NCBI GenBank assembly: GCA_013239625.1
Contig: MU053652.1
Location: 3,040,001-3,104,000 of the forward strand
Reading direction: 5' to 3'
Length of the DNA stretch: 64,000 bases
Source: Lama guanicoe
Taxonomy: Eukaryota
Position numbers and translations under genes: made by a program. Shown one piece after another: positions 1 to 64,000 of the stretch (positions within the stretch are counted from its first letter, which is position 1; every line of letters starts with the position of its first letter). The notes beneath the pieces are model-generated. The model had not been told where the DNA came from. It was given only the letters and a program-made list of their open reading frames with translations, and made no database searches.

Positions 1-3000
1 GTTTTTGGTGGTAAATAATACTTTTTAACATTTTTCTGATTTTTATTTTTCATTGTTAATATACAGAAATACGATTGATTTTTATATACTGATTTTATAT
101 CCTGCAACCTTACTAAAATTGCTAGGTCGTTCTAGTAACTTTTTGGTAGAATTTTCTAAAGAAACAATCATGTCTGAAAATAGTTTCATTTTTTCCTTTC
201 CAAGCTGTATGCTTTATCATGCCTTATTGCGCTAGCTAAATCCTCCATAGTAATGCTAGATAGAAGTGGGAGAGTGAGCATCCTTGGTTTGTTTCCTATC
301 TCAGGAAAATCATTTGGTCTCTCATCATTAAGCGCAGTGTAGGTTTTTCTGCAGATGCCTTTCATCCAATTAAGGACATTCCTTTCTATTGCTAGTTTTC
401 TAAGAGTTTTTAATCACCAGTGGATTTTGAATTTTGTGATGTACTCATTCTACATCTGTTGAGATTATTATCCCAGTAATTTTAATTTTATTTTTATGCT
501 CTCATCTATAATCCACTTAGAATTTATTTTTTATATTGTATGTGGAAGTGATTGGACTTTATTTTGCCCCAAATGATTAGCTAATTATTGAAACCCTTTA
601 ATAAACTGTCTCTCATTTCCCCACTCGTTTGAAATGTCACTTTTGTCATACATTGAATTCTCATAAATAAGCAGCTCTGTTTCTGGACCACCTCTTTTAT
701 TCCGTGAATTTATTGCTAATCTATGCCAAATCAATTACTAAACTTGATGGTATGTTTTAGTATCTGCTAGAAAAATGTTATTCCTGCTGCTGTCTCTTCC
801 AGATGAATGTGAATCCATTTACCAAATTCCATACAGAAACCTGTTAATACGTTGTTTGGGATAGCATTAAATTTATAAATTTGGGGGAATCATTTTTATT
901 GTATAGCACTGAGTTTTTCTGTTAAGAAACAGATGTATTTCTCCATTTATTCACTTCAATTCTCCTATATATTTTCCTTCATAAAGATCTTTATATAGTC
1001 ACCTTATGAATATCTTACTAGTTCTAAAGTTTCTCAGACATGTTTCTTGGAGTTTCTATGTAGATGGAAATCATTTGCCAAATGTGACCATTTAACATCT
1101 CCCTTTCCAACATTTATGTATCTTATTTCTTGCCCCACCTCCTTTTTCATTATGTCATCGAACAGACATCAAAGTCAATGCTAAGTGGTAATGGTAGGCA
1201 CTACACCTGTATTGTTCCTCATTTTAATGGGAATGCTTCCAGTATTTCATGAATTAAGCATTGTTCGTTGTAGATTTTTGGTAGAGACACTTTTTCAAAT
1301 GTAGGACTCTTTCTTCTATGACCTATTTACCAAGATCTGCTTTTTAAACTAGGAGTGTATATTGCATTTTATCACTCTTTTTTTTTTTTTTTGGCACCTG
1401 TGAGGTAATCACCTTTTTTTTTTTTCTCTTCAGGGAATACAATGAATTGTATTAATGTATTTTTTCCTTTCCTACCACTCTTCCTCTCCTGGGATAAGCT
1501 CAATTTGTGCATAAGGCAGCATTCAGTTAATACCCTGCTAAATTTGAAATGCTAACAGTTTGTTTAGAAATTTATAAATGAGATGAACATTTTTTCTTTC
1601 AGTCCTATATTCATCTGATTTCAGAACTAGGGTAAAATCTGCCTCTTGGATGAACTGGAAAGCTTTCAGTCTGTTTTATGTGATAGAACCACTTCTATAA
1701 CATGGAAATACCTGCTCCTTCATTTTGGTAGCGTTAGATTGCCAAAATACTTGGGTCTGGTGCTTTTTGGAGGGGGGAGGGGGAAGATTTTAAATTATTT
1801 TTCCATTTATTTTAGGGGATGGTTCATCGGTTTTCTCCTTCTTATTGAACTAAGTTTGGTGATTTGTACTTTTACAGATCAAACATCTCATCTTAATTTT
1901 AAGTTGCATCTATTTAAAATTGTACATAGCAATCATTCAGCTTTTTCCATATTTCTTTTTCCTTACATTATTTACATCTTCTTTTTTTCCCTTAATCTGA
2001 TTCACCAAGAACTTATTTATTTTATTGGTCTTCACAAGAGTAGTAATTAGTTTTAGTAATGAAGCTCAATTTAAAAAAATGTCATTAATTTCTATTTTTA
2101 TTCTTATTCTCTTTCATTTTATTTCTTTGGGGTTTTTTTTTTTCCCCTGTTCTTTTTCTAGCTCTCGAGTCAAATGCTTAGTTTGTTTATTTTCACAATT
2201 TCTGTTTTATACAAGCACTTGAAGCTGTAAATCTTTCCATTTGTACCACTTTGGCAGTGCTCACAGATCTTGAAACGTAATGTACTTATTTGTTCATTTC
2301 TGAGTAGTTTGTAATTTCAATTTTAATTCCTCTTTAATCCAAGTTAATTAGAAGTGTGCTCCTCATTTTTAAGAGGAGAGAGGTTTTTGTCTGTCAATTT
2401 TACTATTTATTGTTGTTGTTGTTAAGCAATAATTTAATGCATGCAGTCAGTGAATGTAGGTTTGTATGATTTCTACTTGATTAACTCTATTGAAACTTTC
2501 TTTGTAAATATTCCAGGTAAGTTTAAAAAATATGTATCTCTCTCCATTATTTCTTGAGTATAAAGCTGCTTAACAATTGAATCTCCCATATCCTTAATTT
2601 TTATTTCTATTTGAAATATTAGTTTGGTTTTCTTTGTTGGATCTGTCTCTGTTACTTAATCTAAACTCCTGGGGCATTTTGTTTGGGGGGTTTTAGGTAG
2701 ACAGCATATAGCTCTTGAGGGTTTAGGGTCTTTTTTTTCCCTTTCTTTCTTTTCCAATCTGTCTTTTCATAGTGTTAGCAAACCATTCACATTGTGATCA
2801 TTTGGACTAATTGTTGCATCTTATTTTGGATATTCTGTTTACCGTACTTTGCTATTGTTTCTTCTTTGTTTCCCATTTCCCCTTCTGTTGAATTGATGAT
2901 GTTCTCCTATTTAATTTTTTTTTCCTTTTAATGGTTAGGAAGTTATATGTCTTTTTTTTTCCAATTTTTCTAGTGGTTACTCTTTTTTAAGCATATACTT

Positions 3001-3470
3001 AAGCTTGTTTTATACAATCAATATCTTCAATTACTGAACGTAACTAGCTTCTCTCTGAAAAGTCGAGAGCCTCTTCCTGCTCTTACTTCTCCCCTTTGCG
3101 CCCGCTACCTCCCAAGTGAGGATCATTAGAGATTTTAATTCCAGATCGTTCTCTCTCTCTTCACTCTTCTCAATCGATAATGATTTTAAATTACACTCCA
3201 AGTTTTGATGTGTTTCGTCACCAGTTTTCGTGTCCCTCATGCCTGCCCCTTTGATTCACTTTTCATTTTCCCAAAACACAGTTTATTCTTCCAGAGAGGG
3301 TGCTTGAGCAGTATATTTTCTGAACTCTTACATTTCTGAAAGTGTTTTTATTTCGCTCTCACATTTGAATGATGGGTTCACCCGGGTATAGAATTCTAAG
3401 TTCAAAATCATTTTCCCTCAGAACCTTGAAAGCTTTCCTCTATTGTCTCCTAAACCCACTGTTGCTGAAG
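1..3470 (-). mobile_element. Cluster of old, degenerate L1 (L1M/L1ME-type) fragments
   Basis: T-rich antisense L1 ORF2-like motifs such as gatttttatatactgattttatatcctgcaaccttactaaa, gagcatccttggtttgtttcc and atagaattctaagttcaaaatcattttccctcagaacctt. Confidence 0.75.
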
Positions 3471-3929
3471 AGACGCTTTCCCTCCTAATGGCCACATACC
3501 CCACTGCTCTCCTCCTCAGGGGCCAGAAAGTAGAACAAAAGAGGAGTCCAACTGGATGTCCTCAGGGCTGCTCCCCCAGCCCCAGCCCATGCCACTTTCT
3601 TAATCACTTAGTCATTCCTAAGTATTTTTTGTGCATGTAATGTTCCAGGCTCTGTACTGGGATTTTTTTTTTAATAAAATATTTCATGCACACAGCAAAC
3701 AAGAGTGTACCCACCACCCATATTAACAAATTTTATCATTTTGCCTTAATTGATTCAGGTTTTTTAAAAAATAAATAAAACACTAAAGAATCCACTGAAA
3801 TCTCATTCCCTTTCCTCCCACAGCAGAGATTAACTACTGCCCCAAATTTGGTGTTTATCACACCCATTAATGCATTTTACATTTGATGGATGGATATATG
3901 TGAATGGATAAATAAAAATTAATAACTAA

Positions 3930-4120
3930 TATAGGTGGTTACTACATGCCTACAGATGGTGAGGTCACATTACATATATTAACTAGTTAAGTTCTCACTA
4001 CAACTCAATGAAGTGGGTACTATTATTATCTCCTTTTTATAAATGCGAAGCTAAGCTAAGTGATGGCACCAGAACTTGGCAGCCTGGCTGCAGAGTTTGT
4101 GCTATTAACAGCTATAATGT
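3930..4120 (-). mobile_element. MIR
   Basis: tctcactacaactcaatgaagtgggtactattattatctcctttttataaatg resembles the MIR core. Confidence 0.65.
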
Positions 4121-5209
4121 ACTAATTTAGTAATAATTCCCATGTACTTAACCTTCATGTAAATGCTATCACATTAGACAAATTCTTCTAAAATCGTATT
4201 TTTTTTCCTGCTTTATTTACTGAAGATAAAACATTATCCACGATCTAGCTAGTTGTGTGATTCCTCATTTATTTTTACTGCTGTATAGAACTGCCTTGCA
4301 TTTTAATGAATATTTAGATGGCTTCAAAAATTTGCAGCAAATGTTGCACCGCACATATTTGTAGCTGTCTCTTAGGGCCAAAGACAAGAGTTTTTCTAAG
4401 GTACCTAACAAGACATGAAATTTCTAAGTCACAGGGTATGTACATCGTCACCTTGAGAAGTTATTGTCAAACTGCTGCACCCGCTTGTGTCCTTCCACGT
4501 GAAAGGGAGGGACCGTGTGCTGGGATTTGATCTGGCTCGTTAGACTCCACACATGTTGCTGCACTGTTGGGCCATTATAAACTAGCAACTTCTATCGCCC
4601 ACTTTTTTTCTGCCTTAATGTAGACCCTTTAATTGAGACTTTGCTCTCAGTCTCATTATGTAAAAGTATTTATTGATTATTTATTGATTACTTTCTGTGT
4701 GCTGACTATTCTGACAATGGTTATTTTTTTAAAGCCCACAACAGTATAGGCCCTGAAAAGTATTTGAAATTAGTCAAGTAAAGGCTCACCTGTTTTTCAT
4801 AAGGTCCTGTATACTTAGCTTAGGTTTGCAAATTAACTTGAGCCTGAATGTAACATGAAAGAAATTCAGCTGCATCTAAAAGAAACTGACAGCTGAGAAC
4901 AGAGGGGTTTTCTTAAGAACTGAAGTTAAATCTAAACATTAGATTTAAATTATTAGATGATATCAAATAGAGAGTATTCAAGGTTTATATTGTAATATAA
5001 ACTATTAATTTAAAATACTTAGATAATGTCTATCATTATATGAAAAATTATTAAATAACTGTATGTGGCAGGAGAAACTCTACCAAGAGTTAGAATTCCT
5101 GTCCTCCAGGAACATACATATAAAAATATATGTGCACTTTTTTTTCTAATCCTTTTATACTGTTGCTCAGCCAGGGATGCAAGCCAAACTTCAAACTGCA
5201 AAAGCATCA

Positions 5210-5790
5210 GATTCATAGATCCAAATGCCTATTCAGCATCTTCACTTATTTAGGTGCTACATGGCTCCTGAAAGTCCCCAAAACCAAACAGCCATTTTCC
5301 ACCACCTATATCCTGCTTCTTCTCAAGTCTTCCTCACCTCAGAATAAAAAGTATATTCTTCCAGGTGCTGGGCTGAAATCTTAGAGTCTTTCGTGAGTCT
5401 TCACCTTTGCTCCTACTCTATGTCCAACACACCAGCAAGCAGACATCCCTCACTCTAATGCAAAAGACGTTCAGACTGACCGCATCTCGCCACCTTCACA
5501 GCCACCACTCTGGTCTAAAGCACCATCATCTGTTGCTTGGATTTCGGCAGCAGCTAACTAACTGGCCTCCTGCTTCCTGCCTTGCCTGGACTCTAGTCTA
5601 TTCTCCCTACAGCAACCAGGGTGAACCTCTAAAAAGCAACTCATGTCATGTCAGTGTTCAAAATCCTCCCTAGGACTTACCATACATATCACTCTTTACA
5701 TTGGCTTTCAAGGTCCTACCTGACCTGCCTTCCACCTACACAGACCTCTTTTAACTCTTACCATCTCCTTCCCTTTACTTACTCTGCATC
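5210..5790 (+). mobile_element. L2 fragment
   Basis: L2-like ccaccactctggtctaaagcaccatcatctg...actggcctcctgcttcc. Confidence 0.7.
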
Positions 5791-5797
5791 AGCCTTT

Positions 5798-5870
5798 TGT
5801 TGGCAAGATAATGGCTCCCCAAAGATGTCCATGTCCTAGTACCCAGAAACTATGAAGATGTTACACTATT
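5798..5870 (+). mobile_element. MLT1 (MaLR) LTR 5' fragment
   Basis: tgttggcaagataatggctccccaaagatgtccatgtcctagtacccagaaac resembles the start of an MLT1C/D LTR. Confidence 0.65.
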
Positions 5871-6570
5871 ACAGTCGGTTGGCCAAAAGATGATGATGGT
5901 TTGGATTAGGGCATTGGCAGGGAAAATAGAAAAGTGAATGGTCAAGATACATTTTGAAGATAGAATTAATCAAACATGAAGATGAATTAAAAGCAGGGGC
6001 TGATGGAGAGGGAAGTTTTCAAGACTGACACCCAGTTTCCTGGCTTGAGGAACAGGATGGATGAAAGTGCCATTTGCTGAGACAGGGGAGAATACAGGAA
6101 GGTTAGGTTTGGGGGTAAAATCAATAATTCAGCTTTTGGATATATTAAATTTGAGGTATTTATGAGACATCACAGGAAGGGTGGGAAGTTATCAAGTAGT
6201 CACAGGGATACAAGACTCCTTGACATCTCTGGAAAATAGATCTGGTTTAAAGATTATAATTTCATACATTGTTGATATACAGGTGTACCTAAGTCATGGG
6301 AAATGTTTAAAAATTACCTAGAGAGAATGGGTAGAACTGAGAAAAGAGGGCATTGTATAGAATTCTGTAGAACTTAAAATTTTAAAGGTTAGATAAAGGA
6401 AGAGAAATGAGCAATTAAGACTGAGGAGGAACAGTTAGAAGGATGGAATTAAAGCTCAAAAGAATGTATATCACGGAAGCCAAAAAACAGAGAGTCGCAA
6501 GGATTACTCAACTGCCCTGAGGGCTCTATTAAAGATTGGATTTAGCAACATGGAGGTCAATGTTGATCTT

Positions 6571-6703
6571 TTTCTTTTTTCCTTTTTAGAAAAGAGATTT
6601 TTTTTTGTAGTAAAATAGACATAACATAAAATTTACTGTTTTTAACCATTTTTAAGTGTGCAGTTCAGTGGCATTAAGTACACTCACATTGTTGTGTATT
6701 GAA
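6571..6703 (-). mobile_element. L1 3'-end fragment with TSD
   Basis: aaccatttttaagtgtgcagttcagtggcattaagtacactcacattgttgtg with T tail. TSD gttgatctt at 6562-6570 and 6704-6712. Confidence 0.8.
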
Positions 6704-6775
6704 GTTGATCTTAACAAGAATTTCTGTAGCAAAAAGTCAGGGCTAAGTATTGGAGTGATTTTAATAATACATGAG

Positions 6776-7227
6776 CACCTGCACCCCAATGTTCATAGCA
6801 GCACTATTTACAATAGCCAAAACATGGAAACAGCCTAAATGTCCATCAACAGGTGACTGGATAAAGAAGATGTGGTATATTTATACAATGGAATACTACT
6901 CAGCCATAAAAACCGACAACATAATGCCATTTGCAGCAACATGGATGCTCCTAGAGAATGTCATTCTAAGTGAAGTAAGCCAGAAAGAGAAAGAAAAATA
7001 CCATATGAGANNNNNNNNNNNNNNNNNNNNNNNNNNNNNNNNNNNNNNAAACAAGATTACACTGTATAGCACAGGGAAATATACACAAAATGTTATGATA
7101 AATCACAGAGAAAAAAATGTGACAATGAGTGTGTATATGTCCATGAATGACTGAAAAATTGTGCTGAACACTGGAATTTGACACAACATTGTAAAATGAT
7201 TATGAATCAATAAAAAAAGTAAAAAAA
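6776..7227 (+). mobile_element. Young 5'-truncated L1 (ORF2 C-terminus and 3'UTR), contains a 38-N gap
   Basis: Intact ORF2 end [41 protein letters not shown], poly(A), and TSD aatacatgag at 6766-6775 and 7228-7237. Confidence 0.92.
7011..7048. other. Assembly gap (38 N)
   Basis: N run. Confidence 1.
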
Positions 7228-8479
7228 AATACATGAGGATTTGGAAATAGTGACAGGGAATATATAAGATATTCATCTCGTGAAAAATTTGGCTCTAAAG
7301 GGGAATAACTGTTATGTGACAGTAGCTAGAGGAGAACAGAAGGTTAGGGGGGTTTAATTGGAGGTATTAATCCATTAATGAATGTTGATTCAAATTACGC
7401 TGTAGAGAAGGAGCACCAGAAGATGATGGAGAGGAGATATGTTATGGATATGGACCCTTAGAAAGCAAGCAGTAATGGGTTAGAACTCATGAGAATGGGC
7501 TAGCCTTTCCCAACAGGTGGGAAGGAGACTGGCACAGGTGCAAATGGGTTTGCAATATTTCTGGGAATGATGAATGTCTATTTGAGATTGGTACTCATGA
7601 ATGAATATTGACAATCTGTCAGTTGATATGTTCCTGTTCATTCATTTCATATATATTTATGCCTACTATGTGCCTCCTTTGAACCACCTGGGACCAAAGG
7701 GATGGACAGCCTCTCAAGACCTTCAGGAACATCTCTTTGATGTTGCTCCTAGAAGTTCGGAATAAGCTTGGGAGAGACATAATTTCTGTAATATATACTT
7801 CAAGCCACAGTAAACACTACACTGAGAAATTACCCTTATTCCACTTTCCATTTCAAATAATCCCCCATTATACTTCCAGAGCCAGATCCTAAGAGGTTAC
7901 ACAATATGCACTGGGTACAGATCAGCTCAAGGGACAGAACACCAGCTACACAGAGACCCCAAAGCCTTCTCATCAGCCTGAACAACTGACACCCTGTCCA
8001 TTATCCAATGGATCCTTCAATCCCAAGAAACAACAATAAACAAGAAAACTCCCCTCCCTTTCCAGAGAAACGACCTAGGTACAAGGCATGTCTTCCATGC
8101 AATCTCCTCCAATCCTGCTTCTTTTCAGACAGAGAAACCTCTCAGGGGGTTCTTCTCAGCAGTTCGAGACTGAGCATCTTCCACTGGAATAGGAAGAACT
8201 CCTTCAGCAACCTTTAAATCAGTTTTAGCACCCCAACCCCAAGACCCTCATTTGCATTGCTTTTCCAAAATTCAAGAGGATCATCTAGACAATTTGCAAT
8301 ATCAGTACTACATCCACAAATTAAGAAAATCATAAGCAAATACCCACACTTACCTTACACACCCAGGCACCTCCTCTTTTCAGAAAGAGCTTCCCTTAGG
8401 TGACCACCTACACCAAAGGAAATATTACTTTTTCTGCTCGTTCGTGAAAGGGATCCTGTCATCCATGGAAAGCACCCTT

Positions 8480-11400
8480 TTGAAAATTTAGTATCTAAGA
8501 AATCACAGTGGAATTATGATGTAGAACTGAATGACAATGAAAGGACTATTTTGAAAACTTGCAGCACACAGATAAAGCACTGGAAATTTCTCTTCAAGAG
8601 GAATTTATAGCCTTAAGTTAGCACTACAGCCCTTTTAGAAAATAAGAAAGATTGGAAATTAATATGTTAGGTATTTGACTTGAATAACTTTAAAAAAAGA
8701 AGTAACACTTTACACTCAACAAAAATGTAAGAAGGAGATTAATAAAAATAAATACAGAAGTTAAATATATATTTTAAAAGAAATAGATAAGATCAGCAAA
8801 AGCTGGCTGTTGAAAAGATTATAGACAAACCTCTGATAAGACGAAGAATAGAGAATTCACAAATATGTGGTATTAGGAATGAAACGGAGGCTGTAACTCC
8901 AGATACCATAGAGAATTTTTAAATAATGAGAGAATGCTATGAACCACATACCAAAATTTTAAAGGCTTAAATGTAATATCTAATTTTTAAAGAAAAAAAC
9001 TGTGGATTACCAAATTGACTCAAGAAGAAATAGAAAATCCAAATAAGCTAATAATCATGATAGAAACTGAACTGAATTTTCAAAATATGATGGTTTCACA
9101 GATGAGATTTACCATTCAAGGAACAAATAATACCTATTTCATATAAATTGTTACTGAAAAGAAGAAAAAGGAAAATTTCCAAATGAATTTTATGACAGTA
9201 GTATAAATGTGGACAAAGGTAGTGCCAGAAAAGCAAATTATAAGCCAATACCACTTATGAACACAAATGCTAAAATAAAAAGCATTTGCAAATTGCACAA
9301 ATCAGTGTATTAAAGATAATAGTACATTATGGCAAAGCAAGGTTTATGTCAAAGAATGCAAGGATAAATCCTTGTTAGAAAAATCTATCAAAGTGACCCA
9401 TTACTTTAACATATCAAAGACAAAGCCAATAATCACCTCAACAGTTTTAGAAGAAGCACTTAAAATTCAATATTCATTTCATGGTGTTCAAATATTCCTA
9501 CTTTGAACCCAACTGGAATAGAAGGGGACTCCCTAAGCTGATTAAGAGTTTCTATCAAAAACTTACAGTAACTATCATAAATAATGATGCAACCCAGAAA
9601 CATTCTCAATGAGACAGAAATAGGAAAACAATGCTGGCTCTCTCACTCTTGCTGTTTGAGGTTACATTGGAGGTTCCAGCCCATCCAATGAGATAAGAAA
9701 AGGAGAAAGTATTGAAGTATTATTTAAAGATAATATCTTCTTGAAAATACAAGAGAATTTGTAAACAAACGTCAACTAATAAGAAAGTTCAGCATATTTG
9801 CTAAAACAGGATTATTCTAAAATCAGTAACATTTCCAAACAGCAGCACTAACCAATTAAAGCATTTTTAAAGGATCCCACTCCTAACAGCAACAAAAATC
9901 TGAAAGGTACCTAGGGATAAACCTAACAAAGAGGTACAAGAATTTTACAAACAAATTATAAAATGTTATGGAAGGATATGAAGAAATCAGAATAATATTA
10001 ATGTATTGGATGACTCGATTTTATGAAGATGCCGTATCTCCCAAAACTTAATGTACAAATTCAGCTCAGCAAAACACCAAAAAGGTTTTCCAGTAGAGGT
10101 TGATAAACTGATGCTAAAGTTATGTGGAAGAGCAGAAGTCCAAAAATGGCCAGTACAATTTTTTAAATGAACAAATGGGGGAGATGCCCTTCTGTATGTG
10201 AAGACTTATTAAAAAGCCATAATAAATAAAACAGTGTGGTACTGGCTCAGAATTGGTTTGATCAGTGGAAAAGGACAAAGTAGGAATATATCCAGGAATA
10301 CACAGAAATTTAATTTATAATCACGGTGGCATTACACATTAATGGGGGAACGAAAGACTGTTTAATAAATCAGGTCAGGACAACAGGTTTTCCATATGGG
10401 GAGCGGGGGAATAAAATTAAATTCCTACTTTACATCATTTAAAAAAAAAAAGTCCCAAATGGATCAATTTCACAAGTGTGGAAAACAAAACTTTAAAACA
10501 TTAAGGAAAAAAAAAAACGTAGGAGGCTATCTCTGTGGCATTAGATAGGGAGAGATATCTTCATTATAAAGACACAAATGACACAAACTATAAGGAAGGA
10601 TCAGTGAATATGACTACATATTAAATTTTCTATAGTGCAAAAGTTATCAAAAGCAGTTAAAAGAAGAGCCACGAATGAGACAATGCAATGTTTATATGTG
10701 TGAACTACAAATCAAGAGGAGAAAAGAAAAATATTCACAGCCCATTGGAAAAAAGGATGAGGACTGTGAAAAAAATCACAGACTCAGAAACCTTAGTAGC
10801 CAATAAATATATGGAGAAGTACTCAACCTCATTTGCAGTGAGGGAAATTCAAATCAAACAACAAGATACTGGGTTTTTAAAAAATTAAATTGTCAGAAAT
10901 AAGAAAAGCCTGAATCTAGAAAGTGCTGAAAGTCATGTGAGGGAAACAAGAACTCTCACACTGCTGATGGGTGTGTAATTTGGAGAACCATTTGGCAGTC
11001 TCTAATGAAACTGAAAATGTGTATGTAGCCTAGCAATTCCCCATCCAGGTAGATTAGAGAAATTCTCACATATGTGCAAGGGACACAGGTACACGTGTTC
11101 TTATTAGCATTGCCCATAATACCAAAATTCTGGCAGCAGCTTAAATATTCATCAATAGGGGAATGAATAAACGCAGCACATTCATATGCATGGATCTACA
11201 ATATAGCAATTAAAATGAATGATCTGGATTTATACTTATCAACATGGAGAAAGAATGAAAACATAACCATGAAGGAAAAAAAACAAGTCACTGAGTATGC
11301 ATGGTCTAACATCACACATGTACATTTTTAAAAAATCAAAGCAATATTCTCTATTTGCATGGGCTCATATGTAGTAAAAGTATAAAACCTAGACTGGGAC

Positions 11401-12240
11401 TGGGAAGTTACATACCAAATTCATGATAGTGTTTGCCTTTGAAGAAAAGGGTGGAAAATGGTTTGGGGGAGGGGTACAAAGGGTATTCAGTTTTATCATA
11501 AATGTCGAGTAGTTCAATTTTTAAAAAAATAGACCTGAAGCAGATATGGCAAAATGCTAACATTTACCAATTATATGAGACAGGTACATGGCTGCCTGTA
11601 ATATTCTCTCTGCATTTAAAAATAGCTTTAGATTTTTTCTAAATAATAATGTTAAAAGAAAAACAGCTAGTAAAGAATTTTAATACGTGTAGATTGAGAG
11701 TTAATTGTCTAAAACTTTGAGGCAAGCAGCTTTATAATAATTATCTGTTTTAGAATAGAATCTCCATAAAAATAATAAAGCTGATAAGATCATAAAACTA
11801 CTGAAATGAATAAAGTAGATTCTTTAAGCAGCAACATGCATAATTCTAAAAATCATATTGAGGGGGAAAATAAGTTGCAAAATGATATGTACACTACTGT
11901 ATCATTTATAAAGAAAAGTTAAAATATATAAGCATGTCTATAATATTTACATATAAATACATATGGGTAATTTAGTAATACAGTATAACAACAAATCCTG
12001 GAAGAACACACAATTTATAGTACTGATTACCTAGGCAAGTAAGGAGGGAGAAAGGTGAATGAAACTGGGGAGGGAAATAAGGTGACATTTAACTCTAGCT
12101 GGAATCTTTAATATAAATTTAAAAACCTGAAGCAAATATCACAAATATTTCACCTTTGATTATTCTAGGAAGTAAATACATGAATGTATGTTATTCTTGA
12201 GGTAGATGTATTTTTTAATTTTCAAAAGAAAAAGAAAAGT
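8480..12240 (+). mobile_element. Old L1 (L1ME-like): degenerate ORF2 through 3' end, with additional 3' fragments
   Basis: A-rich, collinear L1 ORF2 motifs (accaaattgactcaagaagaaatagaaaat; ctagggataaacctaacaaaga; aaaacagtgtggtactggctc) and an L1ME-type 3'UTR. Confidence 0.85.
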
Positions 12241-13328
12241 ACTGAAGAATTACAAATAAACTGCACATAATTCAATCCTATATAAGTAAAGCTGTACACA
12301 TCAAAAACCACGCTATGACTATTTTTTAGAAATCAACCTATTTGCTTTTCTGTGTGTTTTTGATTTTTTAAAAATCAAAAGAGGAAACAAATGAAAGCAG
12401 TGAAGAAATGTAAACATATATACACATAAATCCGATTATATAAAAAGAAAAACCTCCACAGTCAAAAAACACCATATGAACAATTCTATATAATTCGCTG
12501 CATTTTCTTATTTTTAATTTTTGTCAAAAAAAAGGTGCTGCCTAATTGGAAACGTGACTTTCAATTATTAAAATTGTGGGAGTCCATTTTAATGTGTTTA
12601 TCTCGCTGCTAGTCTATAATTTATATTTCAGCGTGGAAATTTGTTTGTATGCCTGTGACAGGTTAATGCAGTTTAAACATGCATTTTTCTTTCGTTGGTT
12701 GAATAGTTAAATCGTTACTCAAAGGATTTTAAGTTTCAATTTCAACCATCAGAGGATTCTTTGCTTTTTCAAGGTTAAAAATGTTTCTGGTTCAAAATGC
12801 TATTAATTAATGGCTCCGCAGTGGATCTATTTAGGGAATTGGTACCGACCCCGGGTTAACAGCGGAACTGTTAAATGAGAAAACTTTTTTTGATGAAGAC
12901 TTGGGGATATTTTAAATTTGATCTTAGAGCGGTAGACAGAAGTGAAATGTAATTCCAGCCCGATTAACTAACGATCGTAATTATGAATCGAAAGACATGT
13001 CAGGTATAAGCATTTTTTTTCCCTTAAAAAAAAAAGTTTCTCGGACTCCGCCGGACACCCAGCTGGCGGAGGACCAGCGGGCGAGGGGGGGGCGAAGCCG
13101 GCAGGCTGCCCAGAAGTTACGATCGGGGAGTTTTCGCTTTATTAAAATTACCTGGCTCACCAGCAGAGGCAAGAACGCGAAGACAAGATAATTTCTTAGG
13201 CTGTTAAAAATGACTTAGCCCGGTGGGCCGCGCGTTCCGAGGGGGTGTCCTGAGGGCCGGGGCGGGTCCCGCCGCCCCCGCGGGCTCCGGTGCGTCAGGG
13301 GCGCGTCAGGCGGGGCGGGCTCCGCGCG

Positions 13329-13349
13329 GGCGGCGGCGGCGGCGGCGGC
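13329..13349 (+). repeat. (GGC)7 trinucleotide repeat in the KLF14 5' region
   Basis: Read directly from the sequence. Confidence 0.9.
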
Positions 13350-13436
13350 GGGTGGCGGGAGGACGCTCCCGAGAACTCTCTCTCCCGCGGCCGGCCGCGC
13401 TCGGACGGCGCGCGCCGGCGGCCCGGCGGTGCCAGC

Positions 13437-14420
13437 ATGTCGGCTGCCGTGGCGTGCCTGGACTACTTCGCCGCCGAGTGCTTGGTGTCCATGTCCGCGG
13501 GTGCCGTGGTTCACCGCCGCCTGCCGGACCCCGAGGGCGCGGGCGGAGCGGCAAGCTCGGAGGTGGGTGCGGCGCCGCCGGAGTCCGCTCTGCCGGGTCC
13601 GGGGCCACCGGGGCCCGCGTCGGTCCCCCCGTTCCCCCAGGTCCCCGCCCCCAGCCCCGGCGCGGGCGGCGCCGCGCCCCACCTGCTGGCTGCAAGCGTC
13701 TTGGCTGACTTGCGCGGCGGCTCTGGGGAGGGCTTCGGGGAGTACTCGGGGGAAGCTCTGCGCGCCTCGTCCAGCTCCTCCGACCCGACCCCGTGCTCCG
13801 GCCCAACCCTGTGCTCCAAGCCGGCTCCGGCCTCCAGCGCCGCAGAGGTCTCGGGACCCGCGCACTCTTTCTGCGCGCTCGCGGTCCCCAGCGCGCCTGC
13901 AGTCCCGGGAGCGCCTGCCCACCCCTGCGCGGCCTCCTGCGGGGCCCCTGGAGCGGGCCCCGCCCCTGCCACGGGTCCAGTACCCCGTCGGAGGCCAGTC
14001 ACACCTGCTGCCAAGCGCCACCGCTGCCCCTTCCCTGGCTGCAACAAGGCCTATTACAAGTCGTCGCATCTGAAGTCCCACCAGCGCACCCACACGGGTG
14101 AGCGCCCTTTCTCCTGCGACTGGCTCGACTGCGACAAGAAGTTCACGCGCTCCGACGAGCTGGCCCGCCACTACAGGACGCACACGGGCGAGAAGCGCTT
14201 CTCCTGCCCCCTCTGCCCCAAGCAGTTCTCCCGGAGCGACCACCTGACCAAGCACGCCCGCCGCCACCCAGCCTATCATCCCGACATGATCGAGTACCGG
14301 GGGCGCCGTCGCAACCCCCGCGTCGACTCGCAACCTGCCAGCCTGGCGGACAGCTCCGGTTCCGTCCCCGGGCAGGTGCCCAGCTTCACCACCTGCTTGT
14401 CTGACAGTCATTGCTGTTAG
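13437..14420 (+). CDS. KLF14: Kruppel-like factor 14, intronless, 327 aa
   Basis: ATG at 13437 (GCCAGCATGT) gives [20 protein letters not shown], containing the Sin3-interaction motif of the KLF9/13/14/16 group. An Ala/Pro/Gly-rich region follows, then three C2H2 fingers (CPFPGC..HQRTH, CDWLDC..HYRTH, CPLC..HARRH) and the tail [13 protein letters not shown]...FTTCL. No introns; TSGA13 lies downstream as in human. The ORF-track start at 13290 is a GTG. Confidence 0.97.
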
Positions 14421-15829
14421 TCGTCCCCTCAAGGACAATCCCCCAGGCCGTTGTCCTTGCTTTCTCTCTGCCCATCTCTCTTTCCCAGAGTGATTAGACC
14501 AAGGCACAGACTGGCTTCTCTGCTCTGAGGGTGGGTCCAGGCAGGCATGTTGGACCCTGGGGAGGGACTGGGGGCCCGAAAATTGCAGGAATTCTTGCAA
14601 CACGTATGTGATCCTAAAAGGGGGGGTTACCTCAAGACAGCCCCCAGAAACTGGTAAAATGGGATGAACCCCCGTACTCTCCAGAGTCCTGAAGAATCTC
14701 CCTTCCATGGGAACCAGAGATGTGAAACTGGAATTCTCAGGTGCCTGAAGAGCTCCCAGTCTTAAAGGACTCTGGTGTCTTGCCCACCCACCAGAGCGGA
14801 CCTTGGAGAGGGTGTCAGGGGTGGCAGCCTTGGAAATGTCCAGGACTGAGGTGGTGAGAGGCCTTTGGAAACAGAAATGATTTCTATTTCTGTAAACAGC
14901 AATGTTTACTAATGTATTTTTAGTATCTTTTAAACAGGGATCCCAGGTTGATAGGAGGTTGATGTCCTCCACTCCCCAGTTGTCCCAGCTACCTCTGCTA
15001 GGAAAGAGGTCATGTAAGAGTCCATGTGGATGTATGGCTGGGAGATGCTTCTTGGTGTCTGGGGAGTGGTGCAAGTCTGTTTGCAGGTCCTGTTGCAAGG
15101 ATTGGAACCCTACACTCGCGTCGTAGATTTTCTTCCCATTTGGAGTCCTACTTGGGGAAGGTAACTTCCTGGCTCACTCACAATGAAATTGGTTTTGAAA
15201 TTTGGAAACATTCATAAAAGCACCAGAAATCAAAGGGTGATCCAGGCTAGTTCCCACTTCACCCTAGCGACTGTGGGTGAGATAGGTCCAAAAAAAAAAG
15301 ACCTTTCAGAACCATTGTTAACATTCAGGGAAATAGGGGCTTGTCGTCCCAGCTGCCCACTCCCAGGTAACCTCAGGTGGTAGATTCTGTTCATTTCTTA
15401 GTGGCTAACTAGGGGGTTATTTCCCTTGGTGCATTTTTGTTTCTGCAACAGGTGAGTTGGTGGTTTGGGGAGGTTAGGATGGAAGTGGCTTCTTCCAAAG
15501 ACCTGGCTGCCCTGGATTTGGGGAAGAGACAGCAAGGTGAAAGTTATTGTCAAGTAGGAGGACCCTTCTCCCCTGACCTTGGAGTCCCTCCAAGTTGCAC
15601 CCTCAGGACCCCTCTCCCCCAGTGCAGGACTCAAGCACCACCAGTATTTATTTTTTCTGTTCGTGTTTCTGCTGCTATGGATGAAATCGTTGGCCACTCT
15701 GCTTATGTATGTGTGAATGTGTATACATGTGACGCTTTCATTAGAGATGGAGTTGAAAGGCATTTCCTGCTCTGGTAAGGTCCCCTTTGGCCCCTTCCTG
15801 AATATCTTGTAGTACTCCATCAATCACAC

Positions 15830-15990
15830 TTGTGGAGGTGCCATAATCTCAAAAAACCATAACAGACATCTAGTTAAAACTGCTTTTTCCTGTTTTGCAG
15901 ATGAAGACACTGAAGGCTAGATAAGCTGTAAGTCATATGCTAAACTGCTGGCAAAAGCCATGACTAGAACTTAGATATCTGGCCTTCTAA
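15830..15990 (-). mobile_element. MIR fragment
   Basis: ttttgcagatgaagacactgaaggctaga resembles the MIR core. Confidence 0.55.
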
Positions 15991-17495
15991 GGAACTTTTT
16001 CCCTTATGCTTGGTTACCCCATCTGGAGCCTTAGTCAAAAGACACCACTCTCCCTTCCTGCCACAAGAATCCCCTCCTTCCCTATTCCCTATCACTTCTT
16101 TGTTCCTTCAAATGTCCAGTCCCCGCTGAACCCTTTGCCTGTTGTGTTTAACCTGAAAGCCCTTTTCTTAGCAGGTTGAGTCCATTCCCTTCTTCCACAC
16201 CATGTGGACTTAAAGTGGGAATGACTCTAGCACCTTGGGAGAGATTTTCTCTTTTGACCTGGTAGATTAATTTTCAGGGAGAGTTTCTAGTCCTGGGCGC
16301 TCCAGCTTCATTTTGAGAGTGAGTGATGTGAACATTGGGACTCTACTAAATTCTCCTACACTAAGTGAGGGAAGGGCATTTAGGAAGGACCCAAAGGGTA
16401 CAGGCTGTGACCCTGAAGAGGTTCAGAGCTTCCCAAAGAGAACTAAGCAGGATAGGTGGGCTCCTTGAGTTACATATGGGAAGAGAAGGCCCCGGTTTTG
16501 GAGGTGGGTTTTGGTGTGGGAAGAGTCCTCCCTTTGCTCTGTTTGTCTCCTTAGCCAGGACTTGATAGGAAGGGCACTCTGGGGTCCCCTTGAGGACTAG
16601 GATTTCCCCTTTGTTCCCTTCAGTAGAAAATCTGCCACTGGGGAAGTGGACCAACGAAACTAACAGGAGAGAGACTCCCACTGACCATTCTGGAATTGGG
16701 CTCAAGAAAGCTTGGCTTTTCCAACCACCTTCTGATAAATAACTTTTGATTTTCAATCTCCCAAATAGTGTCCTTATTTGAGTTCTTGTACCTTGGGGAC
16801 TTTTGTCTGGGGATGGCCTCTGACAATCTAAATACAGCATGTCTTTCAATGACTCCTCCAGAAACTTGGGGTGGTGGGAAGGGAAACAGACAATGGAGGC
16901 AAGATTTGTAGGCTGGTCTTTCTCAGTGTTGAGTATTATTGTTACCCTTTTCATTCCAGCTGCCAGATAGCTCTTGAGGACCAGTTATTAGTGAAATGCC
17001 TTAAAAGGAGCTTCCTGGTTTTATTGGTTTTCTTCTCTCTCTCTCTTTCTCTCTCTCTCTTCCTTCTTTTTGTTAATCAGATGGAGCTCAATAAGTAAGT
17101 GTGTCTGGGGTTTGGTTGCGGTAAATCTGAACCTCTGGGCCCTTGCCCGACCCACGCCATCCTGAGTTTGGATGTAGGGAAGACCTAGTAACAGAACCTA
17201 TTAATAGGACTCTTCTTGAAATCTGGGTTGGAATCTGGGAATGAATTCCAGGTCAGGTCTTGGGCATGAGGGAACTGGATCCTCTGCTCCTGCTGGGAGG
17301 CGATGAAGAGTATAGGCCTTGCCCCCACCTATTGAGACAAGAATCTGTCATTTGTCCCTGTTTCCCTGTTCTTCTCCAAGTGGGGAACCATATTGGAATA
17401 TCACTCTTGGCCCCATCTCTACCTCTTACTTCTCTCACAAGGAAGATTGTGGATTGTGTTCTCTGATGGAGACATACAGAAGATGTTCATCGTGT

Positions 17496-17500
17496 ACACA

Positions 17501-17533
<33 letters not shown>
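17496..17533. repeat. (CA)n microsatellite with one interruption
   Basis: Read directly from the sequence. Confidence 0.95.
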
Positions 17534-19389
17534 CTGTCTTTTCTCTTTTCCACATATTTGCTTGCAGTGTATACCTACTCCACTCAGATCCAGCTTCCGT
17601 ATGGTAAGCACACCTGCTCAGGCCTAGACCTGCCTTCCAGAGGGAGATCTGAAGAGCACCTCTCTCTGTCTCTACTTCTGGAGCAGCCATGCCGCTTGCA
17701 GCTCCCCAGGTAAGTGTTTCCATTGTATATTCTCCTTTGGGTGAGTAATCCCAATAGGAGGAATTGGAGGGGTGGGAGAGGCACTGGAGGGATGGTATTA
17801 GAAAGCCCAGTTTTGGCCTGAGATGCAGCTTCATCATCAAAATACTGATATTTTGGTCCTCATTGGTCTAATTGCTGTATCTATTACCCAGTTGGTTGAG
17901 AACTGAGAAAGGAAAAGGATATGATTAGCTTTCTCCCTTAAGCTCCAACACATGCAAATATGCTATTATTATTTATGGCTATTAAATCTTGAGAAATAGG
18001 CACTCTGACTGGAATTAGGGGACCAAAATAAGATGTGTGGAGATGAAACATCTGGTGTCCCAAGGCACAGGCTTTCGTGCTTTAGTGATCTTAGGCCTTT
18101 CAGTTCCTTGGCCTTTTCAAGTTCTAGCAGCTTATGGTAGCTGGTGTCCATAGGCAAGGTACTATTTTTTTTCAGAGGTAATGGACATAGGGCTTTGCAA
18201 AAGTAGGCTGCACAGGCCACTGTGGCTGATCTTGATTTGCACAGATATAGTTGAGAGAGGCTTGTTGCAGAAGGGAAAGGCACTATTGAATGGAAAATTT
18301 TGTTCCGCCTTTTATTCTCAGCCAGAATTGCAGAACAAAGGCTTAAAAGTGCAATGGTGTAAGTTCCACATGTACTTCAAAACATGTTTGGGAGAGTCTA
18401 GCTCTTAAATTGTGCTGGGGATTAGCAGGTGACATTAGATTAGTTTCACCCAACTTGAGTTTATCTTGACTTGAATTGCATCCTTTTATAGGGACCAGGG
18501 AGGGACTTGGAAGGGGCCAAATTCTTTCATTCACATGGGTGTCCAGAGTCACGTTCTATTTATGCCCCAAGTTGGTGTCAGATGTGTTGACTATATAAGC
18601 CCTGACAGGGGAATTTCAAGGACTCAAGCTGTGTGTTCAATCAGAGGAATGATGGATTTTAATCATAAATATAAAAAGAGAAATGCAAATGTTCGTTATA
18701 TGGGGCTTTGAGGTATAGAGAAATAATGGTATTGTAATTCCAAAGGTTAGGAAGAGTATTTAAAACGGTTGTGCCTGGATTCTTCTCTCCCTGGGAAGCA
18801 GGTCTATTCAGGAAATCAAGTAGGAACCATATTTGTTTCAAACATATGTTCAGACCTTGAAGTCAAATTGGAAGAAGTGGGAGGGTAAAAAAATGAATAA
18901 AGGAAGATAGGCTAATTGAGCTGGAGAAAGAAAGATTTCTTTAGAAGAAAGGTTGTGTTCTTAAATGACACAAAAGAATTGACAATAAAAATGGGAAAAC
19001 AAGAAAGGCCAAGAGCCCACTGATCTTAAAGGTGGGGTTACAGAAGGTGGTAGTTCAGTCATGACTAAATTAGAGGAGGTAAAAGGAACCCAAAGAGAAA
19101 TAACAGAAGAAAGGAAGCAAGCTCTCAGAGAGAAAACAGAAAAGTCCATCTCCACCAAGGATCTCAGATCCTGGGAAATATTGGGAGGTACCTACATGAA
19201 CCTGCAGAGAAAGCAATGGGAAAACATCCCATCACCACTAAGATAGGTATACTAGAAGGTTATAGAAAATGTAGATATACTGCCAATGTTTTCAGCTTAG
19301 TGATATTACCATGGCAAATGGAAATACCAATATGGCTTGGAGAATGTAAAGAGTTAGGCCTCTAAGGGAAAGCATAGGGTAGAAGAAAC

Positions 19390-22200
19390 ACATGAAATAT
19401 AGAAAAGTAACTTGTCAAATTAATATAAACTAGGAAGGAAAAAAGCCCCATTATCTCAGTTGGTTCCAAAATAAGTATTTGTTAAAACTCAACAGCAATT
19501 TGTGATTTAACTTTAAAACATCTTACCAAAGTAGTAAGAAAAATAATTTTTAAATTGATAAAAAGTATCCACCAAAAGCCTACAGTAAACATCAAACTTA
19601 GAAAGATAGCAGAAACTCCTGTTGACCATTTAGTAAATAGAAGAAAGTCTTAACAAACTCCAGATAGGCAGTAACAAAAATACAACAGGAATCTACCCCC
19701 AAATCCATGCACTGGGAAATATAAAAAGAAAACCTATACATAACACAGATAAAGCAGCAATTACCAAAATTTAGAACTCAATGGAAACCAAAAGCACAAC
19801 ATAGCAAAACTTCTGTGATGCAAGCAAACAGCACTGGGGAGGAAGTACAGCTTATAGTCTTCAGTTTTTCATTAAGAAAAAAAAAAATTGAAAGTGAATG
19901 AAGTAAACTTTCAACTCCAGAAGAAAAGGAAAATAAACAAACCTAAAGTAGAAAAAACCGTTACCATGGGCAATACACTCAATAGAGAAGATATTGCCCC
20001 CAAGGGAGAAAAACATTATTTCCTGGGGAAGGGGGAGTGAAAAAAATGTGAGATATTACAATATTTGTGGCCCTTCAAAAGGCCATACTCCATAAACAAA
20101 TATACCCTATATGTGTGGTTTAAGATGTGGGGGCAGAGGGGAGTAGTGATTAGGGGGAAAAGGTCTAAAAAGGCTCCTGGAGGGGAGATAATGAAAAAAA
20201 GGTTGAAAAGCACTGCCATAGATAAAAGCAGATTGGTGAAACAGATAAAGAAAATGAGTAGAGTTGTCCAAAACACTTTTTAAAAGCCTAATAAAAGTAG
20301 ATTTCTTTGACAGATATGATTAAGAAAAAGAGACAGAAGGCACAGAAATTATTAGGACTAGAAAGGGGCATAAGATCACAACACATGAACAGAGTTTTTA
20401 AATTATAAGAGAATAATTCAAACAACTTTATATCCATAGAATTGAAAAATACATGGATAATCTTACAGGAAAACACAAAATTTTAAAATGGTTTAAGGAG
20501 ATGTAGAAAATCTGAAATGAAAATAATAGTCAAAGACCTATCCCCCTAAAAGGCACCAGGTCTGGGCGGTTATATAGGCAACTTCTCCAGACCTTCAAGA
20601 AACAGATAACTTCTGTATTTTATAAATTGTTGTAAATCATAGAAAGAGAAAAATTATCCAGTTTACTTCATGCTATATAGTTAAGCTACCTTAATGCCAA
20701 AAGAAGACAAATAAAAGATAAAGAAAAATAAACCACTTTTTATTTATAAAGATAGGTGCAAAAATCACAAGTAAAAAATATTAGAAATTATATTTCAGCA
20801 GTGAGTGAAAATAATAATGCATCGTGATCATGTTAAACTTATCTCAGAACTGTGAGATTAATCCAATAATAGTGTTCTATCAATATAATTCACTACATTA
20901 ATTGAAAAAAGGAGAAAATTAGTGACTTTCTTATATGCAAGCAATCATAAATCAGAAAATGTAATAGACTAAGTGATTCCATATATGGTAGCAAATAATA
21001 ATATAAAAAACCCTTATAGACAAGACTATAAAACTTTTACTGAGTGATAATAAAAGGGACATGACTAAATAGGGATAAATAATGTTCCTGTAGATGCTAA
21101 AACTCAATACTTTGGAGATATCAGTATTTTTCTCAAATTTATATATTTAATACAATTCCAATCAAAACTCCAAAAAGATTTTTTGTGAAACTTTTTCAGG
21201 GAAACATTATGGAAGATTATGGAGGTTGAGGGAGAGATAGGGATGGAGAGTTGATTTACCAGATACCAAAATATTACAAGTGATGTGGTATAGTGCAGGA
21301 ATAGACAAATAGGTAAGTGGATTGAATAAAGAATTCAGAAAGAGACCTGTGAATACAGAAGTTGGCATATAAGAGATATGGCACTTCACATTAGTGTAGA
21401 AAAGACACACTAGTTAAATTTTATTGAGACAATTAGCTCTTCATAAGAAAGCAAAACAAAACAGCAAAATAAAACACAACATTACATTCTATCTCAAATG
21501 TTTTAGAAAAATTAATTCTAGATGGTAAAGACCTAAACATTTTTAAGCTATGAAAGGTATTAATCCAAAAAACTGGAAAATGTCATCCTTGGATAAAGAA
21601 GACCTTCTCGTTTAGGACAAAATAATTTTTTAAATAAAAATTTAAAGAAGGAAAAGACAGATTTGACTGCATCAAAATTCTAAAATGTTTTACATCTGAA
21701 AACCTAAACAAAATTAAATATCTAGCTACACTCTGAAAAAAAGTTAATAGGCACAGGATTAATATTCAGAATAAATAAAGAACCAAAATTTTAAAATATA
21801 AGGACCAAAAAGCAGTGGTCAAATGATAGTAATAAGCAATTTAAAGAAAGAACCAGGATTGAGAGATAGTCAGTGGATCTTTTGCTTTCCATGTATAATG
21901 CTTTTGCTCTTTTAAAAGGAGAATATTTCCATGTATTGCTTGCATATGTTTAAAAACATTTATAATATTTAAAAGAGGGGGAAAATACTATTGGTTAAAA
22001 AACAAAAGCAGATAGTAGGGTAAGAAAAAAATATACCAGACAAATGTTAACAAGAGCAAGCAAGTATGACAAGATTAACAGTGTCAAAATAAAATTCAAA
22101 GTATAGCCTTGGAATTAAAAAAAATTCCAAGTATAAAACATTAGTGGGACAAAGATAGATTATTTTATATGGAGACAAAGTATAGTACACTAAGAATCTA
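19390..22200 (+). mobile_element. Old L1 fragments
   Basis: A-rich degenerate ORF2 motifs (aaaaggcaccaggtctgggcgg; aatacaattccaatcaaaactcc). Confidence 0.7.
19971..20215. mobile_element. Non-autonomous hAT-Charlie DNA transposon remnant
   Basis: Ends CA...aaaaggttgaaaagcactg; internal gatattgcccccaaggg and gatattacaatatttgtggccct; flanks ccatgg / ccatag. Confidence 0.6.
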
Positions 22201-23466
22201 AACCAATCAGGAGCTTTTTGCCCATATAGAGGTGTCAGCTCAAGGTAGACGCTCAAGAGCTCTAGTGTCTTTTCCAGGATTTGGGCAGGGATTTTCTTCT
22301 CCATCCCTGCCTAGAAGTTCAGAGACCCTTTCCCGTTTTCGAAGCTCATTGAAGGGAAGGATGTGCAGGAGATGCCAACAAAGGTTAAATCACATAGGAG
22401 CTGAGCCCAATCTAAATTCCCTCAAGAAAATCTATCCCCAACCCAACTCTTCCTTTTTCCTCCTTCAGAATACTCTTTGTCCCTCTCATTTTTTTTTCCA
22501 CAAAAGCTCTTGATGATTCAAAGCTTGACCCAGAATGCTAGTACCCCTTTCAAAATATTCTAGCTTAGCAAAAAGGAAGAAAAGAAAAACAGTTTAAAAA
22601 AAAAAGTGCAGACATTTACAGGATGGCAGCATCCTTTATTATCTATAGCTAATTACATCTTATTAAGAAGCTCCCACTCCTGTCAATGACAGAGGAAAAA
22701 TTGTAATTTGTCACACTGTCTCTCAGGGCTGCTTCCTTCCAAGGATCTCCCTTCTCCTTCCATCATGGTTTCTGAATACTGGGAGACTATACATCCTCAT
22801 CGTGGCAGGAAGGGAAGCAGTCTCAGGGCCGTGTGCCGTGCTGTTCTCTGGGTCCTCACTCATTTTCCATGCTGTGTGGCTATTCTGGGGATCTCTGGGC
22901 ATAGAGTGCTTGTGCCCAACAAGTTAGAACAGGTCCTGTCTGGTTCTTTTGGCTGCCTTTCTCATTTCTCTGCCGGAGCCAGTGGTCCTGCTATAGCCTC
23001 TAGTTGTGAGGTCTCTGTTGAATGTAACTTTTTCATCCCAAATGCAGACTTCTTCTGGACCTTGGGTTTCTCTCAGTGTTCCTGTACCCTCTTGCCAAGA
23101 CATGAGAAATATTCTGGTTACCCTCCGTGTCACACCAAGGCCATAGGGAACTGGGGTACAGACATAGGTCCATTTGCCTAGGAACCTCTCAGTCATTTTC
23201 AGAATTACTTCTTGAATGGCACCATGTTGCCCTAGCACCATGCTGAACTCAGAGTGGAAGGGAAGGACCAGCCCAGAGATTCCAGATATTACCTCAACTT
23301 ATTTGGGATTCCTAATGTTGTGTCCATCTTCCCCATTCTGGGCTAAAGCCCAAGGAATAAGGGGGCTAATGGGTTCCTTCTCAGGGGTCTAAGCACCAGG
23401 TGAGTCTCATCTCAACCTCTCTAACCTTCCCCTTATCCTTGGCTCTTCCAGTTGGAAGAACACTTC

Positions 23467-23518
23467 ACTTCCTCCCTCAGTGGGTATCAACTTCCTCCCT
23501 CAGTGGGTATCAACTTCC
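23467..23518. repeat. Perfect 23-bp tandem duplication (acttcctccctcagtgggtatca) x2.3
   Basis: Read directly from the sequence. Confidence 0.95.
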
Positions 23519-24299
23519 CTCTGTCATACTCCTAGTTTGCTTTGCCTATTGATTATAGTAAAACTTCTCGTCCAGGCTACATGCTTTGCTCTTAATATTT
23601 AAGAGTATTTGAAATTTGGAGCTCCCTTTACTTCCCGAACAAAGCTTTCAAGATTATTATCTAGTTATAGGCTTCAAAAGATGAACTAGAATCATTATTT
23701 ACCCTTATATTCCTGTTATAACAATTATGATGTTCTCTGAGGCAAATAGATGCCTTTGGTTAAAAAGGTAATGGCTACATAGAAGAAAATAAGGGGGAAA
23801 ATCACATCAATATTTTTCAAAAACACCTCTCCCTCCCACCAATTTTTAATCTGGTTAAAAATTAAGTTACCAGTTCTGAAAGTGGAGCTAAGAGCAGCAC
23901 CACCTGCCCCCTGCCACTAATTGGGTCTTACAAGAGAATAAACTTATCAAAAATAAATAAAACAAAAGGAAGTTATAGTCTGCCCTCTGCAGACCCTGGA
24001 CTCAGGAAAAGTCAAAGAGAAAGGAAGGGTTACAGTTATTACTGCTCTCCGCAGGGTAGATATGGCCCAAGTAGGTAGCAGAGAGGGTACCAGCAGCATC
24101 CTGTCCCCCAAGGAGTTCTGGGGCCACTTGTGCAGTCAAGGGTGGAACAGCAATTTGGTCAGTGGGTTCCAGCAGGGGTCAGCAATGGATTGGACTGGAA
24201 TGCATCTCGCAGCCCCAGACACAGTGCTGGAGGCTTTCCTTTTGGGGCTGTGTGTACTCATGGCTTTTACCCAAAAGAACCAGGCTTTCATGGACCAGG

Positions 24300-25960
24300 A
24301 CATACATTTCAACAAATATTTATTGAACACTTGGATTGTGTCAGGCACTGTTATAGGCATTATAGGATAAAAAGTGAATAAAACAAATATCTGTGCCCTT
24401 ATGATCTTATATTTTAGCTGAAGGGACATAGAAAATAAACAATAAGTAAAGTATATATTATATTAAGTAACAAAATATGAAATTAGTGAAAAGAAGAGCA
24501 GGCTATGTAGGCTCAGGCATGCTGGGTGGGACTAGGGGTTAGATTAAGGTAATAAACAGGGTGATCTGGACAGGCTTCATTGTACAAATAAGATATGAAC
24601 AAAGACTTGAAGGAAATGAGGAAGTTAGCCAGGAGGTATCTGGGGGAAAATTGTCCAGGCAGAGGGAACAGCTAAAGAAACAACCACAGGGGGTGTGATT
24701 AAGAAACAAAGGAGACCAGCACGGCTGGAGCAGGAGTATGATCGGAAAGAAGTGGGGATGACGGATCATATGGACCTTATAGCTTACAACTTTGGCATTT
24801 TCTCTGGGTAAAATGGAGAATCATTGGGGATTTTGAGCAGAAGCATGATATGATCTGCCTTATGTGTAAATGATCATTCTGAGTGTTATGATAGAGGGGC
24901 TTAAACAGGAAGGTAAGTTAGGAGGCAATTTCATTAATTTAGATGATGGTGGCTTGGACCAGAGTGATGGTAGAGGAGGTGGTGAGAAGTGATCAGATTC
25001 TAATAGATTTTAAAGGAAAAATCAATACACTTTCCTGAAAGACTGGCTATGGGGAGTGAGGGAATGAGAAGAGTCAGAGTGATTCAAAGTTCTTTGGCTT
25101 GAGCAGCCAGAAGGATGGAGTTGCCATGAACTGAGATGAGAAAGTCTAGATGTGGGAGCAGGTTTGTAGGGGAAGAACAAGTGTTCCATTTGAACATGTT
25201 GAGTTTGAGATGTATGTTAGATGTCCCAGTGGAAAATTTGAATAAGCAATGAAGTAAGTCTGGAGTTTGGGAGAGAGGTCTGGGCTTGAGAAGAAAAGTT
25301 GGGAGTTAACAGCATGTTTAAAGCTTGTAGTCTGAATCAGATCAGCCAGAGAGTGAGTGTAGAGGAAGAAGAGAAGAAAGGCTAAGACTGATCCCTGAAA
25401 CAATCTAATTTGAAGAACTGAGGGAGCTGAGGAGGAACAAGAAAAGGAGCTAAGAAGGGGTGACGAAGGAGGTAGGAAGAAAGCCAAGAGTGTGATGTCC
25501 TAGAAGCCTAATAGAGAAAGTATCCAAAAAGGGAGTGGTCCACTTTGTCAGATGGTCAAGCTAAGTCAAGTAGGATGAAGGCTGCGGAGCTGCCCATTGA
25601 CTCTAGCCACTGGGCAGTCATTGGTGACCTTGATAAGAGCAGTCATGGTAGAATGGTGGGAGTGAACACCAGATTGCAATGGATTTAAGAAAGAACAGAA
25701 GGAAAGAACCTGGAGACCATGAGTAGAGGATACTATTTTGAGACACTTTTCTGTAAATGGGAGCAAAGAAATGGAAATGGGGTCAAGAAAAGTGATTGCT
25801 TTTTTTTTTTAAGATGGGGGTTAAAAAACCCCAGCCCATTTATATGCTAATGAAAGTGATCTAAGAGGGAGTTAAAAGTTGCTAATGCAAGACAGGGATT
25901 GGGGAGAATTGCAAGAGTGATATCCTTAAGTAGGCAAGGGCAGTGGGATCTGGTGCACAA
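24300..25960 (-). mobile_element. Long L2 element including its 3' end
   Basis: ttcaacaaatatttattgaacac...tgtcaggcactg is the L2 3' terminus, followed by collinear antisense L2 body. Confidence 0.88.
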
Positions 25961-27564
25961 GTGGAGGGAAGGGATTGGTTTTGGCTAGGAGCATGGATAT
26001 CTGTGAAGAGGTTGAATATTCAGATCTTTTCCCCAGTAAGTTCTGCTCCATATTATTATGAACCTTTCATTACTCAATTACTAATACAAAATCTGTGATG
26101 GGACATTTGCTTCCCTGATGAATTTCCAGGTTGGACAATATAAGAAAAAAGTCCACCAAGAGTTTTGAGGTGTTAAATTCTGGGTTTCATATCATATATA
26201 CCTTTTTCCTTAGATTGTTAATATCTCATAATTTCTCTTCCCAGCACCATTTTTAAGGCTGAGTGAGGCATTTTGATCTCCTTTATAACTGGAATGACTG
26301 AGACAGATGGGGCATTTTAATCCATTTTAGTGACATCTTGGCCATTAGCTGTATTAATGTCTTTGAATAGGCAATTTTGCCTTGTTCCCCAGGAGGCCCT
26401 GAACATGTATTCATACCAGTCAGAGGACCACTGTGATTGTGTTCAGAGTCTGGCCTAACCTGTTGCAGTTCCTATGGTATAGGGGTAGTTTTGTTCTGGA
26501 ATCTTAGGAAATAGACCTATCTTCCCATCTTCCCAAATATTTGCATAGTGAATGCAGAACAGTTTTCTCAGACAACCATCATCTTAATGAGTTTTGGGTC
26601 ACAGACAATGTCACAGTGGTATTCCCCTGTGATATTTATGAGATTCTTCCCTAACCCCTCATTGTGATTATTTTAGGTCTAGGATTAAAGGATCTTGGGA
26701 TCCACTCTTTATGCTTAGGTGGAGACATAAAAGGGAATGGCAGGTCAGCCTTCCTGATATTGCCCAGAATACCAAATTCAGTTCAATGAGAGCTGAAAGT
26801 TGCACTTCTCCAGGGCTATAATAGCAATATGCACATCCAGAGGGTTCAGAGACCACCTTTTTTTTTTTTTTTAAGTCTCCATGCTAGAGTTCTTGGAGAC
26901 ACATCACACATCATCTAGCAAGGAAGCCTCAAGGAACAGAGGCCAGTCAGAATAACGGAGACTTCAGGTCCACAATGACAGTACGCTCCTCTATACTGAT
27001 TTGAGTCCTTCCTGCTTCTTGGATTGCCAACTTAAGGGAGCCCCAATGTAGAAGACCAGTGGATGACTATGTAGATAAACTGGAATAAGATGCTGGTAAC
27101 TACACAAGTTGATAAGTCACTGAATCTCCTTCTTCAAAAAAGGCACTTTCGGGGGGAAAAGTCCATGTGACAACAGACTCTTAATGCTCAGAAATCAGAA
27201 AAGGCAATGACATTTTGGAGCTTGTATATGTGCAAGTCCCCCTGTATGGGCTCTAAATGAGGACATCATTGATACAATCCTGCAGGAAAATTCTGAAGGA
27301 GAAAAGAACACCAGGAAAAAGGTCTTGCCACACCACAGAGCGGAACAAGTCAGGAAAATTCATGCAGCCATAGTCAAGTACATGCTGAGAGTGTGTCACT
27401 GAGCATCAAAAGTGAAGGTGGTGCTGATGGTTGGGGTGGACAGAGATCTAAAGGAAAGCATTGACCATATTAATGGCAGTAAATAATTGTGTTAGCTGTT
27501 ATATCTGAGCCAAGCTAAAGACCTACACAACAATCTCTATGAGCCATCAGTGGCCAATCTTTTT

Positions 27565-27935
27565 TTAAAATTTATTTTAATTAATTAATTTCTTTTTAAG
27601 CACTAGGTTAAGGCTGGGGAAGTCCATCCTTATCCCCCTTTTCGCTTGGGCTCTGACACCTAAAACCTTCCCTTGGTTCATCTGTGTAGCCCATTCCTTT
27701 CCCACCAAGAGTCCATCTGATTGCCTCCTGCCAGCTGCCTTGGTGCTTCCTCCAATGGCCGTAATGTCTTGCCTAGCCTGAGGGCTAAAGTCCTTCTGCC
27801 ATGTTAGTTTCACTGCCAGAACAAATTAAAATTTACAGAGAATCCACTGGAAAAAAAATGGAGATACTGGGGATTGAATCTGGCCCTCATGCATGCTAAG
27901 CACGTGCTCTACTGCTGAGCTATACCCTTCCCTCT
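27565..27935 (-). mobile_element. Chimeric retro-insertion: tRNA-Ala SINE head (27859-27934) plus non-SINE 3' extension and A/T-rich tail
   Basis: TSD gtggcca(a/g)tcttttt at 27550-27564 and 27936-27950, with a TT/AAAA endonuclease site on the minus strand. Confidence 0.85.
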
Positions 27936-28039
27936 GTGGCCAGTCTTTTTAAGAAGCCATATGGGAGAATGACAGAGATAAGTGGTAAGAATATGACCTC
28001 TACCAAAGGCTGTTAAACATAGCTGATAAATTTTCCTTT

Positions 28040-28510
28040 AAAACCAAAAGGTACCACATATTTGCCACATCCTTTGGGGTGCCATATGGCACATTCAATT
28101 GGGTCAATAGAGGAAAGTTTAATAAAGGCACTATCTTCAAAGGTGTGAGTAGAGGTTAAGCAAGTATGCTGCAATTAGTAATTTGAGGTGCCATTACCAT
28201 TTCCAGACTTGAAGGAACAAGGAGAGGGGCTTTCAAGCAGGTTGCCAGAACCTGAAGAAAGAGAGAGAGCTGTGTAGAGAAGGTTACTTGACAGCTGCAA
28301 TGTTTTTCAGTTAAGGGATGAAGCCAGCTTGTGGCAAGCCTGCCAGCAGGGAACCAAGAAAAAATTACTCCTCCCTCCCAAGGATCTCTTCCTACTTGCT
28401 CACCATTGGCCAAGCCCAGAGAGCAAGAGAATATTTTGATGGAGTCAGACTCGTGGGGATGAAGAAGAGCAGAGAAAAGTAGAGAGTGGATATGGAGGAA
28501 TATCAGAAGA
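28040..28510. mobile_element. Ancient LTR (MaLR/ERVL-type) remnant
   Basis: ggcacattcaattggg...aaagtttaataaaggcactat...tcaccattggccaagcccagagagcaag pattern. Confidence 0.5.
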
Positions 28511-30820
28511 TATTCAGCAAAATGTCAATAATTTTGGAGGGTTGGAAGAATAAAGCCAGTGGTCTTTTGTTCTTCTTAACTTGTTTAGGTGACAGAACAA
28601 ATATCTGTTCACTTGGAATGGCAGATCCAGACCACACATTATGGAGCTCTCTGTCTAAGTTACATTCCCCAAGAAGGGCAGTAACTATCATGTGGTTAGC
28701 ACGGCCAATGAGATCAACTTTGACAAACTTTATCTTTTAGCGATTGGTAATTTGCATCCTTTTATCCTTATTGCTAAGCAAGAGCCATACATTTCCATTT
28801 CCATTGTAAAACGTTTAGAAACATAGATAAACCAAAAAGAGAAAATAAAACTGTCTTGTAATCCCACACTCTAGTGATAATCACTGCTAATATTATCGGA
28901 TATGTTTTTTAAGTTTCTTAACTAATAATCTTATGTATATATTTGTATTTTTTAACTTTCTATTTTGACATAATTTTATGCAAAGAAGTTACAATAACAG
29001 TACACAAAATTGCCATGTACCCTTCACAATGATCGTCTAAGCATTAACCTTCCACCACATTTGCTTTAGTCATCTCCCTCTTTCTGTGTGTGTGTGTGCA
29101 CATATATCTGTGCAGAAATTCATACACACACAGAATTTTTTCCCTTGTAATCAAATTTAAAATTTAACAGAGGCAAGTTATGCCAATAACCTCTAAACCA
29201 TCAATATCCCCAAGTGTAATGGGAAATCCTCAAAATTAAATAGGAGAATGATAATGATAACAGAGTCAGAGAATTTCCATCAGATCAGAACAAACTTATG
29301 CAGAAATTGAACACCCTCAGACATCTGTGAATATTGCAACCCTGAGACAGGCTGCGGATGCTCCTGGGTGATAGATACCACGCCACGCTCCTGTTTATAG
29401 GGCTGAAACTCTCTAAACCAGGCTAGCTTGAAAAATATCGGGGGGCCATTAGAGGGCTCAGAGAGGGTCCTCAGAAAGTCACCTTTCAGCCAGATCATGG
29501 ACAGCCAGGGAAGAGATGCTCCATTTTAAAGATATTGTTGCTGGCATCCCAGCTCACTTAAAGTGTAGCAATATCATTGTGGGGAAGTCACTTCCAGGGG
29601 TCCAGTTGTAAATACTTGGTCTAGAAGATAGAGAAATTAGTCATTCCTGCCAGGACATAAACAACTTCCCCAACAGTGGAATCACTAGGGAAAAAAGAAA
29701 TTAAGGCCTTCTGTTTCCTGTCAGGTGCTGGTTTAAGCAGGATAATGTATTGGGACTTGGTTAAATAATTTTTTTCCCCAGCATAGCACATCACCTTGAG
29801 ATTTGGCATAAAATAGAGCCAGATGCTAAAATGCCTTCCCAGATTGTTTTCCAGAGTTGGGCCTGTTCCCCCGAGGTATAGTGTTGAGAATATCAGATTG
29901 TCCATGCTTCTAAAAGCCAAACAGCCAGAAACTTAGCAACAGGGTCAAAGCACTGCACAGCAGCATTGAGCTGGATGTCAGTAGACAGGAGCCAAGAGAG
30001 TCCAACTGAGGCTTATCAAGGAACAGTGCAGGCCTATCTGATCCCAGGCTTGGCTCTTTTTTTAAAAAAGATACTGCGTTATTTTGCTTATGAACGGACA
30101 TGGATTTCAGTTAATTTAGAAGACTGTCTCTTGACCAAAAGCAGAAAGATTATTTCAACATAGTAATTCCTTGCAGAGAGGTTTTCCTGAGGATACCTGC
30201 CAATGTCCTATAAGGGAGGCTGGCAATTGGTAGTACAGGTGAATGTCTTCTTAGCCGGGGGACTGCCAAGGGACCTGCCCTGTGCTTTGAGATCAGGAAG
30301 GAAACGTGGAGGAAAGATGATATGGGAGAGCTAATGAGGAAAAGAGAATCCAAGACTACTCCCTCACCAAGTACTCAGTTCCTAGAAGGAATTGCATGTG
30401 GACGCCCCCCCAGCTGCCTGTGGGCCCTCGAGCTGGTTGTAGAGGGTGGATGAGACTGGGGGCTACAGTCTTCAGTGGGACAAAGATGCACATACATAAA
30501 AAGAATGTGTTGGGAGGATCCCAGTTGGAAGGTAGCCGGAGGGGGAGAGCTTGAGAGCAACTCTTCTCTCAGTGGAGCCTGATGAAACTAACACCTTGTC
30601 TGCTCTATGTGCTCATAGACAGTGAGCCAAAGAGAGACATAAGCAGTCTCTCTGTGGGCAACCCCGAAAGAGGTTTGTACCTTTGCTAGCCCTCCTCCCC
30701 ACTCCATCATCAGAGGGACATGTGCCAGGGAGAACGGGGTGCAAGCCAGACTGCCTCCCTGCACCCTAAACCACTAGAAACCAGGGTGAATAAAAGGAGA
30801 GCTTAAAATCACATATAAGA

Positions 30821-31226
30821 TTTTTTTCCTTCTATTTTTTTTTTATCGTACTACAGTCAGTTTACAATGTTGTGTCAATTTCTGGTGTACAGGATAATAT
30901 TTCAGTCATACATATGCATACATATATTTGTTTTCATATTCTTTTTCATTACAGGTTGCTACAAGATATTGACTATAGTTCCCTGTGCTATACAGATGAA
31001 ATTTGTTTTTTTATCTATCTTATTTCTAGTAGTTAGTATCTGCAAATCTCAAGCTCCTTATTCATCCCTTCCCAGCCCCTTTTCCTCCTGGTAACTGTAA
31101 GTTTGTTTCCTATGTCTGTGAGTCTGTTTCTGTTTCGTAAATAAGTTCATTTGTGTCCTTTTTTTTTTCCTTTTTAAGATTCTACATATGGGTGATATCA
31201 TATGGTATTTTTCTTTCTCTTTCTGG
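30821..31226 (-). mobile_element. Young L1 3' end with TSD
   Basis: T tail and L1 3'UTR (atagttccctgtgctatacag). TSD tcacatat(t)aaga at 30809-30820 and 31227-31239. Confidence 0.88.
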
Positions 31227-32329
31227 TCACATATTAAGATTTAAGGTGTGGCATAAACAGCAAGGAGCCCTAAGAACTGGAAATGACTGTTCTAATAGAT
31301 GAATTGCTAGGAATCGATAGGAAAGGATGTTTCAAAAGAGTAGATAATAGCAGTTGCTAGGAAAAAATTAATTTTATACTCAATAGTTGAGATTCTTCCC
31401 TAAGAAAGTTACATTAGATATCTAGATATTTATATCCTCCCTCTCTAAAGACCTCCCAGATTCCATCACATTCCTCCTCCATTTTGCCTTCTTATTAGAG
31501 CAGCACCCTTATCAAGGGTCAAATGCACATCAACAAACTTCATACCCTCCCTTTTAATCTGTTTAACCAGTGGTGCGAGAAGCCGCAAAGGGTCAGGAAG
31601 GAGTCTCAACTGCTAGTTCATTGGCACCATTGTAGGACCTTTCGTATTAGGAGCTTTAAACAAGCCAAGCCCAAAGTAGTGGAGAGGGGAAATAAAATCT
31701 GTAAATGATATAAAAATTGCACTCCGGCATTTACCCTGATCAGCATATTCTGAGCCCCATCTACAATTCTGGTTTAGAACACAGGCCCCACAAGTGTCTG
31801 AGTCTTGTAAGAGCAGTTTCCCAGCTGACAGCAAAACTGAATCTTCAAAAGCCTTTCTATGTGGAGACTTCTGATGGAAGTCAAGCCAAGGGGATCCCAT
31901 GGGCATAATCGACTTTTTGCTCTATTTTAAAGAAAGAGTGCATTTCTTGGTCCAAAAAAGGTATACAAAATATTATGTTAGTGAATCAACCCTCACTCCA
32001 AAAATGATGCTAATGGGAGAGAAAGAGCAGGCGAGGAAAACAAATTCATATCCAGAGTAAGTGTTTATTTCAGTGTGGGGAAAGAGAAGTTCCATCCATG
32101 ACGGAAGGGATTTGGTGTAACTCATTCACCACCATTCACCTAAGTATGAAGGTTTAGGGGTCATTGCTGCTCACAGATTGATAACCTAAGAAGAGAAAAA
32201 AGTTCATGTTATTGAGCCTATGTATAAACTCCAAATCTGCCTCGATTTCACTTAGTGAGCCCATGAAACAAGCTCTCAGTGTGAAAGGGACCAACTGGTA
32301 TCTACCGGAGAGGTGATTTTGTTTTTTTT

Positions 32330-33270
32330 TTTAAACAGTAACAACAGTCATTTACTTTGCTCACACATGTGCCGCTTTGGCAGAACTTGGCAAAGACAAC
32401 TAATCTCTGCTCAACGTGGCATCCACTGCTGGCTTGTCAGTGGTTGGGGGATCCACTTTCAAGACGGTGCACTAACACTGCTAGCAGGTGGTTGCTGGCT
32501 ACAGGACTCTCCACAGATTTCTTGAGCTTTCTCAAAACATATGGCTGGGTTCTTCCCAAAAAACAAGATGGAAGTTCATGGAAATTTTATGACCAAGACC
32601 CAAAAGTCACATGGTTTCCTTTTCATTTTACTCACTGGTCGAGGGCCATACTGGTCCAAAGAGATAGATACAGACTCCAGTTCTTGACAGGGGAGTGGCA
32701 AGGGTCTGGCATGATCATATGGGATGAGAGGTGTCTTTGGAAAATACAACCTGCCACAGACATGAGTTCAGACATGCTATGTTAATTTACAGTTCATAAA
32801 AACGGTCATTTTATCTACCCAATAATTCAGCCTTCTCCACAGTAGGAGCCTTTTGGTGAGTAGCCGTCGGGGACATATATATTCTTATACTCTGGGCTCA
32901 TTCTGAGCTGTTCATTCATTCATCATCACTCAGGATCCCAGCAGAAACAAATGGTACATGCAAATTGAGGTATTTAAAGGCAGAGAAGAGGGTTTTTTTT
33001 TTTTCAAAGATGTAGGCAGCATGTAAGACAAAGGATAGTATAATATCCTAGTGCTGTTAACACACCTGGACCCAAAGGCAGAGGGAAAAAAGAAGACCCA
33101 GAGGGATAAAGTCACATAGAAAGGGCCACCTACAGGAAAGCTGCGACATTCTTTTGAGATAACCCAATAGGGAGAGAGTCAAGGGACTATATCATTTGAC
33201 TTCAATCTCCTTCCCTCTCACTTTCTGCTAGGGTTCTTTTTTTTACCAAACCCATCCAGAAGCCAGCGGG
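32330..33270. mobile_element. Adjacent MaLR/ERVL LTR remnants
   Basis: MLT1-like atccactttcaagacggtgcactaac...tctttggaaaatacaacctgccaca, followed by a second LTR-like segment. Confidence 0.6.
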
Positions 33271-33879
33271 TTTATCAGAGAAAGGGAGGAGGTTGACTCT
33301 AAGGGCTTTTGGTTACTGGAAAAAAAAGTAATTGCTATTTACTAAGATAGGAAGGATTGCAAGATGACTGAGTTTGGTATATATTGCTCTAGGTGGATTT
33401 TAGGAGCTCAGTTTTGAGCATGTTGTTTGACATCCAAGTGGAGCTGTGAAGGTATATGAGTCTGGATTTTAGGAGAGAAGGGGAGGTTTAAATATGCATG
33501 GACATTTGTGTACAAAGTGTACATGGTGCCCTGGAAACCAAGGAGAGGTGATCAGCTATGACAAATGCTGCTGATAGCTTAAGTAAGATTTAGACCTAAA
33601 ATTATTGTTGGAAGAAGCAATGCAGGTGACTTTGTAAGAGTAGTTTTTAGTAAAGCATGGAGATGTAAGATGGTTTGAAGTGTAATCAAGAAAAATGGGA
33701 GGAGAAATATTGAAGATAGTAAATATAGACAAACCTTTCAAGGAATTTTGCTAAAAGGGAAGGGGAGGGAAGTAGGGTCAACATAAGATTTTTAAAGACA
33801 GAAGAAATTAAAAACGTCTTTTCCAAACCTCATTGTTACCAATCCTCCAATCTTGATCAACTTAAATTTATCTCAGAAA

Positions 33880-35141
33880 CTGAAGTATGAGTCTATATAA
33901 GAAAATCTATCAACAAAATTCACAATATCAATCTTACACCACTAGGCAGCAAACCGTTTTATTTTTGATAAATACCTATTTATGATGAATCAAACCTTTA
34001 ATAAAACTAAGAATAAAAGGAAATTCTTCACGCTAGTAAAATTTATGTGTCAAAACCCAATAGAAACATATTTAATGGAGACGCTTTAGACCAGGAACAA
34101 GATTAAGATGCCCCCATCTCTTCTATTGCTTATACTCAAGATCCTGGCCAACTTTACAAAGAAAGAAAAAGATGTAAGTGGCTGAAAAACGGCCATTATC
34201 TGCAGATGAATATGATCATTGATCTAGAAAAACCAACAGAATCAAAGAACCATTAGAATGAATTTCTCTACAACAAAAATAACCAACTAGAAAATGTGAC
34301 AAAAGTAAAACATTATTCACAGTAGCAACAAAAACTATGAAGTAACTAGGATTAAATTTAATCCAATACATGTAAGACTCCTATGAAGTAAACTTTAAAA
34401 CTCTACTGAAGGATATATAAAGAAAATCTAAATAAATGGAATTTTATCTTCATAAAGGGTTGACTTGATAGTATAATAACTTATTTTTGAAAAAGATACT
34501 AATAGAGGATATAAAGAGGACCTAAATAGGTAAAATTTCATGCTTTGGGATGGTGCAACTTTATATTATAACAATATTTCTCTGTATACAAACTGCTTGA
34601 TGTATAAGGGTTTTACTTTGGAACGATGTTTTAGAACTAAACAGAGGTGGTGGTTGCACAACATTATCAATTAACTACATGTCACTGAATTATTCACTTT
34701 AAGGATTTTATTTTTTATTTTTATTTTTTATTGAAGTATAGTCAATTTACAATGTATTAATTTCTGTTGTATAGCATAGTGATTCAGGTGTGTGTATGTA
34801 TATGTGTGTGTGTGTATATATATATATATATGCCTTTTCATATTCTTTTTCATTATATGCTATTACAAGTTATTGAATATGGTTCCCTATGCTGTACAGT
34901 AGGACCTTTTGTTTATCGAATTGTTCACTTTAAAATGGTTAATGAAAGTCTTAGTGGAAATACTTTTTTTAAAAAAGCTTTCTATCCAGGGAAAAATTAA
35001 TAGATAATATAATTAAAGAAGATTACTTTTACTCTTTAAAATTGACAATGGATTGATATCTAGAATACACACAGAAATATTGCAAATGGACAAGAGAAAG
35101 ACAGCAACCTCAATAAAACAATGGGTAAAGGATTTAAGCCA

Positions 35142-35201
<60 letters not shown>

Positions 35202-35370
35202 CCAGTATTTGTAAAAAAAAAAAAAAAAAAGCCAACAGCTGATAAAGATATGAAGAAATGTGCTCATTAATAATCAGAGAAATGCAAATTAAAAGAACAG
35301 TGAGATATTAACTTACATCTATTAGATAGAAAAAATTAGCAATTTGAATGATACTAAGAGTATGTGTAGA
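33880..35370 (+). mobile_element. Old L1 fragments with nested younger insertions
   Basis: ORF2-like motifs (ccattatctgcagatga; taatcagagaaatgcaaattaaaa). Confidence 0.7.
34703..34917 (-). mobile_element. L1 3' end nested in an older L1 3' end
   Basis: tttttattgaagtatagtcaatttacaatg terminus. TSD gaatt(a/g)ttcactttaa at 34687-34702 and 34918-34933. Confidence 0.85.
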
Positions 35371-35599
35371 AATACTTCTTAGATCATGTTCACCAGAAGT
35401 AGATCTTGAGATATGAATTCATTTGGGAGTGACTTATTAAGGAAGCCATCCCAGGATAAACTGGTAAGGGAGTGGGGGATACAGGACAAGAAAATGAAAG
35501 AAACTGGACAAGGATATATTTCAGATAGAGTACTAGCCTACTGAGGGAATTCTGGAGAGGAAATTACACCTCAGTCTGAACCATTTTAAGGCAAAAATT

Positions 35600-35730
35600 G
35601 GGGGGAGGGATGTATAGCTCAGTGGTAGAGTGCATACTTAGCATGCACAAGGTCCTGGGTTCAATCCCCAGTACCTCCATTAAAAAAAAAAAGAAAGAAA
35701 AAAAGTTTTTAATGAAATGAAACAAAACAA
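35600..35730 (+). mobile_element. tRNA-Ala(AGC)-derived SINE (camelid vic-1 type)
   Basis: GTATAGCTCAGTGGTAGAGTGCATACTTAGCATGCACAAGGTCCTGGGTTCAATCCCCAGTACCTCCA with A and B boxes and CpG decay. A-rich tail and TSD-like aaggcaaa(a/g)at at ~35588 and 35731. Confidence 0.9.
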
Positions 35731-35832
35731 AAGGCAAAGATGTTGGGCTGTAATACTTAGTAGTTTACCCACAGGATGCCCTGGAGCACTTGTCTATTCT
35801 CTGGGCTAAGTGGTTCCAACAGACCTCCTCTA

Positions 35833-36340
35833 TGACTGGATAAAGAAGTTGTGGTATATTTGTACAATGGAACACTACTCAGCGATAAAAAAGAATAAAA
35901 TAATGCCATTTGCAGCAACATGGATGGATCTGGAGATCGTTATTCTAAGTGAAGTAAGCCAGAAAGGGGAAGAAAAATACCATATCATATCATTCATATG
36001 TGGAATCTAAAAAAAAAAAAAAAGAGGACACTAATGAACTCATCTGCAAAGAAACAGACTCGCAGACATAGTAAACAATCTTATGAATTCCAGGGAAAGG
36101 GAATGGGAAGGGATAAATTTGGGAGTTTGAGATTTGCAAATTTTAACCACTATATATAAAAATAGATACAGAATAAATTTCTTCTATATAGCACAGGGAA
36201 CTATATTCAATACCTTGTAATAACCTTTAATGAGAAAGAATATGAAAACAAATATATGTGTATATATGCATGACAGGGATATTATGCTGTACACCAGAAA
36301 CTGACACATTGTAACTGACGATACTTCAATTAAAAAATAT
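35833..36340 (+). mobile_element. Young L1 3' end
   Basis: DWIKKLWYICTMEHYSAIKKNKIMPFAATWMDLE plus 3'UTR ending tacttcaattaaaaaa. Confidence 0.9.
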
Positions 36341-36694
36341 TTTTTAATCAAAGAGGACTTTAGAACTGGCCAGAAGCAAATCACACAGAATCTGTGAGAT
36401 GAGCTGAGACAGAAAAAGGGATCTGTGAGTTTCTGGGCACATTGAGAAATAGTGTCTGCAACAAGATGTGTGAATACGGGCTGCTCCAGGACTACTGGTA
36501 AAAAATAGACTGCAGAAGGCTTTGTGGAGAGCAATCTAGCAATTCTTTGACAAATTATATTAGCCAGATATTGTGTATCATATGACCCAGCATGTTTATT
36601 TTTGGATATATATCCCAAGGAAATTATAATTATAAAATTATAATTTTAATATAAATATAAGGGGTCCATAAGGAGAATAATTACTTGGACACGT

Positions 36695-37180
36695 CCACAA
36701 GGACATGGCTTTTTTCCCAAAGCCCTCGAAGTCACTAATGTGATCCTATCTATTACCAAGGTTTCACACAGGCTCCTTTCGTCATCTTGACCTTTTAAAA
36801 TCCTCAGATCTACTGAATCATAAGAGCCAACTGACAGAACTGTTTGTATGCAGCCTGAACCAACTAAAGAAACTTTTCTTGCTTTGGGCTTGACTCAAAT
36901 TTAGCAGTTTTTCAAGAGTCGCCTCCTGAATTTGTCAGTGCAACAGATCCAAATGTGTCATTTGTTGCTTCCAATTATTGTGGCTTTTTCTTAGTGTAAG
37001 GCGGGTCAGTCTTTTACTCGGGAGGAGATATCCTCATATACCCCCCAAACTGGAAGAAGACCCATTGATATAAAAGCCCTCATATTTCCCACTTCCTAGG
37101 ATACATATGTTTTACCAAGGCTTTTAGAATACTTCCTGGACAAGTATAGTTTTCTTTGGGATGGTAAAAGGATCAATGTC
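36695..37180 (-). mobile_element. Degenerate ERVL pol (RT-RNaseH linker) fragment
   Basis: Collinear minus-strand peptides DISSRVKD, KQEKFL*LVQAA, GSYDSVDL and GFGKKAMS resemble recalled ERVL pol motifs DIPSKVKD, EQEKALQQVQAA, GPYDPADP and GFWSKAMP. Confidence 0.72.
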
Positions 37181-37184
37181 CTTA

Positions 37185-37730
37185 TATCAGCCAGAGTCCA
37201 GTCAGAACAGTAGAAACTATGCTCAATACTTCAAATGAAAGGCATTTAATAAAGGGAACTAGTTACATAGTTATTGGAACACTGAACAAGTAAAAGAGAG
37301 ATTGGGGAAACTCAGAGATGAATATCTTTAGGAAGAAGCTAACATCCCTAGAACTAGGGGAACAGAATGGAAGATGTGATGTTTCCAGAACCTAAAAAGG
37401 ACACTTTCTGACTGCTAGTGTGTAGACTGCTGAGGGCGTGTAGCCCAGATCACTTAATGGGATGTGGCCAAATGGATAAAGGAGTATGGTGGGCTTGGCT
37501 GCTACTGGTATCTTGATGAGGCATGGTAAGGTTATTGCCGGAAATTCTTGAAGAAGCTGGAGGCTGGACCTCGAGGGTATGCAGACTCAGACTAGAAACT
37601 GGAAGAGACTCTTCCTCCTCCACTTTTCAGTTCCTGAAAGTGCCTCCAGTTGGCAGAACCCAACCAGAAGCTAGCTAGCAAGGGAATCTGGAAAATGAGG
37701 TTTGTGGAGTCTAGCCCCAGCATTATAGGT
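37185..37730. mobile_element. Ancient LTR remnant
   Basis: atcagccagagtccagtcagaacagtagaaac...atttaataaagggaactagttaca...ggcagaacccaaccagaagctagctagcaagggaatctggaaaatg. Confidence 0.6.
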
Positions 37731-38737
37731 AAATGTCTGACGTCAATACTTGCAGCAAGATGGTAAAGGTCTACTGCTGGCTCTTGGATAAAATCAAGCA
37801 GCTTCTAGTATTTTTGAAAATCATAGCCGAGATGACACAATACCTGCCTAGATTTACCAGGGCATCACTAAGCTACTGTTATAAGCTCTGTTGTGGGGGA
37901 TACTCTTGGACATCACATAAACATGGAGGTATGATGGCATAGAAGGCAAAGCAGATAGAGGCAGAGGAGATTTAAAACGAGGAAAAAGAGAGTGAGCAGA
38001 ATATTCTCCCCGTGTACTACATTCCTTTGTTTTCAGCCATTCTGTGTTTTTATATTTTAGATATGTCTAGGTAAACAGTATGCGGCTGGATTTTTAAAAT
38101 TCAACCTGCGAATGTCTGTCTCATAGGTGAGCTTAATCCCTATGTTTCCTGTGAATACTGATCTATTCAGACTTATTTCTACTAACATGTTTTGTGTGTT
38201 TTTTTCAATTTACCACATTTGTCTTTGTTTTTACTCATTTTCCTTTATTGACTTATACTGCATCAATTTTTCTTTATTCCCATCTATTCATTTGAAGATT
38301 ATAAATTTGTTTCCAGGCATCTCCTACTTAAGTTAATAATCTTTTCCTAAAAACCAGATATTCTGTATAAAAATGCTAAGCAAGAATGTGTTTCCTATCA
38401 TTTTAAATGGAAATATTATAATGAGTTATATGCCAATAAAAATCTCCCAATCAGGATCTTAAAACATAACTAAAACACCTATCTATCATTAACAAGTCAT
38501 CAGGTTATGAAGAAAAATGCTTTAAAAATGATTTCTGATTAGAAGCAATTAATATAATTGTTAAACAGTTGATTTGATGCAATAATTTGGTTTCTCATCA
38601 TCAGAAACGTCTAAAATGCATATTCCTTTGTCAATATGTGTGCTTTATAAGATCACTGCATATGATTTTGACATTCTGCTAATTGTATTTGGAATATAAA
38701 TCCAAATTATTAGTTGTACAACTTTAAAACACATATT

Positions 38738-38938
38738 TTTTATTGAAGTATAGTTGATTTACAGTGTTGTGTTAGTTTCAGGTGTACAGCAAAGTTACTC
38801 AGTTATACGTATACATTATGTATATATATTCTTTTTCAGATTCATTTCCATTATAGGTTATTAGGAGATATTGGATATAGTTCCCTGTGCTATACAGTGG
38901 GTGCGTGTTGTTTATATATTTTATATATAATAGTGTGA
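38738..38938 (-). mobile_element. L1 3' end
   Basis: ttttattgaagtatagttgatttacagtgttgtgttagtttcaggtgtacagc terminus. Confidence 0.85.
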
Positions 38939-38957
38939 ATCATGTATTTTAAAAGTT

Positions 38958-40725
38958 AACCAGGGAGGTGAAAGACCTATACTCTGAAAACAATGAAGGA
39001 AACTGAAGATGATATAAAGAAATGGCAGGATATTCATGCTCTTGGACTGAAAGAATTAACATTGTTAAAATTGTTAAACAGCCATGCTACCCAAAGCAAT
39101 CTACAGATTTAATGCAATTCCTATCAAAATTCTCATGACATTTTTCACAGAATTTTAGAACAAATGATCCTAAAATTCATATGGAACCACAAAAGATGCC
39201 AAATTTCCAAAGCAATCTTGAGAAAAAAGAACAAAGGTAGCGGTATCACCCTCCCAGGCTTCAGACTATATTGCAAAGCTACAGTAATCAACACAGAATG
39301 ATGCTGGCATAAAAACAGACACATAGATCAATGGAACAGAGTAGAGAGCCCATAAATAAACTGACACACCTATTGTCAGTTAGTCTACAACAAAGGAGGC
39401 CAGAATATACAATGGAGAAAATACAGTGTCTTCAGTAAATGGTGCTGGGAAAACTGGACAGCTACATGTGAAACACCAAGATTAGAGCATTTCCTAACAC
39501 CATATACCAAAATAAACTCAAAATGGATTAAAAGCCTGAAAGTAAGACCTGAAACCACAGAACTCCTAGAAGATGACTTAGGCAGAACATTCTTTTACAT
39601 AAATTGTAGCAATTTTTTAAAGCAAAAGAAATAGAAGCAAATATAAATAAATAGGACCTAATTATACACAGCAAAGGAAACCACTGACAAAATGAAAAGA
39701 CAACCTATGAAATGGGAGAAAAATATTTTCAAATGATATGATCGAAAAGAGGTTAATATGCAAAATATATAAACAGCTCATACAACTCAATATCCAAAAA
39801 GAACAAACAACTCAATGAAAAAATGGACAGAAGACCTGACTAGACATTTTTCCAAAGAAGACATACAGAAGGCATATGAAAAGATACACAACATCACTAA
39901 ATACTAGAGAAATGGAAATCGAAACAACAATGAGATATCACCTCACATCTGTCAAAATGTCACCTATAAATAATAAGTGCTGGAGAGAGTGTGGAGAAAA
40001 GGGAACCCTTGTACAACCATTGATGGGAATGTAAATTGGTGCAGCCACTGTGGAAAACAATATGGAGTTTCCTAAAGAAACTAAAAATAGAATTTCCATA
40101 TGATCCAGTAATTCCACTCCTGGGTATATGCTCAGAAAAAGGGGAAACACTAATTCGAGAAGATGCATGCACCCCAGTGTTCACAGCAGCACTATTTACA
40201 ATAGCCCAGATAATGGAAACAACCCAAGTGCCCATCAACTGACAAATGGATAAAAAAGCTGTGGTTTATATATATAGTGAAATACTACTCAGTCATAAAA
40301 AAGAATGAAATTCTGCCATTTGTAGCAACATAGATGGACCTAGAGAATATTATACTGAATGAAATAAGGCAGAAAAAGACAAATATTATATGATATCACA
40401 TATATGTGGAATCTAAAAGATAATACAAATGAATGTAAATGCAAAATAGAAACAGACTCATGGATATAGAAAACACACTAGTGGTTGCCAAAGGGGAGAA
40501 GGAAGTGGAGAGGAGCATATTAGGGATATGAGATTAAGAGATAAAAACTACTATATATAAAATAGATAAGCTACAAGGATATATTTTATAGCAAAGAGAA
40601 TTATAGTCATTATCTTATGTTAACTTTTAATGGAGTATAATCTGTAAAAATACTGAATCACTATGTTGTACACCTGAAACTAATAAAATGTTGTAAACCA
40701 ACTATACTTCAATTAAAATAAAATA
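38958..40725 (+). mobile_element. 5'-truncated L1 (3' part of ORF2 plus 3'UTR)
   Basis: Well-preserved ORF2 ([43 protein letters not shown]) ending tatacttcaattaaaataaa. Confidence 0.93.
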
Positions 40726-41189
40726 GACCATTATGTATAAATTGTAGCATCTTAAAAATCATAAAGCACATATTTTTAAAGTTGTATTGAGTTTTGTGGA
40801 CATAAATATAAAATTTTTTCTTGGATAATGGATGGAAAAATATTTTTATTGAGCAATATGTTTCTATAAAATTGGTCTTTAAAAGCAAGGAAACACAATA
40901 TTAACAAGCAAGATATTTTGTGGGATATATCTGCATATTTTTCAAGTAATTACCCTTAAAATTTCGATGTACAGTTTTTACAAAATTAAGAAGTATATCA
41001 TACTCCTGCACAGATGGACTTAAAAAGGAAGACTGTTTATCTCTGAACTCTTCTCTGCCATCTCCCCTACTATCAACCAGGATTTTGATTTCATCTTGTT
41101 TTCTTGGTAACTATTTATTTTGATAGAATTTAAAACTTAGAGAAAAGTTGCAAGAATGGTATCTACCCTTAATCCAGACTAAACAACTG

Positions 41190-41600
41190 TGTATATTTCC
41201 CCCTTTTGCTTTATCACTGGTTTTCAGAAATTTGAGCAAAATATGACTCAGGGATGTTTTCTTTTTATTTATTCTGCTTTGGGTTTGTCAGTCTTCTTGA
41301 ATCTATTGATTGATATTTTTCTTCAAATTTGGAAATTTTTTGGCCATTATCTTTTAAAATTTCCACCTCCTCCCCTGACACAATTACCTCCAATTACACA
41401 TAGGTTAGACCATTTGATATTGTCCTACAGGTCACTGAGGCCTTATTCATTTTTCTCATATGATTTATATGTTCTTTATATGCTTCAGTTTGGATAATTT
41501 CTTGTATTATTTTATCAGATTTACTGATATTTTCTTCCTTAGTGTCTAATCTACTATTAAGCCCTTTAATATGATTAGATATTGTATTTTTTCCTATGAA
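41190..41600 (-). mobile_element. Old L1 fragment
   Basis: aaatttggaaattttttggccattat...ccatttgatattgtcctacaggtcactgagg. Confidence 0.65.
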
Positions 41601-43354
41601 GCATGTTAGACTTGCAAAATTCAGTCATAAAAAACCACATAAGCATATTTAATATGCCAAATACTTAAAAAGTAGTGTTATTGAATGTTTTAATTGTATG
41701 AATTGAAGTATCTGACCAGTTTTTGAATAGGGTAATGTATTTCTCTTCCATGTGTGGATATTTCCCCCTGTATTAATTGAGGTTTTGATTGGGTGAAGGT
41801 TTTAATTTGATATAGTGTGTATGTCTATATATATATATATTTTTTTTTCTTTTTACAGAGTGAGTTATGAAACTTCCCAGGAGAACTTCCAAAAGTGCTC
41901 ATGGACCAACATGAGGACTTCAGGGGAGCTAGGGAATCTCCCTGAGGGGTATCAGTGAGCCAACTCTTGCACCTTGTCAAATGATGTCTCTTCCCTGAAG
42001 ACAAAGTCTTAGGTAAAAGTTAAAGTTTGTACTTGTGGAGGAGCTGCCTAAGAAAAAGGAAGAAGAGTACTTTCTGCTCCAACCTCCAGCATATTGGTAA
42101 CCACTCAAAGATGTCTGAACATATAAGGGATAAAAGGGCAGGCATTGGGGAAACAGATTGGATTCCTTGCAGATCCAATTACATAAAGTTCAAACGTTGT
42201 TTCAGTTGCTGTTTAGAGGCTATTTTCACATTCCAAATTATGAATTTGAACACCTGAAATGCATGTGATATTGTAATAACTATTCATGTGATCAGCTTTC
42301 CAATAACTATTTAGCTTTATTAGTTTCCTCAAATCCAAATCAATATCTTTTTCGCTTGGCTTATATTTAAACTGTATCTAAAACTCAAAATTTCTCTGTA
42401 CCTGCTCATGGGTTCCTGAATTATCCCTTCTCAAAGCTTTTATTCCCAGGAATCACCAAACAGAAGTCCCCCAATTGCTCTGATTAAAGACTTCCTATCA
42501 GTTACCATCAGAGGGCGACTTTCAATAATTTCCTGGATCCAGGCTCCCTCTTGGGGTATAATTCTAAATTGCTCCTTATTATCAGTCCTTTCCTCTTCCA
42601 TTAAATCTCCCTAGGACACAATCATTTTCCCAGACCTACAAAACATCTCCACAACTCTTTCCTAGCCTAGTCCCCAAATGTAAAAGCAGTTAGGTCCATA
42701 TAAACTCAGAGAGAGTTTCTTCTTTTCTTTTATATAAGACTAGTTTTTGACATTTCAGATCTCATGTCTTCCTCTAAGAATCAATCTCTCTTCATTAATT
42801 TACTGATATCTCACTAGTTTGCCTCCTGTCGTTTCTATAGCTAACATTTTCCAGCCATAGTTCTCTCTTCATTTGAAACACCCAGTGGATTGGCCCTGCC
42901 TGCTGATCAGGGCACTTCCACTGTTTCTGGACCCGCCTAACTCCGTAAGTGAAGACATACATTGCAGGCTCCCTACAGTGAATTTTCAACCTTTGTGATG
43001 GTAATGTTTCATTCTTCTTGTAAGAATAGGCCTCTTCCTCTTTGTCTAGTCATTGCTATACTGCCATGGTATTTACAAATGTGAATGGGTCAGAACTGAT
43101 GGATATATCAGAGCCAAACTGAAAGCACATAGCAGAGGTGGGTAAGGAGGGAAATGCCCATGAGAGGCTTTGGATAAGCCATATAAATCCCCTGATTCCG
43201 GCTTCACCCTAATTTTTCCTTGCACCTAGTATTTCCTCTTTATGCACAAGATAAAAAGGAAGAAGGATTCAGTACTACCAATAATGCCTAGCGCTAATAA
43301 ATCAAATCCCAAATCTCACATAGTCAATCCAGAATTTTTCAGCTGGGTTTTCAG

Positions 43355-44730
43355 CTACTTATTCAATCAGCAAATATTTGCTGAGTGTCTACTGGGTATC
43401 AAGTACTATTGTTCCAGGCACTGGGGATAAAGTAGTGAACCCAGCATGCAAAATCCTTGCCACAATGCAGTGTACGTTCCCCTGAAGGAGATGGATAAGA
43501 AATTTTAAAAATATATACATTCAGGCAAATCTAAAGGCTTTAAAGAATAATGAAGTATAATAAAGAGATAGAGTGTGATTGGGAGAGAGTATCTTACTGG
43601 AGTGGCAAAGGAAGACCTGTTTTATAAGGTGACACTTGCCCAGAAAAATGAATGGAGTACAGGTGTAGGCCATAGGGAGTCCTTGGTGAAGAGTGTTCCA
43701 GCAAATAGAATTAACAGAAGCCCTGAAAGGGAATGACCTTAGTCCTGAAAGGAGTAGCAAGAAGTCCAAGATGGCAAGAGTTGCCACCATGATGGAGAGA
43801 CTAGCAGGAGATGAAGGCAGGAAGAAGGGTAATCTTGTATAACTTAGTAAGGAGTTTGGATTTGATTTTAAAGGTGATAAGGTATTGACAGGTTTTGAGC
43901 AGGAGAATTCTGATTTTTTTTTAAACTTTAAAAAAGATCTATTTACAGAAATACATTTGCTTCTTTCCTTTCTCTTCTCCTTGTGTTTAATACGGTCTCT
44001 GGGCTTGACTAGGTGTTCATAAGGACATAAGTGAAGCAGGCCCACTGTGTAAACTCAGGGAAATGGCACACTTGGGCCATAGTTCTTAGACTTTCTAAGA
44101 GCCTGAGAAAGATCACTTAGAACTCTTTCCTATAAAATGTCTTTGATTCCTTAAGGGAAATAGAGCTGATAAGACCTGCCAACATGCGTCTCATCGCTGC
44201 CTGATATTTTCTTCACTCTCTAACATGACTTCCCTTTTCCCCCATCTTCTGCAAAGAAGATTCATCTCAAAGAAAGCTGCAATTGTGTTTTGGCAGCCCA
44301 GAGTGCAAGGGGGCTTTGGCTTGGACCAGGGTTGTTGAAAAGCAGTCAGACTTGGAATGTATTTGGAAAATGAAATGATTGAATGTGTAGTTGAGGGAAT
44401 AAGAGGAATCAAGGATAACTCCAAAGCTTTCTGCCTGAACAACAGAATGAATGGCAGTGCTATTTATTGAGATGGGAAAGACAGAGGGAGGAATACAGCG
44501 GGAGGGAGTATCAAGAATTATTTTGAACCTGTCAAGTCTGAGATGAAATCTGAGATGCCTGTTAGCTTCCAAGAGCAGATGTAAACTGCAATTGCACATA
44601 CCCCCTAAACAGAATGTCAGTTCCAAGGGGACAGGGGTTTTTGTCTGTTTTGTTTACTACTGTATACCTGGGACCCGGTGAGGGCCTAGCACACAGCAGC
44701 TGTTTGATAAATATCTGCTGAATGAATGAA
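43355..44730. mobile_element. L2 fragments (minus 43355-43930 and 44310-44570; plus-strand 3' end 44600-44730)
   Basis: L2 termini attcaatcagcaaatatttgctgag and gataaatatctgctgaatgaatgaa. Confidence 0.75.
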
Positions 44731-45829
44731 CAAAAAGTGAGTAAATACGAGTCTGAGACTTTTGTAGTTTGAAATACTGGCCTGTAGCACTTGCTTGCTG
44801 AGTAGAATGGCAGGAAATAAATTGTGGCAACAAATACCATTTATTAATACTTAAAATAGTGAGAGAAAGCCAGATCCAAGGGGCCTCTTCCCTCTATCTG
44901 AACTCAAGTTCAAACTTCTGGATTGGCCTGCCACATGGAGGAGAGGAGAACGTGGGGATTAGAGGTCCAGAGCCCCAACAGAGGGGTGAGCCAGACCATG
45001 TATGTGATCTTTTGATGTATAAGAGCTCCCCAAAGAATACAGGGAACCCAAACAATGATATAAATTTCCTTCTTGCCAGAGGAAAGCAAAGTGGAAAAGT
45101 GAGAAAGAAGCAGCTTCCCAAAGAGCTCCCTCCCCACCCCCAACCCCCATCACCCTAAGTCTACAATACAAAATACTGAAGTTCTTAAAGCTTTTGCCAG
45201 TGTTGAAATTCAATATATAGTTTGGTATGAAAATGTACAGGAAGATATATATAGTTCACTATGATTACATATTATCCTACATCATTCTTGTCGGCTGTCA
45301 CACTATGAAAAGTCTGCTGTTATTTGGAAGAACTTGAAGGACCAAGGAAATTTAAAAAGAAAGGGGATGGGAGGAAGCTTCTTGGCTTCAACCTCTCTGA
45401 AATGCCAATGAATTAGTGCTAGTTGCCTTGTCTACCTTTTGTGGGTGGACTCAATTGTGAAACTATTATCTCCCATATCAGGGTAGAATTCTGCAATATT
45501 AACAAATAGTCTTGAAGAGACGCATCTGAATCGATCACATCTATTTCCTAAAGCATTCAGTCTTACAACTGGGTCTTTGATGCTTGCACTTGCAAGCTAA
45601 GATTCTGCGACCTTATTCTCTGGTGCCATTAAGCTGGATCAGGAAGAAAACTCTGAAGAGATAAGAGAATGAAACATGTCAGTGGGGTTGGGAAGGTGCC
45701 ATGAATGGGAAAGCACAGCTTCTGCTCCTCTGTGTCATATCCCATCAAAATGTTTAGAAATTTGCCGTAATGCTCAGCTCCAGTCTCAAGGTTTTTCCTG
45801 AGACCACCTTCTATCTCTTATTGTCCATC

Positions 45830-45871
45830 GTGCGTGTGTGTGTGTGTCTGTGTGTGTGTGTGTGTGTGTGT
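45830..45871. repeat. (TG)n microsatellite, imperfect
   Basis: Read directly from the sequence. Confidence 0.95.
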
Positions 45872-47579
45872 ATAAACACGTTTTTCCCTTTTGTTTCCCC
45901 TATGGTCCCCATATCCCTGACATTCCAGGCTAAATTGAGTGAAAATTCTGTGTAGAGAGACAGCTTCCACTCTCTCTTATGAGTAGATATCCCATTTTTT
46001 TTAATGTTTTAAATATGTGTGGTTTATTGTAGGGCAACTATACCTCAATTATACCTCAATAAAGCTATTCAGAGCAATAACAGAAATGATCATCCTGTAC
46101 TATAAAGCATAAAAAACCAATTCAACAATTAGGTACTCTAAGGTCAGTGTGCATGTATCTAGTAAACTAGAAGCATATACATCAAAATGTATCAATCATC
46201 ACCTGCATCATGAGATGGTGAATTATATATGTTTTCTTTTTGTTTATCCGCATTTTCCTAAATATTCGTGTTGAACATGTACTACTTGTGTCATAGACAA
46301 AAGTACAGGAATGCTCTCTAAAAAGTATCAATAAAGTCTTTTTAGAAGGGAGGGATATTTTTCTTTTTTTCCTTTTTATCTTCGTTCTGACTGGTGAGTG
46401 GCATCTTTCCTCTCCCAGGAGAGCAATGTAACGCGGTTGGTTCCAAGACTGTGGGAAAGTATCAGAACTACGAATCAAAACAGGTCTAAAGCAAAACTCA
46501 TTTCTCTGCTCCAAATGGGAGCTTTCTTCCTAGGAGTGACCGCAGCTAAACAGAGAGAGGGGCTCCATCCTGGGAATGCTTTGCAACATTATGGACTTTG
46601 ACATGCCACCTTTATCCAAGATTTCCCACATCTCCCTCATCCCCAACTAACTCTTCCCTTCCTCTTTGGGGCTTGGCACTTCCATTCTATCTACCTTATA
46701 AAATCCACCGATTTTTGCCCTGAGATGGAAAATGGATAGTCTTAACAGAAATAGAGCAGTTTTAATAATATAACTGAAAGGCCCTTATTATATCCCATAT
46801 TTTAAATAGATCTACAAATAAATCTTATGACCTTGAATTTCCCAGATTCTCAATCCCCTGCTCTTTTTTGTATGTCTATTTCTGGCAGTCTTTCTTAGCC
46901 CCCTATTTATTCCAGGGTGGCTATTACTGCTGCTACATTCTCCTCCTCATAAAATTCATTAACTCTGAAAATCATTTTCCATTCATTCATTGCTGAATAG
47001 TACTAGTTCTATTCAGATGTGGTATTGGTCAACAGATGAGATGAATGAATTTTTAAACCCTGGTCCCACTCTGCCCACGGATGGAAGGCAGGTTGCTAGA
47101 CAAAGCTTTCTGCCCAGTCTCCGGTTTCTAGCAGGCTTTCATTTTTGCTTCACCATGGAGACAACTTCCTGAAACCCCTATTTTCTTGTTTTCCAGTATC
47201 TGAACCAATACAGAACATTACCACTACAGCTGCAGCGTTCACTGCAGCCAGGATGTTGAAGTAGTTGAGGTGCCAAGCGTATCTCCTCCCCCTGTAGGTT
47301 CTGAAGCAAATTAATAAAAACATGCAAGAATCAGATAAGTTTGAAGTATCAGTTTTTGCTAGAGGCTAGTTTGGAGTCTGTAGCTGGGACCTGAATCAAA
47401 TTGGCTTTCTAATACATCCCCTTGGTCCCCAGATAACCTACCACATGTTGGTGGCAGGTTGTCTGAGAAAGTGAGAGCCAAAAATGGGATTAACTTCCTA
47501 CCCTTTTTTGGCACTATATGTCACTACTTATTCACTGCAGAATGAAAGAAGGGTGGATGCTACCATACTAATACTTTTT

Positions 47580-47675
47580 TTTTTGAATGAAGGTAGATTT
47601 ATTCAGAGAGATACATTGAAAAGCAAGAGAAAGGCCACAAGGTGTAGGGGTTGGGTGCTCAGTTTAAAAGTAGGT
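47580..47675 (-). mobile_element. Short polyadenylated retro-insertion with AATAAA, resembling an LTR U3/R region
   Basis: 16-bp TSD catac(t/c)aatacttttt at 47564-47579 and 47676-47691. Minus strand ends ...AATAAATCTACCTTCATTC-poly(A). Confidence 0.8.
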
Positions 47676-48229
47676 CATACCAATACTTTTTAAAAGGTAG
47701 AATTTTCTGTTTTATAAGCAGTTAGAAATAAGAAAGGAAGAAAATGTTCCACAAAGAGTTCTTCCTGCCTTATGCCATCACTTAATGCTCTTTATGCTTA
47801 AGGTCACATCTCCCAGAATGCACTGGGCCACCTCAAGCACCCCCTCCTTACTACCCCACATTTCTCTGGGGTGTGAGGTCTCCATCTAGACGTGGAAAGT
47901 AGTGGATGTGAAGGGATGAGGAGGAACCATTCTTAGGTCCCAACATAGATCAACCTGAGCTTTGGTTTGATGTATGGGAAGAAGGATTTGGAAAGAAGAT
48001 AATCAGTGGGGAATGTGTGATACATTCACATTATCTTCCCTCAGATCCTCTCTGTTCAAGCAAATCCTGGCTCTGCCATGAACTCAAGCCTAGTAGTTTG
48101 TTTCGATCTGATTTATCTGCCTTATATCTGGCAACACGGGCTTGTTCATTAAGCTTTGGTACTTTGCGTGAGTTTTAAGTCTTTTTCTATATCTTCAAAA
48201 GTTGCAAATTCAAGGCTCTCTTCTCTTTT

Positions 48230-49830
48230 CTCATCTCTTTCCGTGATTTCTGTAGCTCCTTTCTCCTGGTTCTCCAACCTCTAGCCACGCCTTTCAGTGT
48301 CCTTTACACCATCCACTCGTAAGGCTCTCCTTTGGTGTTTGCTTTGTCTGAGGCTCTGTTCCTATGCTTTAGTCTCTTTTTCAGCTCACCGTTTCTCCTG
48401 CTCGATCTCATCTACTCCAATGGCTTCAACTAGCACATATAATTGAAGCTGATTCCCAAATGTAATTCTTCCCCGAACCTCTCTCTCCCTTGAGCTCCAG
48501 ACCCATATTTTAAACCATTTACTAAACACTGTCCCCACCTGCACCAAACTCAATTGACCAAATCCAAAATTCATCATTTATTTCCCAAACTGACTCCATC
48601 TCCTTTATTCTATACTTTGGTAAATTGCATCTACATTGACTCATATAGCTGAGCTAGAAATGTGACTATAATATCCATGAGCCCATGGATCCTATTAGTT
48701 ACCAAGTCCTATTAATTTTACCTTCCTAACTTCTTTCAGATATCCTTCTTTTGTCCTTCTTCACTGTCACTATCTTGTTTCAGAGCAAATATTAGTTTAG
48801 GTTATTTTGGTTGCAAACAACAGAAATAAACTGACTACTTTAAGCAAAAAGGGGGATGATTATTTGAAAAGACATTGGGAAAGCTCACAGAATTGAAGGG
48901 AAAACTGAATAACCATGCTTCAGGGAAGACTTGATCTGGGGCATCTCTGGGGACCTCAGCAGGTGGAGCTCAAATTTTCTGTCTGAGACATTGTATAAGG
49001 TAACTCAGCTACAATCATCTTTCATCTCTCTGTCTTTATCAAACTTTCAAATTCCTAACAGGGAGAATCTGGTCAGCGATCTTTTAATAAGTCATCCAGG
49101 GGTAGGAGAGAAGGGTGAGTGACAAAAATTTGTAACCACTTCAGACCCTTATAACTTCTCAACCCTTGCTCAATACTGCCATAGCCTTCTCAAAGGCCTC
49201 TGTATCTTTCCAATCTATAGTTCACACTGCCACCATTTCCATATTTTAAAAATACGTATTGTTCAATGTACCCTGACTTAACACCCCCCCCCCGCAAGAG
49301 TTCTTCATTACTCACTGAATAACCTACAAGCTTCTATTAGGGACTTCACTCTAGGATTTGGACCCTGGCTTCCTCTCTAGTCTCATCTCTTGCTACCTTT
49401 TCATTAAATCTTACATTCCAGGCATACTATGGTCACTGGCAATTCTGCTAAAGAAGCCATGCTTTGTTCTAGGTTCATGTTTTTGCTTATGTTGCTCCCT
49501 CTTTCTCAAATGCCTGTTTTCTTTTCTTTTCACTTGGTTAACTCACACTCATTTTTGCAGGCTCAGTTTAAGGATTAGTGTCAAACCTCTCCCAGTCTCT
49601 TCTCATCAAGGTTAAGTGCTTTTCCTCTCTGCTCTGATAGCGTCCCAAACTTATCACTAGCACGGGCATTGCAATGTGTTGCATTCAACTCTTTCCTTGT
49701 CTCTCTTTCCAGTTAAACTGTGAGCTCTTTGAGGCTGAAGACTACATATGATTTACGTTTGGTTCCCATTACTTAGGACAGTGCCTAACATATCATAAAT
49801 GTTTGGTAAATATATTGAAATAAACAAATA
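48230..49830 (+). mobile_element. L2 interrupted by a probable MLT fragment (~48790-49110)
   Basis: ctctcccttgagctccagacccatatt; 3' end acagtgcctaacatatcataaatgtttggtaaatatattgaa. Confidence 0.72.
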
Positions 49831-50215
49831 TTAATTTTGTATGCCTAATATACAAAGCACTGTGGGTGGAACAAATATATGTGAAATTCATATTTCACTT
49901 TCAAGGAGCTGACTGCCTAGGAGGCAAACAACCTGCACGTAAGAAAAATACAGGTAGAACAACCACTTACTATATAATTGCATGCGCAAAAAAAGTACCT
50001 ACAGGCTAGCGTTTGGGATTGGATTGATGTGGAAAGTCTTCTCTGAAGAAGCAAAGCCTGCCTAGGAGCGTAAAAAGAGAAGACGACTCGGATGGTTTGA
50101 AGAGGTTGGGGAGAGAGTTTTAAGTTTGGAGCATAAGAGAAATTCTCACTGTGGTTGAAGAATAGGGTGAAAACATTGGCTAAGGAGGAGGTTGGTTAAG
50201 ATACAGTGAAAAGGT

Positions 50216-50217
<2 letters not shown>

Positions 50218-50251
<34 letters not shown>
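50218..50251. repeat. (TG)n perfect microsatellite
   Basis: Read directly from the sequence. Confidence 0.97.
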
Positions 50252-50252
<1 letters not shown>

Positions 50253-51369
50253 CGGAAGTCATAGATTAGAAAAACAAATTGGAGCAGATTGGAGCAGATT
50301 TTGTTTAAAGTCTCTGACTCCGACATAGAACACCTCAGCATTCTAGATTGCCTTTTCATCACAAATTCCCTGTGTCTCTTCTAGAACATTTTCAAAATGG
50401 ATAGTTTCCGTGTCAAGGAATCTTCCCTTTCTCCTTGAACAAAGATTTCCTGATGTCCCTCAAGGTATTGTACACCAGATCTTTCTATTCTTATTTTAGG
50501 TGTAGTTTTTGTGTTTGTGTGTATGTTTTTTCCCCGCCCTGGGTTGCAGGCAAGCAGCACAAGACTTGTACCTCCCAATTTGTTGGCTCCTATTTAATTT
50601 CATTTCAGTTTACACATGAGCTGGACTCACAATTCCAGAAAAGCTGAAGGTGAGGAAAGGGTGAAAAGCCCCCTGGTCTATTTCCTTGAAGAGAACTTTC
50701 AGAGGTTTCTCAGTGGAGTTACACATTCTAGACAATCACATTTAGGGCTCCTGCCTAGACAACCAAACTAGACATAAACTGAACAATTGCCTATCGACAC
50801 TCTTAAAACTAACACAGATCTTCCCTCCAAACCCATGGGCTTTCTAGCAGCTTGGGCTAATAGTCCTTATCAAAGCTCCACTGAATTGTCAGGGCCCCCA
50901 TAATTTGATTTCATGCTGTCTCTCCACTTTTTGTCTTACTGCTGAAAACAACAGTAGCAACAAAACAAAGCCAAAACCCAAACCAAATAACCTTCCAGTC
51001 AGGCCGCTTCACACACCACCCTACAAGGCCCAGCTCAAGCTCCAAGTCCTTTGGGAAGCAACCGCCTCAAGCCTCACTGGCCTCTCTTTTCTCTAAATGG
51101 TAGATTCTACCTCATTGACTTTTGTCTTCCATTTGAAACTGTCTCTATCAAAGAGGTAGCAATTCCCTGCCCCACCCACTCCCCACACCAAAATATACAC
51201 ACACTATTCCCAGCTTCTCAGGCCTAACATCTGGGAAAGTATGATTGTATTGGGGGAGGGGAGGTATACATTAAAGGATGGCTGCTCTTCCAAATTTCCC
51301 CCACAACTGACACACGAATTGATTTTATTTCAGCTCTTTATGTTGGTAAGTCTCACCATGATCATGGAC

Positions 51370-51460
51370 TCAGAATGTCACCTTTAAATCATTTGGTTAA
51401 CTCTCCACTTTTAACAGATGAGGAAATTGAGGCCCTGGGAGATGAAGTGACTTACCCAAT
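51370..51460 (-). mobile_element. MIR
   Basis: ttaacagatgaggaaattgaggccctgggagatgaagtgacttaccc. Confidence 0.75.
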
Positions 51461-51779
51461 ATGTTAACATGTATTTGTCATTAGTGTTCCACATTTAACA
51501 ATCACTTCCTCTTCCCTCCCCGCATTTACCAACTAAACTTAAGTTCTTGAGGGCAAGGATCATGACATCTTGTGCATTTTCTACATTCACAGCAGCATTG
51601 ATGAGTCTTCTCTTGTTTCCCATCCAGGATCAAGAAGGCGCCGGGCACACAGAAAGTGCTAAGGAAAGGATGTTTGGGTCTAACTGAACCCCTGCAGAGT
51701 GTGGACTATTTAGAGGCACTGAGTTTGGCCTCTGAGTGAATACCTGCCTTGGGTTGGCCCACTTAGCAGTGGAAGAGCA

Positions 51780-51802
51780 ATGGGCCGAAAGAGATATGCT
51801 AA
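51780..51802 (+). CDS. TSGA13: TSGA13 first coding exon, coding part MGRKRYA(K); exon probably starts at 51628
   Basis: GCAATGG start resembles the recalled human MSQKRQTK. Ends AA|gtgtgt in phase 2, matching the next exon. Acceptor ttcccatccag ends at 51627. Confidence 0.75.
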
Positions 51803-53096
51803 GTGTGTGGTCTTGTTTGCCCGACTACGTTATGAATACCTTCTTATACAGACTTATTTTGTAGCCCACATCACTTTGAACAGTGCTAATCAGAGTAGAC
51901 ACTCATTAAAAACATTTTAATTGACTGGCTGTCCTCGGATCAAACACCAGATCTTGGTCTGTGCTTCGTGCAGTAGCCAGAGTAGTTTCAGCAAAAAGAA
52001 AGCAGCAGGCTGTCAGAGGTGGACACCGCTGGGCTGAAGGAGCATTTTTCATGCAGCACTATGCCTTAAATTGGCCTTGAAGACGAGTGTCTGGGATCCT
52101 GTGCTGCCTTTTAGATACCAGAGAATCATTTTTGAAAAGTGCTATAATACATATTATAACACATTATTAATTATTAGATAACTTAAGGTAACAGGACACA
52201 TCAAAAGGGCACCAACTTTAAGATGTTTAGTGGGGATGCATTTATTTTAGTCTATCCACAATATGTCACCAGCTCCCCTTGGGACTATTTTTAAGACCTC
52301 TAGCCTGAGTCAATGATGCAGCTGGTGGCCAGCAATAGATGCAAGTGAGCCATACTTGGATGGGGTTTGATCCTGGATTTAGGATTGTTGTACCACGCCA
52401 TAGCGAGTTGACCTACCAACTACATAGCTTGGCTGTTTCTGCTTTTCTTATTTTGGCCCTTACTCTGCCACCCTCATTTTTAAAGGAGAGAGGTCTAGTT
52501 GAGGTAGTTCCAGGATCTGACTTAATTTAAGCTAGTTTAACCTCCAGTGAGAAAGCAGGCCATTTATTTTAATCATTAACCCAGTCTTATTGTTGAGTAT
52601 CTTTCACTACGTTCAGGAAGTGAATGGGTTTAATAAGAATCAGTCAAGGAGTCCAAAATACTTTGTTAGTAAATACTGCAACTTTTGTCCCTCTCCTTCT
52701 TTTCCCCAAGGGGAACTGGTATCTGGAGGAGGGTAATGGGAAAGTAAGTGAAAATACAGATTATGAGAATAGTTGCCATTGATGATTATTTTTACTACCT
52801 TAATTCTAGGTAGGGAAACTTAGATGTGGTTAGGTACATGAGGAATCCAGTACTCCAAGTACAATCAGTAAGAATTGGAAATTTAGTTGTGAAGTTCCAC
52901 TAACTATATTCCTTCTCATGGAATCACTGGCTAATTGTTGGCAAAGGCAGAGCCATTCCCATGTAGAAAAGAATAGGCAGGTAGGCATTCAAAACATTAG
53001 GTGGTCTTTAAAGGTATTATAATGGTCCAGTTGCCCAGAAGAATTTGCTTAAGCTGTCTACCAGACTACTGCCTTGAGTGGTCTAAAACCCCTGTA

Positions 53097-53927
53097 TTTT
53101 TAATTGAGGTATAGTTGATGTACAATATTATAAAATTTCAGTTGTACAACATGGTGATTCACAATTTTTAAATGTTATATTCTATTTATAGTTATTATAA
53201 AGTACTGGCTTTATTTCCTGTGTTGTGCAACATATCCTTGTAGCTTATCTTTCTTATACATAGTAGTTTGTGCCTCTTAATCCCCTACCCCTGTCTTGCC
53301 CCTCTCCACTTTCTTCTTCCCATTGGTAACCACTAGTTTGTTCTCTGTATCTCTGAGTCTGTTTCTTTTTTGTTATATCCCCTAGTTATATTTTTTAGAT
53401 TCCACATATAAGTAATATTATATAATATTTATTATTTTCTGTCTGGCTTATTTCACTTAGTGTAATACCTTCTAAGTCTATCCATGTTGTTGCAAATGGC
53501 AAAATTTCATTCTTTTTATGGTTGAGTAGTATTCCATTGTATATATATATATACCACATCTTCTTTATCCATTTACCTGTTGATGGATCCTTACATTGGT
53601 TCTGTATCTTAGCAATTGTAAATAATGCTGCTATGAACATTGGAGTGCATGGATATTTTTGACTTAGTATTTCCAGGGTTTTTTTTTTTTTTTTTGGATG
53701 CATACCCAGGAGTGGAATTGCTAGGTCTTTTGGTAGTTCTAATTCTAGTTTTTCTTAGGAACCTCTGTACTGATTTCCATTGGCTGCACCAATTTACATT
53801 CCCACAAACAGTGTATGAGAATGCCATTTTCTCCACATCTTCCCAACATTTGTTGTGTCCTTTTTGATAATAGCCATTCTGACAGGTGTGAGGTGTTAGG
53901 TCATCGTGGTTTAAATTTGCATTTCTC
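53097..53927 (-). mobile_element. L1 3' portion in a TSGA13 intron
   Basis: TPMFIAALFTIAKIQNQCKDPSTGKWIKKMWY on the minus strand, with the 3'UTR terminus at ~53100. Confidence 0.92.
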
Positions 53928-54205
53928 AAAGCCTCTGTTTTAGAAGAAATCAACTTATCAGTTGTTATCATGTCTCCAAGAAGTCCCACTTACTTAATCC
54001 TTGACACTGAGGTTTTGTTTTCCCCCAGGATTGCAAGCTGAATAATGAGTCCTATTCTTCACTACCTATGCATATGGAATTAGTGATCACCCAAACTGGG
54101 CTCTTCTAGGTCAGGTCCCCAAACTTTGAAGGAGATTGAGAACATGTAGAAGACCAAGCCTCCGAGTAAGAAAAAAACAACTGGATATTCTGCCTCTTTT
54201 TTCAG

Positions 54206-54284
54206 GTTTCAGTATGGCAAATCAAGGACGTCAAGAACTAGCCCAGTTGAACTTGAGAAAGAAATGACTGTTGACAGTGATGAG
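54206..54284 (+). CDS. TSGA13: TSGA13 coding exon 2 (FQYGKSRTSRTSPVELEKEMTVDSDE)
   Basis: Acceptor ttttttcag|, donor |gtaaga, 79 nt (1+78). Similar to the recalled human FQNGKSKTS..KE. Confidence 0.88.
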
Positions 54285-56093
54285 GTAAGAAAGAGCATTA
54301 GCAATTTTCATTTGTAATCTTTCTTTGGAATTGCTTTAGAAGCTAGTCTCACAAACTTCCTGTTGAAAAGCAAAAATGTATCAATACGTACATAAAAAGT
54401 AAGGTTAACTTATCTAATTTTATGAAAGAGAAACAGAGACATAGAAAAGGGAAGAGACAGGGACATATCAGCAATGAATCAGGGTTCAACACCCAGGGGC
54501 CAGAAATCCGTTTTGGGGCATGGGCGAGTGTTAAACCCTGACTTAGCGAGATTTTGTAGTCGCTTCTTGCAGCAAAACTCCTTGGGTAGCTTGGTTGCTT
54601 CCCCAGGTTTATCACATTCAAGTGAATTTTCCAGGCCAACTTTTATTTCTTCAGCCAGAGATGGTGCAATTCAACATAAAACTAAATACATAGTCCAATT
54701 TGGACACTATTGTGGATTTAGTCAACTGTTGGAGACTAATTTGGAACCCAGAAGAATTGGGGAGTAAAAAATTTTCCCCAGAGACTTACCCTCCTAAAAT
54801 TAATTTTTTAAAAACCTGTAAAGAAAAGTTTTCATATCTTCCCTCAAATAAATTGTTCCAAAATTTCTGGGATTTTAAATATATCTATTTCTATGAAGCA
54901 GATTTTTCAAATATATTTTTGTTTAAAACAAAGGGACTTCGGTTTTACAAAAGGTAATACAAATTAAATCATTGCATCTTTGGATTTATTCCCTATTTCA
55001 TCCCACCATCCCCAAAGGAATGTATGGCATGGCTCTGCTGGTCCTCCTTTTAGTCCTCCTCCAACCCCCGGGAATTGCCAACTGCTGGCATTTTTTCTTG
55101 GAGCATAACACCTGCCCTCATCGCACAGTTCTGTCACATTTTTACTACCTCCCTCTTCTCCATTCACCTTCTCACTGTATTCACCTGTTCAGTGCATGTG
55201 CCTTTTCTTCTGAACCCCATCTTACCGTATCACCTCCTTGGGGGGCATGGCTGTGTTTAGAAATGCGAATCCACATACAGGATTGTCTTCTCTGATTTCT
55301 CACTAGGCCAAGCCCAAAGGAGGTAACTCAGAGCTTCTGTCTCCTTGTGTTCTCATCCCCTTGACTCATCCTTATATAACCTAGGGCTAAACTAGAGGCC
55401 AGGCAACAACCCTGGGGTCAGCAGAAGGAGATGGAGGAGGCCCAGCAACTTTACCACCAGACTGGATACTCAGGCTGCCAATCACCAGCACAACCACCGG
55501 CACAAAAATGCTAAGTGGCAGCCAAGTGCAACCAAAATTCAGTTACTTTTGCCACATTACTGGAAAAATCATATATCGCACAAATATTCAAAAATGCAAA
55601 CTGCACTATGGCTTCTCCCTTCCTCTGTGTGCTCCCAGCTCAGTAAACAGTTATCCCCAGGGCTTGCTTCCACTCACAACCCTTAGGTTATTGCCCTTTT
55701 GTAACTTGCTTTTCTCCTTGAAGGGTGTCCTCCAGGTTGATTTTCACCTAATTTCCCTCCTCTAGAAATGGAAAGGGCAGAAGAAAGAGGTGTGAGCCCT
55801 TGGCATGATTTGTCCCCGTCTGAACTCTGGTGCTGCTCTTGCCTGCTTCACCTCCTAACAGCTCTTAGCATTTCACAAAGCTGGGCTACATTTCCACACA
55901 CGAGCCTCCCTGTCAGGATGTCTTAGAACCTAGCTCTGCCTCGTTCCAGAAACCCAAGGCGCAAGACATGAAGTTCTTCTCGCTTAATTTAAGTTAGAGA
56001 TCGGATGTTAGCAAGACTAAGGGAAGGGAAGGAATGGAATATTATTTAGACAAGATGCCACTTGAAACTACTAATCTTGATTATTGTCTCTAG

Positions 56094-56312
<219 letters not shown>

Positions 56313-57035
56313 TAGGACACTATGCTGGGAATGGTGATGAGGGAGGCGGGAGGGGCTGGGAAGAAGGTGGACACTACAGCTGATTTTTTTTTTAAGTTGA
56401 GAAAACATGTTTATAATCAGGAAGCATTCTATTCTCTTCCTCTCCCTTCCTCCCTCTCTAATCCTCTGCCTTCCTCCTACTGATGGAAAAGCAAATTTAG
56501 TGGGACTGCCCCTTCCTCCACCACATCTTAAGTGACATGCTGTCTTTTGTGACCACTTTTCCTTTTTTAACGTGGTGCTATTATGCATATTAACGTGGTT
56601 GTGCCTTTGGAGAAACACTGGTGAGTGGGAAGATGCTGATAAGGGCTGTGTTGCCTGCCCTCTGCGCCCTCCAGGACTCCCTGACAAAGGAGATTTGGTC
56701 TCGGGCCATTTCTCCCTCCTGCCTCAGAGCGAATTGTAGAGAAGGCCATTTAGGTTTAACATAGAAACTTCCGCTTGCCCTATTGCGTTGGGCACAATGT
56801 TACACTTTTTCACAAGAATTAAGTCATCTTGCTCTTTTTGTTGTGGGAATCTTTCCATCTCATTTCCCCAGCCCCTTGGTCTATTTGTGGGGAATACTCT
56901 GAGAAAAGAAAGGGATGGAGAGTTTCAGACATTTTCTTTTAAATTTCAGAGCAGGTTTGTCCAGCCCTGCCCAGCCTCTGTCCCTACACCACAGAGGCAA
57001 AAGATTAGCCAACTGATTTGTTACTTTTCTCTTGA

Positions 57036-57329
<294 letters not shown>

Positions 57330-57794
57330 TAAAGAATTAGGAGTCAGCTTGAAGAAGGGAGCTGACTTAACATGGAGGATGGAACTCAGGAGCCAACCTC
57401 TTCCCTCTTAGTCTTTGCGACATGCTTCACCAAACAGACTCTGAGAGCCTGGGAAATATTCAGAATTGGAGTCGTACGATCTTGGGTCATGAAACTTCAT
57501 TGCATGGAGAAAAGAGGGTCTTAATTCAAAATTGTCTCTCCTTGGCCAAAGATATTTAGTTTGTAATTTTAAAAGGGTAAATTAGCCACTGGCTTTCTAG
57601 TTGAGTATAGAGTAGCAACAGATACATCAGGAAATGAGGAATAAGGAACAGAAACGAGTACCTAAATGGGAAAGGGGTAAAGGATTATGCTCTACTCCCA
57701 TTGCTCTTGGGTGTCAGAAAGGAAGAGGAACAGAAAATTTACTATCACAGTGGCCAGATGTTTGGGACTCTGTTGTACACAAAAGAAGTTCAAA

Positions 57795-58340
57795 TTCAAT
57801 TCAATAAACAATTGCTGGAGACATAACTAAGCTAAGAACTAAAATATAAAGATGATTACAGGACAGTTTCCATCCTGAAAGACTTGGAGTCTAACAGGAG
57901 AGACAATCAATAAATGAGATATGAAAAGTAATTATACCAGGATATACAAATAATAGAATATACAAGACACACTAATATACAGTAGTGAAGAGTATCTTTG
58001 TTAGGGGAAAGGAAGTAATCAGGGAGGTTTTACGGAGGATGTGACACTTGACGAAAGATTAGGAGACTATTCCAATCAGTGGGAAGGGCAAAGGCATGGA
58101 GACTGGAGAAGTGAAGTGCATTTAGGGAGATGTAAGAGAGCAAATGGCATGAGATAGGTATAATCAAACTTGCATTTTAGAAAGAACTTTTTTGGAAGTT
58201 GAGAGAAAGATTGTTGTGGAAGAGACAAAAATCAGATTTGTTATGATGTTACTATAATTGTCAAGGTGAGAGATGCTGAAGAATTGAACTAAATCAACAG
58301 CACAGAAAGTGGAGAAAATCAGTTTAAGAGAACTTTAGGA
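57795..58340 (-). mobile_element. L2 fragment
   Basis: L2 3' terminus attcaataaacaattgctg plus body motifs. Confidence 0.6.
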
Positions 58341-58526
58341 ACCATGGTTTAAAAAAGATCTTGACAAGCTTAAGAGCTGGTGTAATATAACAAGAAGAAA
58401 TTAAATGAGACAAATGAGAGTGCAAACAAAAAAATCTAATTATACCAGAGATTTGATGCTGGGAGTGGAATTACCCAAGACAGATCCTTACAATAAAATG
58501 TGGTCAATTTAGAATTACTATTTTCT

Positions 58527-58953
58527 CTTTTTTTTTTCCTTCAGCTAAGATAGCAGAAGAGATGGTTTATTGTACACATTACATTCAACCACAAGTGAGA
58601 GCAGAACTAGTCCAGAATATCACAGGTCCAGGGCAAAGGACCAAAAGGGCCCATTTTGATATAAGCAAGATGTGTCTCTTAAAGGTGGTCGAGGCGATCA
58701 GAATGGTGGTACATGTTCCAGATCCATTGAGACAAGTTCTAGACAGTAGACATATAGTCCAACAGTATCTATTAGCGTTCCTGGCCGCTGGCTTTCCTTG
58801 CTTCTGCTCCTGTGGCTTCCATGGGTGTACAAGTTCACTTGACCTCTGCCTTATCTTTCTTCTTTTGAGCTTCAGCCTGCGCATTTGCTTCTTCCTCCAC
58901 TTTGCTCTCATGGCATGGAGGCTTCTCAGAAGATGGCGCTAAGGCCGAGAGAG
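58527..58953 (-). pseudogene. RPL41: RPL41 processed pseudogene in a TSGA13 intron
   Basis: MRAKWRKKQMRRLKLKRRKIRQRS matches RPL41. Has a pyrimidine-rich 5' leader (CTCTCTCGGCCTTAGCGCC), 3'UTR with AATAAA, poly(A) remnant (T run 58528-58537) and no introns. 15-bp TSD gaatta(c/g)tattttct at 58512-58526 and 58954-58968. Confidence 0.96.
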
Positions 58954-59649
58954 GAATTAGTATTTTCTTAGTTGCTAGATGAATAGCAGTGAGAGATTCC
59001 TTTCCAAATGGAGGATATAATGCTAATAACCAATGGCGTAGGCTGACAAAGGAGTTAATGAATTCATTGCCTATAGTCTCTTGGGTCTCAGAATTCGTGC
59101 CATTTTAACATAAGTGTGTTGGTTGTTTCTCATGGTAGTGGGTAATATACACTGAGAGAGGAACAAATGCCACACCACAATTGCCTTGCTCCAGGTAAAG
59201 CAGGAAATACAAGACTATCATGTAACCTTGGTGCAAGAAGATCTCTCATCCAACAGCTGACACCTTGTGAGCCTTCCAGATCCCATGCGGGACATGATCA
59301 TATTCACAGTATATTGTGGTATCAGCTAAATTGCATTAGTAGAGTTAAGGCTCTGATTGTCCAAGACTGGCAGCATGGTCATTTTATGGTGCTATGTGGA
59401 ATAAGTCCAAGAAGATGGACATGCCCAATAGCTAGAATGCCTTTTTAATATTTATGCTGCATTCCCTCCTTTTCTTGCTAGACAAAGGTAACAGCCTTTT
59501 GTGAGCCTAAGATTATACACAAAAGCAGCATTCTTTTGCTACACTCAGGCATGTGTATAGGAAGAGGGTGGGTTCCCGCAATCAAGCTGAAGAATGGATC
59601 AGACATGTCTATCAGAGTAGATGTTATACACACAGCGCCTTCAAAGTGA

Positions 59650-60390
59650 AAGGGCCCTACCACAGTTTGTGAAGAATAGGACCTAAGAGGTCCTGTTTTG
59701 TACAAGTAGACTTAGTTCCCTACTCCTAGCTAGGACCAGAGGAGGACACCAGACCTAGTGAAGCAAAATTCATAGGCTAGTTAATGACCTACAGCGTAGA
59801 CTGGTATGCCACCAAACAAAAACAAACAGAAACCAAAAACCAAACTAAAACCCAAACCAATTCATCTACTAACAACCAAAATCCTGGAGCTAATCAGATT
59901 CTTGCTTCCAGGCATCTGAATTGGTAAAGGAAGAGACTGAGGCTGTAGGAATGATAGAAAGGCATATACAGAGACCATAAAAGAGTCAAACCATGAGGAA
60001 GAAGGTGGGGGCAAGTTGAAGTCATTGGGAAGTAGAAATGAATAAGCAGAAGCTATAGGTAGAAAAAAGATATGCAGAATAAAGATAAGGAGTGAACACA
60101 CCAGAGAGAGAAGGAAGCAGATAGGAAGAAAGTCTGAAACCTGTTAATGATTTGATGCTTGAGACTCATGCAGTAGTGGTCCTTAGCTAATGCTGCCTTG
60201 GATTTCAAGTAACTTTTTTATTCTCATTTTTCTGCTCTGAGGTCTAGCTCTGCTAAGGTTTCTGTTCTCTTGTGGCCAGATTTTAACCTAAGTCTTAGGT
60301 CCTAGGCATATGTGCTGTTGCCATAAAACCCCTATTAGTTGAGGTAATTTGAATGGATTCCTGTTCCTCAAAACTGGAAGAGCTTAAAGA
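59650..60390. mobile_element. Ancient MaLR/ERVL LTR remnant
   Basis: Ends with the LTR-like ataaaacccctattagttgaggtaatttgaatggattcctgttcct. Confidence 0.45.
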
Positions 60391-60442
60391 GTACAAGTAC
60401 AGAATTAAAAAGACATGGTTCAGCATGGTTCAGTAGTCTTTA

Positions 60443-60571
60443 TTTGTTTTGTGTTTTTTTTTATTGAAGTACAGTCAGTTACAATTTGTTAATTTCCGAT
60501 GTACAGCGTAATGTCCCAGTCATGCAAATATATACATATATTTGTTTTCATATTCTTTTTCATTTAAAGTT
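60443..60571 (-). mobile_element. Short L1 3' end with TSD-like flanks
   Basis: tttttattgaagtacagtcagttacaat terminus; flanks gttcagtagtcttta and gttcagtatcctta. Confidence 0.75.
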
Positions 60572-60669
60572 GTTCAGTATCCTTAAAAAGAGGTTTTAAA
60601 ATTCTGAGTGAAAAAGTTCAGTATGTGTCAATTAATTATGACAAAAAAATGTGTCATTAATTGTCATTC

Positions 60670-60960
60670 TTTTATTCATTCAACACATATCTATTAAGCA
60701 CTTACTATGTGCCAGGCAATGTTATGGGGTAGTAAGAATCTATCAGTGACTAAGTCAAAGTTTGCTGGAATGAAGTTTAATTCCAGTGAGGTAGGCAGAC
60801 CATAAGCGAGCCAACAATCGTACAGATAACGTATAGTATGATAAGCGCCCAAAAGGCAGAATGAGGGAGTAGAGAGTGATGGGTGTGAATGGGGATTTTA
60901 GATAGTGTATTAGGGAAGGCTCTCAGAAGCAGTGATGACATTTGAGTAGAGACTTTAATG
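60670..60960 (-). mobile_element. L2 3' end
   Basis: attcattcaacacatatctattaagcacttactatgtgccaggca. Confidence 0.8.
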
Positions 60961-60964
60961 GGAT

Positions 60965-61405
60965 ATGTCCTGCAGTTACTACATCTAGCATCTGGTTTTC
61001 ATTTCAGATTGCCACACATTAGGAAAAATATAAATTGCAACTTTCTCAAATGAGTTAAAATGAGAGTTGGAGAACAGGGGACCCAAAGTCATATCATATG
61101 GAAAAAAAAGTTCAAAGTGTTGGCAAAATTGAGCCTGGAAGGGAGAGGAAGCTCAGGAGGAACGTGATAGATTTCTTCAAATTCTTTAAGAACACTGGAA
61201 GAGATGCTAGATTTGTTCTGTTTGGAGTATAGGGTAGAAGTTCCTGGGAGATAGCAGTCAGCTGATCAAAGGTTAAATACACTGGGTTTTTAGGCATAGG
61301 AAGATTGACCACTTGATAGTGTTATTGTAGAGGGGATAAGAGTGTCAAATGAATGGTTAGACTGGATGACCCTTAAGATCCTCTCTGAAAGACTTTGATT
61401 CTATT
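60965..61405 (+). mobile_element. CR1/L3 3' fragment (further pieces around 58340-58500 and 58970-59010)
   Basis: CR1-type terminus ggttagactggatgacccttaagatcc...tgattcta. Confidence 0.6.
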
Positions 61406-61812
61406 ACTTTAATAATGAGGAAATTATTACCTCACAAAACATCCCATTCTGTGGCCTTTTCACTGCAGATAGAGAATGGGATGTGAATGAGGCAGCCATC
61501 TCCAAGGAAGGTGGGTAGAGTCCCATGGGTCTATTTCCCAATTTATTACCAAATGTTTGGTTTCCTAAGAAGTTCACTCGTTGAATCCTTTTCAAAACCT
61601 GGTAAATTCCTCTGCCATTCCCTTCAAAGGGCCAGTGGGCAAGCTCAATCAATTATTTGGGAAACTGACCAAGCTTTGGGCAAATCATCTGGATATGAAA
61701 CAAACAGGTATTAGCCCACTCAGAGAACTGCTTCCTCTTCTTTGGGTTTCTGTGTCCCTACTTCTCTCTCTGACAGGTTTTATTGCATGATTTTAGGGGA
61801 ACTGGAGCTTAA

Positions 61813-62037
<225 letters not shown>

Positions 62038-62220
62038 TGAAGTCCTGGCTCTTTCCTACCTTTTCCTTATTCATGTCACTATCTCTTTTCAATACAATTT
62101 AACAAACACTTTTTGGGTATAGGGGATATGGACAACCGTATAATAATAAGACAGCTTTCCTACATGACCCCTGATCTCATTTCCACCTTAACAAAAGAAA
62201 AACAGCAATGCAAAACTAAG

Positions 62221-62304
62221 GTTTTTCACGAGAATGATTTTCAAGGTGAAGAGAAGGATTCAAAGGTCTATGCTTTAAGGGAAACAACAAAAACTTTCCC
62301 TCAG
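62221..62304 (+). pseudogene. Diverged tandem duplicate (pseudoexon) of TSGA13 coding exon 6
   Basis: Hand alignment gives 62/85 identities with 62593-62677. Translates NDFQGEEKDSKVYALRETTKTFPQ versus [24 protein letters not shown]. Both copies are preceded by TAAG. Confidence 0.8.
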
Positions 62305-62563
62305 TGCGTGTTAAGGGCTGTAATACAGGAACAATGTGCCATGTATGAGATTTTATTTGAAACTAGTAATAGGAGCAGCCTGCACCTGGTGCGGAGAGGA
62401 GAGAGATTCTGGAGTTCCTTCATAGATTTACAACGCTAGGTTCTAGAAGCACCCCTTCCGCTGGACAGTATAACCACTCGGTACCAATGAACACACTCTA
62501 ATCCTTTCTGCTCCCCCAGAATCTGAGAATCCACTGACTGGTTCCATTAACCCCCTACCCTAG

Positions 62564-62848
<285 letters not shown>

Positions 62849-62935
62849 TAGCATGGAAGCTGAGAACTGATAGAGGCCCACATAGTGCTCGGTTTTGGAT
62901 CCTATTTAAATCCTCAAATTTCAAGAAAGCTCTAG

Positions 62936-63213
62936 CATGGTGTTCCCCTAACTACATTACCTACCACTTTATGAGATTTGGTCAATGTGTTATATGCTCT
63001 ATTATTTACTTAATGTTTTTCTTTAAAACGATGTTTTGGGTACTTGTCCTAACTAATATTATATCACTGACATTATGGGTTTGATACACTAATTACATTT
63101 TTTTCCTCTGACATCCATTTAATCAAATTCATAAAAATTAGAATATAAAATGTTTATCTATATATCACCGAAAACTACCCAGTGGCATGCCTATCACACT
63201 TTGAGGAAAGCTG
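62936..63213. mobile_element. hAT-type MITE remnant
   Basis: Flanked by ctctag / ttctag; terminal cacactttgaggaaagctg. Confidence 0.45.
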
Positions 63214-64000
63214 TTCTAGAAAGATCAAAGGATAAGCTGCAAGTCTCAGAGACCCAAGAGTCTCTTTGGGGTTGAGGCAGGACATGGGGTGGGAGGGGTT
63301 TGGGATAAGGTTGTGCAGAAGAGGGGGCAACGAGAATGCTCCTCACAAATGATCATTCATTTGGCAACATTTATGGGGCACCTACTAAGTGTTAGATATT
63401 TATCAAGCACCAATAATAGCACTTTCAATATGTGAGATCGTTGGATGGGCCAGGTCATGAAGGGCCTTATATATTCGCATAAATAAGGGCTTAGGTTTTA
63501 TCCAGCAGGCGGTTGGGACTCACTGAAGGATTTCAGAGCACTGCACACACATTTGTGTACTAGAAGTACAATCGATGGGTCCCCAGACTTCACCAGCCTG
63601 TGGCTTCAAGATAACGTTCATTTCTTCTACGGGGTTTCTCTCCTCAAGCAATTTCTGAAACTCCCTAAGGTATACTTACCTGTTCCACAAGGCCATCCGA
63701 GTGACTACCAGTCAGCCTCAGTCCAAACAGTCATGGTTCCAGATGTATGAGGTCACATTGTACCGTCCCTTACCTGGCTTCTTCAAGCTTCTCTGCTCCT
63801 CCTGTACCTATTTGCTGCCCCACCTGATGCCCACCTACTGCCTCTCTTAACTCCCCATATACAGCTAAAACCAAGCTGTGGTATTAAACAACACTTCATA
63901 GCTGTGGAGAAAAGTTAAAGGAGGGCAGAGAGTTATTTATCTTGCTTTCAAAGGGGATACTCTTAGGTTCAGCCTCAAACCCGCCTCGGTTCCTTCCTAC

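Follow-up and report, generated by a model that had tools for sequence, protein, structure and literature searches.

The DNA analysed here, which we call the window, is a stretch of 64,000 nucleotides of Lama guanicoe (assembly GCA_013239625.1, contig MU053652.1, forward strand, positions 3,040,001 to 3,104,000). It contains the gene TSGA13, whose coding exons lie at 51780-51802, 54206-54284, 56094-56165, 57078-57284, 61903-62036 and 62593-62720, with exon 7 beyond the window. The translation of exon 6 in the window equals that of the alpaca TSGA13 protein P0001, and for one TSGA13 exon the protein identity to alpaca TSGA13 is 97%. Immediately after exon 4, the sequence GTAATG is found at 57285-57290, where several gene models of orthologues have VM in addition, which suggests a tandem donor with its two sites 6 nt apart. 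Our main subject is intron 5, which is 556 nt long and holds a second, decayed version of exon 6. The features discussed below are as follows (a slash marks the exon boundary):

61903..62036, plus strand: coding exon 5, phase 0 to 2, donor AG/GTGAAG; tblastn 96% to alpaca P0001, Pfam TSGA13 at E 1e-16
62041..62439, plus strand: 132-codon stop-to-stop frame that holds the copy's homologous frame, in the same frame as exon 5
62185..62222, no strand assigned: candidate micro-inversion, recognised post hoc, with a 26-nt purine-rich loop (62191-62216) between the arms ACCTTA (62185-62190) and TAAGGT (62217-62222)
62217..62304, plus strand: well-kept core of the copy (TAAG and the first 84 nt), 1 nt short with respect to exon 6; pair-HMM 56 bits, best distance 0.3-0.4
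62305..62342, plus strand: 3' portion of the copy, decayed, with the weak donor remnant CAT/GTATGA (GT at 62343) at its end
62343..62588, plus strand: putative tail of the first tandem unit, a decayed counterpart of the opening ~250 nt of intron 6, from the pair-HMM flank match
62593..62720, plus strand: working coding exon 6, phase 2 to 1, donor G/GTAAGC; protein equal to alpaca P0001, Pfam TSGA13 at E 2e-20
62721..62970, plus strand: start of intron 6 and putative tail of the second tandem unit, from the flank match; read-through peptides of bear, bat and squirrel match it

The duplicate copy of exon 6 is real. When 62221-62304 is aligned with 62593-62677 of exon 6, 62 of 85 columns are identical with one gap, at an offset of 372 nt, and TAAG/G precedes both, all of which reproduces what the first-pass annotation of this DNA had claimed. 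A comparison with shuffled controls, which it had named as able to refute the duplication, upholds it, in that the local alignment scores 166, the shuffled sequences average 99 with 136 as their highest score, and none of 2000 shuffles comes up to the value of the copy. Within the window, blastn recovers the match at 74% over 89 nt (E 1e-12) and finds no other comparable match to exon 6, and the copy's frame matches Pfam TSGA13 at E 8e-4 with 19 bits, the family cut-off being 27. The copy had been given the extent 62221..62350; its strong similarity holds to 62304, but the 3' third (62305-62342) shows no significant likeness to exon 6 alone (p about 0.4). If the GT at 62343 is taken as the putative donor, the copy measures 122 nt compared to 128 for exon 6. 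The best gapped alignment contains five single-base gaps, namely one net loss and two compensating pairs. Four synonymous codon pairs had been listed, and these are present in the ungapped register, but the pair TTC/TTT is lost in the best gapped alignment, because 62238-62245 is explained there by a +1/-1 indel pair. The NDF and SKVYALR motifs of the copy do match human TSGA13 (P0081), as had been stated, and also the mammalian majority. Since the copy is 27% diverged, it is unlikely to be an assembly artefact.

With respect to its origin, the homology appears to continue, with weak support, beyond the exon. The segment 62345-62570 aligns weakly to 62723-62990 (pair-HMM 6-7 bits), with p values of 0.003-0.012 on four null sets of 600 each (real segments from either side, dinucleotide shuffles and block shuffles), and in a register scan the expected starts, 62740 and 62720, were the top two of 54. 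None of three sub-segments of the flank was significant alone (p 0.05-0.18), and plain local alignment did not detect the match to intron 6. According to a first simulation the flanks should align easily, yet they did not, and it is heavier indels that reconcile this result with the later detection by pair-HMM. The upstream flank of the copy cannot be matched to the exon-5 terminus (p 0.4-0.7), and, as it stands, it is likewise unmatched to the end of intron 5. Because the DNA downstream of the copy matches the start of intron 6, we favor a genomic tandem duplication of ~372 nt over a retrocopy. We envisage that about 370-400 nt, from the acceptor through exon 6 and ~250 nt into intron 6, would have been duplicated in tandem, such that the downstream unit would have become today's exon 6, and the upstream unit would have decayed, ignored by the spliceosome and removed together with intron 5.

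It is rather unlikely that just the ~90-nt core was copied, as a short templated insertion, or that an older duplicate was re-homogenised by gene conversion, with the likeness of the flank and the inverted piece described below both being due to chance. Such an event would account for the distance of 0.3-0.4 in the core as compared to 0.9-1.2 in the flank (pair-HMM), for the sharp end of similarity at 62304, and for the missing flank match in simple local alignment. However, the flank homology passes the four nulls as well as the register scan. Furthermore, a single age with a neutral copy is compatible with these distances, with a best combined p of about 0.06 at 0.08 indels per substitution and of 0.2 at 0.15 (in the final three rows of this joint test at the 0.15 setting, the core term alone is 0.024 or less), such that no special event is needed, and the outcome would be a dead copy all the same.

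The first-pass annotation had called the duplication old, and this finds indirect support in the majority residues N5 and V16 of the copy together with gene models of lynx and mangabey. N5 and V16, which the copy has kept, represent the mammalian majority, and the proteins of all four camelid species carry K and A at these positions; K5 is common to pig, peccary, hippo, whales, sheep and deer, but N is also found in Bos and Bubalus, which counts against N5 as a mark of age. Erroneous gene predictions in lynx and mangabey include peptides with counterparts in the DNA of intron 5, at 62483-62527 and over its final ~30 nt, and the tail of the first unit would therefore predate the split between camel and cat, and probably also that between camel and primate. 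In the koala there is a single exon-6 unit, which reads SKLHALK at the position of the placental SKVYALR of the copy. Counted from the placental root, the camelid branch measures about 0.2, and the simulated per-branch divergence for a neutral copy is 0.27 (0.15-0.44). From these sequence comparisons, the duplication is probably older than the camel-cat split and probably took place in an early placental ancestor. Candidates for orthologous mammalian intron DNA with an exon-6 alignment (1 of 149 metagenome, 0 of 22 viral and 1 of 73 prokaryote hits) were rejected, both loci being GC-rich chance matches with no DNA similarity.

The copy has since lost much of what is conserved in exon 6. It leaves the mammalian majority at 10 of 25 residues, as compared to 2 of 25 for the working camelid exon 6, and six of its residues are seen in none of 255-256 orthologues, among them those in columns K8, G11, Y13 and Q22, which are 97-99.6% invariant. 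Between copy and exon 6, dN is 0.27 and dS 0.87 over 25 codons, giving a dN/dS of 0.31 (Fisher p 0.028). The calculation of dN/dS had been suggested as a check in the first-pass annotation. Having computed it, we cannot take the synonymous changes as a sign of selection on the copy, because simulation of a copy that was neutral from birth reproduces the excess (median pN/pS 0.49-0.54; observed 0.43), and a ratio of 0.31 as proof of selection on the copy is thus ruled out, since the simulation obtains it from selection on the working exon alone. The same neutral simulation predicts 10.9 changes in the copy and 2.1 in the working exon, and under lasting purifying selection on the copy this asymmetry arises with P 0.012 or less. 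An intermediate history with an average omega of 0.5 also fits the data in simulation. An early coding phase is possible rather than proven, because a single age with a neutral copy stays compatible (p 0.06-0.2), and we consider the chances about even that the copy was spliced and coding for some time before its death.

The reading frame of the copy is disturbed by a frameshift, a net loss of 1 nt within its first 25 nt. As had been pointed out before, the copy is therefore 1 nt short at its 5' end, such that splicing from exon 5 (phase 2) would run into TAA at 62276, and splicing from exon 4 (phase 0) would leave the frame open; in fact, exon 4, 62221-62342 and exon 6 can be joined in frame, with the GT at 62343 as the putative donor. 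A 45-nt cassette, 62221-62265, from the AG of the copy to AAG/GTCTAT, could be inserted between exons 5 and 6 without a frameshift and would then be read in a non-homologous frame; it occurs in no surveyed protein. The homologous frame had been reported as open from 62113 to 62439; the end is correct, but the frame starts at 62041. In the window outside the GC island, frames of this length hold only 1.5% of codons, which speaks against a dead copy, although a simulated neutral copy remains stop-free across the 25-codon core in 44-47% of runs. Protein searches for relatives of this frame yielded none among 11 candidates at E up to 1, and for the translation of 62221-62436 none at E 0.001 among 1.84 billion representatives; in Rfam there was one chance match (E 0.15). 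We further observed that the frame of exon 5 is cut off from the 132-codon frame by one TGA (62038-62040), and that the latter contains an ATG at 62128, which is probably chance. The database contains fused models of TSGA13 and COPG2 (P0008, P0067 and P0074, from yak, mole-rat and dog), which reflect either read-through or annotation error, and a score of 42 between the intron frame and the COPG2 part of P0008 was discarded as being at chance level.

We surveyed 265 TSGA13 proteins, which are gene models that miss rare isoforms and those subject to NMD; the set covers 15 members of two large clusters, and 24 weak matches lie outside it. Within this scope, the copy is included in none of the 265. 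Exon 6 is present in 256 of them, a second exon-6-like unit in none, and where both exons are present, exon 5 is joined directly to exon 6 in 248 of 251 proteins, the other three also being without the copy. Alpaca has a sole second isoform in its cluster, X2 (P0079), which ends in DDNLL past exon 6 and differs only there.

The splice signals, which we graded by pyrimidine count and by matches to a donor consensus, point in the same direction. The polypyrimidine tract is indeed missing, as had been noted, with 6 of 17 pyrimidines at the acceptor of the copy as compared to 11-15 of 17 at four real acceptors, which corresponds to the 28th percentile of all AGs in the window versus the 86th-99th. 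A rival AG lies 13 nt upstream. The AG/G at the acceptor is retained, and the donor-like sequences CAT/GTATGA and AAG/GTGAAG are present. For a terminal exon, neither AATAAA nor ATTAAA occurs before 63883. As a separate observation, the AG at 62123 is preceded by an extended pyrimidine-rich tract (62046-62112), with a branch-like site at -24, and splicing to it from exon 4 or exon 5 would miss the copy's frame. Among sequencing runs, 11 of RNA or presumed RNA contain 0.06-0.22 of the sampled words of 61880-63800, where about 0.11 is expected from exons 5 and 6 alone, which speaks neither for nor against splicing of the copy, and five further runs from two studies, one of which may be the source of this DNA, contain 0.93-0.97.

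Taken together, the copy is real and old, and we regard it as most likely a pseudogenic exon, a dead relic. The description of a decayed exon, one of those offered in the first-pass annotation, is thus supported by the lost invariant residues, the frameshift and stop with respect to exon 5, and the absence from all 265 proteins. Its other suggestions, namely a mutually exclusive, alternative-terminal or poison exon, find no support in the acceptor (6/17), the TAA at 62276, the missing polyadenylation signals and the protein survey.

There is a small chance that the copy is still spliced at low level, either as a poison exon or as a cassette that replaces exon 5 (exon 4-copy-exon 6, in frame). 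The retained AG/G, the donor-like sites, the length difference of 6 nt to exon 6 and the open frames would allow for this, and the geometry would suit a poison exon, because the stop at 62276 lies 64 nt before the putative donor at 62343 and would create an NMD target. Also, testis is a tissue with permissive splicing. The missing pyrimidine tract and the competing AG 13 nt upstream argue against such use, as do the absence from all 265 proteins and the fact that alpaca's second isoform differs after exon 6. Moreover, chance alone provides any exon with some in-frame combination. In the accessible text of a study of pseudogenic exons, 22 of 284 human genes that carry them are reported to have them in alternative transcripts (PMC2718932), which gives such use a precedent.

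A possible reason for the missing pyrimidine tract lies directly upstream of the copy, where a list of 26 inverted repeats drew our attention to the pair ACCTTA/TAAGGT. These arms form a perfect 6-nt inverted pair, the right one being the copy's own TAAG/GT. In the repeat scan, 62185-62195 is the exact reverse complement of 62584-62594 at the acceptor of exon 6, and on the minus strand 62185-62200 agrees with this acceptor in 15 of 16 columns, a level that 17 of 2273 real segments attain. When the loop is flipped in silico, the pyrimidines rise from 6/17 to 14/17 and the matches to the DNA preceding exon 6 from 15/36 to 20/36 in a gapless register. With the flip bounded by arms, 8 of 3000 real segments do equally well; without the requirement for arms the effect is not significant (57 of 150 do equally well), nor is it in an ungapped version of the test (p 0.58). 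An inversion of 26 nt between the arms would have turned the pyrimidine tract into purines and thereby disabled the acceptor of the copy, and we hold it to be an evenly balanced question whether this happened. More doubtful is the fuller scenario, to which the better preservation of acceptor and core relative to the intron flank would correspond, in which early placental mammals used the copy as an alternative exon until a single 26-nt micro-inversion switched it off, with the arm complementary to the live acceptor as a by-product.

Micro-inversions between human and chimp are described, in the accessible part of the report, as 17-33 nt long with inverted repeats on their flanks (PMC8755829), and the candidate agrees with this description in size and arms. 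As compared to such cases (PMC8755829, PMC5453318, as far as their accessible text goes), the likeness thus consists in a 26-nt segment between perfect 6-nt inverted arms, whereas here the event is deduced from a paralogue rather than from an orthologous genome, and the match is old and partial. A narrow search of the open-access literature for microinversion of a polypyrimidine tract returned no related report, only unrelated work on Drosophila. The putative inversion is the one uncommon trait of the copy. Should other species bear it out, nature would have provided a clean example of an acceptor disabled by a strand flip, and if the reading as an alternative exon were true, the locus would hold a datable record of exon death by this route.

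It is improbable that the inverted piece (62185-62200) has been retained for a role in the RNA, where it would serve as an arm pairing with the acceptor of exon 6 and tune the inclusion of that exon. The two could form a 15-bp duplex of -15.8 kcal/mol, and the fit to the exon-6 acceptor is 63 as opposed to 29-44 for three other acceptors. However, the pairing probability in the folded intron is 0.04-0.14, the complementarity arises automatically once a duplicated acceptor is inverted, and among the 253 gene models with exon 5, exon 6 is missing outright in one and replaced in one. Finally, the insertion of a reverse-transcribed fragment of TSGA13 mRNA into the gene's own intron is very improbable, because the weak extension of the tblastn match into exon 5 residues (36% over 58 aa) that would suggest it is outweighed by an upstream flank without DNA match to the exon-5 end, a junction that matches the intron's TAAG and not the TTAG of exon 5, and a downstream flank that matches intron 6, so that no exon-exon junction is seen (compared at the exon 5 side, exon 7 being outside the window).

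Viewed as a dead relic, the copy has close parallels among known classes of duplicated exons. In the accessible text on pseudogenic exons (Morais and Harrison 2009, PMC2718932), these are copies of a host-gene exon that carry a frameshift or stop and lie outside annotated coding transcripts, and each of these properties is found here. They occur in 0.4-1.0% of genes in human, cow, mouse and rat, and their Ka/Ks peaks at 0.25-0.75, which is attributed there to selection on the parent or to a former coding phase of the copy. Like them, the TSGA13 copy lies beside its parent, has a frameshift and a premature stop, and falls within this peak with its Ka/Ks of 0.31; it differs in that it stems from a camelid, outside the genomes considered there, and in that the intron flank and a possible cause of splice loss are visible.

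Intronic matches to exons are common and routinely detected by alignment of exons to their own introns, as was done here, according to the accessible text of two studies of unannotated intronic tandem exon duplicates (Ivanov and Pervouchine 2022, PMC9013439; Exonize, PMC12343006). The expressed cases in these studies have support from split reads and conservation, which sets them apart from the copy described here. For mutually exclusive exons (Hatje et al. 2017, PMC5740500; Martinez Gomez et al., PMC8373072, PMC9741552, in their accessible parts), the likeness is that two homologous exons of comparable length (122 and 128 nt) lie side by side. In the terms of PMC5740500, similarity is present and the length difference is a multiple of 3, given the putative donor, but the same frame without a stop is not (TAA at 62276). 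The copy also differs from this class in the drastic changes at invariant residues and in the lack of an acceptor tract. TSGA13 was not found in the searchable supplements of exon-duplication studies, including those on mutually exclusive exons, and the supplementary tables of PMC9013439 may list a human counterpart. We found no description of this TSGA13 duplicate; among 36 papers that mention the gene, none does so more than 3 times or has it in its title or abstract. Each mammalian genome harbours hundreds of dead exon copies, and this one leaves the picture of TSGA13 as it was; it is of value as a small, dateable fossil.

Elsewhere in the window, three further features are of note. An intronless C2H2 zinc-finger frame on the plus strand (13254-14420) lies within a GC island and is probably KLF14, given its synteny with TSGA13. 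An assembly gap of 38 bases (7011-7048) falls inside an L1-like frame. A dispersed family of ~120-nt repeats, 71-86% alike, is found at 30836, 34707, 36219, 38736 and 60454, and probably represents the 3' end of a retroposon.
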